From an uncultured Gemmataceae bacterium (GTDB taxonomy: Bacteria > Planctomycetota > Planctomycetia > Gemmatales > Gemmataceae): a DNA stretch of 64,000 nt. The notes beneath the pieces are model-generated. The model made no database searches. It was not told the origin of the DNA and saw nothing but the letters and a program-made list of their open reading frames with translations. Positions within the stretch are counted from its first letter, which is position 1. The number at the start of each line of letters is the position of its first letter. Position numbers and translations under genes: made by a program. Below, piece after piece: positions 1 through 64,000 of the stretch. The DNA lies in assembly GCA_963750165.1 (NCBI GenBank), contig CAVVPN010000001.1, positions 288,001 to 352,000 of the forward strand, in the 5' to 3' direction.

Positions 1-341
1 CTGGGGATTCCTAATGCCGCGCCCAACGGCGCCAATTCCGGCGAGGCGTTTGTGATCTTCGGGGCGAGCACCCCGTTCCCCAACAACGGCGTCATCACGC
101 CCAACTACTTAAACGGCACTACCGGCATCGTCATTCCCGGCGTCAATGCCGGTGACCTTTTCGGTTCGCAGATCGCCATCGGCGACATCAACAACGACAC
201 CAAGCCCGACCTCGCCATCTGCGCGCCGGCGCTTCGCCCAACGACGGGGTGGCCGGCGGCGGAGCGGGCGCGGGGTCGTGCTACGTCCTCTGGGGGCACG
301 CGAATCCCTGGGTTTCACCCCTCGATATCAGCGGGCTGTAA
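1..341 (+). CDS. C-terminal end of an FG-GAP (integrin-alpha-like) repeat protein; partial at window edge, apparent frameshift near 228
   Basis: LGIPNAAPNGANSGEAFVIFG and GDLFGSQIAIGDINNDTKPDLAICAP are FG-GAP repeats. After a frame change it continues GAGAGSCYVLWG...ISGL* (TAA 339-341). Confidence 0.8.
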
Positions 342-355
342 CGCGAACTTAGAGC

Positions 356-1810
356 GTACTTGATTAGCGGGTTCCCTGTGCGATTCTGTCGCTCTTGCTA
401 TTCTATCCGCGATGACTGGACCTTCCCCCAGCTATGAGGAACTGGTGCTGCTCGTACAGCAGCAGCACGGGCAGATCGAGGCGCTGACCGCCGAGGTCGC
501 GCGCCTTCGCACGGAACTCGAGGAGGCGCATCGCGCCTCCAAGCGTCAGGCCGCCCCTTTTCGCAAAGGGCCGCCCAAGCCCAACCCCAAGCGCTCCGGG
601 CGCAAAGCGGGCGACCAGCACGGCCCCCACGGCCATCGGCCCCCACCCGAGCAGATCGACGAGGTCCACGAAGCCTGTCTGCCCGGCGCCTGCCCGCATT
701 GCGCGGGGACCTGATCGAGACCGACCTGGCCCAGCAGTTCCAGACCGAGATCCCACGCCGGCCGATCCGCCGACAGTTCAACGTCCACATCGGCCAGTGT
801 CGAGGGTGTGGCCGCCGGGTCCAGGGCCGCCACCCGCTGCAGACCTCCGACGCCCTGGGGGCCGCCGCCAGCCAGGTCGGCCCCGACGCGCAAGCCGCCG
901 TGGTCGAGTTGAACAAGCAGGCGGGCCTGTCGCACGGCAAGGTCGCTGGCGTGCTGGGACGGCTGTTCGGCATCGACCTGACGCCGGGGGCCAGCACGCA
1001 GATCGTGCTGCGGGCGGCCGAACGCCTGGCGCCGGCCTACCAGGAGCTCCGAGCGGCGACGGCCGCCGCGGAGCGGTTGTCGGTGGACGAGACGGGCTGG
1101 CGGGTGGGCGGCGCGCCGGCCTGGCTGCACGCCTGGGTGAGTGAGCAGGCGACCTGCTATCAGGTGGACGAGCGGCGCAGCGCCAACGCGCTGGAGGGCG
1201 TGATCGGGATCGACTGGGACGGGGTGTTGGTCCACGACGGCTTCTCCTCGTACGGCCGCTTCACCGCGGCGCTGCACCAGCAGTGCGTGCCGCATTTGCT
1301 GCGCCGCGCACGGGAACTGCTGGAGGGCGCGACGCGCGGGGCGGTGCGCTTCCCGCGCCAGGTGATCGAGCTGTTCACGGGGGCGGTGCATCTGCGGAAC
1401 GAGTACCTGAAAGGCCGGGTGCCGCCGGCCGCGTGGGCGGCTGCGCGCGACGACTACGAACTGCGCCTGCTGCCCTTGCTGTGCGGCCGCCGCGTGGGGG
1501 CGAACCAGACGTTGGCGAATCATATCCATCGTCACTTCGAGGAGTGGTTCCTCTTCCTGACGGACGCGCGCGTGCCGTCGTCGAACTGGGAGGCGGAGCA
1601 GGCGATCCGCCCGGCGGTCGTGAATCGGAAGGTCTGGGGCGGGAACCGAACCGAGTCGGGGGCGCAGGCGCAGGGTGTCTTGAGTTCGGTGTTGCAGACG
1701 TGCAAGAAACAGGCGAAGGCCGCGCTGGACTTCGTCAGCCAAACCTTACGCGCGTTCGGCAACCGCTTGCTCCCTACCCCAGTGCTCATCGGAACCCGCT
1801 AATCAAGTAC
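356..1810 (+). mobile_element. IS66-family insertion sequence, single-ORF (ISBst12-like) type, 1455 bp
   Basis: Perfect 20-bp terminal IRs GTACTTGATTAGCGGGTTCC (356-375) and GGAACCCGCTAATCAAGTAC (1791-1810). Flanked by 9-bp direct repeat ACTTAGAGC (347-355, 1811-1819). Confidence 0.92.
412..1802 (+). CDS. IS66-family DDE transposase, split by an apparent 1-nt deletion at ~708
   Basis: N-terminal coiled coil and CPHC...CRGC zinc finger. Motifs VDETGWR, VHDGFSSY, HQQCVPHLLR, SNWEAEQAIR. ORFs 412-714 and 699-1802 join if one G is added to GCGGGGACC. Confidence 0.88.
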
Positions 1811-2043
1811 ACTTAGAGCATGGCTTGACAGTACAATAGAAAAGACTACGAGGACATCCCTCAAGTTATTGTCCAGGTCGGGCCGAATGCGTTCGCGGTG
1901 TGGAAACGCCTACTGGCGGGAGACCGGGCACGGCGAAAAGAAAAGAATCAATAATTGTTAAGTAATGACAGGAATGTTTAAGATTTAGTTAATAGAGATG
2001 GGGGCACTGAATAGCGCTAAACAAAGGAGGTTATTTAGCGTTA

Positions 2044-2180
2044 GTGGCTGTGCGAGAACGCAAAATCGGTGCGTATAATGGGTTATGAGAGACCAACCCT
2101 ACGACACCGACTTGACCGACGCCCAATACGCCTTGCTGGAGCCGCTGCTGCCGCGGCCCAAAGCCACCGGGCGGCCTCCC
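2044..2180 (+). pseudogene. IS5-family transposase N-terminal remnant
   Basis: MRDQPYDTDLTDAQYALLEPLLPRPKATGRPP resembles the IS5 N-terminus (Y.SDLTD.QW..I.PLLP....GRP). Similarity stops after ~32 codons. Confidence 0.75.
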
Positions 2181-2490
2181 CAACAGGCGACGGCCAGAGG
2201 ATTCCAGTGTTGCTGTACCATTCGTACCCGTCACGCTGACGGGCCGACCGGCCCTTCAAGGGCCGCTACGGCGGTCAAACGCATGAACCTGCGTGCGGAG
2301 AAGTGCGCACTTCCCTGGAGTGTTGCCCGGTGCGTAGGCGGCCCAAACAGCACAGCGCCATGATTAGCCGTAACATCAAACCAGGGCATGACTTACGTCA
2401 ACGATGAAGAAGTGGCCAAAGCAGCGTAAGTCCTGTAACAGCAATCATTTACGGACAACGTGACGCTGGGCTGCTGGCGCACTTCCGCTT

Positions 2491-2522
2491 TAGTCCATTT
2501 TGGACTATTCCAAGGTGGACTT
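2491..2522 (+). promoter_or_regulatory. Tandem palindromic operator upstream of the XRE gene
   Basis: Perfect TAGTCCA-TTT-TGGACTA (2491-2507). A degenerate TATTCCA-AGG-TGGACTT (2506-2522) starts 15 bp later. Confidence 0.6.
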
Positions 2523-2554
2523 TATCATCCGGCATTGCGAAAGGCAATGCTCGG

Positions 2555-2875
2555 ATGGAAAAATCCATTTACACCGACGTGTACGCCATGGTGCTGCGGT
2601 TGCTCAAGGAAGCGCGGGAGAGGGCGGGCATCACCCAGGTCGATCTGGCGAAGCGGCTGGAACTGACCCAGTCATTTGTCAGCAAAATCGAACGCGGAGA
2701 CCGGCGGCTCGATATTGTGCAGTTGCGGACGCTCTGCCAGGTGTATGGCATGACGCTCGTGGATTTCGCCAAGCGGCTTGAGGATGAGATGAAGGAAAAG
2801 CAGCAGGACGTGCCAACACCGGCAGAATCCCGACCAGAGACGCCTCAGCCTGGCTTCGGATCGGCAGAATCCTGA
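2555..2875 (+). CDS. XRE-family helix-turn-helix regulator (controller-protein-like)
   Basis: LKEARERAGITQVDLAKRLELTQSFVSKIERGDRRLDI is an HTH_3 pattern. Confidence 0.9.
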   Translation: MEKSIYTDVYAMVLRLLKEARERAGITQVDLAKRLELTQSFVSKIERGDRRLDIVQLRTLCQVYGMTLVDFAKRLEDEMKEKQQDVPTPAESRPETPQPGFGSAES

Positions 2876-2951
2876 TTGGTCTGTCCAGGATCTGACCGAG
2901 GCTGAACTGTCTGAAGCCGACCTCAGGGGTGCTGACCTTGGCGCTGCTGTT

Positions 2952-4481
2952 TTGCGCGGAACTACCTTGACAAGCGTAAATCTGCGCGATGCCGATCTGA
3001 ATTGGTTGATCAAAAGGCTGTTGGTGATGAGGAACGCCGTGGACGCTGAACGAAAACGATATACACCCGATGAATTGAAGGAATTCCTGCGGTTGCATGG
3101 GATGTGGTTGCGGGGAGAAGAAGGGGGGAAGTGCGCCGATCTGAGTAATGCCTGTCTGCCTGGCGTTGATTTGCATGGTGCTGATCTGACCGAGGCTGAA
3201 TTGTCTGGCGCCGATCTCTCTTTCGCTAGGCTGTGCGATACTATTATGTGCCGGGCAAATTTGATCGGTGCCAACCTGGAGTGTGCTAATTTATCTAATG
3301 CCAACCTATCTACAACTAATCTTACCGCCGCCAACCTGAGCTTAACCAATCTGTCCGATGCCAAGTTGCCAGGCGCCATCCTGCGCTCAACTATCCTAAA
3401 CGAAGCTCACTTAGAAAGAGCCAACCTGGCTGCTGCTAATCTGCGCTCATCTAGTCTGACAGATGTTTTGCTAAGAGATGCTAACCTGACCGATGCCGAT
3501 CTGCGCAACACAGACCTGCGTGGCGCCGACTTTTCCGACGCCACCCTAACCTGTGCAGATCTGGAAGGTGCTAAATTGGCCGGTGCCTACCTGCGCTCAG
3601 CCAAACTGTATGGTACCAAACTTTATGGTGCTAAACTTACTGGTTTCGATTTGAGCGAATCCAACCTGTGCTTAGCCGTCCTTGTTGAGGCCGACTTAAG
3701 TGGTGCTGATCTGCGCGATGCCGATCTACGTGATGCTAGGTTAATGAATGCCCGACTCTCAAATACCAACTTGACCGATGCAGACCTACGTGGCGCCAAC
3801 CTGTTTTCGGCCGACCTCTCAAATGCCAACTTGACTAATAGTGATTTACGTGGCGCCAACCTGTTTTCGGCCGACCTCTCAAATGCCAACTTGACTAATA
3901 GTGATTTACGTGGTGCCAACCTATGGTGTGCAGATCTGTCAAATGCCAAACTGGCCAGAACTGACCTGCGTGGCGCTATATTTCCGCCGGAATTCCAACT
4001 ACCACACCATGATGACCAAAGCGGAAACGCCCAATCCGATGTGGTAAGTCAGACATCGCAGAATCCTCGACCATCCGCCTCACAATCTGATATTGTCCCC
4101 GATTCCCTAAAAGGCCACCGATTCAATCTGCGGCAGCGCCTTCGTCTGCAATTGATGGCCCAAGTCTGTACTTCGCCAAACTATAAAGATCTCACGCAAA
4201 ACCAACTGCTTGCGCAGATCACATCGTTGGCAAGAGAGTTGTTTCGCAAGGGCAAGTTTTCCAGCGCAGAAGAGGCAGAGGCCCTCGACCAACTGTCGCG
4301 GGAACAATACCAAACATTTCAAAATGCCTTAAAGACACTAGAAAAAATATGGAATATTTCAGCTGTTTTCGATAAGAAAGCTGGTAAGCCCAGCAACGCT
4401 ACCTACTTGACGGAGGAAGGTCGCGATTGCTTTACGGCATGGTGGGAGGAGTTCAATTCGTCAAAGGAAAATGGACAATAG
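2952..4481 (+). CDS. Pentapeptide-repeat protein with C-terminal winged-helix-like domain; true start uncertain
   Basis: Long A(D/N)Lxx runs. The frame is open back to 2793 and already encodes pentapeptides (DLTEAELSEADLRGADL) before the TTG at 2952. Confidence 0.88.
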   Translation: MRGTTLTSVNLRDADLNWLIKRLLVMRNAVDAERKRYTPDELKEFLRLHGMWLRGEEGGKCADLSNACLPGVDLHGADLTEAELSGADLSFARLCDTIMCRANLIGANLECANLSNANLSTTNLTAANLSLTNLSDAKLPGAILRSTILNEAHLERANLAAANLRSSSLTDVLLRDANLTDADLRNTDLRGADFSDATLTCADLEGAKLAGAYLRSAKLYGTKLYGAKLTGFDLSESNLCLAVLVEADLSGADLRDADLRDARLMNARLSNTNLTDADLRGANLFSADLSNANLTNSDLRGANLFSADLSNANLTNSDLRGANLWCADLSNAKLARTDLRGAIFPPEFQLPHHDDQSGNAQSDVVSQTSQNPRPSASQSDIVPDSLKGHRFNLRQRLRLQLMAQVCTSPNYKDLTQNQLLAQITSLARELFRKGKFSSAEEAEALDQLSREQYQTFQNALKTLEKIWNISAVFDKKAGKPSNATYLTEEGRDCFTAWWEEFNSSKENGQ

Positions 4482-4500
4482 TTGACACTTCCAAGTAAAA

Positions 4501-4914
4501 ATGACAAGGTGCGGCATACCTGCGATAATAGTTGCACCAACAATGACTGATCTTGAACCTCAAATTGATTTCTCACGCCTTAATTACCCCACCGACGCCC
4601 TGACCATAGGCGCTATCCGAAAGCGATTCCCTCCCTACTTTAAAGGCTTGGAACCCAATTGCTTTAGTGATAGTAACGAAGATATGGCCGCCTTACTCCA
4701 CGGTGAGCGAATCCTGGCCCAGTGGGCATTCGATGAGGCTCTTGGGAAGCCGACTTCGTCAAAATCCCAATGGCATAATCAAAAACTAGCGTTGGAGATT
4801 ACCTATCCCGACATAGGAATTGCGACAGGTCCCCAGCATGCGCAGCAACTTGTCCGCGATCTTATAGAAGCTGCCGCCGCTCAAGCCAGAGAGCATCTTG
4901 GCAAAGGGAGATGA
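4501..4914 (+). CDS. Hypothetical protein
   Basis: 137-aa ORF directly after the pentapeptide gene with the same AT-richer composition. No recognised motif. Confidence 0.5.
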   Translation: MTRCGIPAIIVAPTMTDLEPQIDFSRLNYPTDALTIGAIRKRFPPYFKGLEPNCFSDSNEDMAALLHGERILAQWAFDEALGKPTSSKSQWHNQKLALEITYPDIGIATGPQHAQQLVRDLIEAAAAQAREHLGKGR

Positions 4915-5008
4915 CCTCGCTCACCTTTCGCTGTACATTTGTGATTCCAAGTTCTTGTTTCCGAAATTGGAATTCTCCCCCAAAAACGTTACGGTAGACT
5001 GACATTAG

Positions 5009-5039
5009 AAAAAAAGCCGTCCTGTTGACGCAGGACGGC
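5009..5039 (-). terminator. Rho-independent terminator on the minus strand
   Basis: 9-bp stem GCCGTCCTG/CAGGACGGC with a 6-nt loop, preceded by A7 on the plus strand (U-tract on the minus strand). Confidence 0.6.
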
Positions 5040-5282
5040 CGGTTGCCCTGCCCGGAGGCAAGGCGGTTGACCTGCCGCTAACCTTACGCCCGGCTTACCT
5101 CCACGTCAAGGCAACCTCCCAGAAAACCCGGTGCAACCCGGGGAACGTCCCCCTGCGCCCTTGCCGACCATGCTCCCTTAGGTCGGCTGCGTCGAAGATG
5201 CGCTTTCGCCCGTAATCAGTTAGTTCAACAACCAGGACCGTTAACATCCTGTTTTTCCACGGCTTCACCGGAGAATTTCCTT

Positions 5283-6098
5283 ATGTCGCAAGCAAACCTG
5301 CCCGACGAACTTCGCACGGTCCCGCTCCACCGCTTCCTGCCACCGGTCAACGACCGCGAAGACCGGGACGAGCCGTTGATGCAGCGGCTGACCGAATCGA
5401 TCGCCAAGGACGGCTTCCTGCAGCCCATCCGCTGCGTGGAGGAGACGGTCGAAGGCCAGGTAGCGTATCGCGTCGTGACCGGCTGGACCCGGGTGCTCTG
5501 CGGCCGGCGGGCCGGCAAAACGCAGGCCCCGGCCATTGTCATCCGGCGGGCGCTTTCGGAGACGGACGATCTGCTGCAGAAACTGTCGGAGAACGACCTC
5601 CGCGGGGCGACCAGCGTGCGCGACCGCATCCGCTGGTATTACCGCCTGCTGGAGCTGAACCCCGAATGGAACCAGCTTGACCTGGCCAAGGCCGTGCATT
5701 CAAGCCCGGCCGAGGTGAGCAAGACGCTCGCGATTTCCAAGCGCCTGCCGCAGGAACTGCTGGAGAAAATCGGCAATGAGCCCGGCGAGTTGAGCCCGCG
5801 GGCCGCCTACGGCCTGAGCAAGCTGGAGGAGCCGGCCAAGATCCTGGAGTTGGCCGACCGTGTGATGAAAGGACTCATCAAGGCCGAGGCGGTCGAGGTG
5901 GAAGTCGCCAAGCTTTGCCGCAAGGGGAAACACAAGGAGAAAGCGGTCAAAGTTTCGATGCACGGGGTCACCTTCATCATCGGCGTGCATGATCTGCAAA
6001 AGGTGTTCGGGGTGTTCGCGCTGGTGGACGGGGCGCTGAAAAAGCTTGAGAAGCATGGCCTACCGCTTGCCGCGCTGCCTTCACTGCTTCGAGGCTAA
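5283..6098 (+). CDS. ParB/Spo0J-like protein (ParB N-terminal domain + HTH)
   Basis: LTESIAKDGFLQPI...YRVVTGWTRV...SENDLR, followed by HTH NQLDLAKAVHSSPAEVSKTL. Confidence 0.85.
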   Translation: MSQANLPDELRTVPLHRFLPPVNDREDRDEPLMQRLTESIAKDGFLQPIRCVEETVEGQVAYRVVTGWTRVLCGRRAGKTQAPAIVIRRALSETDDLLQKLSENDLRGATSVRDRIRWYYRLLELNPEWNQLDLAKAVHSSPAEVSKTLAISKRLPQELLEKIGNEPGELSPRAAYGLSKLEEPAKILELADRVMKGLIKAEAVEVEVAKLCRKGKHKEKAVKVSMHGVTFIIGVHDLQKVFGVFALVDGALKKLEKHGLPLAALPSLLRG

Positions 6099-6222
6099 AC
6101 GCCGCAGCAACTGGATTTCCCGGTGAATTTTGCTGCTCTGAGCCGGGCGCTCGCGTCGGGCGCCCGGCAGTGAATCCCGCTCCACCTGGCGGGAACTGTA
6201 ACTCGCATCAAGGCGGTGTGTC

Positions 6223-6417
6223 ATGAATAACCGACTGGTCAGCGATTGCGCCCGCATGATGGGCAAGGCGCTACTCGACCTCATCGCCCATAACTACAGG
6301 CCGGAAGAACACCATGACATATGGGAAGCGTTTACAGAAGTGTGCAGGGCGGGGATCGAGGCGTACGAGATTCAATCACGGCGTTTGGAACAGCGGCTTC
6401 AGCCGGGCATCAACTAA
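6223..6417 (+). CDS. Small hypothetical protein
   Basis: 64-aa ORF between the parB-like and virD4-like genes. Its stop abuts the RBS (AAGGAG) of the next gene. Confidence 0.6.
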   Translation: MNNRLVSDCARMMGKALLDLIAHNYRPEEHHDIWEAFTEVCRAGIEAYEIQSRRLEQRLQPGIN

Positions 6418-6428
6418 GGAGCATCGAC

Positions 6429-8258
6429 ATGTACTTACTGATAAGGCTGATGCTGATTGCCGCCTTGGGCCTGACGGCTTACAGCGTCATCCTGTTCTGC
6501 CTCATGGGCGGCGTTTGGTGCTGGGTGGCGCTCGGGGTGCTGCTGCTGCTCGTGGCGCTGAAATCGAAAGGCAAAGTGCTTTGGGCCTATGGGACGGCGG
6601 CCTGTGCCACGGAGGGAGACCTGCGCTGGGCCGGGATGCTTGCGGCAAAGCGGGGGCTGATTCTGGGGCGGCTGGTCGGCGGCCGCGCCTTGACCTTTTT
6701 CGAGCGCGTCAGGGTGTTGCTGAGCAGAAGGATTCCGGCCAGGGACGCCTGCGAGCAGTTCCTGGGCCCGGCAAAGCGGAAGGATGGCGGGCCCCTGGTA
6801 CGACTGCCGAATGCTGTACACACCGCCGTATTTGCCCCTACGGGGGTAGGAAAAGGTGTTTCCTTCGTGGTCCCGTTCCTCCTTACCTGCGAGGAATCCT
6901 GCGTCGTGGTGGACTTCAAGGGCGAACTGGCAAGTCTCACGGCCGGCGCCAGGCGGCGCATGGGTCATGACATCGTGATCCTCGATCCGTTCGGAAGTTG
7001 TGCGAAGACAACAATGCCCTTCAAACCGTCAACCTTCAACCCCCTGGATTTTATTGACAAGGACTCTCCGGCCGCCATCGACGACTGCAACGCCCTGGCG
7101 CAGTCCCTGGTTGTTCGGACCGGCGAGGAGAAGGAGCCGCACTGGCTCGACGCGGCCGAGTCGTGGATCGCGGGCATGACGGCGACGGCCGTGCAGTACG
7201 GGCGGCCAGACAAGGGTACGCGCTCGTTGCAGACCGTCCGGGACATGCTGGCCGACCCGCAAAAGCTGGAGACGGCGGTCAAGCTGATGTGCGAGTCGGA
7301 CGCGTGGGGCGGAATGCTTGCCCGTATGGGCAGGCAGCTCACGCATTTCGTGGACAAGGAGAAATCCTCGACGCTCACTTCCACGGGGCGTTTCCTCCGC
7401 TTCCTCGATACTCCGGCCGTGGCGGCCATCACCAAAGCGAGCAGCTTCGACCCGGCAACGCTTCGGGTGGGCAAAATGACGGTTTTTCTTGTCCTTCCTC
7501 CCTCCTACATGCATTCGCATGCCGCACTGCTCAGGATGTGGATCGTGTCCCTGCTGCGGGCTGTCGTCCAGGGAGGGCTGCACAGCAACCGCTGCGTTCA
7601 CTGCGTCCTGGATGAGGCCAGTTCGCTGGGACACCTTCAGGTTGTCGAGGACATGCTGGCCATCGGCCGCGGCTACTCCGTGCGGCTCCAGTTTTACTTT
7701 CAGTCGGTCGGCCAACTTAAAAAATGCTTCCCGCAGGGCCAGGAACAAACCCTGATGTCCAACGTGACGCAGGTGTTTTTCGGGGTGAACGACAAGGATA
7801 CAGCGGAGTATGTCAGCGCCCGTCTCGGGGAGCAAACCATCGTCGTGGAGAGCGGCGGCAGCAGCCGGGGGCAATCCGGGCAACTCTTCGGCAAGGGCGG
7901 CGTTACCCAATCGACGAACAGCAACCGAAACTGGCAGCAGGTGGGTCGCAAGCTCCTGAAGCCCGAAGAAGTGCTCGCGCTCTCGCCGCGGGTCGCCATC
8001 ACCTTTGCCCCTGGAATACGGCCGATCTGCACGCAACTGCTGCGCTATTACGAAGAGAAGAAATCGCTGTGGAAACAGCGCGGGCGGCTGCACGGCATCG
8101 TGGCGTGCTGCCAATCGTTTTTCAAGGCAACCGTGCTTCTGTTGGCGGCGGGGCTTGTTGCCTTCGCGGCAACGAAGCTGAAAGGAGGGTTCGATGTCAG
8201 AACTGGCGGACAAGCTGTTCAACACCGTCAAGGAGAGCCTCAGCAACGCGCCCGCTGA
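6429..8258 (+). CDS. VirD4/TraG-family type IV coupling protein
   Basis: Two N-terminal TM helices, Walker A APTGVGKG, VVVDFKGE, FNPLD, Walker B VLDEASSLG, TAEYVSARLG, RKLLKPEEV. ATG at 6429 has an RBS. Confidence 0.92.
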   Translation: MYLLIRLMLIAALGLTAYSVILFCLMGGVWCWVALGVLLLLVALKSKGKVLWAYGTAACATEGDLRWAGMLAAKRGLILGRLVGGRALTFFERVRVLLSRRIPARDACEQFLGPAKRKDGGPLVRLPNAVHTAVFAPTGVGKGVSFVVPFLLTCEESCVVVDFKGELASLTAGARRRMGHDIVILDPFGSCAKTTMPFKPSTFNPLDFIDKDSPAAIDDCNALAQSLVVRTGEEKEPHWLDAAESWIAGMTATAVQYGRPDKGTRSLQTVRDMLADPQKLETAVKLMCESDAWGGMLARMGRQLTHFVDKEKSSTLTSTGRFLRFLDTPAVAAITKASSFDPATLRVGKMTVFLVLPPSYMHSHAALLRMWIVSLLRAVVQGGLHSNRCVHCVLDEASSLGHLQVVEDMLAIGRGYSVRLQFYFQSVGQLKKCFPQGQEQTLMSNVTQVFFGVNDKDTAEYVSARLGEQTIVVESGGSSRGQSGQLFGKGGVTQSTNSNRNWQQVGRKLLKPEEVLALSPRVAITFAPGIRPICTQLLRYYEEKKSLWKQRGRLHGIVACCQSFFKATVLLLAAGLVAFAATKLKGGFDVRTGGQAVQHRQGEPQQRAR

Positions 8259-8445
8259 AATCGGGGCGGAGCTGAAGCACCAGGTCGGGGCGGGCGCGCA
8301 CGAACTTGCCGCCGCACTGTTCAATGGTTCAGCATTTGTCATGTACCCGCGGGCGGGGGTGGAGGACCTGGCGCAGGCGCCCGACCATGGGCTGGACAAC
8401 CAAGCAATCGAGCCGCCCAAGCAACAACAGGGAATGAGCATGTGA
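8194..8445 (+). CDS. Small hypothetical protein ending QQQGMSM
   Basis: RBS AAAGGAGG before the ATG. Overlaps the end of the virD4-like ORF. Confidence 0.65.
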   Translation: MSELADKLFNTVKESLSNAPAEIGAELKHQVGAGAHELAAALFNGSAFVMYPRAGVEDLAQAPDHGLDNQAIEPPKQQQGMSM

Positions 8446-8507
8446 AATCCTCCCGGCGGCCGGGCTGCTCGTTGCCGCCCGGTTGCCGGGAAAATGGAGA
8501 TGCAAGC

Positions 8508-8987
8508 ATGTTTATGGGATTCAAGCTCACTCACATCAAGTGGGCGTTCTTCGGCGTGATCGGGCTTTCGCTGCTGATTAATCTCTCGTCGTTCTCACTG
8601 CCGAGCTTGACGCCGCCAACTGCTCCGCCACCGGAGGAAGCCCCGGAGGTGAAACAGGCTGCCAAACCTTCGGTTCGCGCGGCGCCCGTGGAAGTAAGAC
8701 CTGTCCAGCAGGCGAACTTCGTGGGTGATGACCAGGTGAATATCCTGGGCCGCTGGGTCAATCCGCTCACAAACGCGGCGTACCTTGAGTTCCGTGAAGA
8801 CGGGACGTTCAGGGACGTTGCGATCCTTGAGAGCACGGAGGGCAAGTACCGTTTCATCGACCACCAAACTATGGAAATGACCTCCCCCGGGCAACTTTAC
8901 GGGGTGGACGCGATTCTTGTGAAATACAGGATTAACGGCGACACGCTTGAGTTGCTCGACAGGGTGAAATACCGCAGGGCGAAGTAA
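8508..8987 (+). CDS. Membrane-anchored hypothetical protein with small beta-rich domain
   Basis: N-terminal hydrophobic segment, Pro-rich linker, ILGRW...LEFREDGTF...GKYRF pattern. Confidence 0.65.
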   Translation: MFMGFKLTHIKWAFFGVIGLSLLINLSSFSLPSLTPPTAPPPEEAPEVKQAAKPSVRAAPVEVRPVQQANFVGDDQVNILGRWVNPLTNAAYLEFREDGTFRDVAILESTEGKYRFIDHQTMEMTSPGQLYGVDAILVKYRINGDTLELLDRVKYRRAK

Positions 8988-9057
8988 CGACATGTGAATT
9001 ATGTCCGGCAACCGGCCGGTTTGTTGCCGCTCGGTTGCCGGAGATCAGGAGAGCGTC

Positions 9058-9405
9058 ATGCAGGAGAAATTGATTTTCGCCGTGGTGGCGGTCGCCGCCT
9101 TCCTGGGCCTGTGGGTTGCCTTCGGCTTCGGCTGGGCACTGATGATCGTGGGTGCGGTCATGATCGTGTATGACTGGATGATAAACCAGGGTTCCCAGGT
9201 TCCTGTTCACTCCCAGCCCTCCGCGGCGGAACGCAAGCGTCAGATCGCAGAAGACGCAATGGAAACGCTGGACAAGATCGACCCGCCGCTGACGGGGGAA
9301 GACTATGCCGTCGCGCTGCGGAAACTGTGCCGCGCTGTCGAACAGGGCAGGCCCGCGGTCGAGATCAAAACCCGGGACAGGCAGATTAACATCAATATCG
9401 TGTGA
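9058..9405 (+). CDS. Small two-TM hypothetical protein
   Basis: RBS AGGAG and a hydrophobic hairpin. Confidence 0.65.
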   Translation: MQEKLIFAVVAVAAFLGLWVAFGFGWALMIVGAVMIVYDWMINQGSQVPVHSQPSAAERKRQIAEDAMETLDKIDPPLTGEDYAVALRKLCRAVEQGRPAVEIKTRDRQININIV

Positions 9406-9439
9406 CGAACCGTTTGCTCAAGGGAAAAAGGAGAATGTC

Positions 9440-9640
9440 ATGAATAACGATACCTTGAAAGAAATCATGGCCGCAGCGATCGGGCTGTTCGTTCTGTACA
9501 CCGTGGTCAACTTTACGTCACTCGGGCCGCCCATCAGGAACCTCGCACGAGTGCTGGACATCTTCGCTAACCCGGTGGTCCTGGTCGTCGTCGCCGTGGC
9601 CTGTGGCGTGGCGATCTTCTACTCGCAGAGTAAGCAATGA
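9440..9640 (+). CDS. Small two-TM hypothetical protein
   Basis: RBS AAGGAG and two hydrophobic stretches. Confidence 0.65.
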   Translation: MNNDTLKEIMAAAIGLFVLYTVVNFTSLGPPIRNLARVLDIFANPVVLVVVAVACGVAIFYSQSKQ

Positions 9641-9853
9641 CCACCCAATTCACTTTCCTCCGGGCCTCGGCACTGTGCGAGTCGCTTTTCCACACAACCC
9701 GCAGGGTGTCGAGGCCGCTTGGGACACGCGGCGGTCGTCTCGCCCTAACATCCCATTGACTCCGATGCCGGGCGGCAAGACATCGGGATACACGGCGTCG
9801 TGGCCTCGGCCATCCTCCGGCGGCGCATCGGTTGCAACAGAGCGAGGTGTTTC

Positions 9854-10075
9854 ATGCAGATGTTTTTCTTTGGGTTTTTGCTCGGGATGCTGGTGGCGAT
9901 TGCCGTGATGGTTCTCCTCGTGTTCTTCACGCTGCGGGGGGCCAGCAGGGAGTCGGCCGCAAGAATTCTCCACGGCATCGCCATGAGTTTGGCCCACAAA
10001 TCAAAGCCTGGTCCGCCGGCACCGGCACGGGAATTATTGCCGGACAGTAAGCCAAAGCGTGCCAAGCTGGTGTGA
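9854..10075 (+). CDS. Small single-TM hypothetical protein
   Basis: RBS GAGGTG, hydrophobic N-terminus. Confidence 0.55.
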   Translation: MQMFFFGFLLGMLVAIAVMVLLVFFTLRGASRESAARILHGIAMSLAHKSKPGPPAPARELLPDSKPKRAKLV

Positions 10076-10149
10076 GGACCGGATGACCGGCCGGACGCAA
10101 GCCACACCGGCGGATTCCGGCACCACTACCCTGAGAATGCTGGTGGAAT

Positions 10150-10818
10150 ATGAGAAACAGGTCACTCGCCGACCTTCTGACGCATCAAACCCGCGAGTCG
10201 CTGGCAATCCGAATGGAATCCTTTGCCGATGCATTCGAGCGCTTGGCCAGCACGGCTAACCAATTCGCTCAAGCCGATAGCTACGGCCAAGCCGTGCATA
10301 AGGTGGCCAAGGTGCCATTGACTGCCGCCGAGCTTCCGTCGCTTGCGGCATGGCTGAAGAGCAATTGCGATAAATTTGAGCAGACGGCAACAACGACGGA
10401 GCAGAAGGAACAGGTGGCTGCTTTCAAAGAATTCATAGCGGAAGTCAGCGGCCCTGCGGTCAGCGACGCCTTCCAAAGGCCGCTCGTCAACGCGCTGGTC
10501 GAGGACATCCAGTCGGCACTGGCCGACGGACACAGGAATGGCTTTCCCTTGGCCTGGTTGTCAGACGAAGATAAGAGGGATTACCTCGCGACGGTGATCG
10601 ACTGGACCGATTACATCAACCGGGGGCTTGATCTTGGGCCGGACACGGCGGCACATATTGACCGCATCATCGACAATGCCGTGTCCGGGAAACCGGCCGA
10701 GAACTGGATGGGGCGAACCGATCAGGCCGCGGACAAATTTGAGGAAATGCTAAATCGCCAACCGGATCAACCTGCGAACGTGCAAGGAAAGGGCAAGCAC
10801 CGGGACCTTGAGAGGTAG
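10150..10818 (+). CDS. Hypothetical protein ending KGKHRDLER
   Basis: 222-aa ORF in the element operon. No recognised domain. Confidence 0.7.
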   Translation: MRNRSLADLLTHQTRESLAIRMESFADAFERLASTANQFAQADSYGQAVHKVAKVPLTAAELPSLAAWLKSNCDKFEQTATTTEQKEQVAAFKEFIAEVSGPAVSDAFQRPLVNALVEDIQSALADGHRNGFPLAWLSDEDKRDYLATVIDWTDYINRGLDLGPDTAAHIDRIIDNAVSGKPAENWMGRTDQAADKFEEMLNRQPDQPANVQGKGKHRDLER

Positions 10819-10826
10819 GCCGCAAC

Positions 10827-11114
10827 ATGACACTGGAAGAACGGCTTGAAAAAATTGAATCGCTTCTCGGCATGCTGGTCGAACGACAGCAGATCCGCGA
10901 ATGGTACACCACCGAGGAGTTCGCCCGGCTCGTCGGCAAGGCGGAATTCACGGTGCGCGAGTGGTGCCGCCGTGGTCGAGTTCGTGCTGAAAAGCGCCGC
11001 AGCGGCCGCGGCGCGCACTCGGCCTGGGTGATTTCCCACCAGGAACTGCTCCGCTTTCAGAAAGAGGGACTGCTACCGGCACCCGAGTCATTTCACGCCT
11101 GGAACAGGCCGTGA
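10827..11114 (+). CDS. Excisionase-like HTH (HTH_17) protein
   Basis: REWYTTEEFARLVGKAEFTVREWCRRGRVRAEK. Convergent with the integrase. Confidence 0.85.
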   Translation: MTLEERLEKIESLLGMLVERQQIREWYTTEEFARLVGKAEFTVREWCRRGRVRAEKRRSGRGAHSAWVISHQELLRFQKEGLLPAPESFHAWNRP

Positions 11115-11233
11115 GTTAGTGGTCTGAGCAAGGGCGGGAATCCTGTCTAAAACGCTAGACCAAAGCCTCAACCCGCGACGGCAAGCAGCATCCTCGCAGT
11201 GACAAAGACGCTGCTTGCCGTCGCCGCTGGTGG

Positions 11234-12544
11234 TCAGTCGAATACCAGCTTGATCGCTTCCTGCTGCGTGCTCGGCCACAGATGCCTGTAGCGGCGGGAC
11301 GTGGCCTCGTTCATGTGGCCGCACCACTCCTGGACCAACCGCTGATCGACGCCCTTGCTGGCGCAGGCGCTGACGAACGAATGTCTCAGCGCGTGCAAGC
11401 CCCGCATCGGCTCCCATTTCGTACCTGCCAGAACCCGCTTGAAATGGTCATGCACCTCGTTGCGGGTCAGGGCAACCGGGGTAGACTGCTCCCTGTTCTT
11501 AACCGTTGCCATGCGGCCTTTCAGCGACGAGGGCCGCTTTTTTTCATTCTGGTGGCCGGTGGTCCGACTCCGTTTCTTGCTCCGCTCGACGGTCCCCGCG
11601 TGGCAAAACAGGGCTGGCCCGCCCGGGTGCTGCTTCAGCCAGTCTTCCAACACACTTCGCAAAAACGGGGTCAGCGGCACTCGGCGGGTGGTCCGCTGGC
11701 CCTTGCTGCGCTTCTTTTCCCGGACAGTAACGACGTTGGCGGCGAAGTCAACGTCGGCGACCAAGGCTCGCAGCAATTCCGAACGTCTGGCCCCGGTGTG
11801 GGCGGCGAAGCAGAACAGCGGGTGAATCCACGGGTGGACAGCCTTCTGCTTAACAAGGGCCAACAGTTCGGTCACCTCGACGGCCTGAAGGTACAGACAT
11901 TCCCAGAGCGTGTCTGGGTCTCCGCCAGCGGCGATCTGCCGCATGATCTCGTCCATTGTCATGAACGGCGGTTTTTCGTCGGCCTTGGGGTAACGCAGGC
12001 CCTTATTTGGAAAGCGGCTATCGGTCAGGCCCATTGGCTCGCCCCAATTCCAGGCGCCGCGAAGCGTCGCCACTTCCTTGTGGATGGTGGTCGGGGCCGT
12101 CTTGTCCTTGGTGCGCCGGTTGACGTAATCCTGTAGCTTGCTCAGGGTCAACTCGCCCAGCGGCAGACCGTCGCCCAGCACGCGGCAAAAATGGGTGAGG
12201 TGCAGGCGGCAGGTGTCGAGCGAATTGGCCTCGATGGTGCCGTTGCCGTGGGTGGTCAGGTAGCGGTCTTTCAGGATGGCGAGGGTGACCACCTGGCGCG
12301 GCGCGGCTGGCAGCGTTGGCCCCGCATCCGGCGGGTTGCCGTCGTGCTCGATGAAGGTGACGATGTCCATGCCTTCAGGCAGGACAATCAGTTTTTGCTT
12401 CAGGCGCATCAGCAGGTAATCGACCTGCCGGGCCTTGTTGTCGGCCTCGTCCTTTGCGACTTTACCAATGGTAAAGGTGTGCAGTTTGCCGTGGTGGCAG
12501 AAAAGAATCCGGTAGCTGCCATTCCGCTCTTGCAGAGACGCCAT
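11234..12544 (-). CDS. Tyrosine recombinase/integrase
   Basis: Catalytic residues present: HTGARRSE (R), LHALRHS (HxxR), CGH, RRYRH (Y). Adjacent to the tRNA. Confidence 0.95.
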   Translation of the reverse strand: MASLQERNGSYRILFCHHGKLHTFTIGKVAKDEADNKARQVDYLLMRLKQKLIVLPEGMDIVTFIEHDGNPPDAGPTLPAAPRQVVTLAILKDRYLTTHGNGTIEANSLDTCRLHLTHFCRVLGDGLPLGELTLSKLQDYVNRRTKDKTAPTTIHKEVATLRGAWNWGEPMGLTDSRFPNKGLRYPKADEKPPFMTMDEIMRQIAAGGDPDTLWECLYLQAVEVTELLALVKQKAVHPWIHPLFCFAAHTGARRSELLRALVADVDFAANVVTVREKKRSKGQRTTRRVPLTPFLRSVLEDWLKQHPGGPALFCHAGTVERSKKRSRTTGHQNEKKRPSSLKGRMATVKNREQSTPVALTRNEVHDHFKRVLAGTKWEPMRGLHALRHSFVSACASKGVDQRLVQEWCGHMNEATSRRYRHLWPSTQQEAIKLVFD

Positions 12545-12669
12545 GCTTCGGCCCTCCGCAGCATCACGCCAATATCAGGTAAACGACTTTACCAAAATTT
12601 TACCAAGGAGGCTGGTCAAGGAGAAGGGCAAGGACTCCGGTTTCGCCGTAAGTCCTTGCCCTGATTGAA

Positions 12670-12755
12670 TGCCGGAGACAGGACTTGAACCTGCACTGCC
12701 AGTAAAGGCAACCAGGCCCTCAACCTGGCGCGTCTGCCAATTCCGCCACTCCGGC
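12670..12755 (-). tRNA. tRNA-Leu(GAG), CCA not encoded
   Basis: Minus strand reads GCCGGAGTGGCGGAATTGGCAGACGCG-CCAGG-TTGAGGG-CCTGG, then a long variable arm, then GCAGGTTCAAGTCCTGT-CTCCGGCA. Confidence 0.97.
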
Positions 12756-12800
12756 GCGGGATACTGCTAATTTAGGGGCGTCACCACTGGAAAACAAGGC

Positions 12801-14501
12801 TCACCGCCGCAGCGCCCGCGTGACCCGACTGTTGCTCGCCGTGTACTGCCACACCCGCGCGCCGTTGCGGTCGAACTCCACGGCGCCACGCTCCTTCGTC
12901 ATGGCCGTCACCAATGTGTGGCCGTTCGGCAGCCGCGTCGCGATCACCGGCTGCTCCGTCTCCAACTTCCACACCTCCTTGCCGTCCCGGTCGTATTCGG
13001 ACACCTTGTTCTCCTGGCAGTGCGGCACCAGCACGTTGCCGTTCGCCAACCCCTGAATCCGCCCGCCCGACAGGTGCAGCGCCAGGTTCACCGGGAACGA
13101 CCGCACCACCTTGCGGTCCGCGCTCACGCGCAGTATCCGCGGCTGCTCCCGGTCGTTGAAGCCGGCCGACGCAATCAGGCACAACGACTCGCCGTTCGCC
13201 AACTTCACCGCCTTCATGATGCGCTCGCCGTTCGGCGGCAGGAACGTGAACACCGTCCGGCCCTCGCCGTTGATCTCCAGCAACTGCTGCGCAGTGGCGA
13301 TGAACGTGTGGCCGTTCGCCAGCCGCTGCGCCACCACCGGCCCGATGACCGAGTGCTCCCACTTGATCTTCCCTTCGCGGTCACGCTCCGTCACGCGGTT
13401 GCCTTCGTACTCCGCTACCAGCACCCGGTCGTTGCCCAGCATCTGCACATCCAGCGGCAGCTGCAAGCCACCAATCTGCCACAGAATCTGGTTCCGCGCG
13501 TCCACCTCCAGCACCCGGTTCTCGTCGAGCAACACCAGCAGCGTGTAGTTCAGCGGTCGCGGTTGCGCGCCCAGCTGGGCCAGGTTCGCCTTCTCCTGGT
13601 GGACCGCCCACCACTGCTCCCAGGCATCGCGACACTTCTTGCGCTCCTCGGCCTTGTTGCCCAGCGGCACCGCCGGCACTGCCGACTGACCCTCCGCCAG
13701 GCGGTACAGGATGTCCTCCACCAACTCCACCTCCCGCCGCGGCAGCACCTCCAGCAAACCGATCAGCACCGGCACCGCGTCCCGGTCGCCGGCGTAGGTC
13801 AGCACCGCCGCCGTCCGCAGCCGCACTTCCGGCACCGGGTCGGCAAGCAGCTTGCGCACCGCCGCGCGCTCGCCCTTGACGCCGGCCCGCGTCAACGCCT
13901 CGGCGGCAGCACCGCGCCGCGTCGGCGACCGATCCGCCAGCGCCGTCACCAGCGCCTTGTCCGGCTGGCCGTCGCGCACCGCCAGCGCTGCCAGGCCGAC
14001 GCGGATCGCCTCGGCCACCTCGGCGTTGTCCGCCGCGGGTAGGTAGCCTAGCAGCGCCACCACTGCCGCCGCCGGCTTCCGCGCTGTCAGCAGCCGCGCC
14101 GCGGCCGCCGCCACCTCCGGCGCGACTTCCTGCTCCTGAATCTTCTGGATGCAGCAACCCACCCGCCGCACGATCTCCGGGTCCGCGTCCTTCAGGCTCT
14201 CTCGCAGCTGGCCCAGCACTACCGGGCCGCGCGCCATCAGCGCCGCCATCGCGTCCTCGCGCACCCGAAACGCGCGGGCGCCCAGCTGGCGGATCAATTT
14301 CTCCACCTGCGCGTATTCGTCGTCCGAGAGCGTGCGTTTGCGGAAGAACTCCAGCAGCGCCGCGTCGTCCGCTTTCAGACCCACGGCCTGCAGCCGGGCC
14401 TCGTCCGAGTCCGTCTTCCCGTTGGCGTCCACCGCCGTCAGGGGCACCAGGCCGCCGAGCAGCAGCCCACCCAGCAACCACAGCATCCGGGTAACGTGCA
14501 T
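12801..14501 (-). CDS. Exported HEAT-repeat + PQQ-like beta-propeller protein (paralogue 1)
   Basis: Signal peptide, HEAT repeats (DPVPEVRLRTA), propeller blades (RLANGHTFI, RLPNGHTLV). Confidence 0.85.
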   Translation of the reverse strand: MHVTRMLWLLGGLLLGGLVPLTAVDANGKTDSDEARLQAVGLKADDAALLEFFRKRTLSDDEYAQVEKLIRQLGARAFRVREDAMAALMARGPVVLGQLRESLKDADPEIVRRVGCCIQKIQEQEVAPEVAAAAARLLTARKPAAAVVALLGYLPAADNAEVAEAIRVGLAALAVRDGQPDKALVTALADRSPTRRGAAAEALTRAGVKGERAAVRKLLADPVPEVRLRTAAVLTYAGDRDAVPVLIGLLEVLPRREVELVEDILYRLAEGQSAVPAVPLGNKAEERKKCRDAWEQWWAVHQEKANLAQLGAQPRPLNYTLLVLLDENRVLEVDARNQILWQIGGLQLPLDVQMLGNDRVLVAEYEGNRVTERDREGKIKWEHSVIGPVVAQRLANGHTFIATAQQLLEINGEGRTVFTFLPPNGERIMKAVKLANGESLCLIASAGFNDREQPRILRVSADRKVVRSFPVNLALHLSGGRIQGLANGNVLVPHCQENKVSEYDRDGKEVWKLETEQPVIATRLPNGHTLVTAMTKERGAVEFDRNGARVWQYTASNSRVTRALRR

Positions 14502-14558
14502 GGTCCTATTCCTTCCGGCACAGGGGCGTGCCCTTGTTCACCGTTCTGGTTGCCTGTT

Positions 14559-14587
14559 CGTGGGGCAGACAGGAATGCCTGTCCCAC
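14559..14587. repeat. REP-like palindrome
   Basis: GTGGGGCAGACAGGAATGCCTGTCCCAC in an intergenic gap. Half-site GTCTGCCCCAC also at ~16400. Confidence 0.6.
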
Positions 14588-14592
14588 GGGGT

Positions 14593-16257
14593 TCAGCGAC
14601 GGCGGATGCGATACGGCCGGCCGTCGGTGACGAATTCACTCACCACAGCGCCGGCCCGGTTGATCTCCACCGCCCGCTGCTGGCGCATGCTGACCACCAG
14701 CACGTTGCCGTTGGCCAACCGTGACACCGAGGTCGGCATCGTCGTCTCGACCTGCCAGCGCGGCTTGCCCTGCAGATCGTACTCCACCACCCGGTCGTCG
14801 GCGTACTCCGGCACCAGGACGTGGCCGTTCGGTAGCACCTCGATGTTGCCGCCGAGGTTGTACACCAGACCCACCGGGAAACTATGCAGCACCTTGTTCG
14901 TGCCAGCCTCCAGTCGCCGGCATTCACCAGCGGTCACCAGCACGATCTGGCCGTTGCGCAGTTTCTGGGCACCCGCGATGCTCGTCGTCGTCGGCTGGTG
15001 ACGCCAGACTTCCTGACCGCGGCGGTCCACCTCCACCAGCTGGCTGCGCGTGACGATGAAGGTGTGGCCGTTGGCCAACCGCTGGCAGGCGATCGGCTGG
15101 TCCACCGCGAACTCCCAGAGCATTTTACCGGCGAAGTCGCGCTCCGTGACACGGCGGTCGTAATATTCCGCGATCAGCACCCGGTTGTGGCCCACCACCT
15201 GGGCGTCAATGGCGTAGCGGAGCTGGCCGATCTCCCAGCGCACCTGCTTGTTCGGCCCCAGCTCGAAGACGCGGCCCAGTGCCGACTTTTTCTTGCCCTC
15301 CGCCTGGCTGACGAGGGTGTAGCCCAGCATTTTCGGTCCCGCGGCCCATTTTTCCAGGTCCAGGGCGGCGCCGTGCTTCTTCCACCACGCTCGCCACAGT
15401 GCCTGCACCTCCGCGGCGGGCGTGCGGCGGCTCACGACGGCGTTGGGCGATTGCTCCCCGGCCAGGCGGAACAGCGTTTCCTCCGCCTGCCACACTTCTG
15501 CCGTGGGCAACTCGCGCAGCAGGTCGATCAACAGCGGGACGCCCACTTTTTGACGGGTCTCCACCAGGGCCACGGCCACTGGCAGCCGCTGCGCCGGCGG
15601 CAAGCCCGGGATGACCTGGAGCACGTCCGGCAGTTTGGCCGCCACACCGGCCCGCAACAGGGCCTCCGCGGCGGCGGAACGTCGCAGCTTCAACGAGTCC
15701 GCCAGCGCCGCCACGACCGCCGGCTCCGGTTTGCCGTCCCGCACCGCGACCGCACTCAGGGCGGCCCGCGCCTCCTCCAGCACGCTGTCGTCGGCGATGT
15801 GCGGCAGGTACGCCAGCAGTGCCGCAGCGGCGCCGGCCGGCTTGCGGTCGGCCAGCAAGCGCAGGGCGGCCTCGGCCAGTTCGGGCTCCGTGCCGGCGGG
15901 AATCTTCTGGAACAGCACCCCGGCGCGACGGGCGATTTCGCGGTCGGTGTGCTCGGCGGCCTGGCGCAGCTGGGCGCGGGCGGCTGGGCCGAGCTTCAGC
16001 AGCGCCGCGCCGGCCTTCTCGCGCGCCGCGAATTTGCCGGCGCCCAGCGCCGCGATCAGGGCCTGAACCTTCTGGTCCTGCGCCGGCGGCGGAGTGCGCT
16101 CCTTCACGAACTGGAGCAGTGCCGGGCCGGCCGTGCCGAGCTTGGCCTGCTTCAGCGACCGTTCCGCTTCCTGGACGGCCGCTTCCCGGTCGCCGGCGGC
16201 GAACGCCGGTGCCAGCGGCAGCCACCAGAGCAGCGTGAGTGCGGTGAGCGGACGCAT
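14593..16257 (-). CDS. Exported HEAT-repeat + beta-propeller protein (paralogue 2)
   Basis: Start re-called to MRPLTALTLL (signal peptide). Same architecture as its neighbours. Confidence 0.85.
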   Translation of the reverse strand: MRPLTALTLLWWLPLAPAFAAGDREAAVQEAERSLKQAKLGTAGPALLQFVKERTPPPAQDQKVQALIAALGAGKFAAREKAGAALLKLGPAARAQLRQAAEHTDREIARRAGVLFQKIPAGTEPELAEAALRLLADRKPAGAAAALLAYLPHIADDSVLEEARAALSAVAVRDGKPEPAVVAALADSLKLRRSAAAEALLRAGVAAKLPDVLQVIPGLPPAQRLPVAVALVETRQKVGVPLLIDLLRELPTAEVWQAEETLFRLAGEQSPNAVVSRRTPAAEVQALWRAWWKKHGAALDLEKWAAGPKMLGYTLVSQAEGKKKSALGRVFELGPNKQVRWEIGQLRYAIDAQVVGHNRVLIAEYYDRRVTERDFAGKMLWEFAVDQPIACQRLANGHTFIVTRSQLVEVDRRGQEVWRHQPTTTSIAGAQKLRNGQIVLVTAGECRRLEAGTNKVLHSFPVGLVYNLGGNIEVLPNGHVLVPEYADDRVVEYDLQGKPRWQVETTMPTSVSRLANGNVLVVSMRQQRAVEINRAGAVVSEFVTDGRPYRIRRR

Positions 16258-16290
16258 CGCATGGGGTTCCTTGGGAGAGTGCCTTTCCAT

Positions 16291-16410
16291 CAAGTTGTGG
16301 CACGGTCTCCGGACGTGCCTCAAGTTGTGGCACGGTCTCCGGACCGTGCCACAACGGGTGGAGACCGTGCCACAACGGGTGAAGACCGTGCCACAACGGG
16401 TCTGCCCCAC
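16291..16410. repeat. Compound REP-like cluster
   Basis: Two direct copies of CAAGTTGTGGCACGGTCTCCGGAC, then three inverted copies of GACCGTGCCACAACGGGT. Confidence 0.85.
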
Positions 16411-16432
16411 GTAGAAGCGGCAGACACCATTC

Positions 16433-18190
16433 TCAGCGCCGTCGCGCCGCGTAGAGCATGCTCGTGTTATCCAGTTCGATCACGCCCACCTGCTGGCCGT
16501 TGGCGTCCAGTTCCACGATGGGGCGCCGCCCCTGAGCGTTGTACTGATTACTGGCGACCAGCGTGTGCCCGTTCGGCAGTCGCTGCACCGAGAACGGCTG
16601 CAACACGGTCGCCTCCCATTTCTTGTTGCCGTCCCTGTCGAATTCCGCGATCTTGTTGTTCTGATACAGGTTGACCAGCAGGTTGCCGTTCGGCAGCACG
16701 TCCACGCAGCCGAAGCGAGCGCCAAGGTTGCTCCCCAGGTTGAACGTCTTGACCACCTGGTTGGTTTTCGGGTCGATGCGCAGCACCTGGCCCTGCTGTG
16801 TGATGAGCAGTGCCTCGCCGCTGGGCAGCTTGGCTCCGCGGAAGCAGTCGGAGTTCATGCGGTCATGGCGGAACACTTCCTTGCCCTGACGGTCATACTC
16901 CACCACGCCGTTGTTCATCACCACGAAGGTGTGGCCGTTGGGCAACCGTCGGGCCGACACCGGGTTGTTCGGCACCGTCTTCTCCCACTTGACGTTGCCC
17001 CGGAAGTCGCGCTCGGTGATGCGCACGGCGCTGTACTCTGTAATCAACACGCGGTTGGGGCCGATCACCTGGGCGTCCACCGCCATGACGTTGAGGGGCA
17101 GTTCGATGGTCCAGCGCGGCTTGCCGTGCTGGTCCAGTTCCAGCACCTGGACGTGTGGCGGGACGCGAACGTTGTTGACAATGCGCGAGAGCGTTTGCCG
17201 CACTACCAGCGTGTAGCCGACCTGCGTTTTGTCCCAATCGATCTTCGCCAGGTCTACGCCGCCGCGGGCCTTCTGCCACCACTCGCCCCAGGCCTGGGCC
17301 GCCGTCTTGCGGCCATCGGCGTCGCTGCCCAGGACCACCTTCGGAGCGTCCTTGCCGGCCAGGCGCAGCAGCACCTCCTCCGCGGTGGCCAGTTCCTCCG
17401 GCGTCAGGTGACCCACCGCCTCGACCAGCGGCGCGACCGCATCATTGTCCTTGTAGTCGATCAGTGCCAGGGCCACGCGCAACCGCACCTGCGGGTCGGG
17501 GTCCTTCAGCAGCGGTTTCAGCCTGGGCAGCAACTGCTTGGCGCCGGCGCGGAGCAGGGCCGCGGCGGCAGCGGCGCGGCGGACGGCGGCGGCATCCCCG
17601 ACCGCCTTGAGGATCGCCGGCTCCGGCTTGCCGTCGCGCAGCGCTAGCAGAACCAGGGCGTCGCCCACCTCATCGGTAACCGGATAGTTGGCGGCGTAGG
17701 GCAGGAAGGCGAGCAGCACTTCGGCGGCGCTGGCCGGCTTGCGGGCGCTCAGCAGGCGGACGGCGGCGGACTGTACGGTCGGGTTCACCTTCTCCTCGAT
17801 GCCGCGCACCAGGGCCGACACGCGCCGCAGTTTTTCGGCCTGGCCGTCCGGCGCGTCCCGCAACTTCGCTTCCGCGTCGCGCAGCGCCGGCAGCAGGGCG
17901 CCGCCGTAGGCCATCAGTTTGGTGTGGGCGGTTTCCCGGACCTTGAACGACTTGTTGCCGAGGTCGTGGATCAGGCTGGCGATGACCTTGGGTTCGGGCG
18001 GCGTGTGGGTCAGCTGGCGGAAGTAGAGCAGCAGGGCCTCGTCGCCGGTGCCGAGTTTCACGTCGAGGAGGATTTTTTCGTCGGCCTTGATGGCCTCCGC
18101 GGTGGGCGGCTGGAGGGGAGGCGGTTGCGCAGCGGCGACCGTCGCCAGCAGCAGACCGGCCAGGGGGACAAGAGGGAAGGCCAAACGCAT
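16433..18190 (-). CDS. Exported HEAT-repeat + beta-propeller protein (paralogue 3)
   Basis: Start MRLAFPL (signal peptide), DPDPQVRLRVA HEAT repeat, RRLPNGHTFV blades. Confidence 0.85.
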   Translation of the reverse strand: MRLAFPLVPLAGLLLATVAAAQPPPLQPPTAEAIKADEKILLDVKLGTGDEALLLYFRQLTHTPPEPKVIASLIHDLGNKSFKVRETAHTKLMAYGGALLPALRDAEAKLRDAPDGQAEKLRRVSALVRGIEEKVNPTVQSAAVRLLSARKPASAAEVLLAFLPYAANYPVTDEVGDALVLLALRDGKPEPAILKAVGDAAAVRRAAAAAALLRAGAKQLLPRLKPLLKDPDPQVRLRVALALIDYKDNDAVAPLVEAVGHLTPEELATAEEVLLRLAGKDAPKVVLGSDADGRKTAAQAWGEWWQKARGGVDLAKIDWDKTQVGYTLVVRQTLSRIVNNVRVPPHVQVLELDQHGKPRWTIELPLNVMAVDAQVIGPNRVLITEYSAVRITERDFRGNVKWEKTVPNNPVSARRLPNGHTFVVMNNGVVEYDRQGKEVFRHDRMNSDCFRGAKLPSGEALLITQQGQVLRIDPKTNQVVKTFNLGSNLGARFGCVDVLPNGNLLVNLYQNNKIAEFDRDGNKKWEATVLQPFSVQRLPNGHTLVASNQYNAQGRRPIVELDANGQQVGVIELDNTSMLYAARRR

Positions 18191-18426
18191 AGCGCAATTC
18201 CTTGCCGGGGCGATTGCTTCAAACCTCTCAATCATCATAAACGATCCTGTCCGGGTGGGGGAGAGAAAAACTTTGGGGTAATCGGTGGCGCGGCCTGGGA
18301 GGACTGGGGCGGCGCGGCGAGTCCGGGGAAACTGGTTGAGGCGGGCGGCTGCCTCGTCTTATAATGAGACGAGTGATTTCCCTCGTACCCACTCGGTGCA
18401 TGGGTATGAGACACAGGAGACCGATC

Positions 18427-21400
18427 ATGGCCACCGACCTCGGGCCCGCCACGAAACCCGCGTCCGCCCAGAAGTACGAAGCGTTCGTGGAGGAGCAATT
18501 GTCCCGGGCCCGGCGGCGCATCCGCTCGCAGGACCTGGCCGCCGGCTTCCTGGTGCTGCTCTCCAGCCTGGTGCTCTACCTGTTCATCGTCGGCCTGCTC
18601 GACCGCGCCTATACCCTGTCCGCCGGGGTGCGCGGCGCCGCGCTGGTGTTCTACGCCCTGGGCGCTCTGGCCTACGCTGGCCGGCTGGGCTGGCGGCTGT
18701 TCCGCCTGGAGGTCAACCCCTACTTCGCCGCCCGCCGCCTGGAGGAAACGCTGCCGGCGACCAAGAACAGCGTGGTCAACTGGCTCGACCTGCGCGGCGT
18801 ATCGCTGCCGGCCGCCATCCGCGGCTCGCTGGGCCGCCGGGCCGCGAAGGATTTGACGCAGGCCGACCTGGACCAGGCTGTCAGTCCACGCCGCGTCTGG
18901 TGGCTGGCCGGCGCGTCGGCGGTGCTCGTGGTGGCGCTGCTGGCGTGGTTCGCCCTGAGCCCCGGACAGTTCGCGTCGCTGGCGCACCGCGCCCTGGCCC
19001 CATTCGACGGCATCGGCATCGCCACTTCAACCCAGCTGGAACTGCTCAATCCGAAGCACGGCGACCTTGTGCTCAGCCGTGAACAGGACGTGCCGGTGCG
19101 TGTCAAGATCACCGGCCGCGTCCCGGGCGTCAACGAGAGTGATTCGCCAAGAATCCTCTATCGCTACACCACCGCTGGCCGCCCGGTCGAGCGGCTGCTG
19201 GAGCGCGACCCGCGCAACAACGGCGAATGGACGTTCCTGGTCAAGCGTGATCTGATCCGCACCGGCCTGTTCTACAAGCTCACCGCCGGCGACGCCGAGA
19301 CGCGGGAGCACAAGATCGAGGTGGTCGCCGCCCCGCAGGCGCTGCGCTGGCAGGTGACGTATCAGCCGCGCAGCTATCTCGGCATGGCGAACGACGCCTT
19401 CGAGGTGCCGAATGTCGAGCGCAAACTGTACGTGCCAAACCTGCGGCACTTCCGCGGCACCACGGTCACGCTGGTGGCGCGGACGAACCGCCCCTGGCAT
19501 CAGGGCAACCTGGACGTGACGCAGGGGCCGGATCGCAAACTGCTGCCCGGCGAGCCCGTGGCCGGTGACCCGCAGGCGCGGCAGTTCCAGTTTGTGCTGA
19601 ACCGCGCCGGCACGTTTCGACTGCTGTTCAAGACCTCGGACGGTGAGGCGAACGTGGACCGCGAGTTGTACAGGATCGAGGTCGTTGAGGACGAGGCGCC
19701 GCTGGTGACGCTGACGCGGCCGGAGAAGGACATCGAGCTGCCGGCCAACGGCACCCTGCAAGCGACCGGCTTCGCCGAGGACAAGGTGGGCGTCAAGGGC
19801 ATGCGGCTACACCTGCAGGTCATCAAGGGCAAGGACGCGGGCTTTTTGCAGCCGAAGGCGTATCGAGCCGGCCATTCGTTCCAGCTGGTGGACAAAAGCT
19901 ATTCGAAGAAGCTGGAGTATCAGGATTTCGTGGCGCTGCCGGAACTGAAGACCAAGCGCAGCGCGCCGGTGCGGCTGGCGAAGGGCGACGTGCTGGAATG
20001 CTGGCTGGAGGCGGACGACGCCTGCGACTTCCCGGAGCCGGGCGGCAACGTCGGCAAGAGCGTGCGCCGCACGATCAAGATCACCGACCCGCAGAAGAAC
20101 GACCAGGCGCAGCAGCAGCGCCAGCAGGCGGCGAAGCAGCAGCAGCAGCATCAGCAGCAGCAGGATCAGCAGCAAAAAAAAGAGAACGACGACATCAAGC
20201 AACAGCAACAGGGTGGCGGCCAGGGCTTGAGCAAGCAGCAGAAGCAGGATGTGGACAAGAAGGCGGAAGACGTGGAGAAGGCCGCGAAGGAGCAGCAGAA
20301 GCAGGAGAACGCCAAGGGCAACGCCAAGGGGGCCGAGGGCAACGACGGCAAGGGTCAGGATCAGAACCCGCAGCAGCAGAACCAGCAGGGCGCGAGCAAG
20401 GAAGCGGGCCAGGACGGCGGCAACGCCAAGGGCCAGGACCAGGGCAACGGTCAGCCGAACGGCGCCGACAAGTCCAGCGAGTCCAAGGGCGGCGGCGATG
20501 ACAAGGGGCAAAAGGATAAGAAGGGCGATGCCAAGGACGGTGGCAACGACAAGGGGCAGCAGAACAACGCCGGCGGCAGCAAGGCGGGCGCGCCGGACAA
20601 GATGAGCGGTGGCGGCGGTGCCGACAAGAAGGAGGGCACCGGGGACGCGCAGGGCGGCGGCGCGGGCCAGGCCCGGGACAGCGGTATGGGTCAGGACAAG
20701 GGGCCGAAAGCCGCCGACAAGTCGCCGCCGCAGGACCAGGCCGGCGCGGGCGGCAAGGATAAGGGTGATGGCAGTGGGCAGGGCGCTGCGAGCCAGGCCA
20801 AGGGCGATTCGCACGCGCCGCCGCAACCGGGGCAGAACGGCCAGGGGGCGACCAAGGGCGACCCGCAGGACAACGGGGGGGGACAGGCCGGCGGTCAGGC
20901 CCGGCCGGAGAACCGCGATCCGCAGGGTAACGGCCAGGCGGCGAGCAAGGGCGCCAACCCGGACGGCCTGAAGACCGCAGGTGCGGGCAAGAACGACCAG
21001 CGCGCGGGTGGCGGCCAGGGTGGGTCGGATCGGAAAATCACCCGGGAGGACGTGGAGTTACTGGCCAAGGCCATGAAGGAACTGCCGAACGCGAAGGACC
21101 GCGAGCACGCCGAGAAAGGGCTGGAGTTCGTGCGCGACATGGCCCCGGACGCGGAGGTGCGTCAGGCCGCCGAGGACGCGCTGAAGAAGGCCGGCAAGGG
21201 CCACCGCTACGAGCCCGCCGGCGCCAAGGACGCCGGCGCGAAGGAGGAGAAGGCGCCGGCGAACGCGAAGGTCAAGGGCACGCCAGTGGACGAGAAGGCG
21301 AAGCAACCCACCGCCACCGCCAAGGATCAGTCGCCTCAGCAGGGCGAGGCGGGCAAGAAGAAGGAAGGCGAAGGCCAGACCCAGGGCAAGCAGGCGAGCA

Positions 21401-21855
21401 CGGCGAAGACCAAGGGCGACAGCGGCATGGGTGGCAGTAATCGTCAGAACGCGCTCGGTGTGCTGGACGCGATCAAGCCGAACCCGGTGAACCTCAAGGC
21501 GGCGCTGCACGCGGGCAACCTGCAACTGGAGGGCCTGCCCGAGGAGTTGCGGAAGTTACAGAAGCGGCTCAACTGGTCGGATCAGGAACTGGCGAACTTC
21601 GTCCGCGACATGCAGACGTACGACCGCGAACTGCGGGCGAAGTCCCGGCCGAAGAAGAAGGCGACGACGCCGGAGCAGTTGATCGGCGGCTATCGCGGCC
21701 CGGGGCTGGGGCCGCAGCAGATCGGCGGCGGCACGCAGAAACTGAACACGGAGCGCGGCGGCGGGGCCAGGCCGCCGGAGTTCGAGGACGCTTATTTGCG
21801 CTTCACCACGTCGGATCGCACCGCGACGGACTCGAGGAAAACGCCGCCGAAGTGA
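18427..21855 (+). CDS. Large membrane protein, DUF4175-like, with Ig-like domains and long Q/G/K/D low-complexity tail
   Basis: Three N-terminal TM segments, AARRLE...KNSVVNWLDL, DEAPLVTLTRP...AEDKVGV, then poly-Q and GQDK-rich sequence. Confidence 0.75.
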   Translation: MATDLGPATKPASAQKYEAFVEEQLSRARRRIRSQDLAAGFLVLLSSLVLYLFIVGLLDRAYTLSAGVRGAALVFYALGALAYAGRLGWRLFRLEVNPYFAARRLEETLPATKNSVVNWLDLRGVSLPAAIRGSLGRRAAKDLTQADLDQAVSPRRVWWLAGASAVLVVALLAWFALSPGQFASLAHRALAPFDGIGIATSTQLELLNPKHGDLVLSREQDVPVRVKITGRVPGVNESDSPRILYRYTTAGRPVERLLERDPRNNGEWTFLVKRDLIRTGLFYKLTAGDAETREHKIEVVAAPQALRWQVTYQPRSYLGMANDAFEVPNVERKLYVPNLRHFRGTTVTLVARTNRPWHQGNLDVTQGPDRKLLPGEPVAGDPQARQFQFVLNRAGTFRLLFKTSDGEANVDRELYRIEVVEDEAPLVTLTRPEKDIELPANGTLQATGFAEDKVGVKGMRLHLQVIKGKDAGFLQPKAYRAGHSFQLVDKSYSKKLEYQDFVALPELKTKRSAPVRLAKGDVLECWLEADDACDFPEPGGNVGKSVRRTIKITDPQKNDQAQQQRQQAAKQQQQHQQQQDQQQKKENDDIKQQQQGGGQGLSKQQKQDVDKKAEDVEKAAKEQQKQENAKGNAKGAEGNDGKGQDQNPQQQNQQGASKEAGQDGGNAKGQDQGNGQPNGADKSSESKGGGDDKGQKDKKGDAKDGGNDKGQQNNAGGSKAGAPDKMSGGGGADKKEGTGDAQGGGAGQARDSGMGQDKGPKAADKSPPQDQAGAGGKDKGDGSGQGAASQAKGDSHAPPQPGQNGQGATKGDPQDNGGGQAGGQARPENRDPQGNGQAASKGANPDGLKTAGAGKNDQRAGGGQGGSDRKITREDVELLAKAMKELPNAKDREHAEKGLEFVRDMAPDAEVRQAAEDALKKAGKGHRYEPAGAKDAGAKEEKAPANAKVKGTPVDEKAKQPTATAKDQSPQQGEAGKKKEGEGQTQGKQASTAKTKGDSGMGGSNRQNALGVLDAIKPNPVNLKAALHAGNLQLEGLPEELRKLQKRLNWSDQELANFVRDMQTYDRELRAKSRPKKKATTPEQLIGGYRGPGLGPQQIGGGTQKLNTERGGGARPPEFEDAYLRFTTSDRTATDSRKTPPK

Positions 21856-21987
21856 TCGCGCTCTGGAGAAAACCGCGCCGCTCGCCAAACCCGACAGCAG
21901 GCGTGTATAAAATACAGACCCAAGTAGTTGTCAAGGGAAGATTTTTTCCGCCTTGACAAGTTGCGGGCATACCCGTCTACTCCTGAA

Positions 21988-22071
21988 ATATGCTGACCGG
22001 CGCCTGGGATATGCGAGCCGGCACCCGCAATATGCTGACCGGCGCCCGGGATATGCGAGCCGGCGCCGGTC
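21988..22071 (+). repeat. Four 21-bp ATATGC-anchored tandem units (ABAB)
   Basis: ATATGCTGACCGGCGCC.GGG alternates with ATATGCGAGCCGGC... Confidence 0.85.
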
Positions 22072-22072
22072 A

Positions 22073-22435
22073 GATAATCAAAGACGGCAATGTGCTGCTG
22101 GCGATGAAGCGCCAGGATTTTGAGCGGCGGGCGCAGGACGCTCCCAACCTCGACTGGCTCACCAGCAAGACCGTCGGCGTGCTGTCGGTCGGGCTCCCGC
22201 GGCCCTCCTTTGCGGCACCCGAGACGATGCAGGAAGTGCCCGTGGCGACCTATCACGTCATGATCCAGGACGGCAAGCTGAGCGTGGAAGTGGAGAACGA
22301 CCCCGGGCGGCGCCACCGGCGGGCTTGCTGCCGACCTGGGTGGTGGGGCTGGTGGCGTCCGTGGCCATCGCGTGGCTGGGCATCTGGTTCGTCCGCCGCC
22401 GCTCCGCCACGCCTCGGGTGAAGGAACTGTCGTGA
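22073..22435 (+). pseudogene. 5'-truncated paralogue of the two downstream C-terminally anchored proteins, frameshift near 22305
   Basis: LLAMKRQDFERRA..LDWLT..EVPVATYH, then in another frame GLLPTWVVGLVASVAIAWLGIWFVRRR. Confidence 0.75.
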
Positions 22436-22545
22436 CGCCGCGCCGCGCTGCAATCATCTTCCATCCCGATCGCTTTTCGCTTGCATGTCCCAGCCACGCC
22501 GCCTAAACTCCTGGGGATTCTTCAACCACAAGAAGGAGACGAGCC

Positions 22546-23169
22546 ATGAGCCGAAGGCTGGCGTTCGCGGTGGCTGTCAGTCTGGTGGTGGTTGCCGCCG
22601 TGTCAGGGAATGCAGGGCCGGCGCGCTTGCCGAAAGACCACAAGCGCATCGATCCGCCCGTGCGCTTCGAGGGCATCGAAAAACACTCGGAATACGTCTT
22701 TCACGTGCAGTGCGGTGGAGCTTACCTGAGCTATCGAACGTTCCAGGTCAAGGACGCGAAATCGTTCCCACTCGATTTCCCAAACTTCAAAGACCGCGCC
22801 CCAACCATCAGTTACATGGTGTTGCTGGCGATGAAGCGCCAGGACTTTGAAAAGCGGGCGAAGGCCGATCCCAAGCTCGAATGGCTCACCGAGAAGACCG
22901 AAGGCGTACTGTCGGTCAAACTCGCTCCGCCTTCCCTGGTGGCTCCGGTCACGGTGAAGGAAATCCCCGTGACGACCTACCGCGTCACCATCAAGGACGG
23001 CAAGCTGACCGCTGAAAAAGTGGCCGGCGCCAAGAGCAGCGCGGCGCCGCCGGCGAGCCTGCTACCGAACTGGGCGTTCGGACTGGTGGGTTCCGCGTCG
23101 GTTGCGTGGCTGGGCCTCTGGTTCGTCCGCCGCCGGCCCGCCACGCCTCCGCCGCAGGAGCCGGCCTGA
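22546..23169 (+). CDS. Exported protein with C-terminal TM anchor + RRR
   Basis: Signal peptide. Ends LLPNWAFGLVGSASVAWLGLWFVRRRP. Confidence 0.85.
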   Translation: MSRRLAFAVAVSLVVVAAVSGNAGPARLPKDHKRIDPPVRFEGIEKHSEYVFHVQCGGAYLSYRTFQVKDAKSFPLDFPNFKDRAPTISYMVLLAMKRQDFEKRAKADPKLEWLTEKTEGVLSVKLAPPSLVAPVTVKEIPVTTYRVTIKDGKLTAEKVAGAKSSAAPPASLLPNWAFGLVGSASVAWLGLWFVRRRPATPPPQEPA

Positions 23170-23176
23170 CACCGCG

Positions 23177-23216
23177 TTGTCCGCGGTTCGCCGCCCTGGT
23201 ATGCTTCAGGGCGGCG
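23177..23216 (+). promoter_or_regulatory. Sigma70-like promoter with palindrome around the -10 box (copy 1)
   Basis: TTGTCC-17 bp-TATGCT with extended TG. Arms CGCCGCCCTG/CAGGGCGGCG. Confidence 0.65.
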
Positions 23217-23248
23217 GCACCTTTCGCGCTTCCCCGGAGGAAGATGCC

Positions 23249-23518
23249 ATGTCGAACAATCCCACGATCCTCGAACGCAACCGGGAACTGGCGAAGCGCA
23301 TCAACGAGGAGGCGCGGCGCGACCCGCAATCGCCGTATGCCAACAAGTTCGTCGGGATCGTCGATGGCCAGGTCGTGGTGGTCGCGGACAACCCGGACGA
23401 ATTGGGGCGGCGGTTGCGGCAAATCGAACCCGACCCATGCAAATGTTATTGGGTGGAAGCGAGTCGGGATTATTCGGAAGTGCATCACATCCCTGGCCCG
23501 ATCTGGTGCTGTGCATGA
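23249..23518 (+). CDS. Small DUF5678-like protein (copy 1)
   Basis: PYANKFVGIVDGQVVVVADNPDEL. RBS GGAGG. Paralogue at 25705. Confidence 0.75.
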   Translation: MSNNPTILERNRELAKRINEEARRDPQSPYANKFVGIVDGQVVVVADNPDELGRRLRQIEPDPCKCYWVEASRDYSEVHHIPGPIWCCA

Positions 23519-23568
23519 AAAGTTCAATCGCATTTGCCGTGCTGCCGACCAGTTCAGGCAGACGGAGC

Positions 23569-24174
23569 ATGATCCGATCATTACTGCTCGCGGTGGCCGC
23601 CCAGCTGTTGACGGCTGCCGCCGTGTCGGCGGACGGGGTGCCGCACGTGCCGCGGGGCATGAAGTACATCCAGCCGCACGTGCGCTTCGCGGACCTCGAC
23701 CAGTACCCCGACTATGTCTTTTTCGTGTGGAATCGCTTCCTCCATCATCCCGCGGAGGACGCGAAGGACGGTCCGCCATACCAGATCAAGGACGCCAGCG
23801 CGCTCCGCCTCTCCTGGGGAAACCGCGACCGCCACATCCTGCTGGCGATGAAGCGCCTGGACTTCGAGCGGCGGGCGCAGTACGCCCCCAAGCTCGACTG
23901 GCTCACCGACAAGACCGAGGGGGTGCAGTCGGTCGGGCTGCGAGCGCCCTCCCACCTGGCACCCGTGACGATGGCGGAAGTGCCCGTGGCGACCTATCAC
24001 ATCACCTTCCGGGACGGCCGGCTGGCCGTTGACCTGGAGGACGATGCGCGTGTGACTGGGGGCTTGCTGCCGCCCTGGGCATTCGGGTTGCTGGCGTCCG
24101 TGGCCATCGCCTGGCTGGGCCTCTGGTTCGTCCGCCGCCGTTCCGCCGCGCCGCAGCCGAGGGAACTGACATGA
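23569..24174 (+). CDS. Exported protein with C-terminal TM anchor + RRR
   Basis: Signal peptide MIRSLLLAVAAQLLTAAAVSA. Ends LLPPWAFGLLASVAIAWLGLWFVRRR. Confidence 0.85.
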   Translation: MIRSLLLAVAAQLLTAAAVSADGVPHVPRGMKYIQPHVRFADLDQYPDYVFFVWNRFLHHPAEDAKDGPPYQIKDASALRLSWGNRDRHILLAMKRLDFERRAQYAPKLDWLTDKTEGVQSVGLRAPSHLAPVTMAEVPVATYHITFRDGRLAVDLEDDARVTGGLLPPWAFGLLASVAIAWLGLWFVRRRSAAPQPRELT

Positions 24175-25190
24175 CGCCGGGCCTCGCCGTCACCGGGCCG
24201 CGTCTGGACGCGCCGGGCCAGCAGTCGGCCGCGGCGCGGGCGTTCGGCCTGCTGACGCTCGCCCTGGCCGGGGCCGCGGCGCTGCTCGCCGGCTGGGCGC
24301 CACTCGGCTTCTCCATCGTCACCGTCTTCCTGTTCGCCGGCCCGCACAACTGGATCGAGGCCCGTTACTTCCTGGGCCGGCTCCCCGCCCGCTGGGGCAA
24401 GCTGCGCGGCTTCTTCGCCCTGACGTTCGCCGGCACCGTCGGCCTGACGGCCGCGTACGCCGCCCTGGTCTGGCTCGCGGCGGACTGGGACGAGACGCAC
24501 CGCCGCATCGCCCTGGCGGCCTGGAACAGCCTGCTGGTGGGCTGGGTGCTGACGCTCGCGCACCTGCGCAGCCGGCAGAACCCGCGGCGGGACTGGTCGT
24601 GGACGTGGCCGGTCGGCCTGCTGCTCGCCGGCCTTGCCTGGCTGCACCCCGAGGGCTGGGCGCTCGGCGTGGTCTTCCTGCACCCGCTGCTGGCGCTGTG
24701 GATTTTGGACCGCGAGCTGCGCCGCCGGCCGGCCTGGCTGCGGACCTACCGCCGCTGTCTGCTGGCCGTGCCGGTGCTGCTCGGGCTGCTGTGGTGGCGG
24801 CTGGCCGACGCGCCCGGGCTGCCGGGGGCCGATGCGTTCACGGTGCGCATCACCCGCCACGCGGGGGCGGACCTGCTGCCGGGCGTGTCGTCGCACCTGC
24901 TGGTGGCGACGCACACGTTTCTGGAAATGCTGCACTACGGTGTCTGGCTGGCGGCGGTGCCGGTGGTGGCGCTGGGCGCGGCGCCGTGGAACCTCGGCCG
25001 GGTGCCGCTGGCGCGCCGCTCCGGCCGCTGGGCGGTGGCGGTGGCCGGCGTGCTGGCCCTCGGCGCCGCCGCGGTCGTGGCGCTGTGGTGCGGCTTCCTC
25101 GCCGACTACCCGCTGACACGCGACTTCTATTTCGCCGTCGCCATGCTGCACGTCCTGGCGGAAGTGCCCTTTCTGCTGCGGGCGTTGTGA
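24171..25190 (+). CDS. Multi-pass membrane protein with His/Glu motifs
   Basis: Many TM segments with FAGPHNWIEARY, HTFLEMLHY, MLHVLAE. ATGA-coupled to the upstream gene. Confidence 0.8.
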   Translation: MTPGLAVTGPRLDAPGQQSAAARAFGLLTLALAGAAALLAGWAPLGFSIVTVFLFAGPHNWIEARYFLGRLPARWGKLRGFFALTFAGTVGLTAAYAALVWLAADWDETHRRIALAAWNSLLVGWVLTLAHLRSRQNPRRDWSWTWPVGLLLAGLAWLHPEGWALGVVFLHPLLALWILDRELRRRPAWLRTYRRCLLAVPVLLGLLWWRLADAPGLPGADAFTVRITRHAGADLLPGVSSHLLVATHTFLEMLHYGVWLAAVPVVALGAAPWNLGRVPLARRSGRWAVAVAGVLALGAAAVVALWCGFLADYPLTRDFYFAVAMLHVLAEVPFLLRAL

Positions 25191-25220
25191 GGGCGCCGCC
25201 GGCGGCGCGGGGATGCGGAC

Positions 25221-25601
25221 ATGCCCTGGATATTCTTGCTGATCGGTTACTGCGTCACGGTCGCGGTCGAGACGCCGGTGCTGCTGGTCGGACTGGCGCC
25301 GGTCCACCCGCGGCGCCGCCGGCTGTTCGCGGGGCTGTGGCTGACCGCCTGCACCTATCCAGTGTTCATCCTGACGCTGCCCGAGCTGTTCCACTTTCGC
25401 TCCTCGTACCTCATCGTCGGCGAAACGCTGGTGACGCTGGCCGAGTGTGCGCTGTTCCTGGCGGCGTTCGGCCGGCACGAGCGCGGCTGCGCCGACCGGC
25501 TGCGCGATTGTGCCGCCATCGTCCTGGCGAACCTGGCGTCGTTCGGCGTCGGCGAGTGGTTGAACGCCAACGGCTGGTTCGGCTGGCTGGAAGCGGTTTA
25601 A
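25221..25601 (+). CDS. Small four-TM hypothetical protein
   Basis: TVAVETPVLL, LTACTYP, GETLVTLAEC, LANLASF. Confidence 0.8.
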   Translation: MPWIFLLIGYCVTVAVETPVLLVGLAPVHPRRRRLFAGLWLTACTYPVFILTLPELFHFRSSYLIVGETLVTLAECALFLAAFGRHERGCADRLRDCAAIVLANLASFGVGEWLNANGWFGWLEAV

Positions 25602-25631
25602 GCATCGGTAAACGTGCCGAGGTATCGATCG

Positions 25632-25672
25632 TTGTCCGCAGCCCGTCGCCCTGGTATGCTTCAGGGCGACGG
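25632..25672 (+). promoter_or_regulatory. Sigma70-like promoter with palindrome around the -10 box (copy 2)
   Basis: TTGTCC-17 bp-TATGCT. Arms CCGTCGCCCTG/CAGGGCGACGG. Confidence 0.65.
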
Positions 25673-25704
25673 CAGGTAAAGCGCCGTCCCGGGAGGAAGA
25701 CCTC

Positions 25705-25962
25705 ATGTCGAGCGATCCCACGGTACTTGAGCGCAACCGGGAACTGGCGATGCGGATCAACGAGGAGGCGCGGCGCGACCCGCAATCGCCGTATGCGAAC
25801 AAGTGGGTCGGCATCGCCAACGGCCAAGTCGTGGTGATCGCGGATGACCCGGATGAGGTGTCGCGGCGCCTTCGACAAATCGAGCCGGACCCGAGCAAGT
25901 GCTTCGGCGTCGAAGCGAGCCGGGATTATGACGAGGTGATCTTTATCCTGGGAGCGCTCTGA
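25705..25962 (+). CDS. Small DUF5678-like protein (copy 2)
   Basis: Close paralogue of 23249-23518. Confidence 0.78.
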   Translation: MSSDPTVLERNRELAMRINEEARRDPQSPYANKWVGIANGQVVVIADDPDEVSRRLRQIEPDPSKCFGVEASRDYDEVIFILGAL

Positions 25963-25995
25963 TCTTTTTTCCGACGCGATCTGACGAAACCACAC

Positions 25996-28236
25996 ATGGC
26001 AAAAAAGGCCCCTAAACCCGAGGCCGCCTACGCCGAGGCCTTGAAGCGGATTGAAGCCTGGCGTCAGCAGGGTAAGCAAGGCAACGTGCTCGATTTGCGC
26101 GGACTGGGCCTTGTCGCGCTGCCGCCGGAGGTCGGCCGCCTCACCGCCCTGACGAGGCTGAACCTCAGCAGCAACCAGTTGACTGCGCTGCCGCCGGAGG
26201 TCGGCCGCCTCACCGCCCTGACGAGGCTGAACCTCGGCGGCAACCGGCTGGCCGCGCTGCCGCCGGAGGTCGGCCGCCTCACCGCCCTGACGACGCTGTT
26301 CCTCAGCCGCAACCGGCTGGCCGCGCTGCCGCCGGAGGTCGTCCGCCTCACCGCCCTGACGGAGCTGGACCTCAGCCGCAACCGATTGGCCGCGCTGCCG
26401 CCGGAGGTCGTCCGCCTCACCGCCCTGACGGAGCTAACCCTCAGCAGCAACCAGTTGGCCGCGCTGCCGCCGGAGGTCGGCCGCCTCACCGCCCTGACGA
26501 GGCTGAACCTCGGCGGCAACCGGCTGGCCGCGCTGCCGCCGGAGGTCGGCCGCCTCACCGCCCTGACGGAGCTGAACCTCAGCCGCAACCGGCTGGCCGC
26601 GCTGCCGCCGGAGGTCGGCCGCCTCACCGCCCTGACGACGCTGTACCTTCACGACAATCCAGACCTGGGTTTGCCGGCGGAAGTGTTGGGGCCGACATGG
26701 CTAGATGTCATCTCAAAAGAAGCCAGGCCCAAGCCGCCGAGCGAGATCCTTGCCTATTACTTTCGCATCGTCGGTACGGCCGGCGAAGCTCTGGGCGAGT
26801 GCAAGCTGATCGTGGTCGGGCGTGGCGGCGTGGGAAAAACCAGTCTGGTCAAGCGCCTGAGCGGTAAACTCTACGACCCCAACGAAGCGGAGACCCACGG
26901 CATCACGATCCGGCAACTGGACTTCGACGCGCAACAGGGTCAGGTGAAGGCCCGCGTGTGGGACTTCGGCGGCCAGGTGGTGCTGCACTCGATGCACGAA
27001 TTCTTCCTCACCGCCCGCAGCCTGTACCTGCTGGTGCTGGGCGAGCGCGACGACATGCTGGAGCGCGACGCCGCCTACTGGCTGCAGCTGATCCGCAGTT
27101 ACGCCGGCGACGCGCCGGTGGTGGTGGCGCTGAACAAGAGCGCCAGCCGCCAGCGGCAGTTCGACCGCGCGACGCTGGAGAAGAATTACGGTCCCATCCT
27201 CGGCTGGGTGGCAACCGAATGCTCCGAGCCCAACGAGACGGTAGGCGGCATCGCGGAATTACGCCGGAAGTTGACCGAGGCGCTCGACAGTCCCCACATG
27301 GACAGCGTGCGTCGGAAATTCCCGAAGAAATGGCACGCCATCAAGGCCGAACTGGAGGGGATGCAGGAAAGCTACCTGGACTACGAAACCTACGAGAAGC
27401 GCTGCCGTGCCCTGGGTGAACCGGACCCGAAAGAGCAGGAGGCCCTGGCGGCGGATCTGCACGACCTGGGGGTAGCTCTGAATTACCGCCGCGACCCGCG
27501 CCTGCGCGACACCACGGTGCTGCGCCCGGACTGGCTGGCTAACGGCATCTACGCGGTGCTGCGGGCCAACGACCTGGACAAGGAACTGCCGCCGGAGTTG
27601 AACGTACCGTTGGCCCCCAAGGGGATCATTACGGCGGCGTTGCTGGAGCGCATCCATCAGAAAGCCGAACACTGGAAGATGCTGCGGGCGGCGGATTACC
27701 CCGCCGAGAAGCGCGACTTTTTGCTGCGACTGATGGACCTGTTTCACCTGAGCTATCCACTGGACGACGAGGGACTCGAGCAGCTGGTGCCAACGCTGCT
27801 GTCGCCGGAACCTCCGCCGGGGACGGACGAACCGGAAGACTCCCAGCGGGTGCGCCTGCGCTACGTGTTCTCGGTGGTGCCCGAACCGTTACTGCCGTGG
27901 TTCATCGCCCGCAGCTTCGCACTGATCCCGGACCAGCGGCACTGGCGTCGCGGGGCGATGCTGGCCTTTGCGGAGGCCCGCGCCAAGGTGTGGGCCACGC
28001 AGGATGACCGTTTCGTCTACGCCACCGTCGCCGGTCCCGAGCAGCAGCGTAAGCGCTTGCTGGCGATCATCCGCGGCACGCTGCACAAGATTTTTAGCGG
28101 ATACCGATCGCTGAAACCGGAGGAGCAATGGGAGTACAAGGGCAAGTTTGTGCCGCGCGAGACGCTGGAAGAATTCGGCGTGCTGCCGCGCCCGGAACCG
28201 GAGGACCCGCGTCTGGGTGAGGAGGTGGAGTCATGA
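25996..28236 (+). CDS. Roco protein: LRR-Roc GTPase-COR
   Basis: Eight 23-aa LRRs, P-loop GRGGVGKTS, ETHGI, WDFGGQ, HEFFLT. COR motifs LHDLGV and LRPDWLANGIY. Confidence 0.93.
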   Translation: MAKKAPKPEAAYAEALKRIEAWRQQGKQGNVLDLRGLGLVALPPEVGRLTALTRLNLSSNQLTALPPEVGRLTALTRLNLGGNRLAALPPEVGRLTALTTLFLSRNRLAALPPEVVRLTALTELDLSRNRLAALPPEVVRLTALTELTLSSNQLAALPPEVGRLTALTRLNLGGNRLAALPPEVGRLTALTELNLSRNRLAALPPEVGRLTALTTLYLHDNPDLGLPAEVLGPTWLDVISKEARPKPPSEILAYYFRIVGTAGEALGECKLIVVGRGGVGKTSLVKRLSGKLYDPNEAETHGITIRQLDFDAQQGQVKARVWDFGGQVVLHSMHEFFLTARSLYLLVLGERDDMLERDAAYWLQLIRSYAGDAPVVVALNKSASRQRQFDRATLEKNYGPILGWVATECSEPNETVGGIAELRRKLTEALDSPHMDSVRRKFPKKWHAIKAELEGMQESYLDYETYEKRCRALGEPDPKEQEALAADLHDLGVALNYRRDPRLRDTTVLRPDWLANGIYAVLRANDLDKELPPELNVPLAPKGIITAALLERIHQKAEHWKMLRAADYPAEKRDFLLRLMDLFHLSYPLDDEGLEQLVPTLLSPEPPPGTDEPEDSQRVRLRYVFSVVPEPLLPWFIARSFALIPDQRHWRRGAMLAFAEARAKVWATQDDRFVYATVAGPEQQRKRLLAIIRGTLHKIFSGYRSLKPEEQWEYKGKFVPRETLEEFGVLPRPEPEDPRLGEEVES
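26110..26661 (+). repeat. Eight near-identical 69-bp tandem repeats encoding LRRs
   Basis: Framework GCGCTGCCGCCGGAGGTCG(G/T)CCGCCTCACCGCCCTGACG recurs every 69 bp. Confidence 0.95.
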
Positions 28237-28784
28237 ACAAGATTCCGCGCACATCCACGCCTCGTAGCCCGGGCCGCGCCGGCCACTCGGTGAAACTGTT
28301 TATCAGTTATTCACACAGGAACAAGGTGTGGATGAAACATCTCACCCCACTGCTGGACGGCTTTCGGTATGACGACCGCCTGGCGAACCGACCTCGTCTT
28401 CAGTACCTCCACGCCTGGCACGACAAGGACCTCCCGGTGGGTAACCCCTGGGACGGCGAGATCAAGCAGGAACTGGAGGAGATGGACATCTTCGTTCCCC
28501 TGGTGAGCATTGATTTCTTCTCGTCGGGGTACATCCAGAATGTCGAACTGCCGCGCGCCAGGGAGCGTCATGCCGTGGGAGAAATTCTGGTGGTGCCGAT
28601 CCTCCTTTACTACGTGAACCTGCGGGAGAAGTGCGCATTTCTGCATGACTTTCCAGCGTATCCCGCAAATGATCGGCTGTGGAGCAAGTACCGTGATCGG
28701 CGTGAAGCGCTCGGGCTTATCGACGACGGCTTGTGGACGGCCATTGATGCGGTCCTGCAACGCAAAGCGACCGGGAAGATGTGA
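28233..28784 (+). CDS. Stand-alone TIR-domain protein
   Basis: KLFISYSH, AWHDKDLPVGNPWDGEI, FFSSGYIQNVEL (Glu at the catalytic position). ATGA overlap with the Roco gene and a GAGGAGG RBS. Confidence 0.92.
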   Translation: MNKIPRTSTPRSPGRAGHSVKLFISYSHRNKVWMKHLTPLLDGFRYDDRLANRPRLQYLHAWHDKDLPVGNPWDGEIKQELEEMDIFVPLVSIDFFSSGYIQNVELPRARERHAVGEILVVPILLYYVNLREKCAFLHDFPAYPANDRLWSKYRDRREALGLIDDGLWTAIDAVLQRKATGKM

Positions 28785-29144
28785 GCCTTTGTTGTGGTCC
28801 GATGACCAGGCCACAACGCGGCGGTGGCGGCGGGCGTCAATCGCTGCCAGTCGCTGCAAGGGGATCACCTCCCGGCCCGCGTGCGGATGAGCCCCTTGAT
28901 CCCCTTGCTCGGACTGGCAACCCCGGGCGCACGCCGGCACAGCGCGGCAGGTCCGTCCGGCAACGGTTGGCCCGTGAACCCCTTGAGCTTCTTGAACCCC
29001 TTGCCCGGACTGGCAACCGCCGGCACCCCGCAGGCCCAGAAACCGTGAACAGCCGTCCCGGTGCCGCGACACCGCCTATCCAACCCCGTTCAATCCTGGT
29101 ACACTGGCGAGGTCAACGGACCCCAGGACTTCAGGAGAGGTGCG

Positions 29145-30962
<1,818 letters not shown>

Positions 30963-30978
30963 GGCTTTTCTGCCGCTG

Positions 30979-31088
30979 GCGGCTTATGCGGCAGCACCCT
31001 GGCGGTTCTTGCTTGAGACATGACCGCCGACGAGCGCGCCGACGTGGCCGCGGCTTATGCGGCAGCACCCTGGCGGTTCTTGCTTGAG
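30979..31088 (+). repeat. 39-bp exact direct repeat pair
   Basis: GCGGCTTATGCGGCAGCACCCTGGCGGTTCTTGCTTGAG at 30979 and 31050. Confidence 0.85.
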
Positions 31089-31143
31089 CCCGAAACCTGG
31101 GCTTCGGGCTCAGAACCTGGAGCGGTTCGCGTTTGGGTAGCGC

Positions 31144-31216
31144 ACAAGTCGTGGGACGGCTCTCCAGAGCCGTCAGCGTTCTCCCGACGGCTCTGGAGAG
31201 CCGTCCCACGACTTGT
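31144..31216. repeat. REP doublet (inverted pair)
   Basis: ACAAGTCGTGGGACGGCTCTCCAGAGCCGTC and its reverse complement. Same unit at 45271. Confidence 0.85.
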
Positions 31217-31269
31217 AGTCCACGCGACTGGGAACCGCTCTAAACGGGCCGCCGCGGAAAGAAGACGCC

Positions 31270-31707
31270 TCAACTCACAGGCCACACCTGCACGCCGAAC
31301 GACTCCAGCTCAAAATCCTCGCCCTTGTCGCCCTCCCCGGGGCCGCCGCGTTCCAGGCTGATGCGCAGGAACGCCCACAGGCACGCCGGCTCACCGCCGT
31401 GGTCGTAACCGTTGGCGTCCACGTCCGCCTCCAGCAACCAGCGCCAGGCGCGGCGTTCGCTGCCCTGCTCTGCTTCCTCCTGCCAGCCCTTGAGCACACG
31501 CTCCACCGCCTGCAGCGCGGCGCGGACCACCCTGGCGTCGCTGACGGCGACGCGCACCTCGTCGCCGAGGCGTTCCAGGTTGGTTTTGGTCTGCTGCGTG
31601 ACCACCTCGAAGAGGCGATGCTCCAGCGTGGTGGCGCGCCACGGCGACCACAGGTAAAAGGAGACGCGCGGCGTCTCCAGGGTCAGGCCGTAAAACTCGA
31701 CGCGCAT
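31270..31707 (-). CDS. Hypothetical protein
   Basis: 145-aa ORF with RBS GGAGA and protein-like composition. Confidence 0.75.
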   Translation of the reverse strand: MRVEFYGLTLETPRVSFYLWSPWRATTLEHRLFEVVTQQTKTNLERLGDEVRVAVSDARVVRAALQAVERVLKGWQEEAEQGSERRAWRWLLEADVDANGYDHGGEPACLWAFLRISLERGGPGEGDKGEDFELESFGVQVWPVS

Positions 31708-31943
31708 GCTCGGATCTCCCCGCGGGGCTGGTTGGCGGGCGATGGCTTACGACCATCGTAGCCGCTGGGGGGCCGCCTCCACAAGGGAGAGGGCGCCGCT
31801 TCGCGGAGGCACCAGTTCGCCGGGCGCCGCAGGGCCGGCAGAGGCCGAATTCGCGGCAGTTTTCGGTTGCACAAGGCGACGGCCGCCTCTACATTCCACT
31901 ACACGACCTCGCCGCGCACCGTCTGCTCCGAAGGAGTGCCCTC

Positions 31944-33428
31944 ATGGGAGCCACCGACACCGCACTTCCGGGCGTCGCACTGCCGCACGCCGACCCCCGC
32001 CTGCGTTTCAAACTGTCCGTGATGATGTTCCTGGAGTTCTTCATCTGGGGCTCCTGGCTGCCGCTCATCTTCGGCTACCTGCCCGCCCTGGGCTTCAGCA
32101 CCAGCGAACAATCGTGGATCCTGAACGCCTTCGCCCTGGCGTCGTTCACGGCGATGTTCTTCAGCACGCAGTTCGCCGACCGCAACTTTTCCGGCGAAAA
32201 ATTCATGGCCTTCAGCCACCTCGTCGGCGGACTCGCCATTTTGGGGCTGGGCTTCGTTGACAGCTTCCTGGCCTTCTTCGCGCTGATGCTGCTGCACTCG
32301 CTGTTCTACGTGCCGACCATCTCCATCAGTAACGCCGTCGCCTTCGCCAACCTCAAGGACGCGCAGCGCGATTTCGGCATGGTGCGGCTGTGGGGCACCA
32401 TCGGCTGGATCGCCGCCAGCTGGCCGTTCGTGTTCATCCTGACGGACTGGGACAAGGTGGCCGCCGCCCAGCCGGCCAGCTTCATCGACTGGCTCGGCCT
32501 GGCGATGGGCACGCCGAAGACGGGCGCCGCGCTGATCACCGCCACAAGCTCCACGTTCATCACTGCGGGCGTGGCGTCGCTGATCCTGGCTGGCTTCAGC
32601 CTGTACCTGCCGCACACGCCGCCGCGGCCGGCCGCCCCCGGCGGCGAAAAGTTCGCCTGGCTGGAGGCGCTCAAGCTGCTGCGCGTGCCCTTCATGCTGG
32701 TGCTGTTCGTCGTCACCTTCATCGACGCGATGGTGCATCAGGGCTTTTTCGTGCTGACGGCCACCTACCTGATTGACGTGGTGAAGATCCCCGCGCAGTG
32801 GGTGATGCCAGTGATGAGCATCGGCCAGATCGCGGAGATCGGCACCATGGCCGTGCTGGGCTACTTCCTGAAGCGGTTCGGCTGGAAGATGACGATGGTG
32901 ATCGGCGTGCTGGGTCATACGGTGCGCTTCGCGGTCTTCGCGTTCGCCCCGGAGCTGCCGTGGCTGGTGATCCTGGTGAACGTGCTGCACGGCATCTGCT
33001 ACGCCTTTTTCTTCGCCACGGTGTACATCTTCGTGGACGAGTTCTTCCCCAAGGACGCTCGCTCCAGTGCTCAGGGGTTGTTCAACTTCCTGATTCTCGG
33101 CCTGGGGCCGTTCGTCGCCAATTTCCTGTGGCCGGAGTTGCGCGACCACGTGTTCAAGCACGCCGGCCAGGTGGACTACGAGGGGCTGTTCCTGGTGCCT
33201 TCGGGCATCGGCCTGGCCGGAGCCCTGCTGCTGCTGGTGTTTTTCAATCCGCCAGCCCGGGCCCAGCCGGCGGTGGACGGGACACCCCTTCACGGAGCAA
33301 GCAACCTTGCCGAGGCCATCCAGTCCACCGGCGACGGGGCGCGAACCGTGCCGGCCGCGGTGGACGAGGCCATCCGCCCGGCCAACTATCCGGTGCCGCC
33401 GGGGGAGGGCACAACCGCGTCGTCCTGA
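31944..33428 (+). CDS. MFS nucleoside:H+ symporter family transporter (NupG/YegT-like)
   Basis: LSVMMFLEFFIWGSW, VRLWGTIGWI, MSIGQIAEI, LHGICYAFFF. Confidence 0.9.
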   Translation: MGATDTALPGVALPHADPRLRFKLSVMMFLEFFIWGSWLPLIFGYLPALGFSTSEQSWILNAFALASFTAMFFSTQFADRNFSGEKFMAFSHLVGGLAILGLGFVDSFLAFFALMLLHSLFYVPTISISNAVAFANLKDAQRDFGMVRLWGTIGWIAASWPFVFILTDWDKVAAAQPASFIDWLGLAMGTPKTGAALITATSSTFITAGVASLILAGFSLYLPHTPPRPAAPGGEKFAWLEALKLLRVPFMLVLFVVTFIDAMVHQGFFVLTATYLIDVVKIPAQWVMPVMSIGQIAEIGTMAVLGYFLKRFGWKMTMVIGVLGHTVRFAVFAFAPELPWLVILVNVLHGICYAFFFATVYIFVDEFFPKDARSSAQGLFNFLILGLGPFVANFLWPELRDHVFKHAGQVDYEGLFLVPSGIGLAGALLLLVFFNPPARAQPAVDGTPLHGASNLAEAIQSTGDGARTVPAAVDEAIRPANYPVPPGEGTTASS

Positions 33429-33433
33429 TCCGT

Positions 33434-33488
33434 CCCTCCTCGTTTACGTTTCGCGCGCCGCGAGCGCGCGAAACGTAAACGAGGAGGG
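33434..33488. repeat. REP-like palindrome
   Basis: CCCTCCTCGTTTACGTTTCGCGCG...CGCGCGAAACGTAAACGAGGAGGG. Related copy at ~52737-52778. Confidence 0.85.
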
Positions 33489-33640
33489 GCGTGCGCCGAT
33501 ACCCATTCACCAAAGTCCATTTTTACTGGACAACCCCACCCCCGCCGCGGTTCAATACAAGACAGCGGCGGCCCGTCGCGGCTCTCCCCGTCTCGTCGCC
33601 CTGGCGTTCCTGACCTCGGACTACCCGGAGAGGTGTTTCC

Positions 33641-36600
33641 ATGCCACAAACCTGCGCCCACTGCGCGCGGATCAACCCGCTGGACGCCCGGTATTGCTAC
33701 TACGACGGCAGCGCCCTTAACGGCGCCGGCGGCGCCGCCAGTCCGCAGGCCATCGGCACGCAGCCGTTTCCGATGCCGTTCGTTTTCGCTGACGGCCATT
33801 CCTGCCGCAACTTCGACCAGCTGGCCGTCGGCTGCCAGGAGCACTGGGCGGAGGCGCTCGACCTGCTGAAAGAGGGGTCGCTGGAACGCTTCCTGGGTGG
33901 TCTGGGCCGGGCAGACCTGGCCGCCGCCGCGCAGGCCGCGGCCGCCTTCCCCGATCGCGAACGCGGCCTCGACCAGCTGCTCGCCCGACTGCCCAGCCAG
34001 GCCCTGCAAGCGCCGAAACTGCGCGTCGAGCCGCAGGAGATCAACCTTGGCATCCTGAAGCGCGGCCAACCGGCTCGCTTTGAACTGCATCTGGAAAATC
34101 AGGGCGGCCGGCTGCTCTACGGCTCCGCGGTGGCCACGTGCAACTGGCTGCGCCTCGGTGACGGCGCCGGCGTCGCGCAGAAGTTGTTCCAGTTCGGCGG
34201 TGAGGGTGTCCTCGGCGTGCAGGTGGTGCCCGAGCAGGCTGCGCCGGGCCCAAGGGCATGGAGGGCCGCGTGGTCGTCGAGTCCAACGGCGGCAGTGTAT
34301 CCGTGACGGTGCGGGCGGAGGTGCCGACGATGCCGTTTGCGCAGGGCGTGCTGGCCGGGGCGACGACGCCCCGGCAGCTGGCCGAGAAGGCCAAGGCCGC
34401 CCCCAGGGAAGCGGCCGCGTTCTTCGAGAACGGGACGGTGCAGCAGTGGTATCAGGACAACGGCTGGACCTACCCGGTGCAGGGACCGAATGCCAGCGGC
34501 CTGGGTGCCGTGCAGCAGTTCTTCGAGGCCCTGGGATTGGCGAAGGCGCCGCGGGTTGAGATGGCGGAGTCGGCCATATTCCTGCGCGGCAAGCCGGGCG
34601 AGAAACTGCGGCACAATTTGGTGGTGCGCAGCACGGAGAAGCGGCCGGTGTTCGCGCACGCGCGCAGCGACCAGCCGTGGCTGATGGTCGGCCTGGTGCA
34701 GCTGCAGGGGGCGACTGCGACGGTGCTGCTGGAGGTGAGCCCGGTACCGCAGCGGCCCGGCCAGACGCTGCAGGCCAACGTCACGGTGACCGCCAACGGC
34801 AATCAGCAGTTCGTTCTGCCGGTGACGCTGACGGTGGACAGGGCCACGAACGTCAAGAGCGCCGCGGCCGCCGCGGTCGTGCCGGCGCTGGCGGTGCTGC
34901 TGCCCGAGGCGATGAAGCCGACCGTGACGATGGCCCACGCCGACACCGACATCGGCGACAGCGGCACCGGTCGCAAAACGCAGTCGGTTCGCGCCGGCCG
35001 CCCGTCGTCCGCCGCCGCCGCGCCTCCGTCCCGGCGGCCGCGCACGCGCCCCCGCGAGGAAGAGGGCGGCGGCAACACTCTGAAGTACGTGCTGGCGGCG
35101 TTTGGGGCGCTGCTGTTGCTGGTGCTGGGCGGCGGGTTCTTCGTGCTGGTCAGCGGCGTCCTCAACCCGGCGGCGGAGAAGGACGAATCGGCGGCGAAGA
35201 AGAACGGCCCGGTCAACATCGCCCTGGAGGATGACCGGACGGAGAAGGTCAAGGGGGGCAAGAAGAAGCCCGGCAAGACGATCACCGTGGTGCAGGTCAA
35301 GGACGAGGGCGAGGAGGTGACGCGGCTGGTGGTCGATCAGCCGGGGGCGCCGGTGGTGGCCAGGGTGGTCGAGGAGAAGGACGAGGGGCCGCCGCCGATG
35401 AAGCCCAGGACCGAGGTGGTCATCAAGGACGAGCCGGCCGAGGGGCCGGCGGGCGCGGCCGGTTTCCCGCTGGACCCGAACCCGTTGGTGCGCTACCAGC
35501 GCGGCGGCGCCGAGTTCGGTATCACCGCGGTGCGCGACCGCCGTGGACAGCCGCTCAACAAGCTCATCACCTATTCGCCGGTGGGCCAGACCAGCCGCAC
35601 CATCATCCGCGTGAACAATACGGCGCTCCCCCTGGTCAACTTGCAGCAGGCCGCCGGCCCCGACCAGCAGTTGCCCGACGACCGGAACCGCCGGGCGTAC
35701 TTCCGCAGTGAGCGTGTCTACCGCTTCGGGAAGCTGACGCTGCGCCACATCCTGGAGATCGTGCCCAGCAAGCAGCCAGCGGTCGTGAACGGCCAGAAGA
35801 AGCGGCTGCTGGACACGGTGCTGGTGCGTTACATCTTTGAAAACGCCGACACGAAGGCGTACACCTTCGGCATGCGCGCCCAGGTAGACACGCTGATCGG
35901 CGGCAACGACGGCGTGCCGTTCACCATCCCGGGCTATCCCGGCCTGGTGAACACCTTCGCGGACTTCCGCACCCCCATGCACAAGATGCCGACGTTCATC
36001 CAGGCGCTGGAGTTTCCCAACTTGCAGAACCCGGGCACGGTGGCGCTGATGACGATCCAGGTGGGCGGCAAGGTGGAGCCGCCGGCGCGCATGAGCCTGA
36101 CCGCCTGGCCGTCCGACCGCGGCCAGTACGAGGTGCCGGTGACCAACATGGGCAACGACTCGTGCGTGGTTCTGTACTGGCCGGACAAGCAGCTCAAGCC
36201 CCGGCAGCGCCGCGAAATGGGCTACGCCTACGGCCTGGGCGCCGTGGACGCCGGCGAGGCGGGCGGCAAGTTCGCGATCACGCTGAACGGCAACTTCGAG
36301 CCGGGCCAGCAGTTCACCACCACGGCCCTGTTCACCAACCCGAAGGCGAATCAGCTGGCGCAAATCCAGGTGCCGCCGGGCCTGACGGTGGAGGGCGCGG
36401 CCAACGTGAAGGTGCCGGCGGCCAACGCCGGCGCCGCCGTGGTCACCTGGAACGTCAAGGTCGAGAAGCCGGGCGAGTTCCGCGTGAGCGTGATCTCCGA
36501 TGGTGTCAAGCAGTCGAAGCTCATCAGCATCACGCAGAAGGAGGCGCCGAACCTCGGCAAACTGGCGATGAAGCTGGACGGCTCCTATGAGATCGGCGAG

Positions 36601-37491
36601 TCGTTCAACGTGACGGTGACGGCGACCGAGTTCCCGGCCGACCAGACGCTGACGCTGAAACTGCCGAAGGAACTGGAGCTGAACCCGCCGGACGGCTCCG
36701 CGACGCAGCTGGTGCCGGAGGCCGACAAGGACACGAAGGCCGCCACGGTGCGCTGGAAGGTGAAGGTGAAGGAGCACGGCACCTTTCCAGTGCGCGTCGA
36801 GAGCAGCAACGGCCTGGCCAAGACGGCGACGCTGACGGTGCAGAAGCAGACCGACCTGGGCCGCTTCACGCTGAAGCTCGACGGCCAGTTCGAGCCGGGC
36901 AAGACGTTCACCGTCAAGGCGCTGGTGACCCGGCCGGCGCCGAAGCAGACGCTGAGCCTGGATTTGCCGAAGGAGCTGACCTGCACGAAACCGGACCTGG
37001 TGCAGACCGTGCCGGCGGCGGACGGCGGCGAAACCAGTACGGTGAGCTGGGAAGTCAAGGTGGGCGGCCTGGGCCAGCTGCCGATGCGCGTGCGGAGCAG
37101 TCTCGGGCTGACCAAGGTGGTGACGCTGGACCTGCGGCAGAAGACGGAGGGGGCGGTCGAGGCGGTGGACAACTTCCGGTTGTCGTTCGCCGGCGACATC
37201 GCGCCGGGCAAGGAATTCCAGCTGATTGCGAAGGTGACGAACCCGGTGCCGGGTCAGAAGCTGACGTTTCGGGTGCCGTCGCAGTTGAAGCTGGTCGAGG
37301 GGCCGGCGACGCAAACGGTGCCGGCCACACCGGGCATCCACGAGGTGGCGTGGCGCGTGCGCGTGGTGGACATCGGCCGCATCCCAATGGTGGTCGATTC
37401 GACGACGGGCTTTCGCAAGACCAAGACGGTCACGCTGACCAGCGTCGAGAAGGAGAAGACGCAGACCGGCGGCAACATCTTCGGGAAGTGA
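33641..37491 (+). CDS. Large single-pass membrane protein (zinc ribbon, two cytoplasmic modules, TM, tandem Ig-like domains); apparent frameshift near 34250
   Basis: ORFs 33641-34306 and 34258-37491 join with one extra C in GGGCCCAAG. CAHC..CYYD zinc ribbon and four G.FEPG..F-type repeats. Confidence 0.75.
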
Positions 37492-37526
37492 GGAAGCCAG
37501 GCGGCCGTCCGTTTTGCGAGGGGCCT

Positions 37527-37844
37527 ATGCCATACGTGATTCGCTGTCCGCATTGTCGAAAACCGATGCAGGTTCCCGGTCAAGCGGCCGGCCGCGATGT
37601 CCGTTGTCCTGCGTGCAACCAGCCGTTCACGGTCCCGCCCAGCGACCCGGACGCGAACGCGGGGACCGTCGGCAAGCCCGATCCAGGACCAGGGCGCGGC
37701 GGTGCTGCCCGTGAACAAGACGCTTCGGCCTGGAGCTTGAGCCATGCCGCCGGTATTCCCCTTGACCATCCTGCCCCCGAGGAATACGGTAATGATTCTG
37801 ACCATTCCACAAGGCACAGCAGGGATGTGGATGTGCGCGGGTAG
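37527..37844 (+). CDS. Small zinc-ribbon protein (possibly a truncated remnant)
   Basis: MPYVIRCPHCRKPMQVP...VRCPACNQPF. Confidence 0.6.
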   Translation: MPYVIRCPHCRKPMQVPGQAAGRDVRCPACNQPFTVPPSDPDANAGTVGKPDPGPGRGGAAREQDASAWSLSHAAGIPLDHPAPEEYGNDSDHSTRHSRDVDVRG

Positions 37845-37866
37845 AGCGTTGACCGGAGAGAAGTGA

Positions 37867-38241
37867 ATGCCGACCATTAATCAACTGGTGCGGAAGCCGC
37901 GCCGGCAGCAGTATCGCAAACCGAAACACCCGGCCATGCAGGGCTGCCCACAGAAGCGCGGCGTCTGCCTGCAGGTCAAGACCATGACGCCCAAGAAGCC
38001 GAACTCCGCCATGCGCAAGGTGGCGCGTGTGCGATTGTCCAACGGCATCGAAGTGACGGCCTACATTCCCGGCGAGGGGCACAATCTGCAAGAGCACTCG
38101 ATCGTCCTGGTGCGCGGCGGGCGTGTGCGCGACCTCCCTGGTGTCCGTTACCACATCATCCGCGGCGTCCTGGATTCGCAGGGCGTGGCGGATCGCAAGC
38201 AGGCCCGTTCCAAGTACGGGGCCAAGCGCGAAGGCGGCTAA
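37867..38241 (+). CDS. rpsL: 30S ribosomal protein S12
   Basis: [28 protein letters not shown]. Confidence 0.99.
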
Positions 38242-38316
38242 GGGCCTGTCCGCCCCAGGGCGGGCAGGCCGCAACCGCTGCGGTGAGGGTACGGACTCTG
38301 GTCCCGGGAGAGGTCG

Positions 38317-38559
38317 ATGATGCTCGAAGTGAAGGTCGAACTGGACTTCACGTGTTGTACTTGTGGCGCCTGCACGAGCGTGACGCTCAAGTGTGCGGGC
38401 AAGGGGCTCAGTCAGGGGTTGCACGCGGTGGCGGCGGTGCAGGTGCCGTGCCCCAGTTGCGCCCACTCGAATCAACTCGTGTTCGAGCCGAACGGCACCC
38501 TGCACGCGGTGGCTCCCTGCCCCGCGCCGCGGCGGTTGCCCGAACCGTCGCTCAACTAA
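38317..38559 (+). CDS. Small CxxC/CxxC zinc-finger protein between rpsL and rpsG
   Basis: FTCCTCG...VPCPSCAH, with RBS GAGAGG. Confidence 0.75.
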   Translation: MMLEVKVELDFTCCTCGACTSVTLKCAGKGLSQGLHAVAAVQVPCPSCAHSNQLVFEPNGTLHAVAPCPAPRRLPEPSLN

Positions 38560-38583
38560 CGAACGTCAAGGAAACGCGAACCG

Positions 38584-39057
38584 ATGGCACGCAAGCGAAC
38601 CGCCAGCTACACGACACTCAGGCCCGACCCGCGCTACGGCTCGGATCTGGCCAGCAAGTTCATCAACTGCCTGATGTGGCAAGGCAAGAAGGCGACGGCG
38701 ATGCGCATCTTCTATGGCGCACTCGACCAGATCAAGAAGCGGATGCCGGATGCCAACCCGATTGAGGTCTTCACCTCGGCGGTCGAGCACGTCAAGCCGA
38801 CCGTGGAGGTGCGCTCCAAACGCGTCGGCGGGGCCACCTACCAGGTGCCGATGCAGGTGAACAAGAAACGGCAGCAGAGTTTGGCGATTCGCTGGATCAT
38901 CGGGGCGTCGCGCGGCAAGTCTGGCCGGCCGATGTTCCTGCGTCTGGCCGACGAACTCATGGCCGCCTACCGCCGCGAGGGCGAGGCCATGAGCAAGCGC
39001 GAGAACACCATCAAGATGGCCGAGTCGAACAAGGCGTTCGCGCACTTCGCGTGGTGA
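38584..39057 (+). CDS. rpsG: 30S ribosomal protein S7
   Basis: [30 protein letters not shown]. Confidence 0.99.
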
Positions 39058-39113
39058 CGCCTTCCGAGCCAATTCCGAGTCCGAGCGCCAGCGCTCGGGC
39101 TCGGATCTTTTAC

Positions 39114-39368
39114 TTACATGTGACGAGCGCAAATCGACCAGGCACGCTCCAGTTCGGATCCCGCTTCCTGGATCGCCTCGGCGCCCTTCTGGAGCGCGTT
39201 CGCCAGTTTCGGTCGGCCGCGGTGCGCGTCGGCGCTCCCATCCGCTGCTAACTTCGCCGCCAGCGCACGCAAGAACAAGGCCAGCGCATCATAGCGCAGG
39301 TCGCCCACGTCGCCGGCGAGCTGCGTGAGTGTCCCTGGGTAGCGCTCGACCTCCTCGCGATGGATCAT
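39114..39368 (-). CDS. Small helical hypothetical protein, antisense within the str region
   Basis: MIHREEVERYPGTLTQLAGDVGDLRYDALA...AWSICARHM fills the rpsG-fusA gap. Confidence 0.65.
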   Translation of the reverse strand: MIHREEVERYPGTLTQLAGDVGDLRYDALALFLRALAAKLAADGSADAHRGRPKLANALQKGAEAIQEAGSELERAWSICARHM

Positions 39369-39593
39369 TGCTGCCCCCAATACGACGCGCCGTTTCCAGC
39401 GCAAACGGTTCGTGCCCTGAACCCGCGCGCTCCTTCCGCCATCCTTTCGAGGATTCTATCTGCGGCCGCACCGGCGCACCAGCCGGCCGGGCAGCTTTGC
39501 GGACGGTCGCGCGCCCCCTACCATAACCGCAGCGGGTCGGCCCGCCACGGCGGTAGAATGCCCGTACCCACGGAACACGCAAAGGACCGGACC

Positions 39594-41696
39594 ATGGCCA
39601 CCCTCGACCTGCGCAAACTGCGGAACATCGGCGTCATCGCCCACATCGACGCCGGCAAGACCACCACCACCGAACACATCCTCTATTACGCCGGCGCCAA
39701 GCACAAGCTCGGCGGCGTCGATGAGGGCACCACCGACACCGACTACGACCAGGAGGAACAGGAACGCGGCATCACCATCTACAGCGCCTGCATTCCGTTC
39801 CAGTGGCGCGACTGCACCGTCAACCTGATCGACACGCCCGGCCACGTCGATTTCACCGCCGAGGTCGAACGCTCGCTGCGCGTCCTCGACGGCGCTGTCG
39901 TCGTCTTCGACGCTCAGAAAGGCGTCGAGGCCCAGTCCGAAACCGTCTGGCGCCAGGCCGACAAGTATGAGGTGCCGCGCCTCGTCTTCGTCAACAAGAT
40001 GGACGTGGTCGGGGCGAATTTCGACAACGTGCTGGAAGAAGTCCGCGAGCGCCTGGAGGGCAAGCCGGTGCCGGTGACCATCCCCATTGGCAGCGGCTCG
40101 CCCAAGGACAGTCACACACCCTTCAGCGCCATCATCGACGTGATCGCCATGCAGGCGCTGTACTTCGACGAGAAGACCAACGGCAAAACCATCCGCACGG
40201 AGCCGATCCCCGCGGACTACGAGCCGGCCGCGCGCCGCTGGCGCGACAACCTCTTCGAGGTGCTGACGCAGCACGACGACAGGGACCAGCTAACCAGCGC
40301 CTACCTCGAAGGCAAGGACATCCCCGCGGACACCATCCGCGCCGTGCTGCGCGAGCAGACGCTCAGGCGGCTCATCCAGCCGGTGCTGTGCGGCTCGGGC
40401 CGCGAGCACATCGGCGTGCAGCCGCTCATGGACGCGGTGACCTACTACCTGCCCAGCCCGCTCGACCGGCCGCCCGTCAAGGGGATCAACCCCACGAAGA
40501 AGGACAAGATCGAGGAACGCAAGCCGGACCCGAAGGAGCCGTTCAGCGGTCTCGTCTTCAAGATCATCACCGACAAGCATGCGGACCTGTTCTACGTTCG
40601 CGTCTACTCCGGCACGCTCAAGGCCAACAGCCGCGTCTGGAACGCCGGCCGGCAACTCAAGGAATTCGCGTCGAAGCTGTATCACATCCACGCCGACCCG
40701 CGGCACCGCGACGAACTGCCCGCGGCGCCTGCCGGCGACATCGTGGCCATTATCGGCCCGCGCGAAGAGACGATCACCGGCGACACGCTCTGCGACCCGC
40801 TGCACCCGATCCTGCTGGAGCAGATCAAGTTCGCCGAGGCGGTCGTCAGCCGCTCCATCGAGCCGGAGACATCCGCGGACAAGGACAAGATGATTGAGGT
40901 GCTCAATCGCCTGAAGCGCGAGGACCCGACCTTCACCTGGCGCGTCGATCCGGACACCGGCCAGACGCTGATGAACGGTATGGGCCTGCTGCACCTGGAG
41001 GTCAAGCAGCACAAAATGGAGCGCGAGTATCGTCTGAAGGCGCGCGTCGGCAAGCCGCGCGTCAGCTACCGCGAGACGCTGAAGCGACCGGTACGCATCG
41101 AGGGCGAGTGCGTCAAGCAGACCGGCACCACCGGCCTGTTCGCGAAGGTGACCGTCGCGTTCGAGCCGACCCGGGGCAAGCCGACCGAGGTCGTCAACCA
41201 GCTGCCGCCAGAGAAACTGCCGCCGGAGTTCGTCGTCGCGGCGGAGCAGGGCATCCGCGGGGCATTGTCGTCGGGCAACCTCGGCTATCCGGTGATCGAC
41301 GTGAAGGTGACGCTGCTGGACGGCCAACTCGACGAGCAGCTGTCCAACGATATCGCCTTCCAGGCGGCCGGCGCCGACGCCGTGAACAAGGCGCTGAAGG
41401 ATAACATGGTGCTGCTGGAGCCGGTCATGGAGGTCGAGGTGACGGTGCCGGAGGAGTACCTGGGGCCGGTGACAGCGGACCTGAACCAGCGGCGCTCGGA
41501 GATCACGTCGATGAACGCGCGCGGCAAACTGAGCGTCATCGAGGCGCTGGTGCCGCTGGCCAAGATGTTCGACTATTCCGACAAGATCCGCAGCCTGACC
41601 GCTGGCCGCGCCGGCTGGACGATGGAGCCGCGCTCCTATGTCGCGGTGCCGGAGGACGTGTTACGCGGGCTGCTGAACCCGGAAGATGCGTATTGA
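39594..41696 (+). CDS. fusA: Elongation factor G, divergent
   Basis: RNIGVIAHIDAGKTT, ERGITI, DTPGHVDFTAEVERSLRVLDG, GMGLLHLE, LLEPVM. Confidence 0.93.
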   Translation: MATLDLRKLRNIGVIAHIDAGKTTTTEHILYYAGAKHKLGGVDEGTTDTDYDQEEQERGITIYSACIPFQWRDCTVNLIDTPGHVDFTAEVERSLRVLDGAVVVFDAQKGVEAQSETVWRQADKYEVPRLVFVNKMDVVGANFDNVLEEVRERLEGKPVPVTIPIGSGSPKDSHTPFSAIIDVIAMQALYFDEKTNGKTIRTEPIPADYEPAARRWRDNLFEVLTQHDDRDQLTSAYLEGKDIPADTIRAVLREQTLRRLIQPVLCGSGREHIGVQPLMDAVTYYLPSPLDRPPVKGINPTKKDKIEERKPDPKEPFSGLVFKIITDKHADLFYVRVYSGTLKANSRVWNAGRQLKEFASKLYHIHADPRHRDELPAAPAGDIVAIIGPREETITGDTLCDPLHPILLEQIKFAEAVVSRSIEPETSADKDKMIEVLNRLKREDPTFTWRVDPDTGQTLMNGMGLLHLEVKQHKMEREYRLKARVGKPRVSYRETLKRPVRIEGECVKQTGTTGLFAKVTVAFEPTRGKPTEVVNQLPPEKLPPEFVVAAEQGIRGALSSGNLGYPVIDVKVTLLDGQLDEQLSNDIAFQAAGADAVNKALKDNMVLLEPVMEVEVTVPEEYLGPVTADLNQRRSEITSMNARGKLSVIEALVPLAKMFDYSDKIRSLTAGRAGWTMEPRSYVAVPEDVLRGLLNPEDAY

Positions 41697-41706
41697 GCCG
41701 CGCACA

Positions 41707-41756
41707 GAGTGTACTCGCGGAGTAAGCTGCCGCCCGCTTACTCCGCGAGTACGCTC
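41707..41756. repeat. REP-like palindrome / possible terminator between convergent genes
   Basis: GTACTCGCGGAGTAAGC...GCTTACTCCGCGAGTAC. Confidence 0.75.
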
Positions 41757-41839
41757 CGTGCGCGGCTCAAACGAGTCGTCTTTGTTTCCGAACGCGCTCA
41801 GCGCCCCGCGCTAAGCCGCAAGCGGCGGACAAGACGGAC

Positions 41840-44395
41840 TCACGGCGCCCGCAGCCGGTCCAGCGACGCCTGCGCCTCGCGCGTCGGCCGCGCTCCCGGC
41901 GCCCCCGCCGCCAGCGCTTCCAACAGCGCCACCGCCGCCGGGCTGCCGACCTGCTCCAGCACCTCCACCGCCCGCACCGCCCGCACCCGTTCCGGGTTGG
42001 TCAACGGCCCGTCCAGTCGCTCCAGCAGCAGCAGCACGCGCTTCTTCGACTCCGCGCTCAGCGGCTTCTGCAGCGCCGCTCGCAGCGCCACCTCTGCCCG
42101 GTCGCCCAGCCCTTCCAGGCCGCGCATCGCCCGGTCGCGCGTGCCGAACTGCGGACTATCCAGCTCCTTCAGCCATGTCGCCACCTGCTTCGGGTCCGCC
42201 GCTTTCACCGGCGCCAACCGCGCTTTCAGGAACACCACCGTCTCGTCGCCGCGCCGCGCCAGCTCCGCCAACGCCAGCGCCGCCCGCACGCCGTCCGGCT
42301 GGCCCAGTGCCTGCCAGCACTCCTCCGCCGTCAGCGCCGGCGTCTTCGTCAGGCCGCCGCGCGGCAGCGCCGTCATTGACCACACCAGGGCCGTGCCGTC
42401 CATGCTCGACGACAGCAACTTCGTACCGTCCGCCGAGAACGCCAGCGCCGACACGCCGCCCTCGTGGGCCGTCCAGCTGTAGCGCCGCGGCCCCTTCAAC
42501 TCCGTGACGTGGATGCCGCCCGTGCTGTCGCTCGCCGCCAGCCAGCGGCCGTCCGGCGACAGCACCACGGTGCGGAAGTCGCCACGCGGCCCCAGCCGCT
42601 GCGGCGGCTTCTCCGTCCCCAGTCGGAACAACTGCGGGCAGTCGTCCGCCGCCACCACCGCCAGCCGCTGGCCGTCGCGCGCGAACGCCAGCGCCAGCGG
42701 CTGCGACACGGGAATCGCCTGCCGCAGCGTCCGCGTCGTCAACTCCCAGACCACCGCAAAGCGGTGGTTCAGCCCCACCGCCGCCAGGCTGCGGCCGTCC
42801 GGCGCGAAACACGGTTGCAGGTTGACCATCGTCATCGGCATTTCCAGCGAATAGCTCCGCTTGCCCGTGGTCGCGTCCCAGACTTCCAGCAGATTCTCGC
42901 CGTCGCCCAGCACGACCGCCAGGCTGGCGCCGTCCGGGGAAAAGGCTACCCGCCCCACCACGTTGCGCTCCAACTTCGCCGCCCAGACTTCCTTGCCGGT
43001 CGTCGTGTCCAGGAGGGTGAGCCCCTTGTACTCCGCCGCCCAGGTGACCAGGCGCCGCCCGTCCGGGCTCAGCACGGGCGTGCGGTTGGTGCCGCGCAGC
43101 ATGGGGAACGTCAGCGCCCGCTGCTCCTTGCCGGTGCTCACGTCCCAGAAGTGCAGCACACCGTTGGCGTCGGCGCACGCCGCAGTTCGGCCGAGCGGAT
43201 CCAGGAAGGCCGCCGACAGCAGCGCGTGGTGGCTGCGAACCTGCACCTTCGGCTTGCCGGTCTGGGCGTCGAGCAGCACCATGCTGTTGGCCTCGGCGAG
43301 GGCCACCGTCCCGCCCGCCGGATCCAGGGCGGCAATGTGATAGCCATCCTCCCGGCTGCCCGTTACCTTCAACTGCTTGCCGGTCACAGCGTCCCAGGTA
43401 AACACCCGCCCCCGCGTGGTGACGCCGAGGAGCGTCTTGCCGTTGGGCCCATAGCGCAGCCGGGCCAACGTCTCGTCCTCCAGTTCAATCGGGGTGAAGC
43501 CGCTCAACTCGGCATCCGTGGCGGTCTCGAACAACTTGACCTGGTTGCCGCAGGCGACGGCCACCGCCTTTGCGTCCGGGGCCAGCGCCACGGCGGCGAC
43601 GCGGTTGTAACCAGGGTGAAGGTTACGGCCCATCAGATACCAGCGCAGCCGCTTGCCTTTCGCGCAGTCCCACAGCCAGACGTTGCCGGCGCCGAAGCCG
43701 ACCATCAGCAGTTTGCCGTCCGGGCTGAAGGCGAGCGCGTCGGCCTGCAAGTCGTCCGAAGGCGTGGCGAGGCGGCCGCGCTCCTTGCCAGTGGCGATGT
43801 CGATCAGCACGACCTTGCCCGGAAACAGGGCCACGGCCAGCGTTTTGCCGTCCGGCGCGAACACGGCGGACAGGGCTCGGCCGTCCTTGATGTCCCACAA
43901 CGGCCGCGTCTGACCGGTGGCGAGGTTCCACCACTGACAGCACGGGTTGGTGCCAATCAGCACAGCGTTCCCGTCGGGTGCGAACGCCACCGGGACGTAC
44001 CGTGGGAGCATGCGCTGTTCGCGGTACATGGCAATGTTAATGCCGCCGCGCTCGAACCGGCCCGGCGGCGGTGGCGGTGGCGGCGGGGGCGGCACGCTGT
44101 ACTTCGCAGAGCCCGTCCCCTGATGCAGCCCCACCTGGCGGCGCAGCTTGCCGGTGGCCACGTCCCAGACGCGGACGAACGTCCCTTCGCCGACGCCGCT
44201 GATGAGCGTCTTGCCGTCGGGGCTGAAGGTGAGCGACTCGATGAAGCCGGGGTGCCACAGCCGCAAGGTGCCGAAGCGGGCGACGGCGCCGGGCGGCAGC
44301 GGATCGCCGGCCTGGTCGAGGCGCACCTTCGGCGCCTGGGCAGCAGCGGGGAACGGGCTGAGCAGCAGGGCGAGCAGCAGCAGACGGGGAATCAT
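41840..44395 (-). CDS. Exported WD40-repeat protein with C-terminal HEAT-like domain
   Basis: Signal peptide, GDPLPPGAVARFGTLRL, many AFSPDGK blades, RAVEVLEQVG tail. Confidence 0.92.
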   Translation of the reverse strand: MIPRLLLLALLLSPFPAAAQAPKVRLDQAGDPLPPGAVARFGTLRLWHPGFIESLTFSPDGKTLISGVGEGTFVRVWDVATGKLRRQVGLHQGTGSAKYSVPPPPPPPPPPGRFERGGINIAMYREQRMLPRYVPVAFAPDGNAVLIGTNPCCQWWNLATGQTRPLWDIKDGRALSAVFAPDGKTLAVALFPGKVVLIDIATGKERGRLATPSDDLQADALAFSPDGKLLMVGFGAGNVWLWDCAKGKRLRWYLMGRNLHPGYNRVAAVALAPDAKAVAVACGNQVKLFETATDAELSGFTPIELEDETLARLRYGPNGKTLLGVTTRGRVFTWDAVTGKQLKVTGSREDGYHIAALDPAGGTVALAEANSMVLLDAQTGKPKVQVRSHHALLSAAFLDPLGRTAACADANGVLHFWDVSTGKEQRALTFPMLRGTNRTPVLSPDGRRLVTWAAEYKGLTLLDTTTGKEVWAAKLERNVVGRVAFSPDGASLAVVLGDGENLLEVWDATTGKRSYSLEMPMTMVNLQPCFAPDGRSLAAVGLNHRFAVVWELTTRTLRQAIPVSQPLALAFARDGQRLAVVAADDCPQLFRLGTEKPPQRLGPRGDFRTVVLSPDGRWLAASDSTGGIHVTELKGPRRYSWTAHEGGVSALAFSADGTKLLSSSMDGTALVWSMTALPRGGLTKTPALTAEECWQALGQPDGVRAALALAELARRGDETVVFLKARLAPVKAADPKQVATWLKELDSPQFGTRDRAMRGLEGLGDRAEVALRAALQKPLSAESKKRVLLLLERLDGPLTNPERVRAVRAVEVLEQVGSPAAVALLEALAAGAPGARPTREAQASLDRLRAP

Positions 44396-44537
44396 GAAGT
44401 GCCTCCGTGGCGATGGTCGCGGCCCTTCCCGGCCGTGAGGCGGCGTGGGCTTGACCCCACTTCCGTTGACAACCATTTCAGACTACCCAGCGGGGAGAGC
44501 ATGGGCAATGAGAAATGACGATTTGTCATTCGTGGTG

Positions 44538-44600
44538 GGTCGGAGCCCGAGCGCCAGCGCGGGGCCTGCTTTGCCCCGCGCTGGCGCTCGGGCTCCGACC
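44538..44600. repeat. REP-like palindrome family (copies at ~39063-39104, 54298-54360, 58053-58111)
   Basis: Perfect 28-bp arms GGTCGGAGCCCGAGCGCCAGCGCGGGGC. Confidence 0.88.
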
Positions 44601-44660
44601 AGAGCGGCGCGCCGTTTGCAACATAACCTTCCTCACTGGTAGCAATTGGAGGAAAGCGTC

Positions 44661-45143
44661 ATGGCGCCGCCGACATTTGGTAAAGGCCATTTCCCCTGGC
44701 TGGAACGGTTTTCGCTCTGGGCGACGCACGCCACGGGCAGCACGCCGGCGTTCACGCTGGCGGCGCTCGCCATTCTGGTCTGGGGCGTCACCGGGCCCCT
44801 CTTCGGCTACTCCGACACCTGGCAGCTGGTCATCAACACCGGCACCACGATCGTCACTTTTTTGATGGTGTTCCTGATCCAGCGCACACAGAACAAGGAC
44901 GCGCTGGCGACGCAGCTCAAGTTGAACGAAATCCTGGCGGCGCTCAAGGGAGCGAGTAACCGGCTCATCAACGTGGAGGATTTGAGCGAGGAGGAGGTGC
45001 GCAAGCTGCACGAGCGCTACCAGCGCCTGACCGAGCGGGCGCGGGCCAACGGCGACGTGAGCGGCAAGCACACCATCGAGGAGGAAGCGCCGGCCGACCG
45101 CAAGGAGCCGACATCGACCGACAAGGCGTTGCAAGAAGTGTGA
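44661..45143 (+). CDS. Low-affinity iron permease family protein (Fet4-like)
   Basis: YSDTWQLVINTGTTIVTFLMVFLIQRTQNKD...KLNE. Confidence 0.92.
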   Translation: MAPPTFGKGHFPWLERFSLWATHATGSTPAFTLAALAILVWGVTGPLFGYSDTWQLVINTGTTIVTFLMVFLIQRTQNKDALATQLKLNEILAALKGASNRLINVEDLSEEEVRKLHERYQRLTERARANGDVSGKHTIEEEAPADRKEPTSTDKALQEV

Positions 45144-45243
45144 GGGACGATTGCGCTCGACCCGTGGTCGGGACGGAGTGCGCCGGCACGGCGCGATGTT
45201 GCTGCATGGGTTCCACCTGCGAAGACGAGAAGGAAAGCGTTTA

Positions 45244-45320
45244 GGAGGCGCCGAACAACAACTTCCAAGAGTAGGACGGCTCTCCAGAGCCGTCCTACGA
45301 AGTTGTTGTTCGGCGCCTCC
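45244..45320. mobile_element. 77-bp MITE-like element containing a REP unit
   Basis: 22-bp terminal IRs GGAGGCGCCGAACAACAACTTC with TTA on both flanks. Confidence 0.6.
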
Positions 45321-45371
45321 TTAGAGCAGTTTGCCGTCGCAAGGACCACGAACGGCAGGCCAGCGCTGCCA

Positions 45372-45546
45372 GGCGCCGCATCTCGACGTGTGAAAAAGTT
45401 GGCGTTCTTGGCGTCCTTGGCGTTCTTGCTGTGGCAACCACCGCCGGTGGTGGTCGCGCCGTGCCAGCCGCACGGGGCCAGGGCGCCGCATCTCGACGTA
45501 TGAAAAAGTTGGCCCCCTTGGCCCCCTTGGCCCCCTTGCTGTGGCA
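45372..45546 (+). repeat. 65-bp imperfect direct repeat pair with internal 9-bp units
   Basis: GGCGCCGCATCTCGACGT.TGAAAAAGTTGGC-(9-mers)-TTGCTGTGGCA at 45372 and 45482. Confidence 0.8.
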
Positions 45547-45613
45547 GTGCAGGCCGCTGGTGGTCAAGCCGTGCCCGCCGCCCCACCCGTGCGCGCTCCG
45601 CCTGCGAACCGCG

Positions 45614-46888
45614 CTAGTCCGCTTTCCTCTCCACCGTCCGTTGTTGCAACAGCGCCGGGGCCGACGCCCGGCCGTGGTCGTGGCCGCGGTACAGCCCAAA
45701 ATCGTTGAACCAGTGCCGCTTGGCCAGGCGGTACAGCCAGTTTTTCTCGGGAATCTCGTTGCCGGGGCCGTACTGTGACGTGCGCACCGTCATCGCCGCC
45801 AGTTCCTCCAGCGCCGTGCCGCGCGCTGTCGCATCCCGGGCGCCATGCTTCTCGACCAGTTGCTTCAGCAGGTCGGGGCGCTCCAGCACAATGCAGCCGC
45901 GCGTCGTTTGCTGGGCCAGTTCGCGGAACTCGCGCAGGAACGCCGAGCCCAGGAATTTTTCGCGCAGCGGCCGCGGGTCGCTGGCGGTGGCGTGGATCGA
46001 CTCGGTCGTGAACTGCACGATGGGGCACGGCTCGATGTCGCCCCAGGGGTTGATGTGGTGCGACAGACCGTTCGCCGCCGGGCACAGCGCCCGTCCCTCG
46101 CCATCAAAGTACGCATCGACGATGATGATCGGTTTCTTCGCCCGCATCTCGACCACGAAGCGCCGTGCCCGCAGCTGCTGCTCGGCGCTCAGGCACAGGT
46201 CCGGGCAGGCGTCCGGCCCCATCGGCCGGTAGACGTGGAACCACGTGTACAAGACGCCCATGTCGATCAGGCGGTCGATCCATGCTTCGGTGAGCAGATC
46301 GTCGATGTTGGTCTGGCACAGGCTGGTGCAGACGCCCGTGAAGACGCGGTGCTTGAGGCAGTGGCGCAGCCCTTGCAGCGTTCGGTTGAGCACGTCGGGC
46401 CGGCCGCGGCGTTCGTCGCTGACGGTGGCGGTGCCCTCGACGCTGATGAGCGGTGTCACGTTGCCGAGCCGCCGCATGCGCACCGCCCGCTCCTCGGTGA
46501 TAAACTGGCCGTTGGTGAAGATTTGAAAGTAACAGTCCGGGTGCTTCGCGAGCATGTCGAGCAGGTGCGGGTGCATGAACGGCTCGCCGCCGACGATGCC
46601 GAAGAAGACGTTGCCCATCGCCTGCGCCTCGCGCACCAGTTTGTGGAACGCCTCGGGCTGGATGATCTCCTGCTTGGCGGCCACGTCCACCCAGCAGCCC
46701 TGGCAGCGCAGGTTGCAACTGTTAATGATCGAGACGTACAGAAACGGCGGGAAAAATTCGCCGCGCTTGAGGCGACGCTTGTGCGCCTGCACCGACAGCA
46801 TACCGCGCAGGCCCATGTTCCAGGCGAGCTTCCAGAGGGAGCGCTTGTCGGTTTCGAGCAGAAAGCGTTTGGCCAGTTGCAGCAGCAT
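45614..46888 (-). CDS. Radical SAM protein with SPASM/twitch-like C-terminus
   Basis: CNLRCQGC, GGEPF, FTNG, CPAA...HINPWGDIEPCP. Confidence 0.93.
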   Translation of the reverse strand: MLLQLAKRFLLETDKRSLWKLAWNMGLRGMLSVQAHKRRLKRGEFFPPFLYVSIINSCNLRCQGCWVDVAAKQEIIQPEAFHKLVREAQAMGNVFFGIVGGEPFMHPHLLDMLAKHPDCYFQIFTNGQFITEERAVRMRRLGNVTPLISVEGTATVSDERRGRPDVLNRTLQGLRHCLKHRVFTGVCTSLCQTNIDDLLTEAWIDRLIDMGVLYTWFHVYRPMGPDACPDLCLSAEQQLRARRFVVEMRAKKPIIIVDAYFDGEGRALCPAANGLSHHINPWGDIEPCPIVQFTTESIHATASDPRPLREKFLGSAFLREFRELAQQTTRGCIVLERPDLLKQLVEKHGARDATARGTALEELAAMTVRTSQYGPGNEIPEKNWLYRLAKRHWFNDFGLYRGHDHGRASAPALLQQRTVERKAD

Positions 46889-47047
46889 GGCGGTGCCTCG
46901 GTGGGTGCGGCCCGGGTGTCTTCTCGGGCGCTGTTAGTGTACGAGAGGGCGGCCGTGGAAACGACAGGCAATCCGCCATTTCACCTGCGCCCGCGACTCC
47001 GGTAGAATGCCCGTGGAAAAGCCCTTGCCGACGGAGGTGATAGCGCC

Positions 47048-47481
47048 ATGAACCCGACCGTTTCCCCCGAAACCGCCACCCCACCCGCGGGCGATGAGGC
47101 GACTCAACGCTGGGAGGTGCCTGACTGGGCCGTGCCGGACCTGAGCAAACTGACAACCACGGCGGCGAGGAAACCCACAAGCACCGCCAATACGCCCGCT
47201 CCGGCGTCCCGTTCCACGTCATTTTCGACCCCCGCGACCTGCTGGGGCACGGCGTCCTTCGCGGCTACGGGAATTCGCGCGGCCAATTTGAACCGACGGA
47301 CGCGACCTGGCTACCCGAGGTCGGATTGGGCCTGACGCTCTGGAAAGGAGCGTTCGAGGGAGCGGTGGAAACCTGGTTGCGCTGGTGCGACCGCGCCGGT
47401 CAGGTCATCCTCACCGGCAAGGAGCGCGCCGAGCGCCTGGCGGCGCAACTGCGCGCCCGGGGCGTTGAGCCGGAAGCGTAA
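47048..47481 (+). pseudogene. Uma2-family endonuclease remnant (internal deletion and frame change)
   Basis: The N-terminus ..PDLSKLT jumps to another frame reading KHRQYARSGVPFHVIFDP...VGLGLTLWKG...WLRWCD...ERAERLAAQLRARGVEP*. Confidence 0.72.
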
Positions 47482-47486
47482 CGGCC

Positions 47487-48372
47487 TCAGCGCAGCGGCA
47501 GCGGCCGGTCAGCGCCGGGCGCTGGCTGGGCGGCCTTGTACAGCGGTAGCGCCTCCGGCACCCACTTCGTCAGATCGGCGATGCGGCGACCGTGGCCGGG
47601 GTGCGTGGACGCGAACTCCGGCGTCTTATTGCCGCCGCGAGCGCTCGATGCGCTCCCAGAAGCGCGACGCCTCACGTGGGTCGTAGCCGGCCGCTGCCAT
47701 CAGGTACAGGCCGATCTTGTCCGCCTCGGACTCGTGACTGCGGCTGTACGGCAGCAGCACCCCGAACTTGGCGCCGGCGTTGATGAGTCCCAGCACGCGC
47801 AGCCGTTGTTGATCGGACAGGTCGCTGAGCGAACTGGCTGCTGCCGTCTGGCCCATCTGCACCATTTGCTCCTGGGCCATGCGCTCCGCCCCGTGGTGCG
47901 CCAGCGCGTGGCCGATCTCGTGGCCCATCACCACCGCCAGCCCCGCCTCCGTCTGGCAGACCGGCAGGATGCCCGTGTACACGACCATCTTGCCGCCCGG
48001 CAGGCAGAAGGCGTTCACCTGCTCGCTGCGCACGACGGTCACCTCCCACGAGAAGTTGTTCTTCCGCAGTTTGGTCGCCTTCAGGAAATCGGCCTGGTTG
48101 GTGGCCGCCTCCAGCCGGCTGGTGACGCGCCGCACCGCCTCGACCAGCGGGCCGCCGGCCACCTGCTGGGCGTCCTTGAGCACCTCGGTGTACGCCTGGG
48201 CGCCGAGGCTCGACTCCTGCTCGGGGTTGAGCGCGACGACCTGCTTGCGGCCGAACGGCCCTTCCTGACAGCGCGACACCGCGAAGATGGCGATGAGCAC
48301 CAACCCCACGGCGAGTGGAGCCAGTTTGAGGCCGCCGGACATGCGACTGCCTTGTGCCTGGTCGGTGGACAT
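47487..48372 (-). CDS. M48-family zinc metallopeptidase; apparent frameshift near 47635
   Basis: NAFCLPGGK, GHEIGH, YSRSHESEAD. The C-terminal PEFASTHP is in the next frame. Confidence 0.9.
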
Positions 48373-48665
48373 GGGGACTTTCTCCGAGTTGAGGTGGTTC
48401 AGGGTATGCTCATTTTAGCGACCGCACGGCCCAAACGTCCCGTGGCGGGTCAACCCGGGCCGGCGCGTCACGCCGGACACACTGCCCCTGCGGTAAACTC
48501 CGCACGGGCTGCCCTCGTCTTCCTGATTTCGCCAACTTTTCCTTGCAGCAGAGTTGGCGGCTGACCGATTCTCTGGCACATTTCCCCTGGTTGATCCTTT
48601 CCCCCTGGATTCGCCAGAGGCGCTGACCCGTTCCATATCGTGCTGGGATTGCGAGGAGGCCCGAG

Positions 48666-50815
48666 ATGAGGCTCAAGGTTCCCCTGTTGCTTGGCGCGGC
48701 GCTGGCCGGGCTGAGTGCGGCCGCGCTGCCCGCCCAGGCGGCGCACTGTGGCGCCTGCACTTATCCGCTCAGCTGCCAGAGCCCCGATCAATTGTGCCCG
48801 CCCCCGGTGCGCTACCGGGTCTGCTATCAAACCGTCACCGAGGACCACACCTGCGTCAAGTACCGCCCCGTCGTCTGCACGGTGATGAAGGAGTGCCCCT
48901 ACACCGTTTGCAAGCCCGTCTTTGAAACGTGCTACCGCACGCAGCGTTACACCGTTTGCAGACAGGTCTGGGAAAATTACGACGTGGTTCGCAAGTACAC
49001 GGTCTGCAAGCCAGTGTACGACCAGTGCGTCCGCGTGCAGAAATACACCGTCTGCAAGCCCGTGTACCAGGACTACCAGGTGCCGGTGACCTGGACCACC
49101 TATCGACCGGTGTATCAACAACACGTCTGCACCCAGAAGTACACCGTTTGCAAGACGCTCTGCCAGGACTATCAGGTGCCCGTCTACTGGACGACCTACC
49201 GGCCGGTCTACCAGCAGCACGTTTGCACCCAGAAATACACCGTTTGCAAAACACTCTTCCAGGACTATCAGGTGCCGGTGACCTGGACGACGTGCCATCC
49301 GGTGTATCAGCAGCACGTCTGCGCCAGAAATACACCGTCTGCAAAACACTCTTCCAGGACTACCAGGTGCCCGTTTACTGGAACACCTGTCACCCCGTTT
49401 ACCAGAAACATGTTCGCGTCCAGAAGTACACCGTCTGCAAGACGCTCTTCCAGGACTATCAGGTGCCCGTCTACTGGACGACCTACCGGCCGGTCTATGA
49501 GCAGCACGTTCGCACTTGCAAATACACCGTCTGCAAAACGCTCTGCCAGGACTATCAGGTGCCGGTGACCTGGACGACGTACCGACCAGTGTACGAGCAG
49601 CACTGCCAGCAGGTGCCGCAGACGTGTTACCGTACCGTTGTGGAACCGCGGCAGCGGGTGTGCGTCAGCTACACCTATGAGCCGGTCTTCACCACGCGCT
49701 GCTACAAGGTATGCACCGGCTGCTGGCAGACGGAGCGAACGTACGTCCCCGGCCCGGTCGTGACCCGCTGCTGCCAGCTGCCGGGCACGTGTAGCTTTGA
49801 CTTCTGCACCTGCACTTGCAAATACTGCCCCGGCCCCACGGTAACCTATCAGGTGCAGTGCCCCGGTCAGTGGGTCTGCCGCCAAATCTGGGTGCCGCGC
49901 GAGGAGGTCCGCACCCAGCAGTGCTGCCATTACGTCCGCAAGGAGCACTGCCGGACGGAAACCTATCATGTGTGCCGCACGGTGCCCTACACCGTCATGC
50001 GTCAAGTCCCGTACACCACCTGCAAGATGGTGCCGCAGCAGCACTGCAAAATGGTCACCTGCCACCGTTACTTCACCGTCCCCGAGGAGAAGGTGCAGTA
50101 TATCCCGTACACCACCTGCAAGATGGTGCCGCAGCAGCACTGCAAGATGGTGACGTGCCGCCGCTACTATAACGTCCCCGAGGAGAAGGTGCAGTGCATC
50201 CCGTACACCACCTGCCACATGGTGACGCAGAAGCATTGCAAGATGGTGACCTGCCGCCGCTACTACAACGTCCCCGAGGAAAAGGTGCGGTACATCCCCT
50301 ATACGACCTGCCGCATCGTGACGCAGCAGCATTGCAAGATGATCCCGTGCCGCCGCTATTACACGGTGCCGGAGGAAAAGGTGCGGTGCATCCCATACAC
50401 GACGTGCAAGATGGTGCCCGAGCAGCACTGCAAGATGGTCACCTGCCGTCGCTACTATAACGTCCCGGAGGAGCGGGTACGCTACATCCCGTACACGACG
50501 TGCAAGATGGTGGCGGAGCAGCACTGCAAGATGGTGCCGCAGCGGCGCTGCTACCTGGTGCCGGAGGAGCGCTGCGTCCAGATTCCGTACACAGTCTGTC
50601 GCATGGTGCCGGAGGAGCGCTGCGAGGTCATCAAGTGCAGCCGCTGCAAACTGGTGCCGGAGGAGCACTGCTGCCAGGTGCCGTACACGGTCTGCCGCAT
50701 GGTCACGGAACAGTGCGTTCGGATGGTGCCGCACACCACCTGCACGCTGCAGCCGTACTGCGCAACCTTCAAGGTCACGCGCTGCGTGCCGATCTGTGTG
50801 CCGGTCTGCGATTAG
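48666..50815 (+). CDS. Exported Cys-rich YTV-repeat protein; apparent frameshift near 49325
   Basis: Signal peptide and 16/32-aa repeats YTVCK.. and YTTCKMVP... Comparison with sister repeats shows one C missing at TGCGCCAGAAA. Confidence 0.88.
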
Positions 50816-50925
50816 TCAATAGTCAATAGTCATTAGTCATTAGTTCGCAGGGTTGGAGCGCTGGGATAAATGCCCAGCGCTCCAACCCTGCGAACTAATG
50901 ACTAATGACTATTGACTATTGACTA
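50813..50925. terminator. Perfect 53-bp-arm inverted repeat between convergent genes
   Basis: (TAGTCAA)2(TAGTCAT)2TAGTTCGCAGGGTTGGAGCGCTGGG, a 7-nt loop, then the exact reverse complement. Confidence 0.75.
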
Positions 50926-50927
50926 TG

Positions 50928-51803
50928 TTAGAATTGCCAGGAGCACGTGAACAGGCCGCTTCGGGAAGCACTGAGCGACATCCAGCAGTTACTGCTGATG
51001 CGGTAATGGACGCCTGGCACCAGCTCCCAGGAGGTGGCGCGGCCGTCGGGGCGATAGCCCTCGTAGTTGTACTGGGCCAGCGCCTGCATGAACAGGAACA
51101 GCCCCTGGTCCGCGCGGTTATTCAACACGGGCATTGGACACTGCAAGCCAACGCCCCACTTCAGCGTGTTCTCGTTCAGGTCGGTCAGCTGCGGCCGGAG
51201 GTCATGGCCCACGTAGCCCTGCAGCGCTGTGCCGTTGCCCAGATCCTGGAAAATGGACAATCCCGGCGTCAGCACCGTCGGCCCGTTATTCAGGCCATCG
51301 TACTGCTGGCCCGCTGGCGTCACCGCTTGCAGGCCGAGGCAAACACTCGTGCTGCCCCAGTCCGCCAGCTGCATCTGCGAGTACAGCCGGTAAAAACCGA
51401 CGCCCCCCGGATCGGTTGGCCGGCGCAGATCGAACAGGGGGTTGTCGCGACCAATGGCCACCTGAATCCAATCCGGCTCGGACCCCTCCAGTGGGCTGCG
51501 CTTCAGCACTGCGGTGCCGGGGTCGTCCGGCGGGTAATCGTCTTCGTCGGGAATCATGCCGATTGGGTTGCTGATGAAGCCGGGCATCATGCCGAGCATC
51601 TGCACGCGGGCGGTGTTGCTCGGCGGCACGTACCCGGACGGCGGCATCAGGCCCGCCATCCAGTGTTCGCGGCGCAGCAGCGGTTGCCCGCTGTCCAGGG
51701 TATCGAGCGACAACGCCGGAACCTGCGCCGCGGCCGCCGGGCAGACCGCCAGGGCCGTCGTCAGTGCCCAGGACCAGGGCCGAAAGATGAGTCGAAGCAC
51801 CAT
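50928..51803 (-). CDS. Exported protein, possible outer-membrane beta-barrel
   Basis: Signal peptide, alternating amphipathic strands, C-terminal ..FTCSWQF. Confidence 0.7.
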   Translation of the reverse strand: MVLRLIFRPWSWALTTALAVCPAAAAQVPALSLDTLDSGQPLLRREHWMAGLMPPSGYVPPSNTARVQMLGMMPGFISNPIGMIPDEDDYPPDDPGTAVLKRSPLEGSEPDWIQVAIGRDNPLFDLRRPTDPGGVGFYRLYSQMQLADWGSTSVCLGLQAVTPAGQQYDGLNNGPTVLTPGLSIFQDLGNGTALQGYVGHDLRPQLTDLNENTLKWGVGLQCPMPVLNNRADQGLFLFMQALAQYNYEGYRPDGRATSWELVPGVHYRISSNCWMSLSASRSGLFTCSWQF

Positions 51804-52172
51804 GCTTTTCCTGCTTGGTTGGGAGTCCAGGGGTGGGTCCGTGTCGGCCCGCGTGGCAGCGTGGAGCCGAGCGAGGGCGGGCCAGTGGGTTAATAACTTT
51901 CTCATCGGAAAATGCAAGGGCAATCTCCGCCAATAACCCCCAGACTCGCCCAGCCTGGCCTTCGCCCGCCCGCGCAATACGCCGGCCTTGCCCCGTTTAA
52001 CAGGCGCCGCCGGTGCCAGCCCACCCGCCGCCGCCGTCGGGGCCGTAAACCCGGCCGCGGCCTGCTTGTCACGCGGGCGCGGTGCTATTATTCTGAGGGT
52101 GGCACTGAATACGCTGATAACCCTCGGCCCGCCGTCCGGCGCGGCGGCCGCCCCGAGACCCCGTGGGGCCTC

Positions 52173-52673
52173 ATGACCACTTCCCGACCCCTCGCCCTGA
52201 CGGTACTGGGATACCTGAGCCTGGGATTCGCCCTGGCGTGGATCTTTTGGCTGGCGCTGGCGCGGTACGCGGTCCTGCTCGACCTGTTCGGCGCCGGCCT
52301 GGGCGAGGACCGGGCCATCAGCGAACTGGCCCGGCTCCACCTCGCCAGCCCGGGGGCTGTGTACGTCACGCTGCTGACGCTGCTGCTGGAGCTGCTGCTG
52401 GCGGTGATCCTGCTGGCGTCCGGGCTGGGCTTGCTGGGCCAGCGGCCGTGGGCACGCTGGTCGCTGCTGTTCTACTGTGCCTGGGTGATCCTGGTGGAGG
52501 CCGGCAGTACGCTGGCCCAGGCGTTCTTCCTGACGCCGGCCACCGAGCGCCTGGCGCTGGCGCCGGTCCTCGTCAACGGCGTCACCATCCTGACCGCCAT
52601 TGTGCTCTGGGGCATGGCGTATTTACCGGGTATCGAGTCCGCCGGGCCGGCGTCCGATGAGCCCGGCCCATGA
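52173..52673 (+). CDS. Four-TM hypothetical protein
   Basis: RPLALTVLG...ASGLGLLGQRPWAR. Paralogous to the next gene. Confidence 0.78.
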   Translation: MTTSRPLALTVLGYLSLGFALAWIFWLALARYAVLLDLFGAGLGEDRAISELARLHLASPGAVYVTLLTLLLELLLAVILLASGLGLLGQRPWARWSLLFYCAWVILVEAGSTLAQAFFLTPATERLALAPVLVNGVTILTAIVLWGMAYLPGIESAGPASDEPGP

Positions 52674-52804
52674 ACGGTCGGTCGCGCCGGGACTGGGAGG
52701 ACTGACCCTTGGAGTTACTGGGGCCCACTGAATCCCGTTTTAAGTTTCGCGCGGCTCGAGTCTGCGCGAAACGTAAACAGGCGCTAACCGAGGAGTGAGC
52801 TGAC

Positions 52805-53509
52805 ATGGCGCGTCGTCGTCCGACCGCGGTCTCCGTCATGGCGATCCTGAACATCATCTTCGGCAGCCTGGGCCTGCTGCTGGGCATCTGTTCGGGGTTC
52901 GGCATGCTCCTGATCGCCAGTGTGCCAGCTGTGCCACTCACCCCCGGCGGCCCTCCGGTGAACATCACCAAGGACCTTTTCGATTTCATGGAGCGCGAGA
53001 TCCCGGGTTACAACGCAATCACAATCGCGCAGCTGGTCATCGGCTACCTGCTACTGAGCGGGCTGCTGCTGGCGGCAGGCATCGGCCTGCTCAACCGCCA
53101 GCACTGGGCGCGCATCGCGTGCATTGTGTACGGCGCTGTGAACATCGTCCTGCTCCTCATGGACCTGGTGTTCAAACTGGCCTTCGTGATGCCGGCCATG
53201 ACCCGCTGGCAGATGGATTTCCAGCGGCGCTTCGCGGGGCCGAACCCGTTCACCACTAACCCATTCCTGGGCGGTTCGTTCCAGATCGTCACGGCCGCGA
53301 TCACCAGCCTGATCTGCATAGGCTACTCCGCCCTGCTCATCACCATGATGTTTCTGCCCCAGGTCCGTTACTGGTTCGAGCGGCGGCCGGCCTACGACTT
53401 CGACAGGGATGAAGACCGCTTCCCGCCGCGTGAGCGGATCGTGGACGAGCCCTGGGGCACGTCCCGGGACGACGACGCGGGCTACTACCGCAGGAAAGGC
53501 GAGGACTGA
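52805..53509 (+). CDS. Four-TM hypothetical protein
   Basis: RPTAVSVMAILNIIFG...AGIGLLNRQHWAR. Confidence 0.82.
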   Translation: MARRRPTAVSVMAILNIIFGSLGLLLGICSGFGMLLIASVPAVPLTPGGPPVNITKDLFDFMEREIPGYNAITIAQLVIGYLLLSGLLLAAGIGLLNRQHWARIACIVYGAVNIVLLLMDLVFKLAFVMPAMTRWQMDFQRRFAGPNPFTTNPFLGGSFQIVTAAITSLICIGYSALLITMMFLPQVRYWFERRPAYDFDRDEDRFPPRERIVDEPWGTSRDDDAGYYRRKGED

Positions 53510-53511
53510 CC

Positions 53512-54288
53512 ATGCACCATCCTGTGGACGACGAACTGGACACGGCCCTGAGACGGGCGGCGGCGCTGTTGCGTCAGGCCGAGCGCGTGGCAGTGCTGAC
53601 GGGCGCCGGCGTGTCAGCCGAGAGCGGTGTGCCGACCTTCCGCGACAACAACGGTCTGTGGGAGAACCATCGTGTAGAGGAGGTGGCGACGCCGGACGCC
53701 TTCCGCCGCGATCCGACGTTGGTGTGGCGCTTCTACAACGCCCGCCGGGCAGGGCTGCGCAAGGTGGCGCCGAACCCCGGCCATCACGCATTGGCGAAGC
53801 TGGAGGCACGGTTGGGGCCGGGCCATTTCGCGCTGATTACGCAGAACGTGGACGGCCTGCACCGCGCCGCCGGCAGTCAGAACGTGCTGGAGGTTCACGG
53901 CAACCTGCGGCGGGTGCGCTGCAGCAAGGACGCTTGTGGCTTTCAGGAAGAGCGCGGCCTGGACGAACTGCCGGACCTGCCGCCGTGTCCCCGTTGCGGG
54001 CACCTGCTGCGGCCGGACATCGTCTGGTTCGGCGAGGCGCTGCCGGAGGACGTGTGGCAGGCGGCGGTGCGGGCGGTGAAGGAGTGTCAGTGTTTCCTGA
54101 CCATCGGCACCAGTGCGGTGGTGTGGCCGGCGGCCGGGCTGGTGCTCGACGCCAGGGACCACGGTGCCGGTGTCATCGAGGTCAACCTGACACGCACTGA
54201 CGCCTCGCACTACGTGGACGTGCATTTGACGGGGCCGTCCGGCCAGGTGCTACCGCGGTTGCTGGAGCGCCTGGACGCGGACGGCTGA
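53512..54288 (+). CDS. cobB: NAD-dependent protein deacylase (sirtuin)
   Basis: TGAGVSAESGVPTFR, FYNARR, ITQNVDGLH, HG, RPDIVWFGE, GTS. Confidence 0.95.
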   Translation: MHHPVDDELDTALRRAAALLRQAERVAVLTGAGVSAESGVPTFRDNNGLWENHRVEEVATPDAFRRDPTLVWRFYNARRAGLRKVAPNPGHHALAKLEARLGPGHFALITQNVDGLHRAAGSQNVLEVHGNLRRVRCSKDACGFQEERGLDELPDLPPCPRCGHLLRPDIVWFGEALPEDVWQAAVRAVKECQCFLTIGTSAVVWPAAGLVLDARDHGAGVIEVNLTRTDASHYVDVHLTGPSGQVLPRLLERLDADG

Positions 54289-54414
54289 CTTTCTTCTGGT
54301 CCGAGCCCGAGCGTCAGCGAGAGGCCAGCATTGCCCCGCGCTGGCGCTCGGGCTCGGACCCACCACCCACAGAGAAGCAATGGTGGTCTCGCTCACGGAA
54401 CAAGGGCTCCCCGC

Positions 54415-55278
54415 ATGGCGACGTTACTCGACGGCAAACAGCTCGCCCAGACGATGCAAGCGGAGATCGCGGCGGCGGTCGCGGCGCTGGTCAAGGCGGC
54501 CGGGCCGCCGCCGGGTCTGGCGGCGGTGATCGTCGGCGACAACCCCGCCAGCCAGGTTTACGTGCGCAACAAGCGCAAGGCGTGCGAGCAGGTCGGCATC
54601 GCCAGCTGGCTGCACCCGCTGCCGGCCACGGCCACGCAAACCGAATTGCTCGACCTCATCAACCACCTCAACGGCGATCCGCTCGTTCACGGCATCCTGG
54701 TGCAGCTGCCGCTGCCGAAGCATGTGGACGAACTCAGCGTCATCGACGCCGTGTCGCCGCTCAAGGACGTGGACGGCTTCAGTCCGGAGAGCCTGGGCCT
54801 GCTGGCCGCGGGCAAGCCGCGCTTCCTGGCGTGTACGCCGCTGGGCGTCCAGCAACTGCTGCTGCGCAACCACATCGCGATCGAGGGCCGGCACGTCGTC
54901 ATCGTCGGCCGCAGCAACATCGTCGGCAAACCGCTGGCGCTGATCCTGATGCAGAAGGCGGCCGGGGCCAACGCGACCGTCACGGTCTGCCACAGCCGCA
55001 GCGATAACCTTGCGGACATTACACGGCAGGCGGACATCCTGGTCGTGGCCATCGGCCAGGCGGAGTTCCTGAAGGCGGCGATGGTGAAGCCGGGCGCGGT
55101 GGTGGTGGACGTGGGCATGAACCGCAACGCGGCCGGCAAGCTGGTCGGCGACGTGGCGTTCGCGGAGGTCAGCGCCGTGGCGTCGGCGCTCACGCCCGTG
55201 CCGGGTGGCGTCGGGCCGATGACGATTACCATGCTGCTGCACAACACGCTGCGGGCGGCGCAGATGACAAGGAAGTGA
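54415..55278 (+). CDS. folD: Methylene-THF dehydrogenase/cyclohydrolase
   Basis: YVRNK, GILVQLPLP, KDVDG, GRSNIVGKP, TPVPGGVGPMT. Confidence 0.98.
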   Translation: MATLLDGKQLAQTMQAEIAAAVAALVKAAGPPPGLAAVIVGDNPASQVYVRNKRKACEQVGIASWLHPLPATATQTELLDLINHLNGDPLVHGILVQLPLPKHVDELSVIDAVSPLKDVDGFSPESLGLLAAGKPRFLACTPLGVQQLLLRNHIAIEGRHVVIVGRSNIVGKPLALILMQKAAGANATVTVCHSRSDNLADITRQADILVVAIGQAEFLKAAMVKPGAVVVDVGMNRNAAGKLVGDVAFAEVSAVASALTPVPGGVGPMTITMLLHNTLRAAQMTRK

Positions 55279-55287
55279 GGCAGCCCC

Positions 55288-55783
55288 GTGGCCATCAAAC
55301 CGATCGTTCGCTACATGCTGCTCTGTGACGATTGGCGCCTGGACCCTGACAACAAGCGTCGGGTTACGATCGTCAGGTTGATCAGCAACATTCGTTCCAC
55401 GGAAGGACGGCCTTACCCGCTGCTTTATCGGGAATTGTGCGTGTTCCTGGCGTTAACGGAAGGGCGCGGGCAAGGGGAAGGCTACGTGAGATGTGTTTTC
55501 GAGGACACCGAGCAAATCATCTTCCAAACCGGAAAACGCCCGATTTCTTTCGGCCCGGACCCCCTGGATGCCGGCGCCTGGAAGCGCTGCTGGCCCGGCC
55601 GACACCGTTGGCGGACGCCCCCGCATTGCTGCGCCGCCTGCGCCGATTCAGGTGCTGGAGCAGGCCGGTTCGGCGGAGGCGCGCGGCCTGCTCCGGGAGT
55701 TGGCTGCGGGCTGGGAGTATGCGCCCGAGACTCAGGAAGCCCGGGCGGCGCTGGAACGGTTGGCGCCGCCGGGTGGGCCTTGA
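55288..55783 (+). pseudogene. Chimeric remnant: DUF6941-like N-terminus joined to the C-terminal tail of a WD40/HEAT protein
   Basis: PIVRYMLLCDD...LCVFLALTEGRG up to ~55565, then RLEALL...IQVLEQAGSAEARGLLRELAAG...EARAALERL in shifting frames. Confidence 0.6.
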
Positions 55784-55968
55784 CCAACAGGCCATCTCTA
55801 TTGGGTAGGGAATCTCCGGCCACATCCGCCCCGAGAGGGGGGTCTGTGAGATGAAATGAAACGCGGCGCTTCCTGCACCTGTTTTTATTTTACCACGGCC
55901 AGCCATTTTTGAAAACTCCCGCCGCATCCCGCCCTGCCGGCGCCTCAATGATGGTGGAGAGAACAACC

Positions 55969-58046
55969 ATGGCCCAGGGCTCAGCCATGACCGCCGCTTG
56001 CCTCAACGCCGTCGTCGGCTACGTCCGCCGGCTCGGCGCCCAGGACACGCACTGCCTGACCGACCGCCAGCTGCTCGACCGCTTCACCGCCCAGCGCGAT
56101 GAGGCGGCCTTCGCGGAACTGGTGGTTCGCCACGGCCCGATGGTGCTGTCCGCCTGCTGGCGTGTACTGCGGCACACCCAGGATGCCGAGGACGCTTTTC
56201 AGGCCGCCTTCCTCGTCCTGGCCCGGAAGGCCGGCTCCATCCGGCAGCACGACTCCGTCGGCGGCTGGCTCTACCAGGTCGCCCACCGGTTGGCCGTGCG
56301 CGCCCGGTTGCTCGACAACCACCGCCGCGACCGACAGGTGCCGCTGGGCGATGAACACGGGGCGACCACGGAGGTACCCGCCAGCGCGGTCGAGGAGGAA
56401 GTGCGGCGACTGCCTGAGCCGTACCGCTCCGCGGTGGTGCTGTGCTACCTCGAAGGCCGAACGCAGGCCGAGGCCGCGCGGCTGCTGGCCACGACCGCCG
56501 ACGCGGTCAACAGTCGGCTGAAGCGCGCCCGCGACCTGCTGCGGCAGCGGTTGGCCCGGGCTGGGTTGGCTCTCTCCGGTGTGGCGGTGGCCGAACAGTT
56601 GGCCGTCGGTGCGGCGCCCGCGGCGCTGCCGCCGACGCTGGCCCGGCTCACCGCCCAGGCAGCGACCCAGTTCGTGACCGGCCGGGCGGCCGCGGGCGGC
56701 ATCACCCGGCTTGCCGCGGCGCTGGCCCAGGGAGCACTCGGCATGACCCACCCCAACGTCAAGTTTTTGTCCGCCCTCGTTCTGGCCGGGGCCCTCCTGG
56801 CCGCCGGCGCCCTGCTGGGATCCAGCCCGGCCCAGAGCGATCCCACTCCGCCCCAAACCAGGAAGGACGGCCAGCAGCAAGCACCGGGCGCCCAGGAGCA
56901 GCCCGCGCCAAAGGGCGGCGGCAAGGGCAAGCGCCAGCCCAGCGTCATCATCCTGTGGATGGGCGGCGGTCCCAGTCAGTTCGAGACCTTCGACCCCAAG
57001 GCGGCGGCCCCGAATCAGGAAATGTTCAAGTCCATCGACACGAGCATCCGCGGCGTGAAGTTCAGCGAGACGCTGCCCAATCTGGCCAAACTGGCGAACC
57101 GCCTGACGGTTATCCGCTCGCTGACCTCCCGTGAAGCCGACCACCTGCGCGGCACCTATCTGATGCGCACCGGCCATGCCGTGGACGGCGGCGTCGATTA
57201 TCCGTCGCTGGCGTCCGCGCTGGCGAAGGAACTGGGCGACGGCCGGCCGGGGCTGCCGCACTACATCCGGGTCGGCGGCGCTGGATTCCTGAAACGGACG
57301 GGCTTCGGCCCCGGGTTCCTCGGGCCGAAGTACGGGGCGGTCCTGGTCGGCAGCGGCAATGACAACGGCCAGGTCGGCTTCAACATTGAGGCGGCCCCGG
57401 TGCCGTTTGCCAAACTACCGTTGCCGAGCATTGAGGCGTTTAACGCGACGGAGAATGGCAAGGGCAAGGAGCACCGCAAGGCCGTCGCGAAGGCGTTCGC
57501 GCTGAACGAGGAGCAGGAGGCGTTGCGTCGGGCGTATGGGCCGGGCCGCTTCGGCCAGGGCTGTCTGCTGGCGCGGCGGCTGGTGGAGCGCGGCGTGCCG
57601 GTCGTGGAAATCCACCTGGGCGGCTGGGACGCGCACGCCAACCTCGTCGAGATCATGAAAAAGCGCTGCGCCGAGCTGGACGCCGGCTTCGGGTCGCTGC
57701 TGAAGGACCTGGAGGAGCGCAAACTGCTCGATTCGACGCTGATCGTCTGGGCCGGCGAGTTCGGCCGGACGCCGCGGGTCAACGCCAACGGCGGCCGTGA
57801 CCACTGGTCGATGAGCTTCACGGTGGTGCTGGCGGGCGCCGGCACGCGCCGCGGCCAGGTGGTCGGCAAGACCGACGCCGCCGGCATCAAGATCGAGGAG
57901 CGGCCGGTGACGGTGCCGGAGTTTTTGGCGACGGTCTACCGGGCGGTCGGCGTCGATGCTACCCGCACCAACCGCGTCCCCAACGGCGGCCCGCTGGTGC
58001 CGCTGGTCGTGGAGGGGCGCAGGCCGTCAAGGAGGCGTTGCGCTGA
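55969..58046 (+). CDS. ECF sigma factor fused via a TM segment to a DUF1501 domain; probable frameshift at ~58018 just before the stop
   Basis: Sigma2 (DAEDAFQAAFLVLARKA), sigma4 (LPEPYRSAVVLCYLEG), TM, then WMGGGPSQFETFDPK, GWDAH, GEFGRTP, GRDHW. Confidence 0.88.
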
Positions 58047-58130
58047 ACCCCTTCCGAGCCGGAGCGCCAGCGCGGGGCCAACGCTGCCCCGCGCTGGCGC
58101 TCCGGCTCGGACCATCAACGAGAACCCTGC

Positions 58131-58898
58131 ATGACAACCCCCCGTGTCGCCCTGGTGACCGGCAGCGGCAAGCGCCGCGTCGGCTGGCACGTCGCCGACG
58201 CGCTGGCCCGCCGCGGCTACGCCCTGGTGATCCACTACCACACCTCCGCCGCGGACGCCGCCGAAAGCGTCCGGTATTTTCAGCAGCAAGGCGTCCAGGC
58301 AGTGGCGCTGCCGGCGGACCTCAGCGACGAGCGGGCGGTGCGGGCGCTGGTCGAGCAAACCCTGGAGCACTTCGGCCGGCTCGACGTGCTCGTCAACTGC
58401 GCCGCCGTCTGGCAGCGCAAGCGCCTCGAAGACATCACCGCGGCGGATGTGCGGCGGCACTTCGAGACGAACACACTGGGCACGTTTCTATGCTGCCAGC
58501 AGGCGGGCCTGGCGATGGTGCGGCAGCCCGAGGGCGGCTGCGTCGTCAACTTCGGCGACTGGGCCGAGGTCCGACCCTATCTGAACTACGCGGCCTATTT
58601 CCCGTCGAAGGGGGCGGTGACGGCGTTGACGCGCTGCCTGGCCGTCGAACTGGGCACGCGCAACCCGCGCGTGCGCGTCAACTGCGTGCTGCCCGGCCCG
58701 GTGCTGCTGCCGCCGGACCTGCCCGAGGCCGAGCGCCGCCAGGCCATCAACGCCACGTTGGTCAAGCGTGAGGGCAGCCCCGAAAACGTCGCCCAGGCCG
58801 TCCTGTCCCTGATCGACAACGACTTCATCACGGGCGTCTGCCTGCCGGTGGACGGCGGCCGCACGATTTACTCCCCGGACGCGGAAACCGCGGAATAA
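58131..58898 (+). CDS. SDR oxidoreductase, pteridine reductase-like
   Basis: TGSGKRRVG, IHYHTS, YFPSK, VDGGR. Confidence 0.9.
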   Translation: MTTPRVALVTGSGKRRVGWHVADALARRGYALVIHYHTSAADAAESVRYFQQQGVQAVALPADLSDERAVRALVEQTLEHFGRLDVLVNCAAVWQRKRLEDITAADVRRHFETNTLGTFLCCQQAGLAMVRQPEGGCVVNFGDWAEVRPYLNYAAYFPSKGAVTALTRCLAVELGTRNPRVRVNCVLPGPVLLPPDLPEAERRQAINATLVKREGSPENVAQAVLSLIDNDFITGVCLPVDGGRTIYSPDAETAE

Positions 58899-58988
58899 GC
58901 TGACAGCCTGTGAGCCGCCGCGGCGCACTCGATGCAGGTTTGACCTATAGTTGCACGGGCCCAAAATCTTTCGTCAAGGGAGAAGCCC

Positions 58989-59822
58989 GTGTCGTTGCCA
59001 TCCACCCCACCCCCCGCGAACGAACCCGCACCGCCCGAGGAGAGCCGCCTGCTGCGCGGCCTGGAAGCAGTCGATCAGCCGTTGTTCGGCGGCCTCCGAC
59101 CGGCTTCACCGCAGTTCAGACGGGAGCCACCGCCGCTGCCCGGGGTGGCGGCCGAGCCGCCAGCCGGGGAGCCCGAATGGGCAATCCTGGTTGACGACGC
59201 GGAGCCCGTGTTGGCGATGCTGGCGGACGCCGCCGGGTGCCCGCGCTGCCAGGGCCCGCTCATCGACCCGCAAGGGCTCGGCTGGTGTCGGCAGTGCGGC
59301 TACTGCCGATCCATTGAGGAGGACCGCGACAAACTGCCCCTGCAAAATTCGGCCAGGGCGCGACCGTCGTTCCTCGGCCTCGCCGAGTTCTTCATCCTGT
59401 TGACGAAAATCCCCGCCTGGGGGTATGTGATGCTCCTCGGCTGCGTCGGGGTGGTGCTGGCGTCGATCCCGCCGGGCTGGAGCCTGCCGCTGGACTCGCT
59501 GCCGCGCGCGGTGTGGAGTACAATGCAGATTGCCGCTGGCCTGGCCGTGATCTTCGCCGCCCAGATCGTGATACTGTTCTGGCTGGCGCCGACGGATGAG
59601 AAGCTGAGTTTCAAGGACGCCGTGCTGCCGTTCCGCCTGTGGGGCCTGGCGTTCCAGCGCGGCGGCAATTTCCGCGTGCCGTTCTGGATGGGAGCCTGGG
59701 GCCTCAGCGCCATCGTCGCGGCCATCTTCGTCATCGGCGGGCTGGATTACTGGATGCGCTACCTGCCGGACAGCAAAGCCAATCAGCCGACGACGACCCA
59801 GGCCGAGCCGAAGAAGAAATAA
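58989..59822 (+). CDS. Zinc-ribbon membrane protein, hypothetical
   Basis: CPRC...CRQCGYC followed by several TM segments. Confidence 0.72.
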   Translation: MSLPSTPPPANEPAPPEESRLLRGLEAVDQPLFGGLRPASPQFRREPPPLPGVAAEPPAGEPEWAILVDDAEPVLAMLADAAGCPRCQGPLIDPQGLGWCRQCGYCRSIEEDRDKLPLQNSARARPSFLGLAEFFILLTKIPAWGYVMLLGCVGVVLASIPPGWSLPLDSLPRAVWSTMQIAAGLAVIFAAQIVILFWLAPTDEKLSFKDAVLPFRLWGLAFQRGGNFRVPFWMGAWGLSAIVAAIFVIGGLDYWMRYLPDSKANQPTTTQAEPKKK

Positions 59823-59856
59823 CGGCGGCCGTCCGCGTTCGTTTCGCCGCGCCGCC

Positions 59857-60804
59857 ATGAACACGCCGTCAACTATCGTCGGCCGCCTCGCCCCGTCGCC
59901 CACCGGGGCGCAGCACGTCGGCAACGCCCGCACTTACCTGATTGCCTGGCTGTCCGTGCGCCACCGCGGTGGCCGCCTCGTCCTGCGCATTGAGGACATC
60001 GACTCGCCGCGCGTCAAACCGGGCGCGGCCGAACAGGCCTGCGCCGACCTGCACTGGCTCGGCCTCGACTGGGACGACGGTCCCGTCGTGCAGACGCAAC
60101 GGCTGCCGCTCTACGAGGCCGCCCTGGCCCACCTCCAGGCGCTGGAACTCGTCTATCCTTGCACCTGCACCCGCAGCGACATCGAACGCGCCGCCAGCGC
60201 CCCGCACGCGGAGCACGAGGGGGCGATCTATCCCGGCACCTGCGCCGGCCGCCGCGCCGCTGACGCCGCGGCGCTGGCGGATCGGCCATTCGCCTGGCGC
60301 TTCCGGGCCGGGTCGGACGGCTTCGATCATGACGACCTGTTCCGCGGGCCGACGCACGTGGATCCGGCCGTGGCGGCCGGCGATTTTGTGGTGTGGAAGT
60401 CGGCGGGAACGCCGGCGTATCAGCTGGCGGTGGTGGTCGATGACGCGGCCCAGGGCGTCACGGAGGTGATTCGCGGCGACGACCTGGTGCCCTCAACGCC
60501 ACGGCAACTGCAGCTGTACCGGGCGCTGGGGCTGACGCCGCCGCGCTTCGGGCATGTGCCGCTGGTGGTCGGCCCCGACGGCCGGCGTCTGGCGAAGCGG
60601 CACGGCGATACGCGGTTGGCGGCGCTGCGGGCGGCGGGCGTGCGGCCGGAGGGGCTGCTCGGGCTGCTGGCGTGGTCGTGCGGTTGGCTGGAGCGGATCG
60701 AGCCGATCAGCGCCCGGGAACTGGTGCCGCTGTTCCGGCTCGACGCGCTGCCGCGGCAGCCGTTGGTGCTGGACGCGGGGCTGTTGCGGCGGGTCGGGTA
60801 TTGA
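59857..60804 (+). CDS. gluQ: tRNA glutamyl-Q(34) synthetase
   Basis: RLAPSPTG, RIEDID, YPCTCTR, YQLAVVVDD, RLAKR. Short, with no anticodon-binding domain. Confidence 0.9.
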   Translation: MNTPSTIVGRLAPSPTGAQHVGNARTYLIAWLSVRHRGGRLVLRIEDIDSPRVKPGAAEQACADLHWLGLDWDDGPVVQTQRLPLYEAALAHLQALELVYPCTCTRSDIERAASAPHAEHEGAIYPGTCAGRRAADAAALADRPFAWRFRAGSDGFDHDDLFRGPTHVDPAVAAGDFVVWKSAGTPAYQLAVVVDDAAQGVTEVIRGDDLVPSTPRQLQLYRALGLTPPRFGHVPLVVGPDGRRLAKRHGDTRLAALRAAGVRPEGLLGLLAWSCGWLERIEPISARELVPLFRLDALPRQPLVLDAGLLRRVGY

Positions 60805-60916
60805 AGCCGCTGCGAACCGGTTGCCGTTTGCCATACCGGTCTCTACCGTGCTACAATTACCTCCGAGGGTCAATAGACCCCGCACGTCACCCACATCACC
60901 CTTGAGGACCGTCGCC

Positions 60917-61764
60917 ATGTTTGAACGGATCGCCAACAGCTTCTCGCTGCGCGCAGCAGCTGGAACGTCCTGCGCACGGACAAGCAACTGCTCGTGTTCC
61001 CCATCCTGAGCGGCATCTGCTGTCTGCTGGTGCTGGCCAGCTTTGCGGCGCCGTTCATTGCCCTGCTCGTCGTGCAGCAGAAGCAGCCGGAGGACATCCC
61101 GGAGTGGATCTACTACGTGACGGCCTTCCTCTTCTACTTCTGCAACTACTTCGTCATCATCTTCTTCAACTCCGCCCTGACCAGCTGCGCCCTGATGCGC
61201 TTCAACGGCCACACACCGTCGCTGGGCGGCGGCCTGGCCGCGGCGTGGATTCGCCTGCCGCAGATTCTGGCCTGGGCGCTGGTGTCGGCGACGGTCGGCG
61301 TGCTACTCAAGATCATCGAAAACATTCACGAGCAGGTCGGCGCGCTCGTCAGCGCCCTGCTCGGCACCGCCTGGAGCATTGTCACCTTCTTCGTGGTGCC
61401 GGTCCTGGTGGTCGAGAAGGTGGGGCCGATTGACGCCGTGAAGCGTTCGGTCGAAATCCTGAAGCGCACCTGGGGCGAGGCCCTGGTCGGCCACTTCGGC
61501 ATCGGCATCTTCATCTTCCTGCTGGCGCTCCCGCTGGTGCTGCTGCTGTTCGTGGGCATCATGCTGTGCTTCGGCGGCCAGGTGCTGCTGCCGCTGGGCA
61601 TCGCCGTGGTGCTGCTGGCGGTGCTTGGTTTCCTCGGCCTGATGGCGGTCAGCTCCGCGATGGACAACGTCTTCACCGCGGCGCTGTATCAGTACGCCGC
61701 CCAGGGCCAGGTCGCGCCCGGCTTCAACGAGAGCACCTTCCGGCACGCATTCCGCTCGAAGTAA
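60917..61764 (+). CDS. DUF6159-like membrane protein; apparent frameshift near 60950
   Basis: MFERIANSFSL(A)RSSWNVLRTDKQLLVFP is restored by one G. Also FVVPVLVVE and KRTWGE. Confidence 0.8.
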
Positions 61765-61771
61765 ACAAATA

Positions 61772-61855
61772 CCAATTACGAAAACACGAAAGCACGAAAA
61801 CACGAAAAAGACAAAAGGAATTGTCTTTTTCGTGTTTTCGTGCTTTCGTGATTGG
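61772..61855. terminator. Inverted repeat with 9-bp tandem units between convergent genes
   Basis: CACGAAA(A/G) units...AAAAAGACAA versus TTGTCTTTTT...TTTCGTG units. Confidence 0.65.
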
Positions 61856-61858
61856 CAT

Positions 61859-62832
61859 TTATTCTTTTCGTGGGTCTGCCAGGCGGAAGACGTAGCGCAG
61901 GCCGCCGATGACGTGCTGCTGGAAGCGTGGGTCGCGCCAGACCTCATCGCGGTGGCCCAGCGCTGTGTAGAAGACGCGCCCCTTGCCAACCTCGTGCGTC
62001 CACGCCAGGGCGTTGTCCTTGTCGGCCCGCTTGCCCGGGTTCTTCACCGAGTCCATATCCAGCCGCATCAGCACGTGCAGGTCCTTGCGCGAGTACGGTG
62101 TGCGGAACTGGTAAATCTCGTCGGTGATCTCGAAGCGGTTGCCCAGGTGCCGGGTGGCCGGGTGGTTCTTGTCCTCGACGATGACGCCGACCTTCTGGTG
62201 CCAGGGGTGGCCGTCGAAGTAGCCGCCGATCAGCTCGCCGTACCCCTTCCAGTTGTAGAAGGTGTCGGTGGCGCTGTGGCTGCCGGCGAAGCCCTTGCCG
62301 GAGCGGATGAAGCCGAGCAGGTCCGCCTTCTGCGTGTCCGACAGCGGCAGCGAACCCGTCGTGTAGAAGAACACCGCGTCGAAGGGTTTCAGGTTCTCGG
62401 CGGTGATTTCCTTGCGCGAGTCCTGCGAGCACACCACGTCGAACAGGCCCGTCTCCTCCGCCAGTTTGAAGAACGTTTCTTCCACGACGGCCGGCTTGAC
62501 GGTGGCCACGATCTTGCCGTCGGCGGCGCGCAGCTCGAACGGTTTGCCGGACGGCACCCGGCCGTGATAAAACGCCTCCACCTTCTCCTTTTCGACGCCC
62601 TTCTTGTCCTTGGTCTTGCTGACGCGGACTTCAAGGCCGTCCACCTTGGGCACGGCCTTCGGGTCCACGCCCTTCGCCAGTTCCACCTTGCGGGTCACGC
62701 AGCCGTGGCGAAAGCCCTTCGACTCGGTGATGACCAGCAGGTTTTTCTTCGGTCCCTTGTTGGCCTGGGCGCCGGCGGCGCCACCAGGCCCAGCACCGCC
62801 GCGGCGGCCAGGGCCAGCATCCAGGTACGCAT
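61859..62832 (-). CDS. ThuA-domain protein; signal peptide out of frame near 62780
   Basis: KGFRH, GSHSATDT, GGYFDGHPW, DEIY, GRVFYTALGH. The signal peptide MRTWMLALAAAAVLGL is in an adjacent frame. Confidence 0.88.
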
Positions 62833-62852
62833 GCAACTCCTCCCCATGATGT

Positions 62853-63857
62853 TCAGTCCTTTTCCGGCACGATCCAGATATTGCGGTAATACACCGGGTT
62901 GCCGTGGTTCTGCAGGTTGATCGGCCCCGGCTGGTTGGAAGCGCCGCCCTTCAACTCGACATTGTCGTGAATCAGCACGCCGTTGTGCAGCACCGTGACG
63001 CGCGGCGCGGCGGTCAGCTTGCCCTTGGCGTCGTAGCGCGCGGCCTTGTAGGTGATGTCATAGGTCTGCCACGACAGCGGCGGGTAACACATGTTGACCA
63101 GCGGGGCGGTCTGGCCGTAGATGCCGCCGCACTCGTTGTTCAATCCCTTGAGGCCGAAGCTGTCGAGCACCTGGATTTCATAGCGGCCCTGCAGGTAGAC
63201 GCCGCTGTTGCCGCGGCCCTGGCCGCGCGCCGTCGGCTGGAACGGCGTGCGGAACTCGATGTGCAGCTGAAAATCCTTGAACTTCTTCTTGCTACTCGTG
63301 CCCATCTGCAGCAGGTCGCCCTCGACGATCTTGCCGCCCTGCCACTCGTCGGCGTTCTTGCCGTCGAAGAGGACGACGGCGCCGGATGGCGGCTGCTTGC
63401 CGAGCGTCGGGCTCTTGCGCAGGACGTGCTTCAGCGAAAATTCCGCGCCGGTGTCGCTCTTGCCGCTCAGGGTGACGGCACCCTTATCATAGAAGCCGCC
63501 GCTCCACTTGCCGTCCAGTTTCGCCGGCATCGTCGTGCCGTCGGGGGTGCGGTCGATCCTGGCGTTGACCTTGGTGCGCGTCTTGCCGTCCCAGCCGGCG
63601 CCCGGCAGGCCGCCCGGCAGGAAATTCACTTCGAGTTTGTCATTGCCCAGCGCGATCACCTGGGCGCCGTACTTCTGGCCGCCCAGAGTGCCTTCGTACT
63701 CGCCTTGCAGGGCGAACTCGGTCCCGGCCTTGCCCGGGTCGAGGAAGACGGCGGGCTTCTTCTTGTCCGGTTGTTTCTTGTCCTGGGCGGCGTGGCCGTT
63801 CGCCAGCGCGGCGAGCAGCGCGACCGTCACGAGGGTGCCGACATGGTGGAATCGCAT
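62853..63857 (-). CDS. DUF1080 (3-keto-disaccharide hydrolase-like) exported protein
   Basis: LFDGK, RGNSGVYLQGRYEIQVLDS, LQNHGNPVYYRNIW. Confidence 0.93.
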   Translation of the reverse strand: MRFHHVGTLVTVALLAALANGHAAQDKKQPDKKKPAVFLDPGKAGTEFALQGEYEGTLGGQKYGAQVIALGNDKLEVNFLPGGLPGAGWDGKTRTKVNARIDRTPDGTTMPAKLDGKWSGGFYDKGAVTLSGKSDTGAEFSLKHVLRKSPTLGKQPPSGAVVLFDGKNADEWQGGKIVEGDLLQMGTSSKKKFKDFQLHIEFRTPFQPTARGQGRGNSGVYLQGRYEIQVLDSFGLKGLNNECGGIYGQTAPLVNMCYPPLSWQTYDITYKAARYDAKGKLTAAPRVTVLHNGVLIHDNVELKGGASNQPGPINLQNHGNPVYYRNIWIVPEKD

Positions 63858-64000
63858 CGCAGCATCTCCGGGCAGGTGGGGAGGCGGGGCGCCTCAACGG
63901 GCGAGCCAGTGGCGGGGTTCGTTCTGGCGGGGACTTTCCGTCATTTAAGCAGAAATGCAGCGGGACACCAGCGAAAAAGGGAGAAATTTACGCGGTCGGC

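What the first reader, a model, noticed from the sequence alone, without database searches (positions are those of the whole stretch)
26110..26661. LRR array with constant DNA framework and variation focused on the binding face
Seen: across eight 69-bp repeats the framework is almost invariant, even at synonymous sites. The exposed positions of xLxLxxN vary: R-N-SS, R-N-GG, T-F-SR, E-D-SR, E-T-SS, R-N-GG, E-N-SR, T-Y-HD. Repeats 2 and 6 match and others look like mosaics (repeat 7 combines E, N and SR). Known: these positions form the concave ligand surface. Inference: repeat shuffling or gene conversion generates receptor diversity, as in fungal NLR repeats.
Basis: partly seen in the sequence, partly recalled or inferred. 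Interest (0 to 1): 0.72.

Follow-up and report, generated by a model that had tools for sequence, protein, structure and literature searches.

The report
Shuffled LRR sensor with partner TIR
The repeats encode the leucine-rich arm of a bacterial LRRK2-like GTPase and are nearly identical except at the predicted binding face; the protein likely works as a fast-diversifying immune sensor predicted to carry a separately encoded TIR enzyme, a two-gene variant of a known receptor type.

Summary
Eight 69-bp units (26119-26670) encode the LRR arm of a 746-aa LRR-Roc-COR (Roco/AP-GTPase) protein, followed by an overlapping TIR gene. In units 1-7, 12 of 13 variable bases lie in codons 13-22. Face codons carry 10 amino-acid changes against 4 silent changes in the whole unit (dN/dS about 5, p 0.0025). 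Seventeen homogenised homologous arrays give 1.7 (1.4-2.1). Units look mosaic (7 of 21 site pairs incompatible), and near-identical relatives differ in unit number and content. No donor or template was found in the genome, and no reverse transcriptase near 106 loci, so ordinary within-gene recombination plus selection is the likely cause. Reads for this gene were unavailable. The family is predicted in print as counter-invader; the repeat regime is known from fungal NLRs and brown-algal ROCOs; this scan noted similar arrays in three other genomes. What I did not find described: a multi-phylum clade where the TIR is a separate gene (50 of 50 intact effector-less loci), predicted to dock on COR-B (0.83 vs best control 0.00), with the G4 aspartate lost (0 of 50). 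Defence function is untested.

The parts
25996..28236 (+). 746-aa LRR-Roc-COR (Roco / AP-GTPase) gene with no C-terminal effector domain
   Evidence: ORF; Pfam LRR_4/LRR_8, Roc, COR-A, COR-B; matches C. tepidum Roco 6HLU over residues 49-710, E 4e-79
26119..26670 (+). Eight 69-bp / 23-aa LRR units; units 1-7 about 91% identical, unit 8 is the capping unit; variable codons 6, 13, 15, 17, 18, 20, 22 in the LPPEV register
26185..26292 (+). 108-nt stretch (unit 2 plus flanks) identical to 26461-26568
26461..26568 (+). Second copy of the 108-nt identical stretch (unit 6 plus flanks)
26803..27141 (+). Roc GTPase domain (residues 270-382) with G1 GRGGVGKT and G3 DFGG
   Evidence: Pfam PF08477 E 9e-24; alignment to 4WNR and 3DPU
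27133..27144 (+). G4 motif reading NKSA where the solved Rocos read NKID: the aspartate is missing
27322..27801 (+). COR-A domain (residues 443-602)
   Evidence: Pfam PF16095 E 1e-27
27844..28128 (+). COR-B domain (residues 617-711)
   Evidence: Pfam PF25497 E 5e-15
28042..28089 (+). COR-B helix (residues 683-698, IIRGT) that forms the core of the predicted TIR docking site; its R is kept in 45 and its G in 44 of 46 aligned homologues
   Evidence: predicted interface; numbering and conservation
28220..28236 (+). Shine-Dalgarno-like AGGAGG and ATGA stop/start overlap between the two genes (translational coupling inferred)
   Evidence: sequence; ATGA in 33 and GTGA in 6 of 50 related loci
28233..28784 (+). 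Separate 183-aa TIR gene; glutamate 105 (28545-28547) invariant in 41 of 41 aligned partners and outside the predicted interface
   Evidence: Pfam TIR_2; PADLOC ThsB-like E 5e-17; alignment

Best explanation
The array is the LRR arm of an LRR-Roc-COR GTPase whose units are likely kept alike by recombination or slippage between neighbouring units, while selection likely favours new residues on the predicted binding face, and the protein is predicted to hold the TIR made by the next gene and would switch it on when the arm meets an invader protein. Steps: (1) shown: near-identical units, variation concentrated in codons 13-22, Roc-COR body, coupled TIR gene. (2) Supported by statistics: excess amino-acid change on the face, units more alike within than between genes, mosaic units, different arrays on near-identical gene bodies in relatives. 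(3) Inferred: the invariant 36-39-nt stretch in each unit gives the homology for unequal exchange, so new face residues arise by point mutation and are then copied, recombined, gained and lost; no dedicated enzyme is needed. (4) Predicted only: the TIR docks on the COR-B helix 683-698. (5) Inferred from the family and untested: ligand binding shifts the Roc-COR nucleotide and dimer cycle, which clusters or frees the TIR; the TIR then cleaves NAD+ or makes an ADPR-type signal and aborts infection, most likely by phage.
For: Window array: 10 non-synonymous changes over 9.7 face sites against 4 synonymous over 21.1 sites, dN/dS 5.5, binomial p 0.0025; framework 0.41. Of 39 homologous arrays with 4 or more internal units, the 17 with mean identity of 0.75 or more pool to 1.69 on the face (bootstrap 1.40-2.06; above 1 in 14 of 17) and 0.34 on the framework. 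Window units are 0.91 alike, but at most 0.80 like any unit of the closest relatives with arrays. Incompatible sites include a synonymous one (TTG/CTG), and the SSNQL block sits behind R-N in unit 1 and E-T in unit 5. L041 has 1 unit and L052/L057 have 5 between the same two flanking units, though Roc-COR differs by 1 base in 705. Homologues at 76-79% identity carry about 2 to 12 units with their own frameworks. A second LRR-Roc-COR gene in the genome shows the same pattern on an unrelated framework. A TIR gene follows in 50 of 50 loci that have an intact effector-less Roc-COR and room downstream. Complex score 0.83, best of 3 controls 0.00; the mark was reached by 116 of 157 solved complexes and 2 of 215 mismatched pairs; runs agree in at least 63% of contacts; partner pLDDT at least 79. 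Family predicted as counter-invader in PMC8195603.
Against: No reads or strains for this gene, so turnover of this allele is unobserved. The finding was picked because it looked striking, so 5.5 is likely inflated; the unselected pooled value is 1.7, 3 of 17 arrays are at or below 1, related arrays are not independent, and 18 of the 22 more diverged arrays lie between 0.43 and 1.22. The count ignores codon bias and mutation bias, which lower silent change in a 66% GC genome. Homogenisation is not universal: 22 of 39 arrays are under 0.75, and only 157 of 274 units have their nearest unit in the same gene. Recombination clustering test p 0.06 and 0.93; recurrent mutation could explain 3 extra steps. 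Short-read assemblies of such repeats are unreliable (PMC12222747 abstract), which bears on L041 versus L052. By my reading only about 9 of 90 neighbouring ORFs from 24 loci have conflict-type Pfam families; most are housekeeping, and the Roco protein has no PADLOC match. The complex used my own alignments, and halves of a split gene tend to pass. Loss of the G4 aspartate could mean altered or weak GTP use.
Confidence: 0.58

Rival explanations
1. Recent neutral expansion with relaxed constraint: the units were duplicated recently, the framework is held by folding, and the face simply tolerates change; no selection for diversity.
For: Explains the high identity and the gene-specific frameworks. 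Face dN/dS is near or below 1 in many arrays. Codon bias may depress silent change (usage table). AGG at codon 13 (4.6% of Arg codons) looks like an unadjusted point mutant.
Against: Neutrality predicts a ratio near 1; observed 5.5 here (p 0.0025), 3.1 and 8.4 in the two unit classes of the second locus (p 0.068, 0.040), and 1.69 pooled with an interval above 1.
Confidence: 0.2
2. The module is a diversifying sensor, but for something other than infection, such as self/non-self recognition between cells, predators or a stress signal, with the TIR acting as a signalling adaptor.
For: Neighbourhoods are mostly housekeeping genes, not defence islands. No second Thoeris-type effector is conserved nearby. 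No experimental anti-phage Roco system appeared.
Against: Patchy occurrence (5 of 60 relatives, best 39% identity; 77% homologues in other lineages), broken copies (14 of 94 loci) and a TIR with an invariant glutamate resembling ThsB and Cat1 fit a conflict system.
Confidence: 0.14
3. Targeted mutagenesis or donor cassettes: a diversity-generating retroelement or silent copies elsewhere write the variable codons. Most variable codons can be read as changes at the adenines of AAC or AAG.
For: Codons 15, 17 and 18 are all NNC and codon 13 all NNG; the second locus is similar. The genome is 93% complete and has several reverse transcriptases.
Against: No similar sequence outside the array by blastn (best 76% over 67 nt). 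No match to the framework at up to 4 mismatches, and only unrelated-looking matches at 8. No tblastn hit of 4 genome RTs in 106 Roco loci, 786 kb. No recombinase, integrase or RT family among 90 neighbours. A fixed third base is also what selection for amino-acid change from one ancestor gives; other arrays fix T there. The invariant AAC asparagine codon is untouched in units 1-7.
Confidence: 0.04
4. The mosaic order or the unit 2 = unit 6 identity is an assembly error.
For: Such repeats mis-assemble from short reads (PMC12222747 abstract). No reads could be laid.
Against: The genome is in 12 contigs of up to 3.6 Mb without N, the frame is intact, six distinct units exist among seven, and the pattern recurs in independent homologues.
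Confidence: 0.04

Closest known systems
Prokaryotic AP-GTPase (Roc)-COR counter-invader proteins (Kaur et al. 2021, PMC8195603; section 15 read whole, about 60 rows of supplement file 6 seen)
   Same: N-terminal LRRs described as rapidly evolving, Roc, COR, TIR among the effectors, several copies per genome, Planctomycetes represented.
   Different: The text describes effectors fused at the C-terminus; here the TIR is a separate coupled gene across a whole clade. The supplement lists one LRR+AP-GTPase+COR followed by a separate GT4 gene, and I saw too few rows to exclude split TIR entries. The section read gives no repeat-level DNA or dN/dS analysis.
Fungal HNWD NLRs het-d/het-e with high internal conservation (PMC12222747, abstract seen)
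   Same: Repeats kept alike by concerted evolution with a few hypervariable sites under diversifying selection.
   Different: WD40 propellers on a NACHT ATPase with known ligand (HET-C) and repeat exchange between genes; here LRRs on a Roc-COR, no ligand known, and no paralogue shares the framework.
Brown-algal LRR-ROCO proteins (Zambounis et al., PMC3341825, passages seen; PMC11378527, search listing only)
   Same: LRR-Roc-COR, positive selection on concave-face residues, variable repeat number and order.
   Different: There each repeat is an exon and is shuffled as such; here there are no introns and the units are contiguous.
Bacterial NLR-like proteins with internally conserved WD/TPR repeats (bioRxiv 10.1101/2020.01.06.895854, one passage seen)
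   Same: Proposes the same regime of rapid diversification for bacterial sensor repeats.
   Different: STAND ATPases with WD/TPR repeats; offered as a possibility in the passage seen.
Chlorobium tepidum Roco (PDB 6HLU, 3DPU, 8R4B) and Methanosarcina Roco (4WNR)
   Same: LRR-Roc-COR fold and G1/G3 motifs.
   Different: Both aligned structures read NKID at G4; this clade lacks the aspartate. No solved chain combining COR with this TIR type appeared.
Thoeris ThsB and Cat1 TIR domains
   Same: Best PADLOC match ThsB (E 5e-17); best solved match Cat1 (E 6e-08); invariant glutamate.
   Different: No ThsA-type or CRISPR partner is conserved nearby; the partner is a Roco protein.

Membership tests
Roco (Roc-COR) proteins | Roc followed directly by COR | tested here: met
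   Pfam Roc 270-382, COR-A 443-602, COR-B 617-711 (COR-A 97 bits and COR-B 56 bits, above cut-offs)
Roco (Roc-COR) proteins | G1 (GxxxxGK[ST]) and G3 (DxxG) motifs | tested here: met
   GRGGVGKT and DFGG, invariant or nearly so in 46 homologues
Roco (Roc-COR) proteins | G4 NKxD guanine-specificity motif (motif definition recalled) | tested here: not met
   NKSA here; NKxD in 0 of 50 split-type loci against 6 of 14 other loci and 1 of 116 parsed among 120 proteins. This marks a variant; domain membership rests on the Roc-COR tandem.
Roco (Roc-COR) proteins | GTP binding, hydrolysis and nucleotide-dependent dimer cycle | not testable with these tools
   biochemistry needed
AP-GTPase-COR counter-invader systems (Kaur 2021) | Rapidly evolving N-terminal LRRs | tested here: met
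AP-GTPase-COR counter-invader systems (Kaur 2021) | Effector fused at the C-terminus | tested here: not met
   Effector is a separate overlapping gene here and in 50 related loci; fused TIR in 3 loci, one (L026) nested among split ones in a quick tree
AP-GTPase-COR counter-invader systems (Kaur 2021) | Protects against an invader | not testable with these tools
   a prediction in that paper too
High-internal-conservation repeat receptors (HNWD-like regime) | Repeats more alike within than between genes | tested here: met
   0.91 within, at most 0.80 to relatives; 6 of 6 nearest units in the same gene
High-internal-conservation repeat receptors (HNWD-like regime) | Few hypervariable sites with dN/dS above 1 | tested here: met
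   simple counting test, no codon model
High-internal-conservation repeat receptors (HNWD-like regime) | Repeat reshuffling among alleles | tested here: inconclusive
   Seen in relatives L041/L043 versus L052/L057/L059; no alleles or reads for this gene; clustering test p 0.06
High-internal-conservation repeat receptors (HNWD-like regime) | Repeat exchange between paralogues | tested here: not met
   The only other Roco found in the genome has an unrelated framework
Diversity-generating retroelement target | Template repeat differing at adenines | tested here: not met
   (genome 93% complete)
Diversity-generating retroelement target | Linked reverse transcriptase | tested here: not met
   none in 106 loci; the genome's RT matches lie on other contigs than the window
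Enzymatic TIR domains | Conserved catalytic glutamate (role recalled) | tested here: met
   E105 in 41 of 41
Enzymatic TIR domains | NAD+ cleavage | not testable with these tools
   assay needed

The most novel reading that the evidence does not exclude
A mobile, multi-phylum two-gene bacterial immune receptor: an LRRK2-like GTPase with a non-canonical G4 holds a separately encoded TIR NADase on its COR domain, and its LRR arm recombines fast enough that each population carries a standing repertoire of binding faces. This would be a bacterial counterpart of lamprey VLRs and fungal NLR repeats, and would give bacterial Roco proteins their first ligand-to-effector pathway.
Probability: 0.3. Interest if true: 0.78.

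Novelty: new variant of a known kind. Interest (0 to 1): 0.5.

Why it matters
Bacterial Roco proteins are the structural models for LRRK2, yet I found no ligand or output for them in the papers searched. A small two-gene module with a likely enzymatic read-out (TIR), a predicted docking site and a sensor whose specificity sits in four or five codons per unit makes that question testable: arrays or face residues can be swapped and NAD+ turnover or phage protection measured. It also extends the concerted-evolution-plus-hypervariable-site regime from fungi and algae to bacterial LRRs with numbers. The repeat pattern alone is not a new mechanism.

Tried and rejected
Sequencing runs: none was listed, so no reads were laid; this is no evidence either way. 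Donor or template search: none found. Retroelement link: none in 106 loci with 4 RT queries; the fifth RT locus gave no query sequence. Conserved neighbours beyond the TIR, or a recombinase: none among 90 ORFs, a subset of 128 candidates, from 24 loci. A true orthologue in 60 relatives: none above 39% identity with this query. A frameshifted single gene: rejected because the split and the stop/start overlap are conserved. Programmed frameshifting to a fused product was not tested beyond reading the junctions. A specially protected framework: rejected as a general rule, since silent diversity in 19 pooled arrays is spread over all 23 codons (0.12-0.58). The recombination clustering test was marginal here and negative for the second array. 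The careful tree did not finish; only the quick tree was read, and L039/L040, L113 and L115 were mis-anchored long branches. The third query was an arbitrary 33-codon stretch and is ignored. Literature searches listed no paper on repeat-level selection in bacterial Roco LRRs or on a two-gene Roco-TIR system; only listings were seen for most, subscription papers are missing, and most of PMC8195603 supplement file 6 and all of file 13 were not seen.

Full report
Observation. The array is real: period 69, 7.7 copies, 91% matches at 26115-26648. It lies in frame in a 746-aa ORF at 25996-28236. In units 1-7 there are 13 variable bases, 12 of them in codons 13-22. Units 2 and 6 are identical inside a 108-nt exact repeat. 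Unit 8 leaves the framework after codon 16 and is the cap. An AlphaFold2 model (pLDDT 90.2, 78 sequences) places the short strand of each unit on x-L-x; by standard LRR geometry (established knowledge) those x positions and the two that follow line the concave face.

What the gene is. Pfam gives LRR, Roc, COR-A and COR-B, and TIR_2 for the next ORF, 28233-28784, which overlaps the stop codon as ATGA behind an AGGAGG. The closest full-length solved match is C. tepidum Roco. The host has 67 DUF1559 matches, which I recall as typical of planctomycetes; this is an inference. Kaur et al. 2021 (PMC8195603, section 15) describe prokaryotic AP-GTPase-COR proteins with rapidly evolving N-terminal LRRs and at least 24 C-terminal effectors, TIR among them, as predicted counter-invader systems. 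So the protein type is known. The genome holds a second one at G000:C3:1610479-1614243 (minus strand) with a long C-terminal extension that reads like a TIR (by eye, not scanned) and 17 units of 22 or 23 residues on an unrelated framework, again near-invariant with variable face positions.

Homogenisation. Of 120 listed homologues I displayed 48; those at 76-79% Roc-COR identity with a complete N-terminus carry about 2 to 12 pattern-matched units, each gene with its own framework. From 101 fetched loci, 94 had a parsable Roc frame and 39 had four or more internal units after removing duplicates and the last unit. Mean unit identity ran from 0.45 to 0.90; 17 of 39 reached 0.75 and 3 reached 0.85. 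The window's 0.91 is at the extreme. Window units are at most 0.80 like units of the nearest relatives, and 6 of 6 have their nearest unit in the same gene; over all 46 genes tested this holds for 157 of 274 units. Homogenisation is therefore common but episodic.

Selection. Counting each codon allele once, the four face codons carry 10 amino-acid-changing substitutions over 9.7 sites against 4 silent ones over 21.1 sites: ratio 5.5, p 0.0025; framework 0.41. The two unit classes of the second locus give 3.1 (p 0.068) and 8.4 (p 0.040). The 17 homogenised homologous arrays, not chosen for face variation, pool to 1.69 (bootstrap 1.40-2.06), above 1 in 14 of 17, framework 0.34. Against this: the window's value is likely inflated by having been picked, relatives are not independent, codon bias is not modelled, and older arrays fall to or below 1, as saturation would also cause. 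Silent diversity in pooled arrays is spread over all codons, so the framework is not specially protected; it is young and purified.

Mosaics and turnover. Seven of 21 informative site pairs are incompatible with one tree, and the best tree needs 20 changes against a minimum of 17; one incompatible site is synonymous. The test for clustering by distance gave p 0.06 here and 0.93 in the second array, so recombination is favoured but not proved. No runs were listed for this gene. Relatives give the allele comparison: L041 and L052 differ by about 1 base in 705 of Roc-COR, yet L041 has one unit and L052/L057 five between the same flanking units; L043 agrees with L041 and L059 with L052 where they overlap, and L059 shares downstream DNA with L041. 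The L052 type is frameshifted. These are metagenome assemblies, and such repeats can mis-assemble from short reads (PMC12222747 abstract). L047, 91% like L041 in Roc-COR, has a wholly different, non-homogenised arm.

No dedicated machinery. The variable codons can be read as adenine changes of AAC or AAG, which raised a retroelement idea. No template or donor exists in the assembly, no RT lies in 106 Roco loci, and no recombinase or RT family appeared among 90 neighbours. Ordinary unequal exchange or slippage plus selection is sufficient.

The two-gene module. Among the 94 loci, 50 have an intact Roc-COR without effector and room downstream; all 50 have a TIR gene next, 39 with an ATGA or GTGA overlap. 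Three have a fused TIR, 2 have the pair behind a longer fusion, 11 have other long C-termini, 14 are broken or partial and 14 run off the contig. The query alignment was built from this clade, so 50 of 50 describes the clade, not all Rocos. A quick tree groups 48 split rows plus fused L026 (support 84) across Planctomycetota, Verrucomicrobiota, Pseudomonadota, Acidobacteriota and Myxococcota; two split loci lacked a parsable start and were left out. Only 5 of 60 relatives of the host have any Roc-COR match, at 39% or less, which suggests horizontal spread. The TIR keeps E105 in 41 of 41 and resembles ThsB and Cat1. The complex model supports binding without showing it: score 0.83, best of 3 controls 0.00; that mark was reached by 116 of 157 solved complexes and 2 of 215 mismatched pairs; runs agree in at least 63% of contacts; partner pLDDT at least 79; my own alignments were used, and split halves tend to pass. 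The interface centres on COR-B helix 683-698, whose R and G are kept in 45 and 44 of 46 homologues, and on TIR residues 32-51 and 151-164, leaving E105 free; a strict [IVLM]RG[TV] motif, however, is present in only 17 of the 50 split loci and 2 of 14 others. The G4 motif lacks its aspartate in 50 of 50 split loci, while 6 of 14 other loci keep it and both aligned structures read NKID.

Mechanism and verdict. Most likely the LRR arm binds an invader protein, the Roc-COR switch changes state, and the docked TIR is clustered or released to consume NAD+; these functional steps are inferred from the families and untested. Neighbourhoods are mostly housekeeping genes and give little support for defence. 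The repeat regime matches fungal HNWD NLRs and brown-algal ROCOs (PMC3341825 passages) and was suggested for bacterial NLR repeats. This scan noted similar arrays in three other genomes; these are unchecked notes and not used as support. Searches listed no description of the split Roco-TIR clade or of the G4 change, but the supplement of PMC8195603 shows one split GT4 case and I saw only about 60 of its rows.

Noticed in passing
G000:C3:1610479-1614243 minus strand (L007): Second LRR-Roc-COR gene with a TIR-like C-terminus (by eye) and 17 units mixing 22-aa (xSTG) and 23-aa (xCRG) types on an unrelated, near-invariant framework.
   Followed up: partly
window 27133-27144 and 50 related loci: G4 motif without the aspartate throughout the split Roco-TIR clade; nucleotide specificity may differ.
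   Followed up: partly
L039 and L040, ORF ending near 7540: A 1535-aa protein with an N-terminal TIR-like stretch and what looks like a STAND ATPase start, fused ahead of the Roc-COR, still followed by the separate TIR gene (domains by eye).
   Followed up: no
L026: Fused Roc-COR-TIR nested among split loci at about 85% DNA identity, suggesting re-fusion.
   Followed up: partly
L041 versus L047: 91% identical Roc-COR DNA but an entirely different, diverged LRR arm: whole-sensor replacement.
   Followed up: partly
window 25705-25962, 23175-23473 and G000:C10:88409-88537: A small DUF5678 gene sits just upstream of the Roco gene; a second copy lies 2.5 kb upstream and a truncated third on contig C10. 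Related secreted-looking ORFs lie at 21990-22421, 22546-23169 and 23437-24174.
   Followed up: no
window 3752-3976: 60-bp tandem repeat encoding pentapeptide-like repeats in a lower-GC stretch (54-56% GC at 2001-6000).
   Followed up: no
window 49011-50703: 96-bp repeats encoding a Cys/Val/Tyr/Thr-rich protein whose reading frame appears to shift within the array.
   Followed up: no
window 28781-29075: Two similar segments (GANCCCCTTG...CGGACTGGCAACC) between the TIR gene and the elongation-factor-like GTPase ORF at 29061 (seen by eye).
   Followed up: no
L008-L014 (G000 C3 and C11): Reverse transcriptases that look group II intron-like (L008, L011) and retron-like (L009, L010) by eye; L013 lies in an 858-aa frame and was not classified.
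   Followed up: no

Follow-up and report, generated by a model that had tools for sequence, protein, structure and literature searches.

The 64,000-nucleotide stretch of DNA analyzed here (the window), from an uncultured Gemmataceae bacterium, encodes an LRR-Roc-COR (Roco) protein of 746 aa followed by a separate TIR protein of 183 aa, both cytoplasmic, and this pair belongs to a clade of split Roco-TIR systems. Judged from the sequences, what is new is the clade itself, with its split genes, trimmed COR-B, exchangeable TIRs, NKSx version of the G4 motif, and varying LRRs; the kind of system is known already from computational prediction, apparently without an experimental test in the literature. 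In the reading that we prefer, with a probability of about 0.45, the LRR-Roc-COR protein would sense an invader and switch on the separate TIR, which would cleave NAD+ and thereby stop the infected cell (abortive infection). The defense role of the pair is what we infer from the evidence laid out below. The features of the locus are listed in Table 1.

Table 1. Features of the Roco/TIR locus, in window positions
Feature	Position	Strand	Details or basis
Roco gene	25996..28236	+	746 aa; N-cap, LRR array, Roc GTPase, COR-A, shortened COR-B, acidic tail
LRR array, eight 69-bp units (aa 42-225)	26119..26670	+	Repeat-unit comparison
Roc domain (aa 270-382)	26803..27141	+	Pfam E 9e-24
COR-A (aa 443-602)	27322..27801	+	Pfam E 1e-27
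COR-B (aa 617-728), ends after one hairpin and one short helix	27844..28179	+	Pfam, AlphaFold2 model
Junction: Shine-Dalgarno-like AGGAGGT and ATGA stop/start overlap	28220..28236	+	Sequence
Stand-alone TIR gene, 183 aa; Glu105 = GAA 28545-28547	28233..28784	+	Pfam TIR_2, alignment

The tetranucleotide ATGA at 28233-28236 serves both as the Roco stop and as the TIR start, AGGAGGT (28220-28226) lies 6 nt 5' of the TIR ATG, and the TIR frame is shut by a stop 4 codons 5' of that ATG. The overlap and the strong ribosome-binding site described in the earlier note are therefore borne out, as is its placement of the pair between an accessory cluster and the downstream lepA: upstream of the Roco gene there are two DUF5678 copies and three paralogous membrane-anchored open reading frames without useful family matches. 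These upstream genes were dropped as parts of the module, since neither DUF5678 nor the three other frames gave a tblastn match in the other 88 Roco loci. The GC content is 0.58 in the TIR gene versus 0.65 in Roc-COR. A promoter scan returned 0 sites versus 0.3 expected, and terminators numbered 3 versus 3.3 expected. The genome contains one copy of the pair; another contig (C3) encodes a single distant Roco to which a TIR is fused.

Pfam matches of the Roco protein to LRRs, Roc, COR-A, and COR-B are all above the cut-off, with COR directly after Roc, and the COR-B match (residues 617-711, E 5e-15) covers only model positions 2-95 of 145. The best Foldseek match of its AlphaFold2 model (pLDDT 91, pTM 0.84) is Chlorobium tepidum Roco (6hlu, E 2e-33), and comparison with 3dpu gives a VIA Z of 29.7 and an rmsd of 3.8 over 436 aligned residues. 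The Roc domain contains the G1 motif GRGGVGKT with Lys281, the G2 Thr300, and the G3 motif DFGGQ; the pattern GxxxxGK[TS], Thr300, and DFGGQ are kept in 112 of 114 homologue rows, the other two being without that region. Arg351, at the trans-arginine position (R543 in C. tepidum Roco), is kept in all 114 rows. As read from the alignment, the G4 motif is NKSA and not the guanine-specifying NKxD of the Roco family, with an Asp at position 383 in 1 of 114 rows; because several fused relatives also lack this Asp, NKSA does not bar membership in the family. No NB-ARC or NACHT Pfam match was found in either the Roco or the TIR protein. NCBIfam matches of the Roco to secreted LRR effectors and internalins were all far under the cut-off and limited to the LRRs, and the “internalin A” naming of Roco homologues, which is driven by these repeats, was dropped.

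In C. tepidum Roco, COR-B residues 892-940 contribute to dimerization (PMC11052575), the monomer is favored by GTP and the dimer by GDP or the nucleotide-free state (PMC5714945), and the Roco COR interface is made mostly by the C-terminal hairpin (PMC6337361). By structure alignment with a sequence check, residues 711 and 731 of the window Roco correspond to C. tepidum residues 891 and 933, and ~22 to 25 residues of the 892-940 segment have no counterpart, leaving the C-terminal dimerization segment incomplete. Compared with full-length relatives, the whole clade lacks the second hairpin and the last helix, with the first hairpin and helix kept. The C. tepidum hinge His554-Tyr558-Tyr804 becomes Leu365-Tyr369-Val627 (with an inferred offset of five), so that two of the three residues differ. 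Because about half of the COR-B dimer segment, the G4 Asp, and two hinge residues are altered, the monomer-dimer gate is not simply transferable; this undercuts the proposal of the earlier note that a C. tepidum-like cycle gates the TIR, and it also counts against TIR clustering by a mechanism of that type in our preferred reading. What stands of the Roc-COR switch in that note is a genuine Roc-COR fold with G1 to G3; the COR-B shortening and NKSA had been overlooked.

The TIR protein matches Pfam TIR_2 at residues 23-126 (E 3.5e-9). Its model (pLDDT 84) matched TIR domains, those of plants first, with RPS4/RRS1 (Z 14.2, rmsd 2.5, 137 aligned residues) and RPP1 (Z 13.7) as the best; the ESM Atlas returned only generic TIR clusters. 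In agreement with the catalytic-position Glu noticed earlier, Glu105 lines up with the Glu in the WCxx-EL helix of Cat1 and plant TIRs once a single extra residue ahead of it is allowed for, and none of the 39 intact TIRs of the clade lacks it. TIRs with the catalytic Glu are NADases that are activated by clustering, as in SARM1, TIR-STING, TIR-SAVED, and TIR-APAZ. The window protein has the TIR fold and the conserved Glu on helix alpha-C that characterize enzymatic TIRs; it is apparently active and a predicted NADase.

The same junction was found in the relatives. The GTDB set comprised 8 loci, 7 of which reach the Roco end (six Planctomycetota records, one from Verrucomicrobiota), and at this junction a separate TIR gene follows in every one of the 7. 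A wider set consisted of 88 loci and the window, with 60 rows aligning to the COR-B end and 29 being cut by contig ends or distant relatives; omission of L090, a distant relative, left 59 rows, which form 49 groups at 95% identity. Among these, 54 are split by motif, 2 are split by profile match only (L062 and L066), 2 are fused, and 1 is without downstream DNA, which makes 56 split junctions among the 58 readable ones, the window counted. No gene type other than TIR was seen directly downstream of the clade Rocos. The stop-start offset at the 54 motif-split junctions is -4 in 44, -11 in 5, 0 in 2, and -1, +3, and -7 in one each, and a GGAG, GAGG, or AGGA motif is present at 49 of them (a raw count with no shuffle control); the conserved EEVES-like C terminus of the Roco is the translation of this ribosome-binding site and the overlap. 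The TIR is intact in 39 of the 54, contig-cut in 7, and broken in 8, perhaps through assembly errors in some; we count the broken TIRs against the preferred reading. At the protein level, among the best 120 of 420 matches (length range 410-1306, wide enough for fusions), 114 end 11 to 43 residues past position 725, 4 have the TIR in the same chain, and 2 are cut or frameshifted. Judged by these homologues, the split is confirmed as genuine, since the same junction in independent homologous loci reflects neither chance nor a frameshift. With fused forms the rule in the wider family, one might suspect that an assembly frameshift has broken a single Roco-TIR gene, or that programmed frameshifting rejoins its parts, but this is scarcely credible: the break and its ribosome-binding motif recur in independent assemblies, which refutes an assembly error, and TIR frames relative to the Roco that differ between loci (-4/-1/-7 versus -11 versus 0/+3) exclude one conserved frameshift.

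In a quick Roc-COR tree (74 rows, root provisional), a single branch with SH-aLRT 100 unites 46 split and 4 fused rows, the latter dispersed among the former, and the rows closest to this branch from outside are fused Roco-TIRs that have a full COR-B (support 93, long branches); the clade TIRs also form one branch (support 98, 40 rows). From the four fused rows inside the clade and the fused proteins nearest to it, the origin of the clade is likely a single old fission of a fused LRR-Roc-COR-TIR gene, followed by occasional re-fusion. Both genes are under purifying selection, with dN/dS values in 15 pairs of 0.07 to 0.18 for Roc-COR and 0.08 to 0.54 for the TIR (14 of 15 at or below 0.23).

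The clade contains two TIR subtypes, with 28 to 40% identity between them in the pairs listed; that of the window has a YDDR insertion after the first helix. The subtype groups, which were defined from the TIRs after an earlier Roc-COR tree was already known, are interleaved on the Roc/COR-A tree with at least 3 changes on the starred branches, and the hypothesis of one clade per subtype is rejected there (AU p 7e-39); on this phylogenetic evidence, the TIR subtype has been exchanged at least three times. The last helix of COR-B goes with the TIR, and a crossover near aa 640-680 is apparent in L001 versus L002. COR-B residue 687 is Arg in 7 of 7 loci with the YDDR-insert TIR and in none of the 27 with the insert-free one (L056, on a long branch, omitted), where it is acidic or other in all 27; this co-travel amounts to 3 independent pairs (p 0.25). 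The distance correlation with the TIR has a partial r of 0.31 in the last COR-B window versus up to 0.28 elsewhere. Since crossovers in the conserved COR-B stretch at aa 640-680 would yield the same pattern, co-travel is no proof of contact, and coevolution of COR-B and TIR was kept as a lead but set aside as such a proof, with r barely above that of other windows and only those 3 pairs. The co-travel of residue 687 would fit a matched interface and, equally, simple linkage. It is a tempting, if rather doubtful, idea that this clade is a bacterial immune receptor in which an LRRK2-type switch swapped its homodimer surface for a dock of an exchangeable, separately encoded TIR NADase, with the COR-B end and the TIR forming a matched cassette; if true, a trans-acting effector would be known for a Roco for the first time, and its enzymatic activity would directly report the nucleotide state of the switch.

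The sensor arm is highly variable. In the eight 23-aa units of the window array, scaffold codons are nearly invariant even at silent sites, and residue changes are concentrated at unit positions 13, 15, 17, 18, and 20, with 82 replacement versus 22 silent codon differences (all pairs of 7 units, the pairs not being independent). By motif, the number of LRRs ranges from 0 to 17 in 102 homologues. The LxxLxLxxN positions 3, 5, and 8 face the concave binding side of the LRR. In 54 homologues, each having 4 or more matched units, within-protein variation is 0.73 to 0.78 at these positions and 0.29 to 0.35 at positions 16, 17, and 19, the pattern itself fixing the fixed positions.

The pair was detected in 2 of 201 genomes of the family and 3 of 401 genomes of the phylum, versus 30 of 31 for lepA. 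The module is rare, patchy, and accessory, and the earlier note's own objection, that the homologues might be conserved core genes, falls away. The insertion site differs at each locus; lepA as a fixed site was rejected, as neither a Roco nor a TIR was found in the lepA flank of 11 relatives (the full 1.5 kb being covered in 9). Patchy spread, shifting site, variable LRRs, and effector exchange can be read as the usual marks of conflict genes. The surroundings speak less clearly for defense. The five upstream neighbors in the window have no PADLOC match, and no PADLOC system was called at the locus. At 22 long loci, 83 neighbor proteins (simple-script calls) gave 9 PADLOC matches, 2 of them spurious (RecA and FtsH by sequence), and most neighbors are housekeeping or metabolic. 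NLR-like or conflict genes adjoin the pair or are fused to it at 5 of these loci (L020, L046, L038, L032, and L053), including a clade member fused behind TIR-NB-ARC-TPR at L038; toxin-antitoxin genes occur at 4 loci and transposase/integrase genes at 4 (Pfam, 26 hand-picked neighbors), all these being raw counts with no background set for comparison. We count the lack of a PADLOC system and the mostly housekeeping neighbors against the immune reading, and the 5 loci with NLR-like or conflict genes in its favor; the suggested defense-island context found no support.

In the preferred reading, the ATGA overlap and ribosome-binding site would couple translation and provide roughly matched amounts of the Roco and the TIR. 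The two would associate noncovalently, with the TIR most likely docking on the trimmed end of COR-B, where it is joined to the Roco in fused relatives. A ligand on the variable LRR face, or a drop in GTP, would alter the nucleotide state of Roc, the changed state would bring several TIRs together, and the clustered TIRs would hydrolyze NAD+ via Glu105, leading to abortive infection. The LRR-triggered, GTPase-gated TIR system of the earlier note survives here as a conserved accessory two-gene module with a predicted active TIR and a fast-varying LRR arm, shorn of its dimer-cycle gate.

The alternative that fares best is that the pair is not directed against phages and that it would let large-genome soil and freshwater bacteria sense stress, nucleotide status, or contact with cells or predators, with the TIR as a low-level signaling enzyme or adaptor. 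The largely housekeeping neighborhood with no defense-system call suits it, the Roc-COR core is deep and slow-evolving, and Roco proteins have been proposed as GTP sensors (PMC6337361). However, several features argue against such a role, which we regard as unlikely: the spread is patchy, the insertion site keeps changing, the LRRs vary in their face and in number, and effectors have been exchanged.

A guard or antitoxin arrangement, in which the TIR is active alone, the cotranslated Roco silences it, and an LRR trigger or nucleotide change frees it, seems a shade less likely again. Strict gene order and coupled translation, with -4 overlaps at 44 of 54 junctions, would have the Roco made first; the loss of half of the COR-B dimer segment removes the obvious clustering device; and 8 of 54 loci combine an intact Roco with a broken TIR. 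Release of the TIR would, however, be impossible in the re-fused members.

In a Thoeris-like scheme, the Roco-activated TIR would make a cyclic ADP-ribose-type signal for an effector encoded elsewhere. The TIR is small and stands alone, and the single PADLOC profile that it matches is ThsB-like (E 5e-17), so that the proposed PADLOC check yielded a profile for the TIR but no defense system. Several plant TIRs make signal molecules, and the top structural matches are plant TIRs, several of them signal-making. On the other hand, the solved ThsB chains match the model more weakly (Z 10.2 and 9.8), neither a conserved third gene nor a ThsA-type PADLOC match was found among the 83 neighbors of the 22 loci, and the window's genome (93% complete) has no match to SIR2_2, one effector type, all of which makes this scheme improbable.

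The design itself was predicted in 2021, so the surprise is moderate. Kaur, Iyer, Burroughs, and Aravind (eLife; PMC8195603) predicted computationally that fused proteins of LRRs, AP-GTPase, COR, and an effector serve as counter-invader systems, with at least 24 C-terminal effectors, TIR included; the counter-invader role supposed for the window pair had thus been anticipated for the fused form. In section 15 of that paper the effectors are C-terminal domains fused to the rest of the protein, and split forms are not taken up. Among the matches listed from the source data of its Figure 6 (Planctomycetes 60 of 79, Verrucomicrobia 25 of 49, Acidobacteria 17 of 17, AP-GTPase 20 of 2667), most are fused forms, there are split COR->GT4 rows, and at least one split COR->TIR row, NQT13736.1, appears without comment. 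This protein is a member of our split clade (P0142), and with the fused kind and one split member already in those data, the architecture cannot be called new. AP-GTPase-COR is also mentioned in ternary systems (Kaur 2020; PMC7159879), and a 2026 preprint (10.64898/2026.10.19.760177) restates the switch idea as a belief; the words Roc, COR, and GTPase are missing from the main text of two TIR-defense screens (PMC11350192 and bioRxiv 10.64898/2025.12.03.692087). A search of full-text literature, with subscription journals and preprint supplements outside its scope, turned up neither a Roco-TIR tested by experiment nor any account of the split clade.

Bacterial Roco proteins serve as working models of LRRK2, and the literature searched does not establish their physiological job. 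The natural two-part form (746 and 183 aa) offers a sensor and an enzyme that can be separately expressed, mutated, and mixed, with NAD+ loss as the read-out, and natural re-fusions and the two TIR subtypes as built-in controls. As a natural Roc-COR protein with a shortened dimer segment and with changed residues in G4 and the hinge, it also bears on whether Roco signaling needs dimerization.

Among known systems, the window Roco shares the LRR-Roc-COR fold with C. tepidum Roco (3dpu, 6hlu, 8r4b), M. barkeri Roco2 (4wnr), and LRRK1/2, and it keeps the P-loop, switch Thr, DxxGQ, and trans-arginine Arg of C. tepidum Roco, whose G4 is NKID where the window clade has NKSx. The solved Roco proteins are without a TIR, and the passages that describe them report no defense role. 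With Thoeris, the window TIR has in common a stand-alone TIR with the conserved Glu and the ThsB profile match, but Thoeris has a ThsA effector, whereas the partner here is an upstream sensor-switch and no ThsA-type partner accompanies it. STAND systems (Avs, bNACHT) and plant TIR-NLRs follow the same logic of sensor repeat, nucleotide switch, and TIR effector; the switch of STAND systems is a STAND ATPase, whereas that of the window pair is a Ras-like Roc-COR GTPase with the effector in trans. Closest are the systems of Kaur 2021, which share with the pair an LRR sensor whose repeats vary rapidly, the Roc-COR core, and a TIR as effector; there the effector is the same chain's C-terminal part, whereas in the split clade it is a separate downstream gene, always a TIR, behind a shortened COR-B.

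Upstream of the Roco-TIR pair, the window carries duplicated genes. Three paralogous ORFs, with DNA identity in blocks of 74 to 84% and no match in Pfam, have a signal-peptide-like start and, at the C-terminal end, a membrane helix followed by basic residues; the first appears truncated and begins with 21-bp repeats. Two DUF5678 copies (79% DNA identity) are each preceded by a common element of ~60 bp with the palindromic core CGCCCTG...CAGGGCG. The stretch between the TIR gene and lepA contains an inverted repeat with arms of 47 nt (74%), together with a direct repeat of 41 nt, possibly a terminator or a small repeat element. The same genome encodes a second, distant Roco in a 1255-aa open frame, whose fused TIR is of a different type from that in the window.

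Among homologues, some apparent re-fusions of Roco and TIR may reflect sequencing frameshifts, since the nearly identical loci L057 and L058 read differently, one as fused and broken, the other as split; this may also apply to the proteins P0083 and P0158, whose linkers look out-of-frame.

NLR-like or conflict-type genes lie beside the Roco-TIR pair, or are fused to it, at other loci of the clade. A fused LRR-Roc-COR-TIR gene lies immediately 5' of the split pair in L032, and DUF4062-TPR proteins are encoded close 3' of the TIR gene in L020 and L046; DUF4062 is, according to a recent report, an NADase. In L038 (of which L039 is a duplicate), TIR, NB-ARC, and TPR precede Roco in one chain, with a separate TIR gene still present downstream. 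This fusion is an NLR-Roco chimera carrying two switches.

Features of the window, its genome, and homologous Roco loci
Source	Position	Strand	Feature
Window	21990-24174		Three paralogous ORFs
Window	23231-23505		DUF5678
Window	25687-25961		DUF5678
Window	28821-29024		Inverted and direct repeats
Same genome, contig C3	1610476-1614243	-	Second Roco, TIR fused
L032	2-2461		Fused LRR-Roc-COR-TIR
L032	2955-4942		Split Roco and TIR
L020	2719-5043		DUF4062, TPR, NB-ARC
L046	2661-5777		DUF4062, TPR
L038	2878-7440		TIR-NB-ARC-TPR-Roco, 1520 aa
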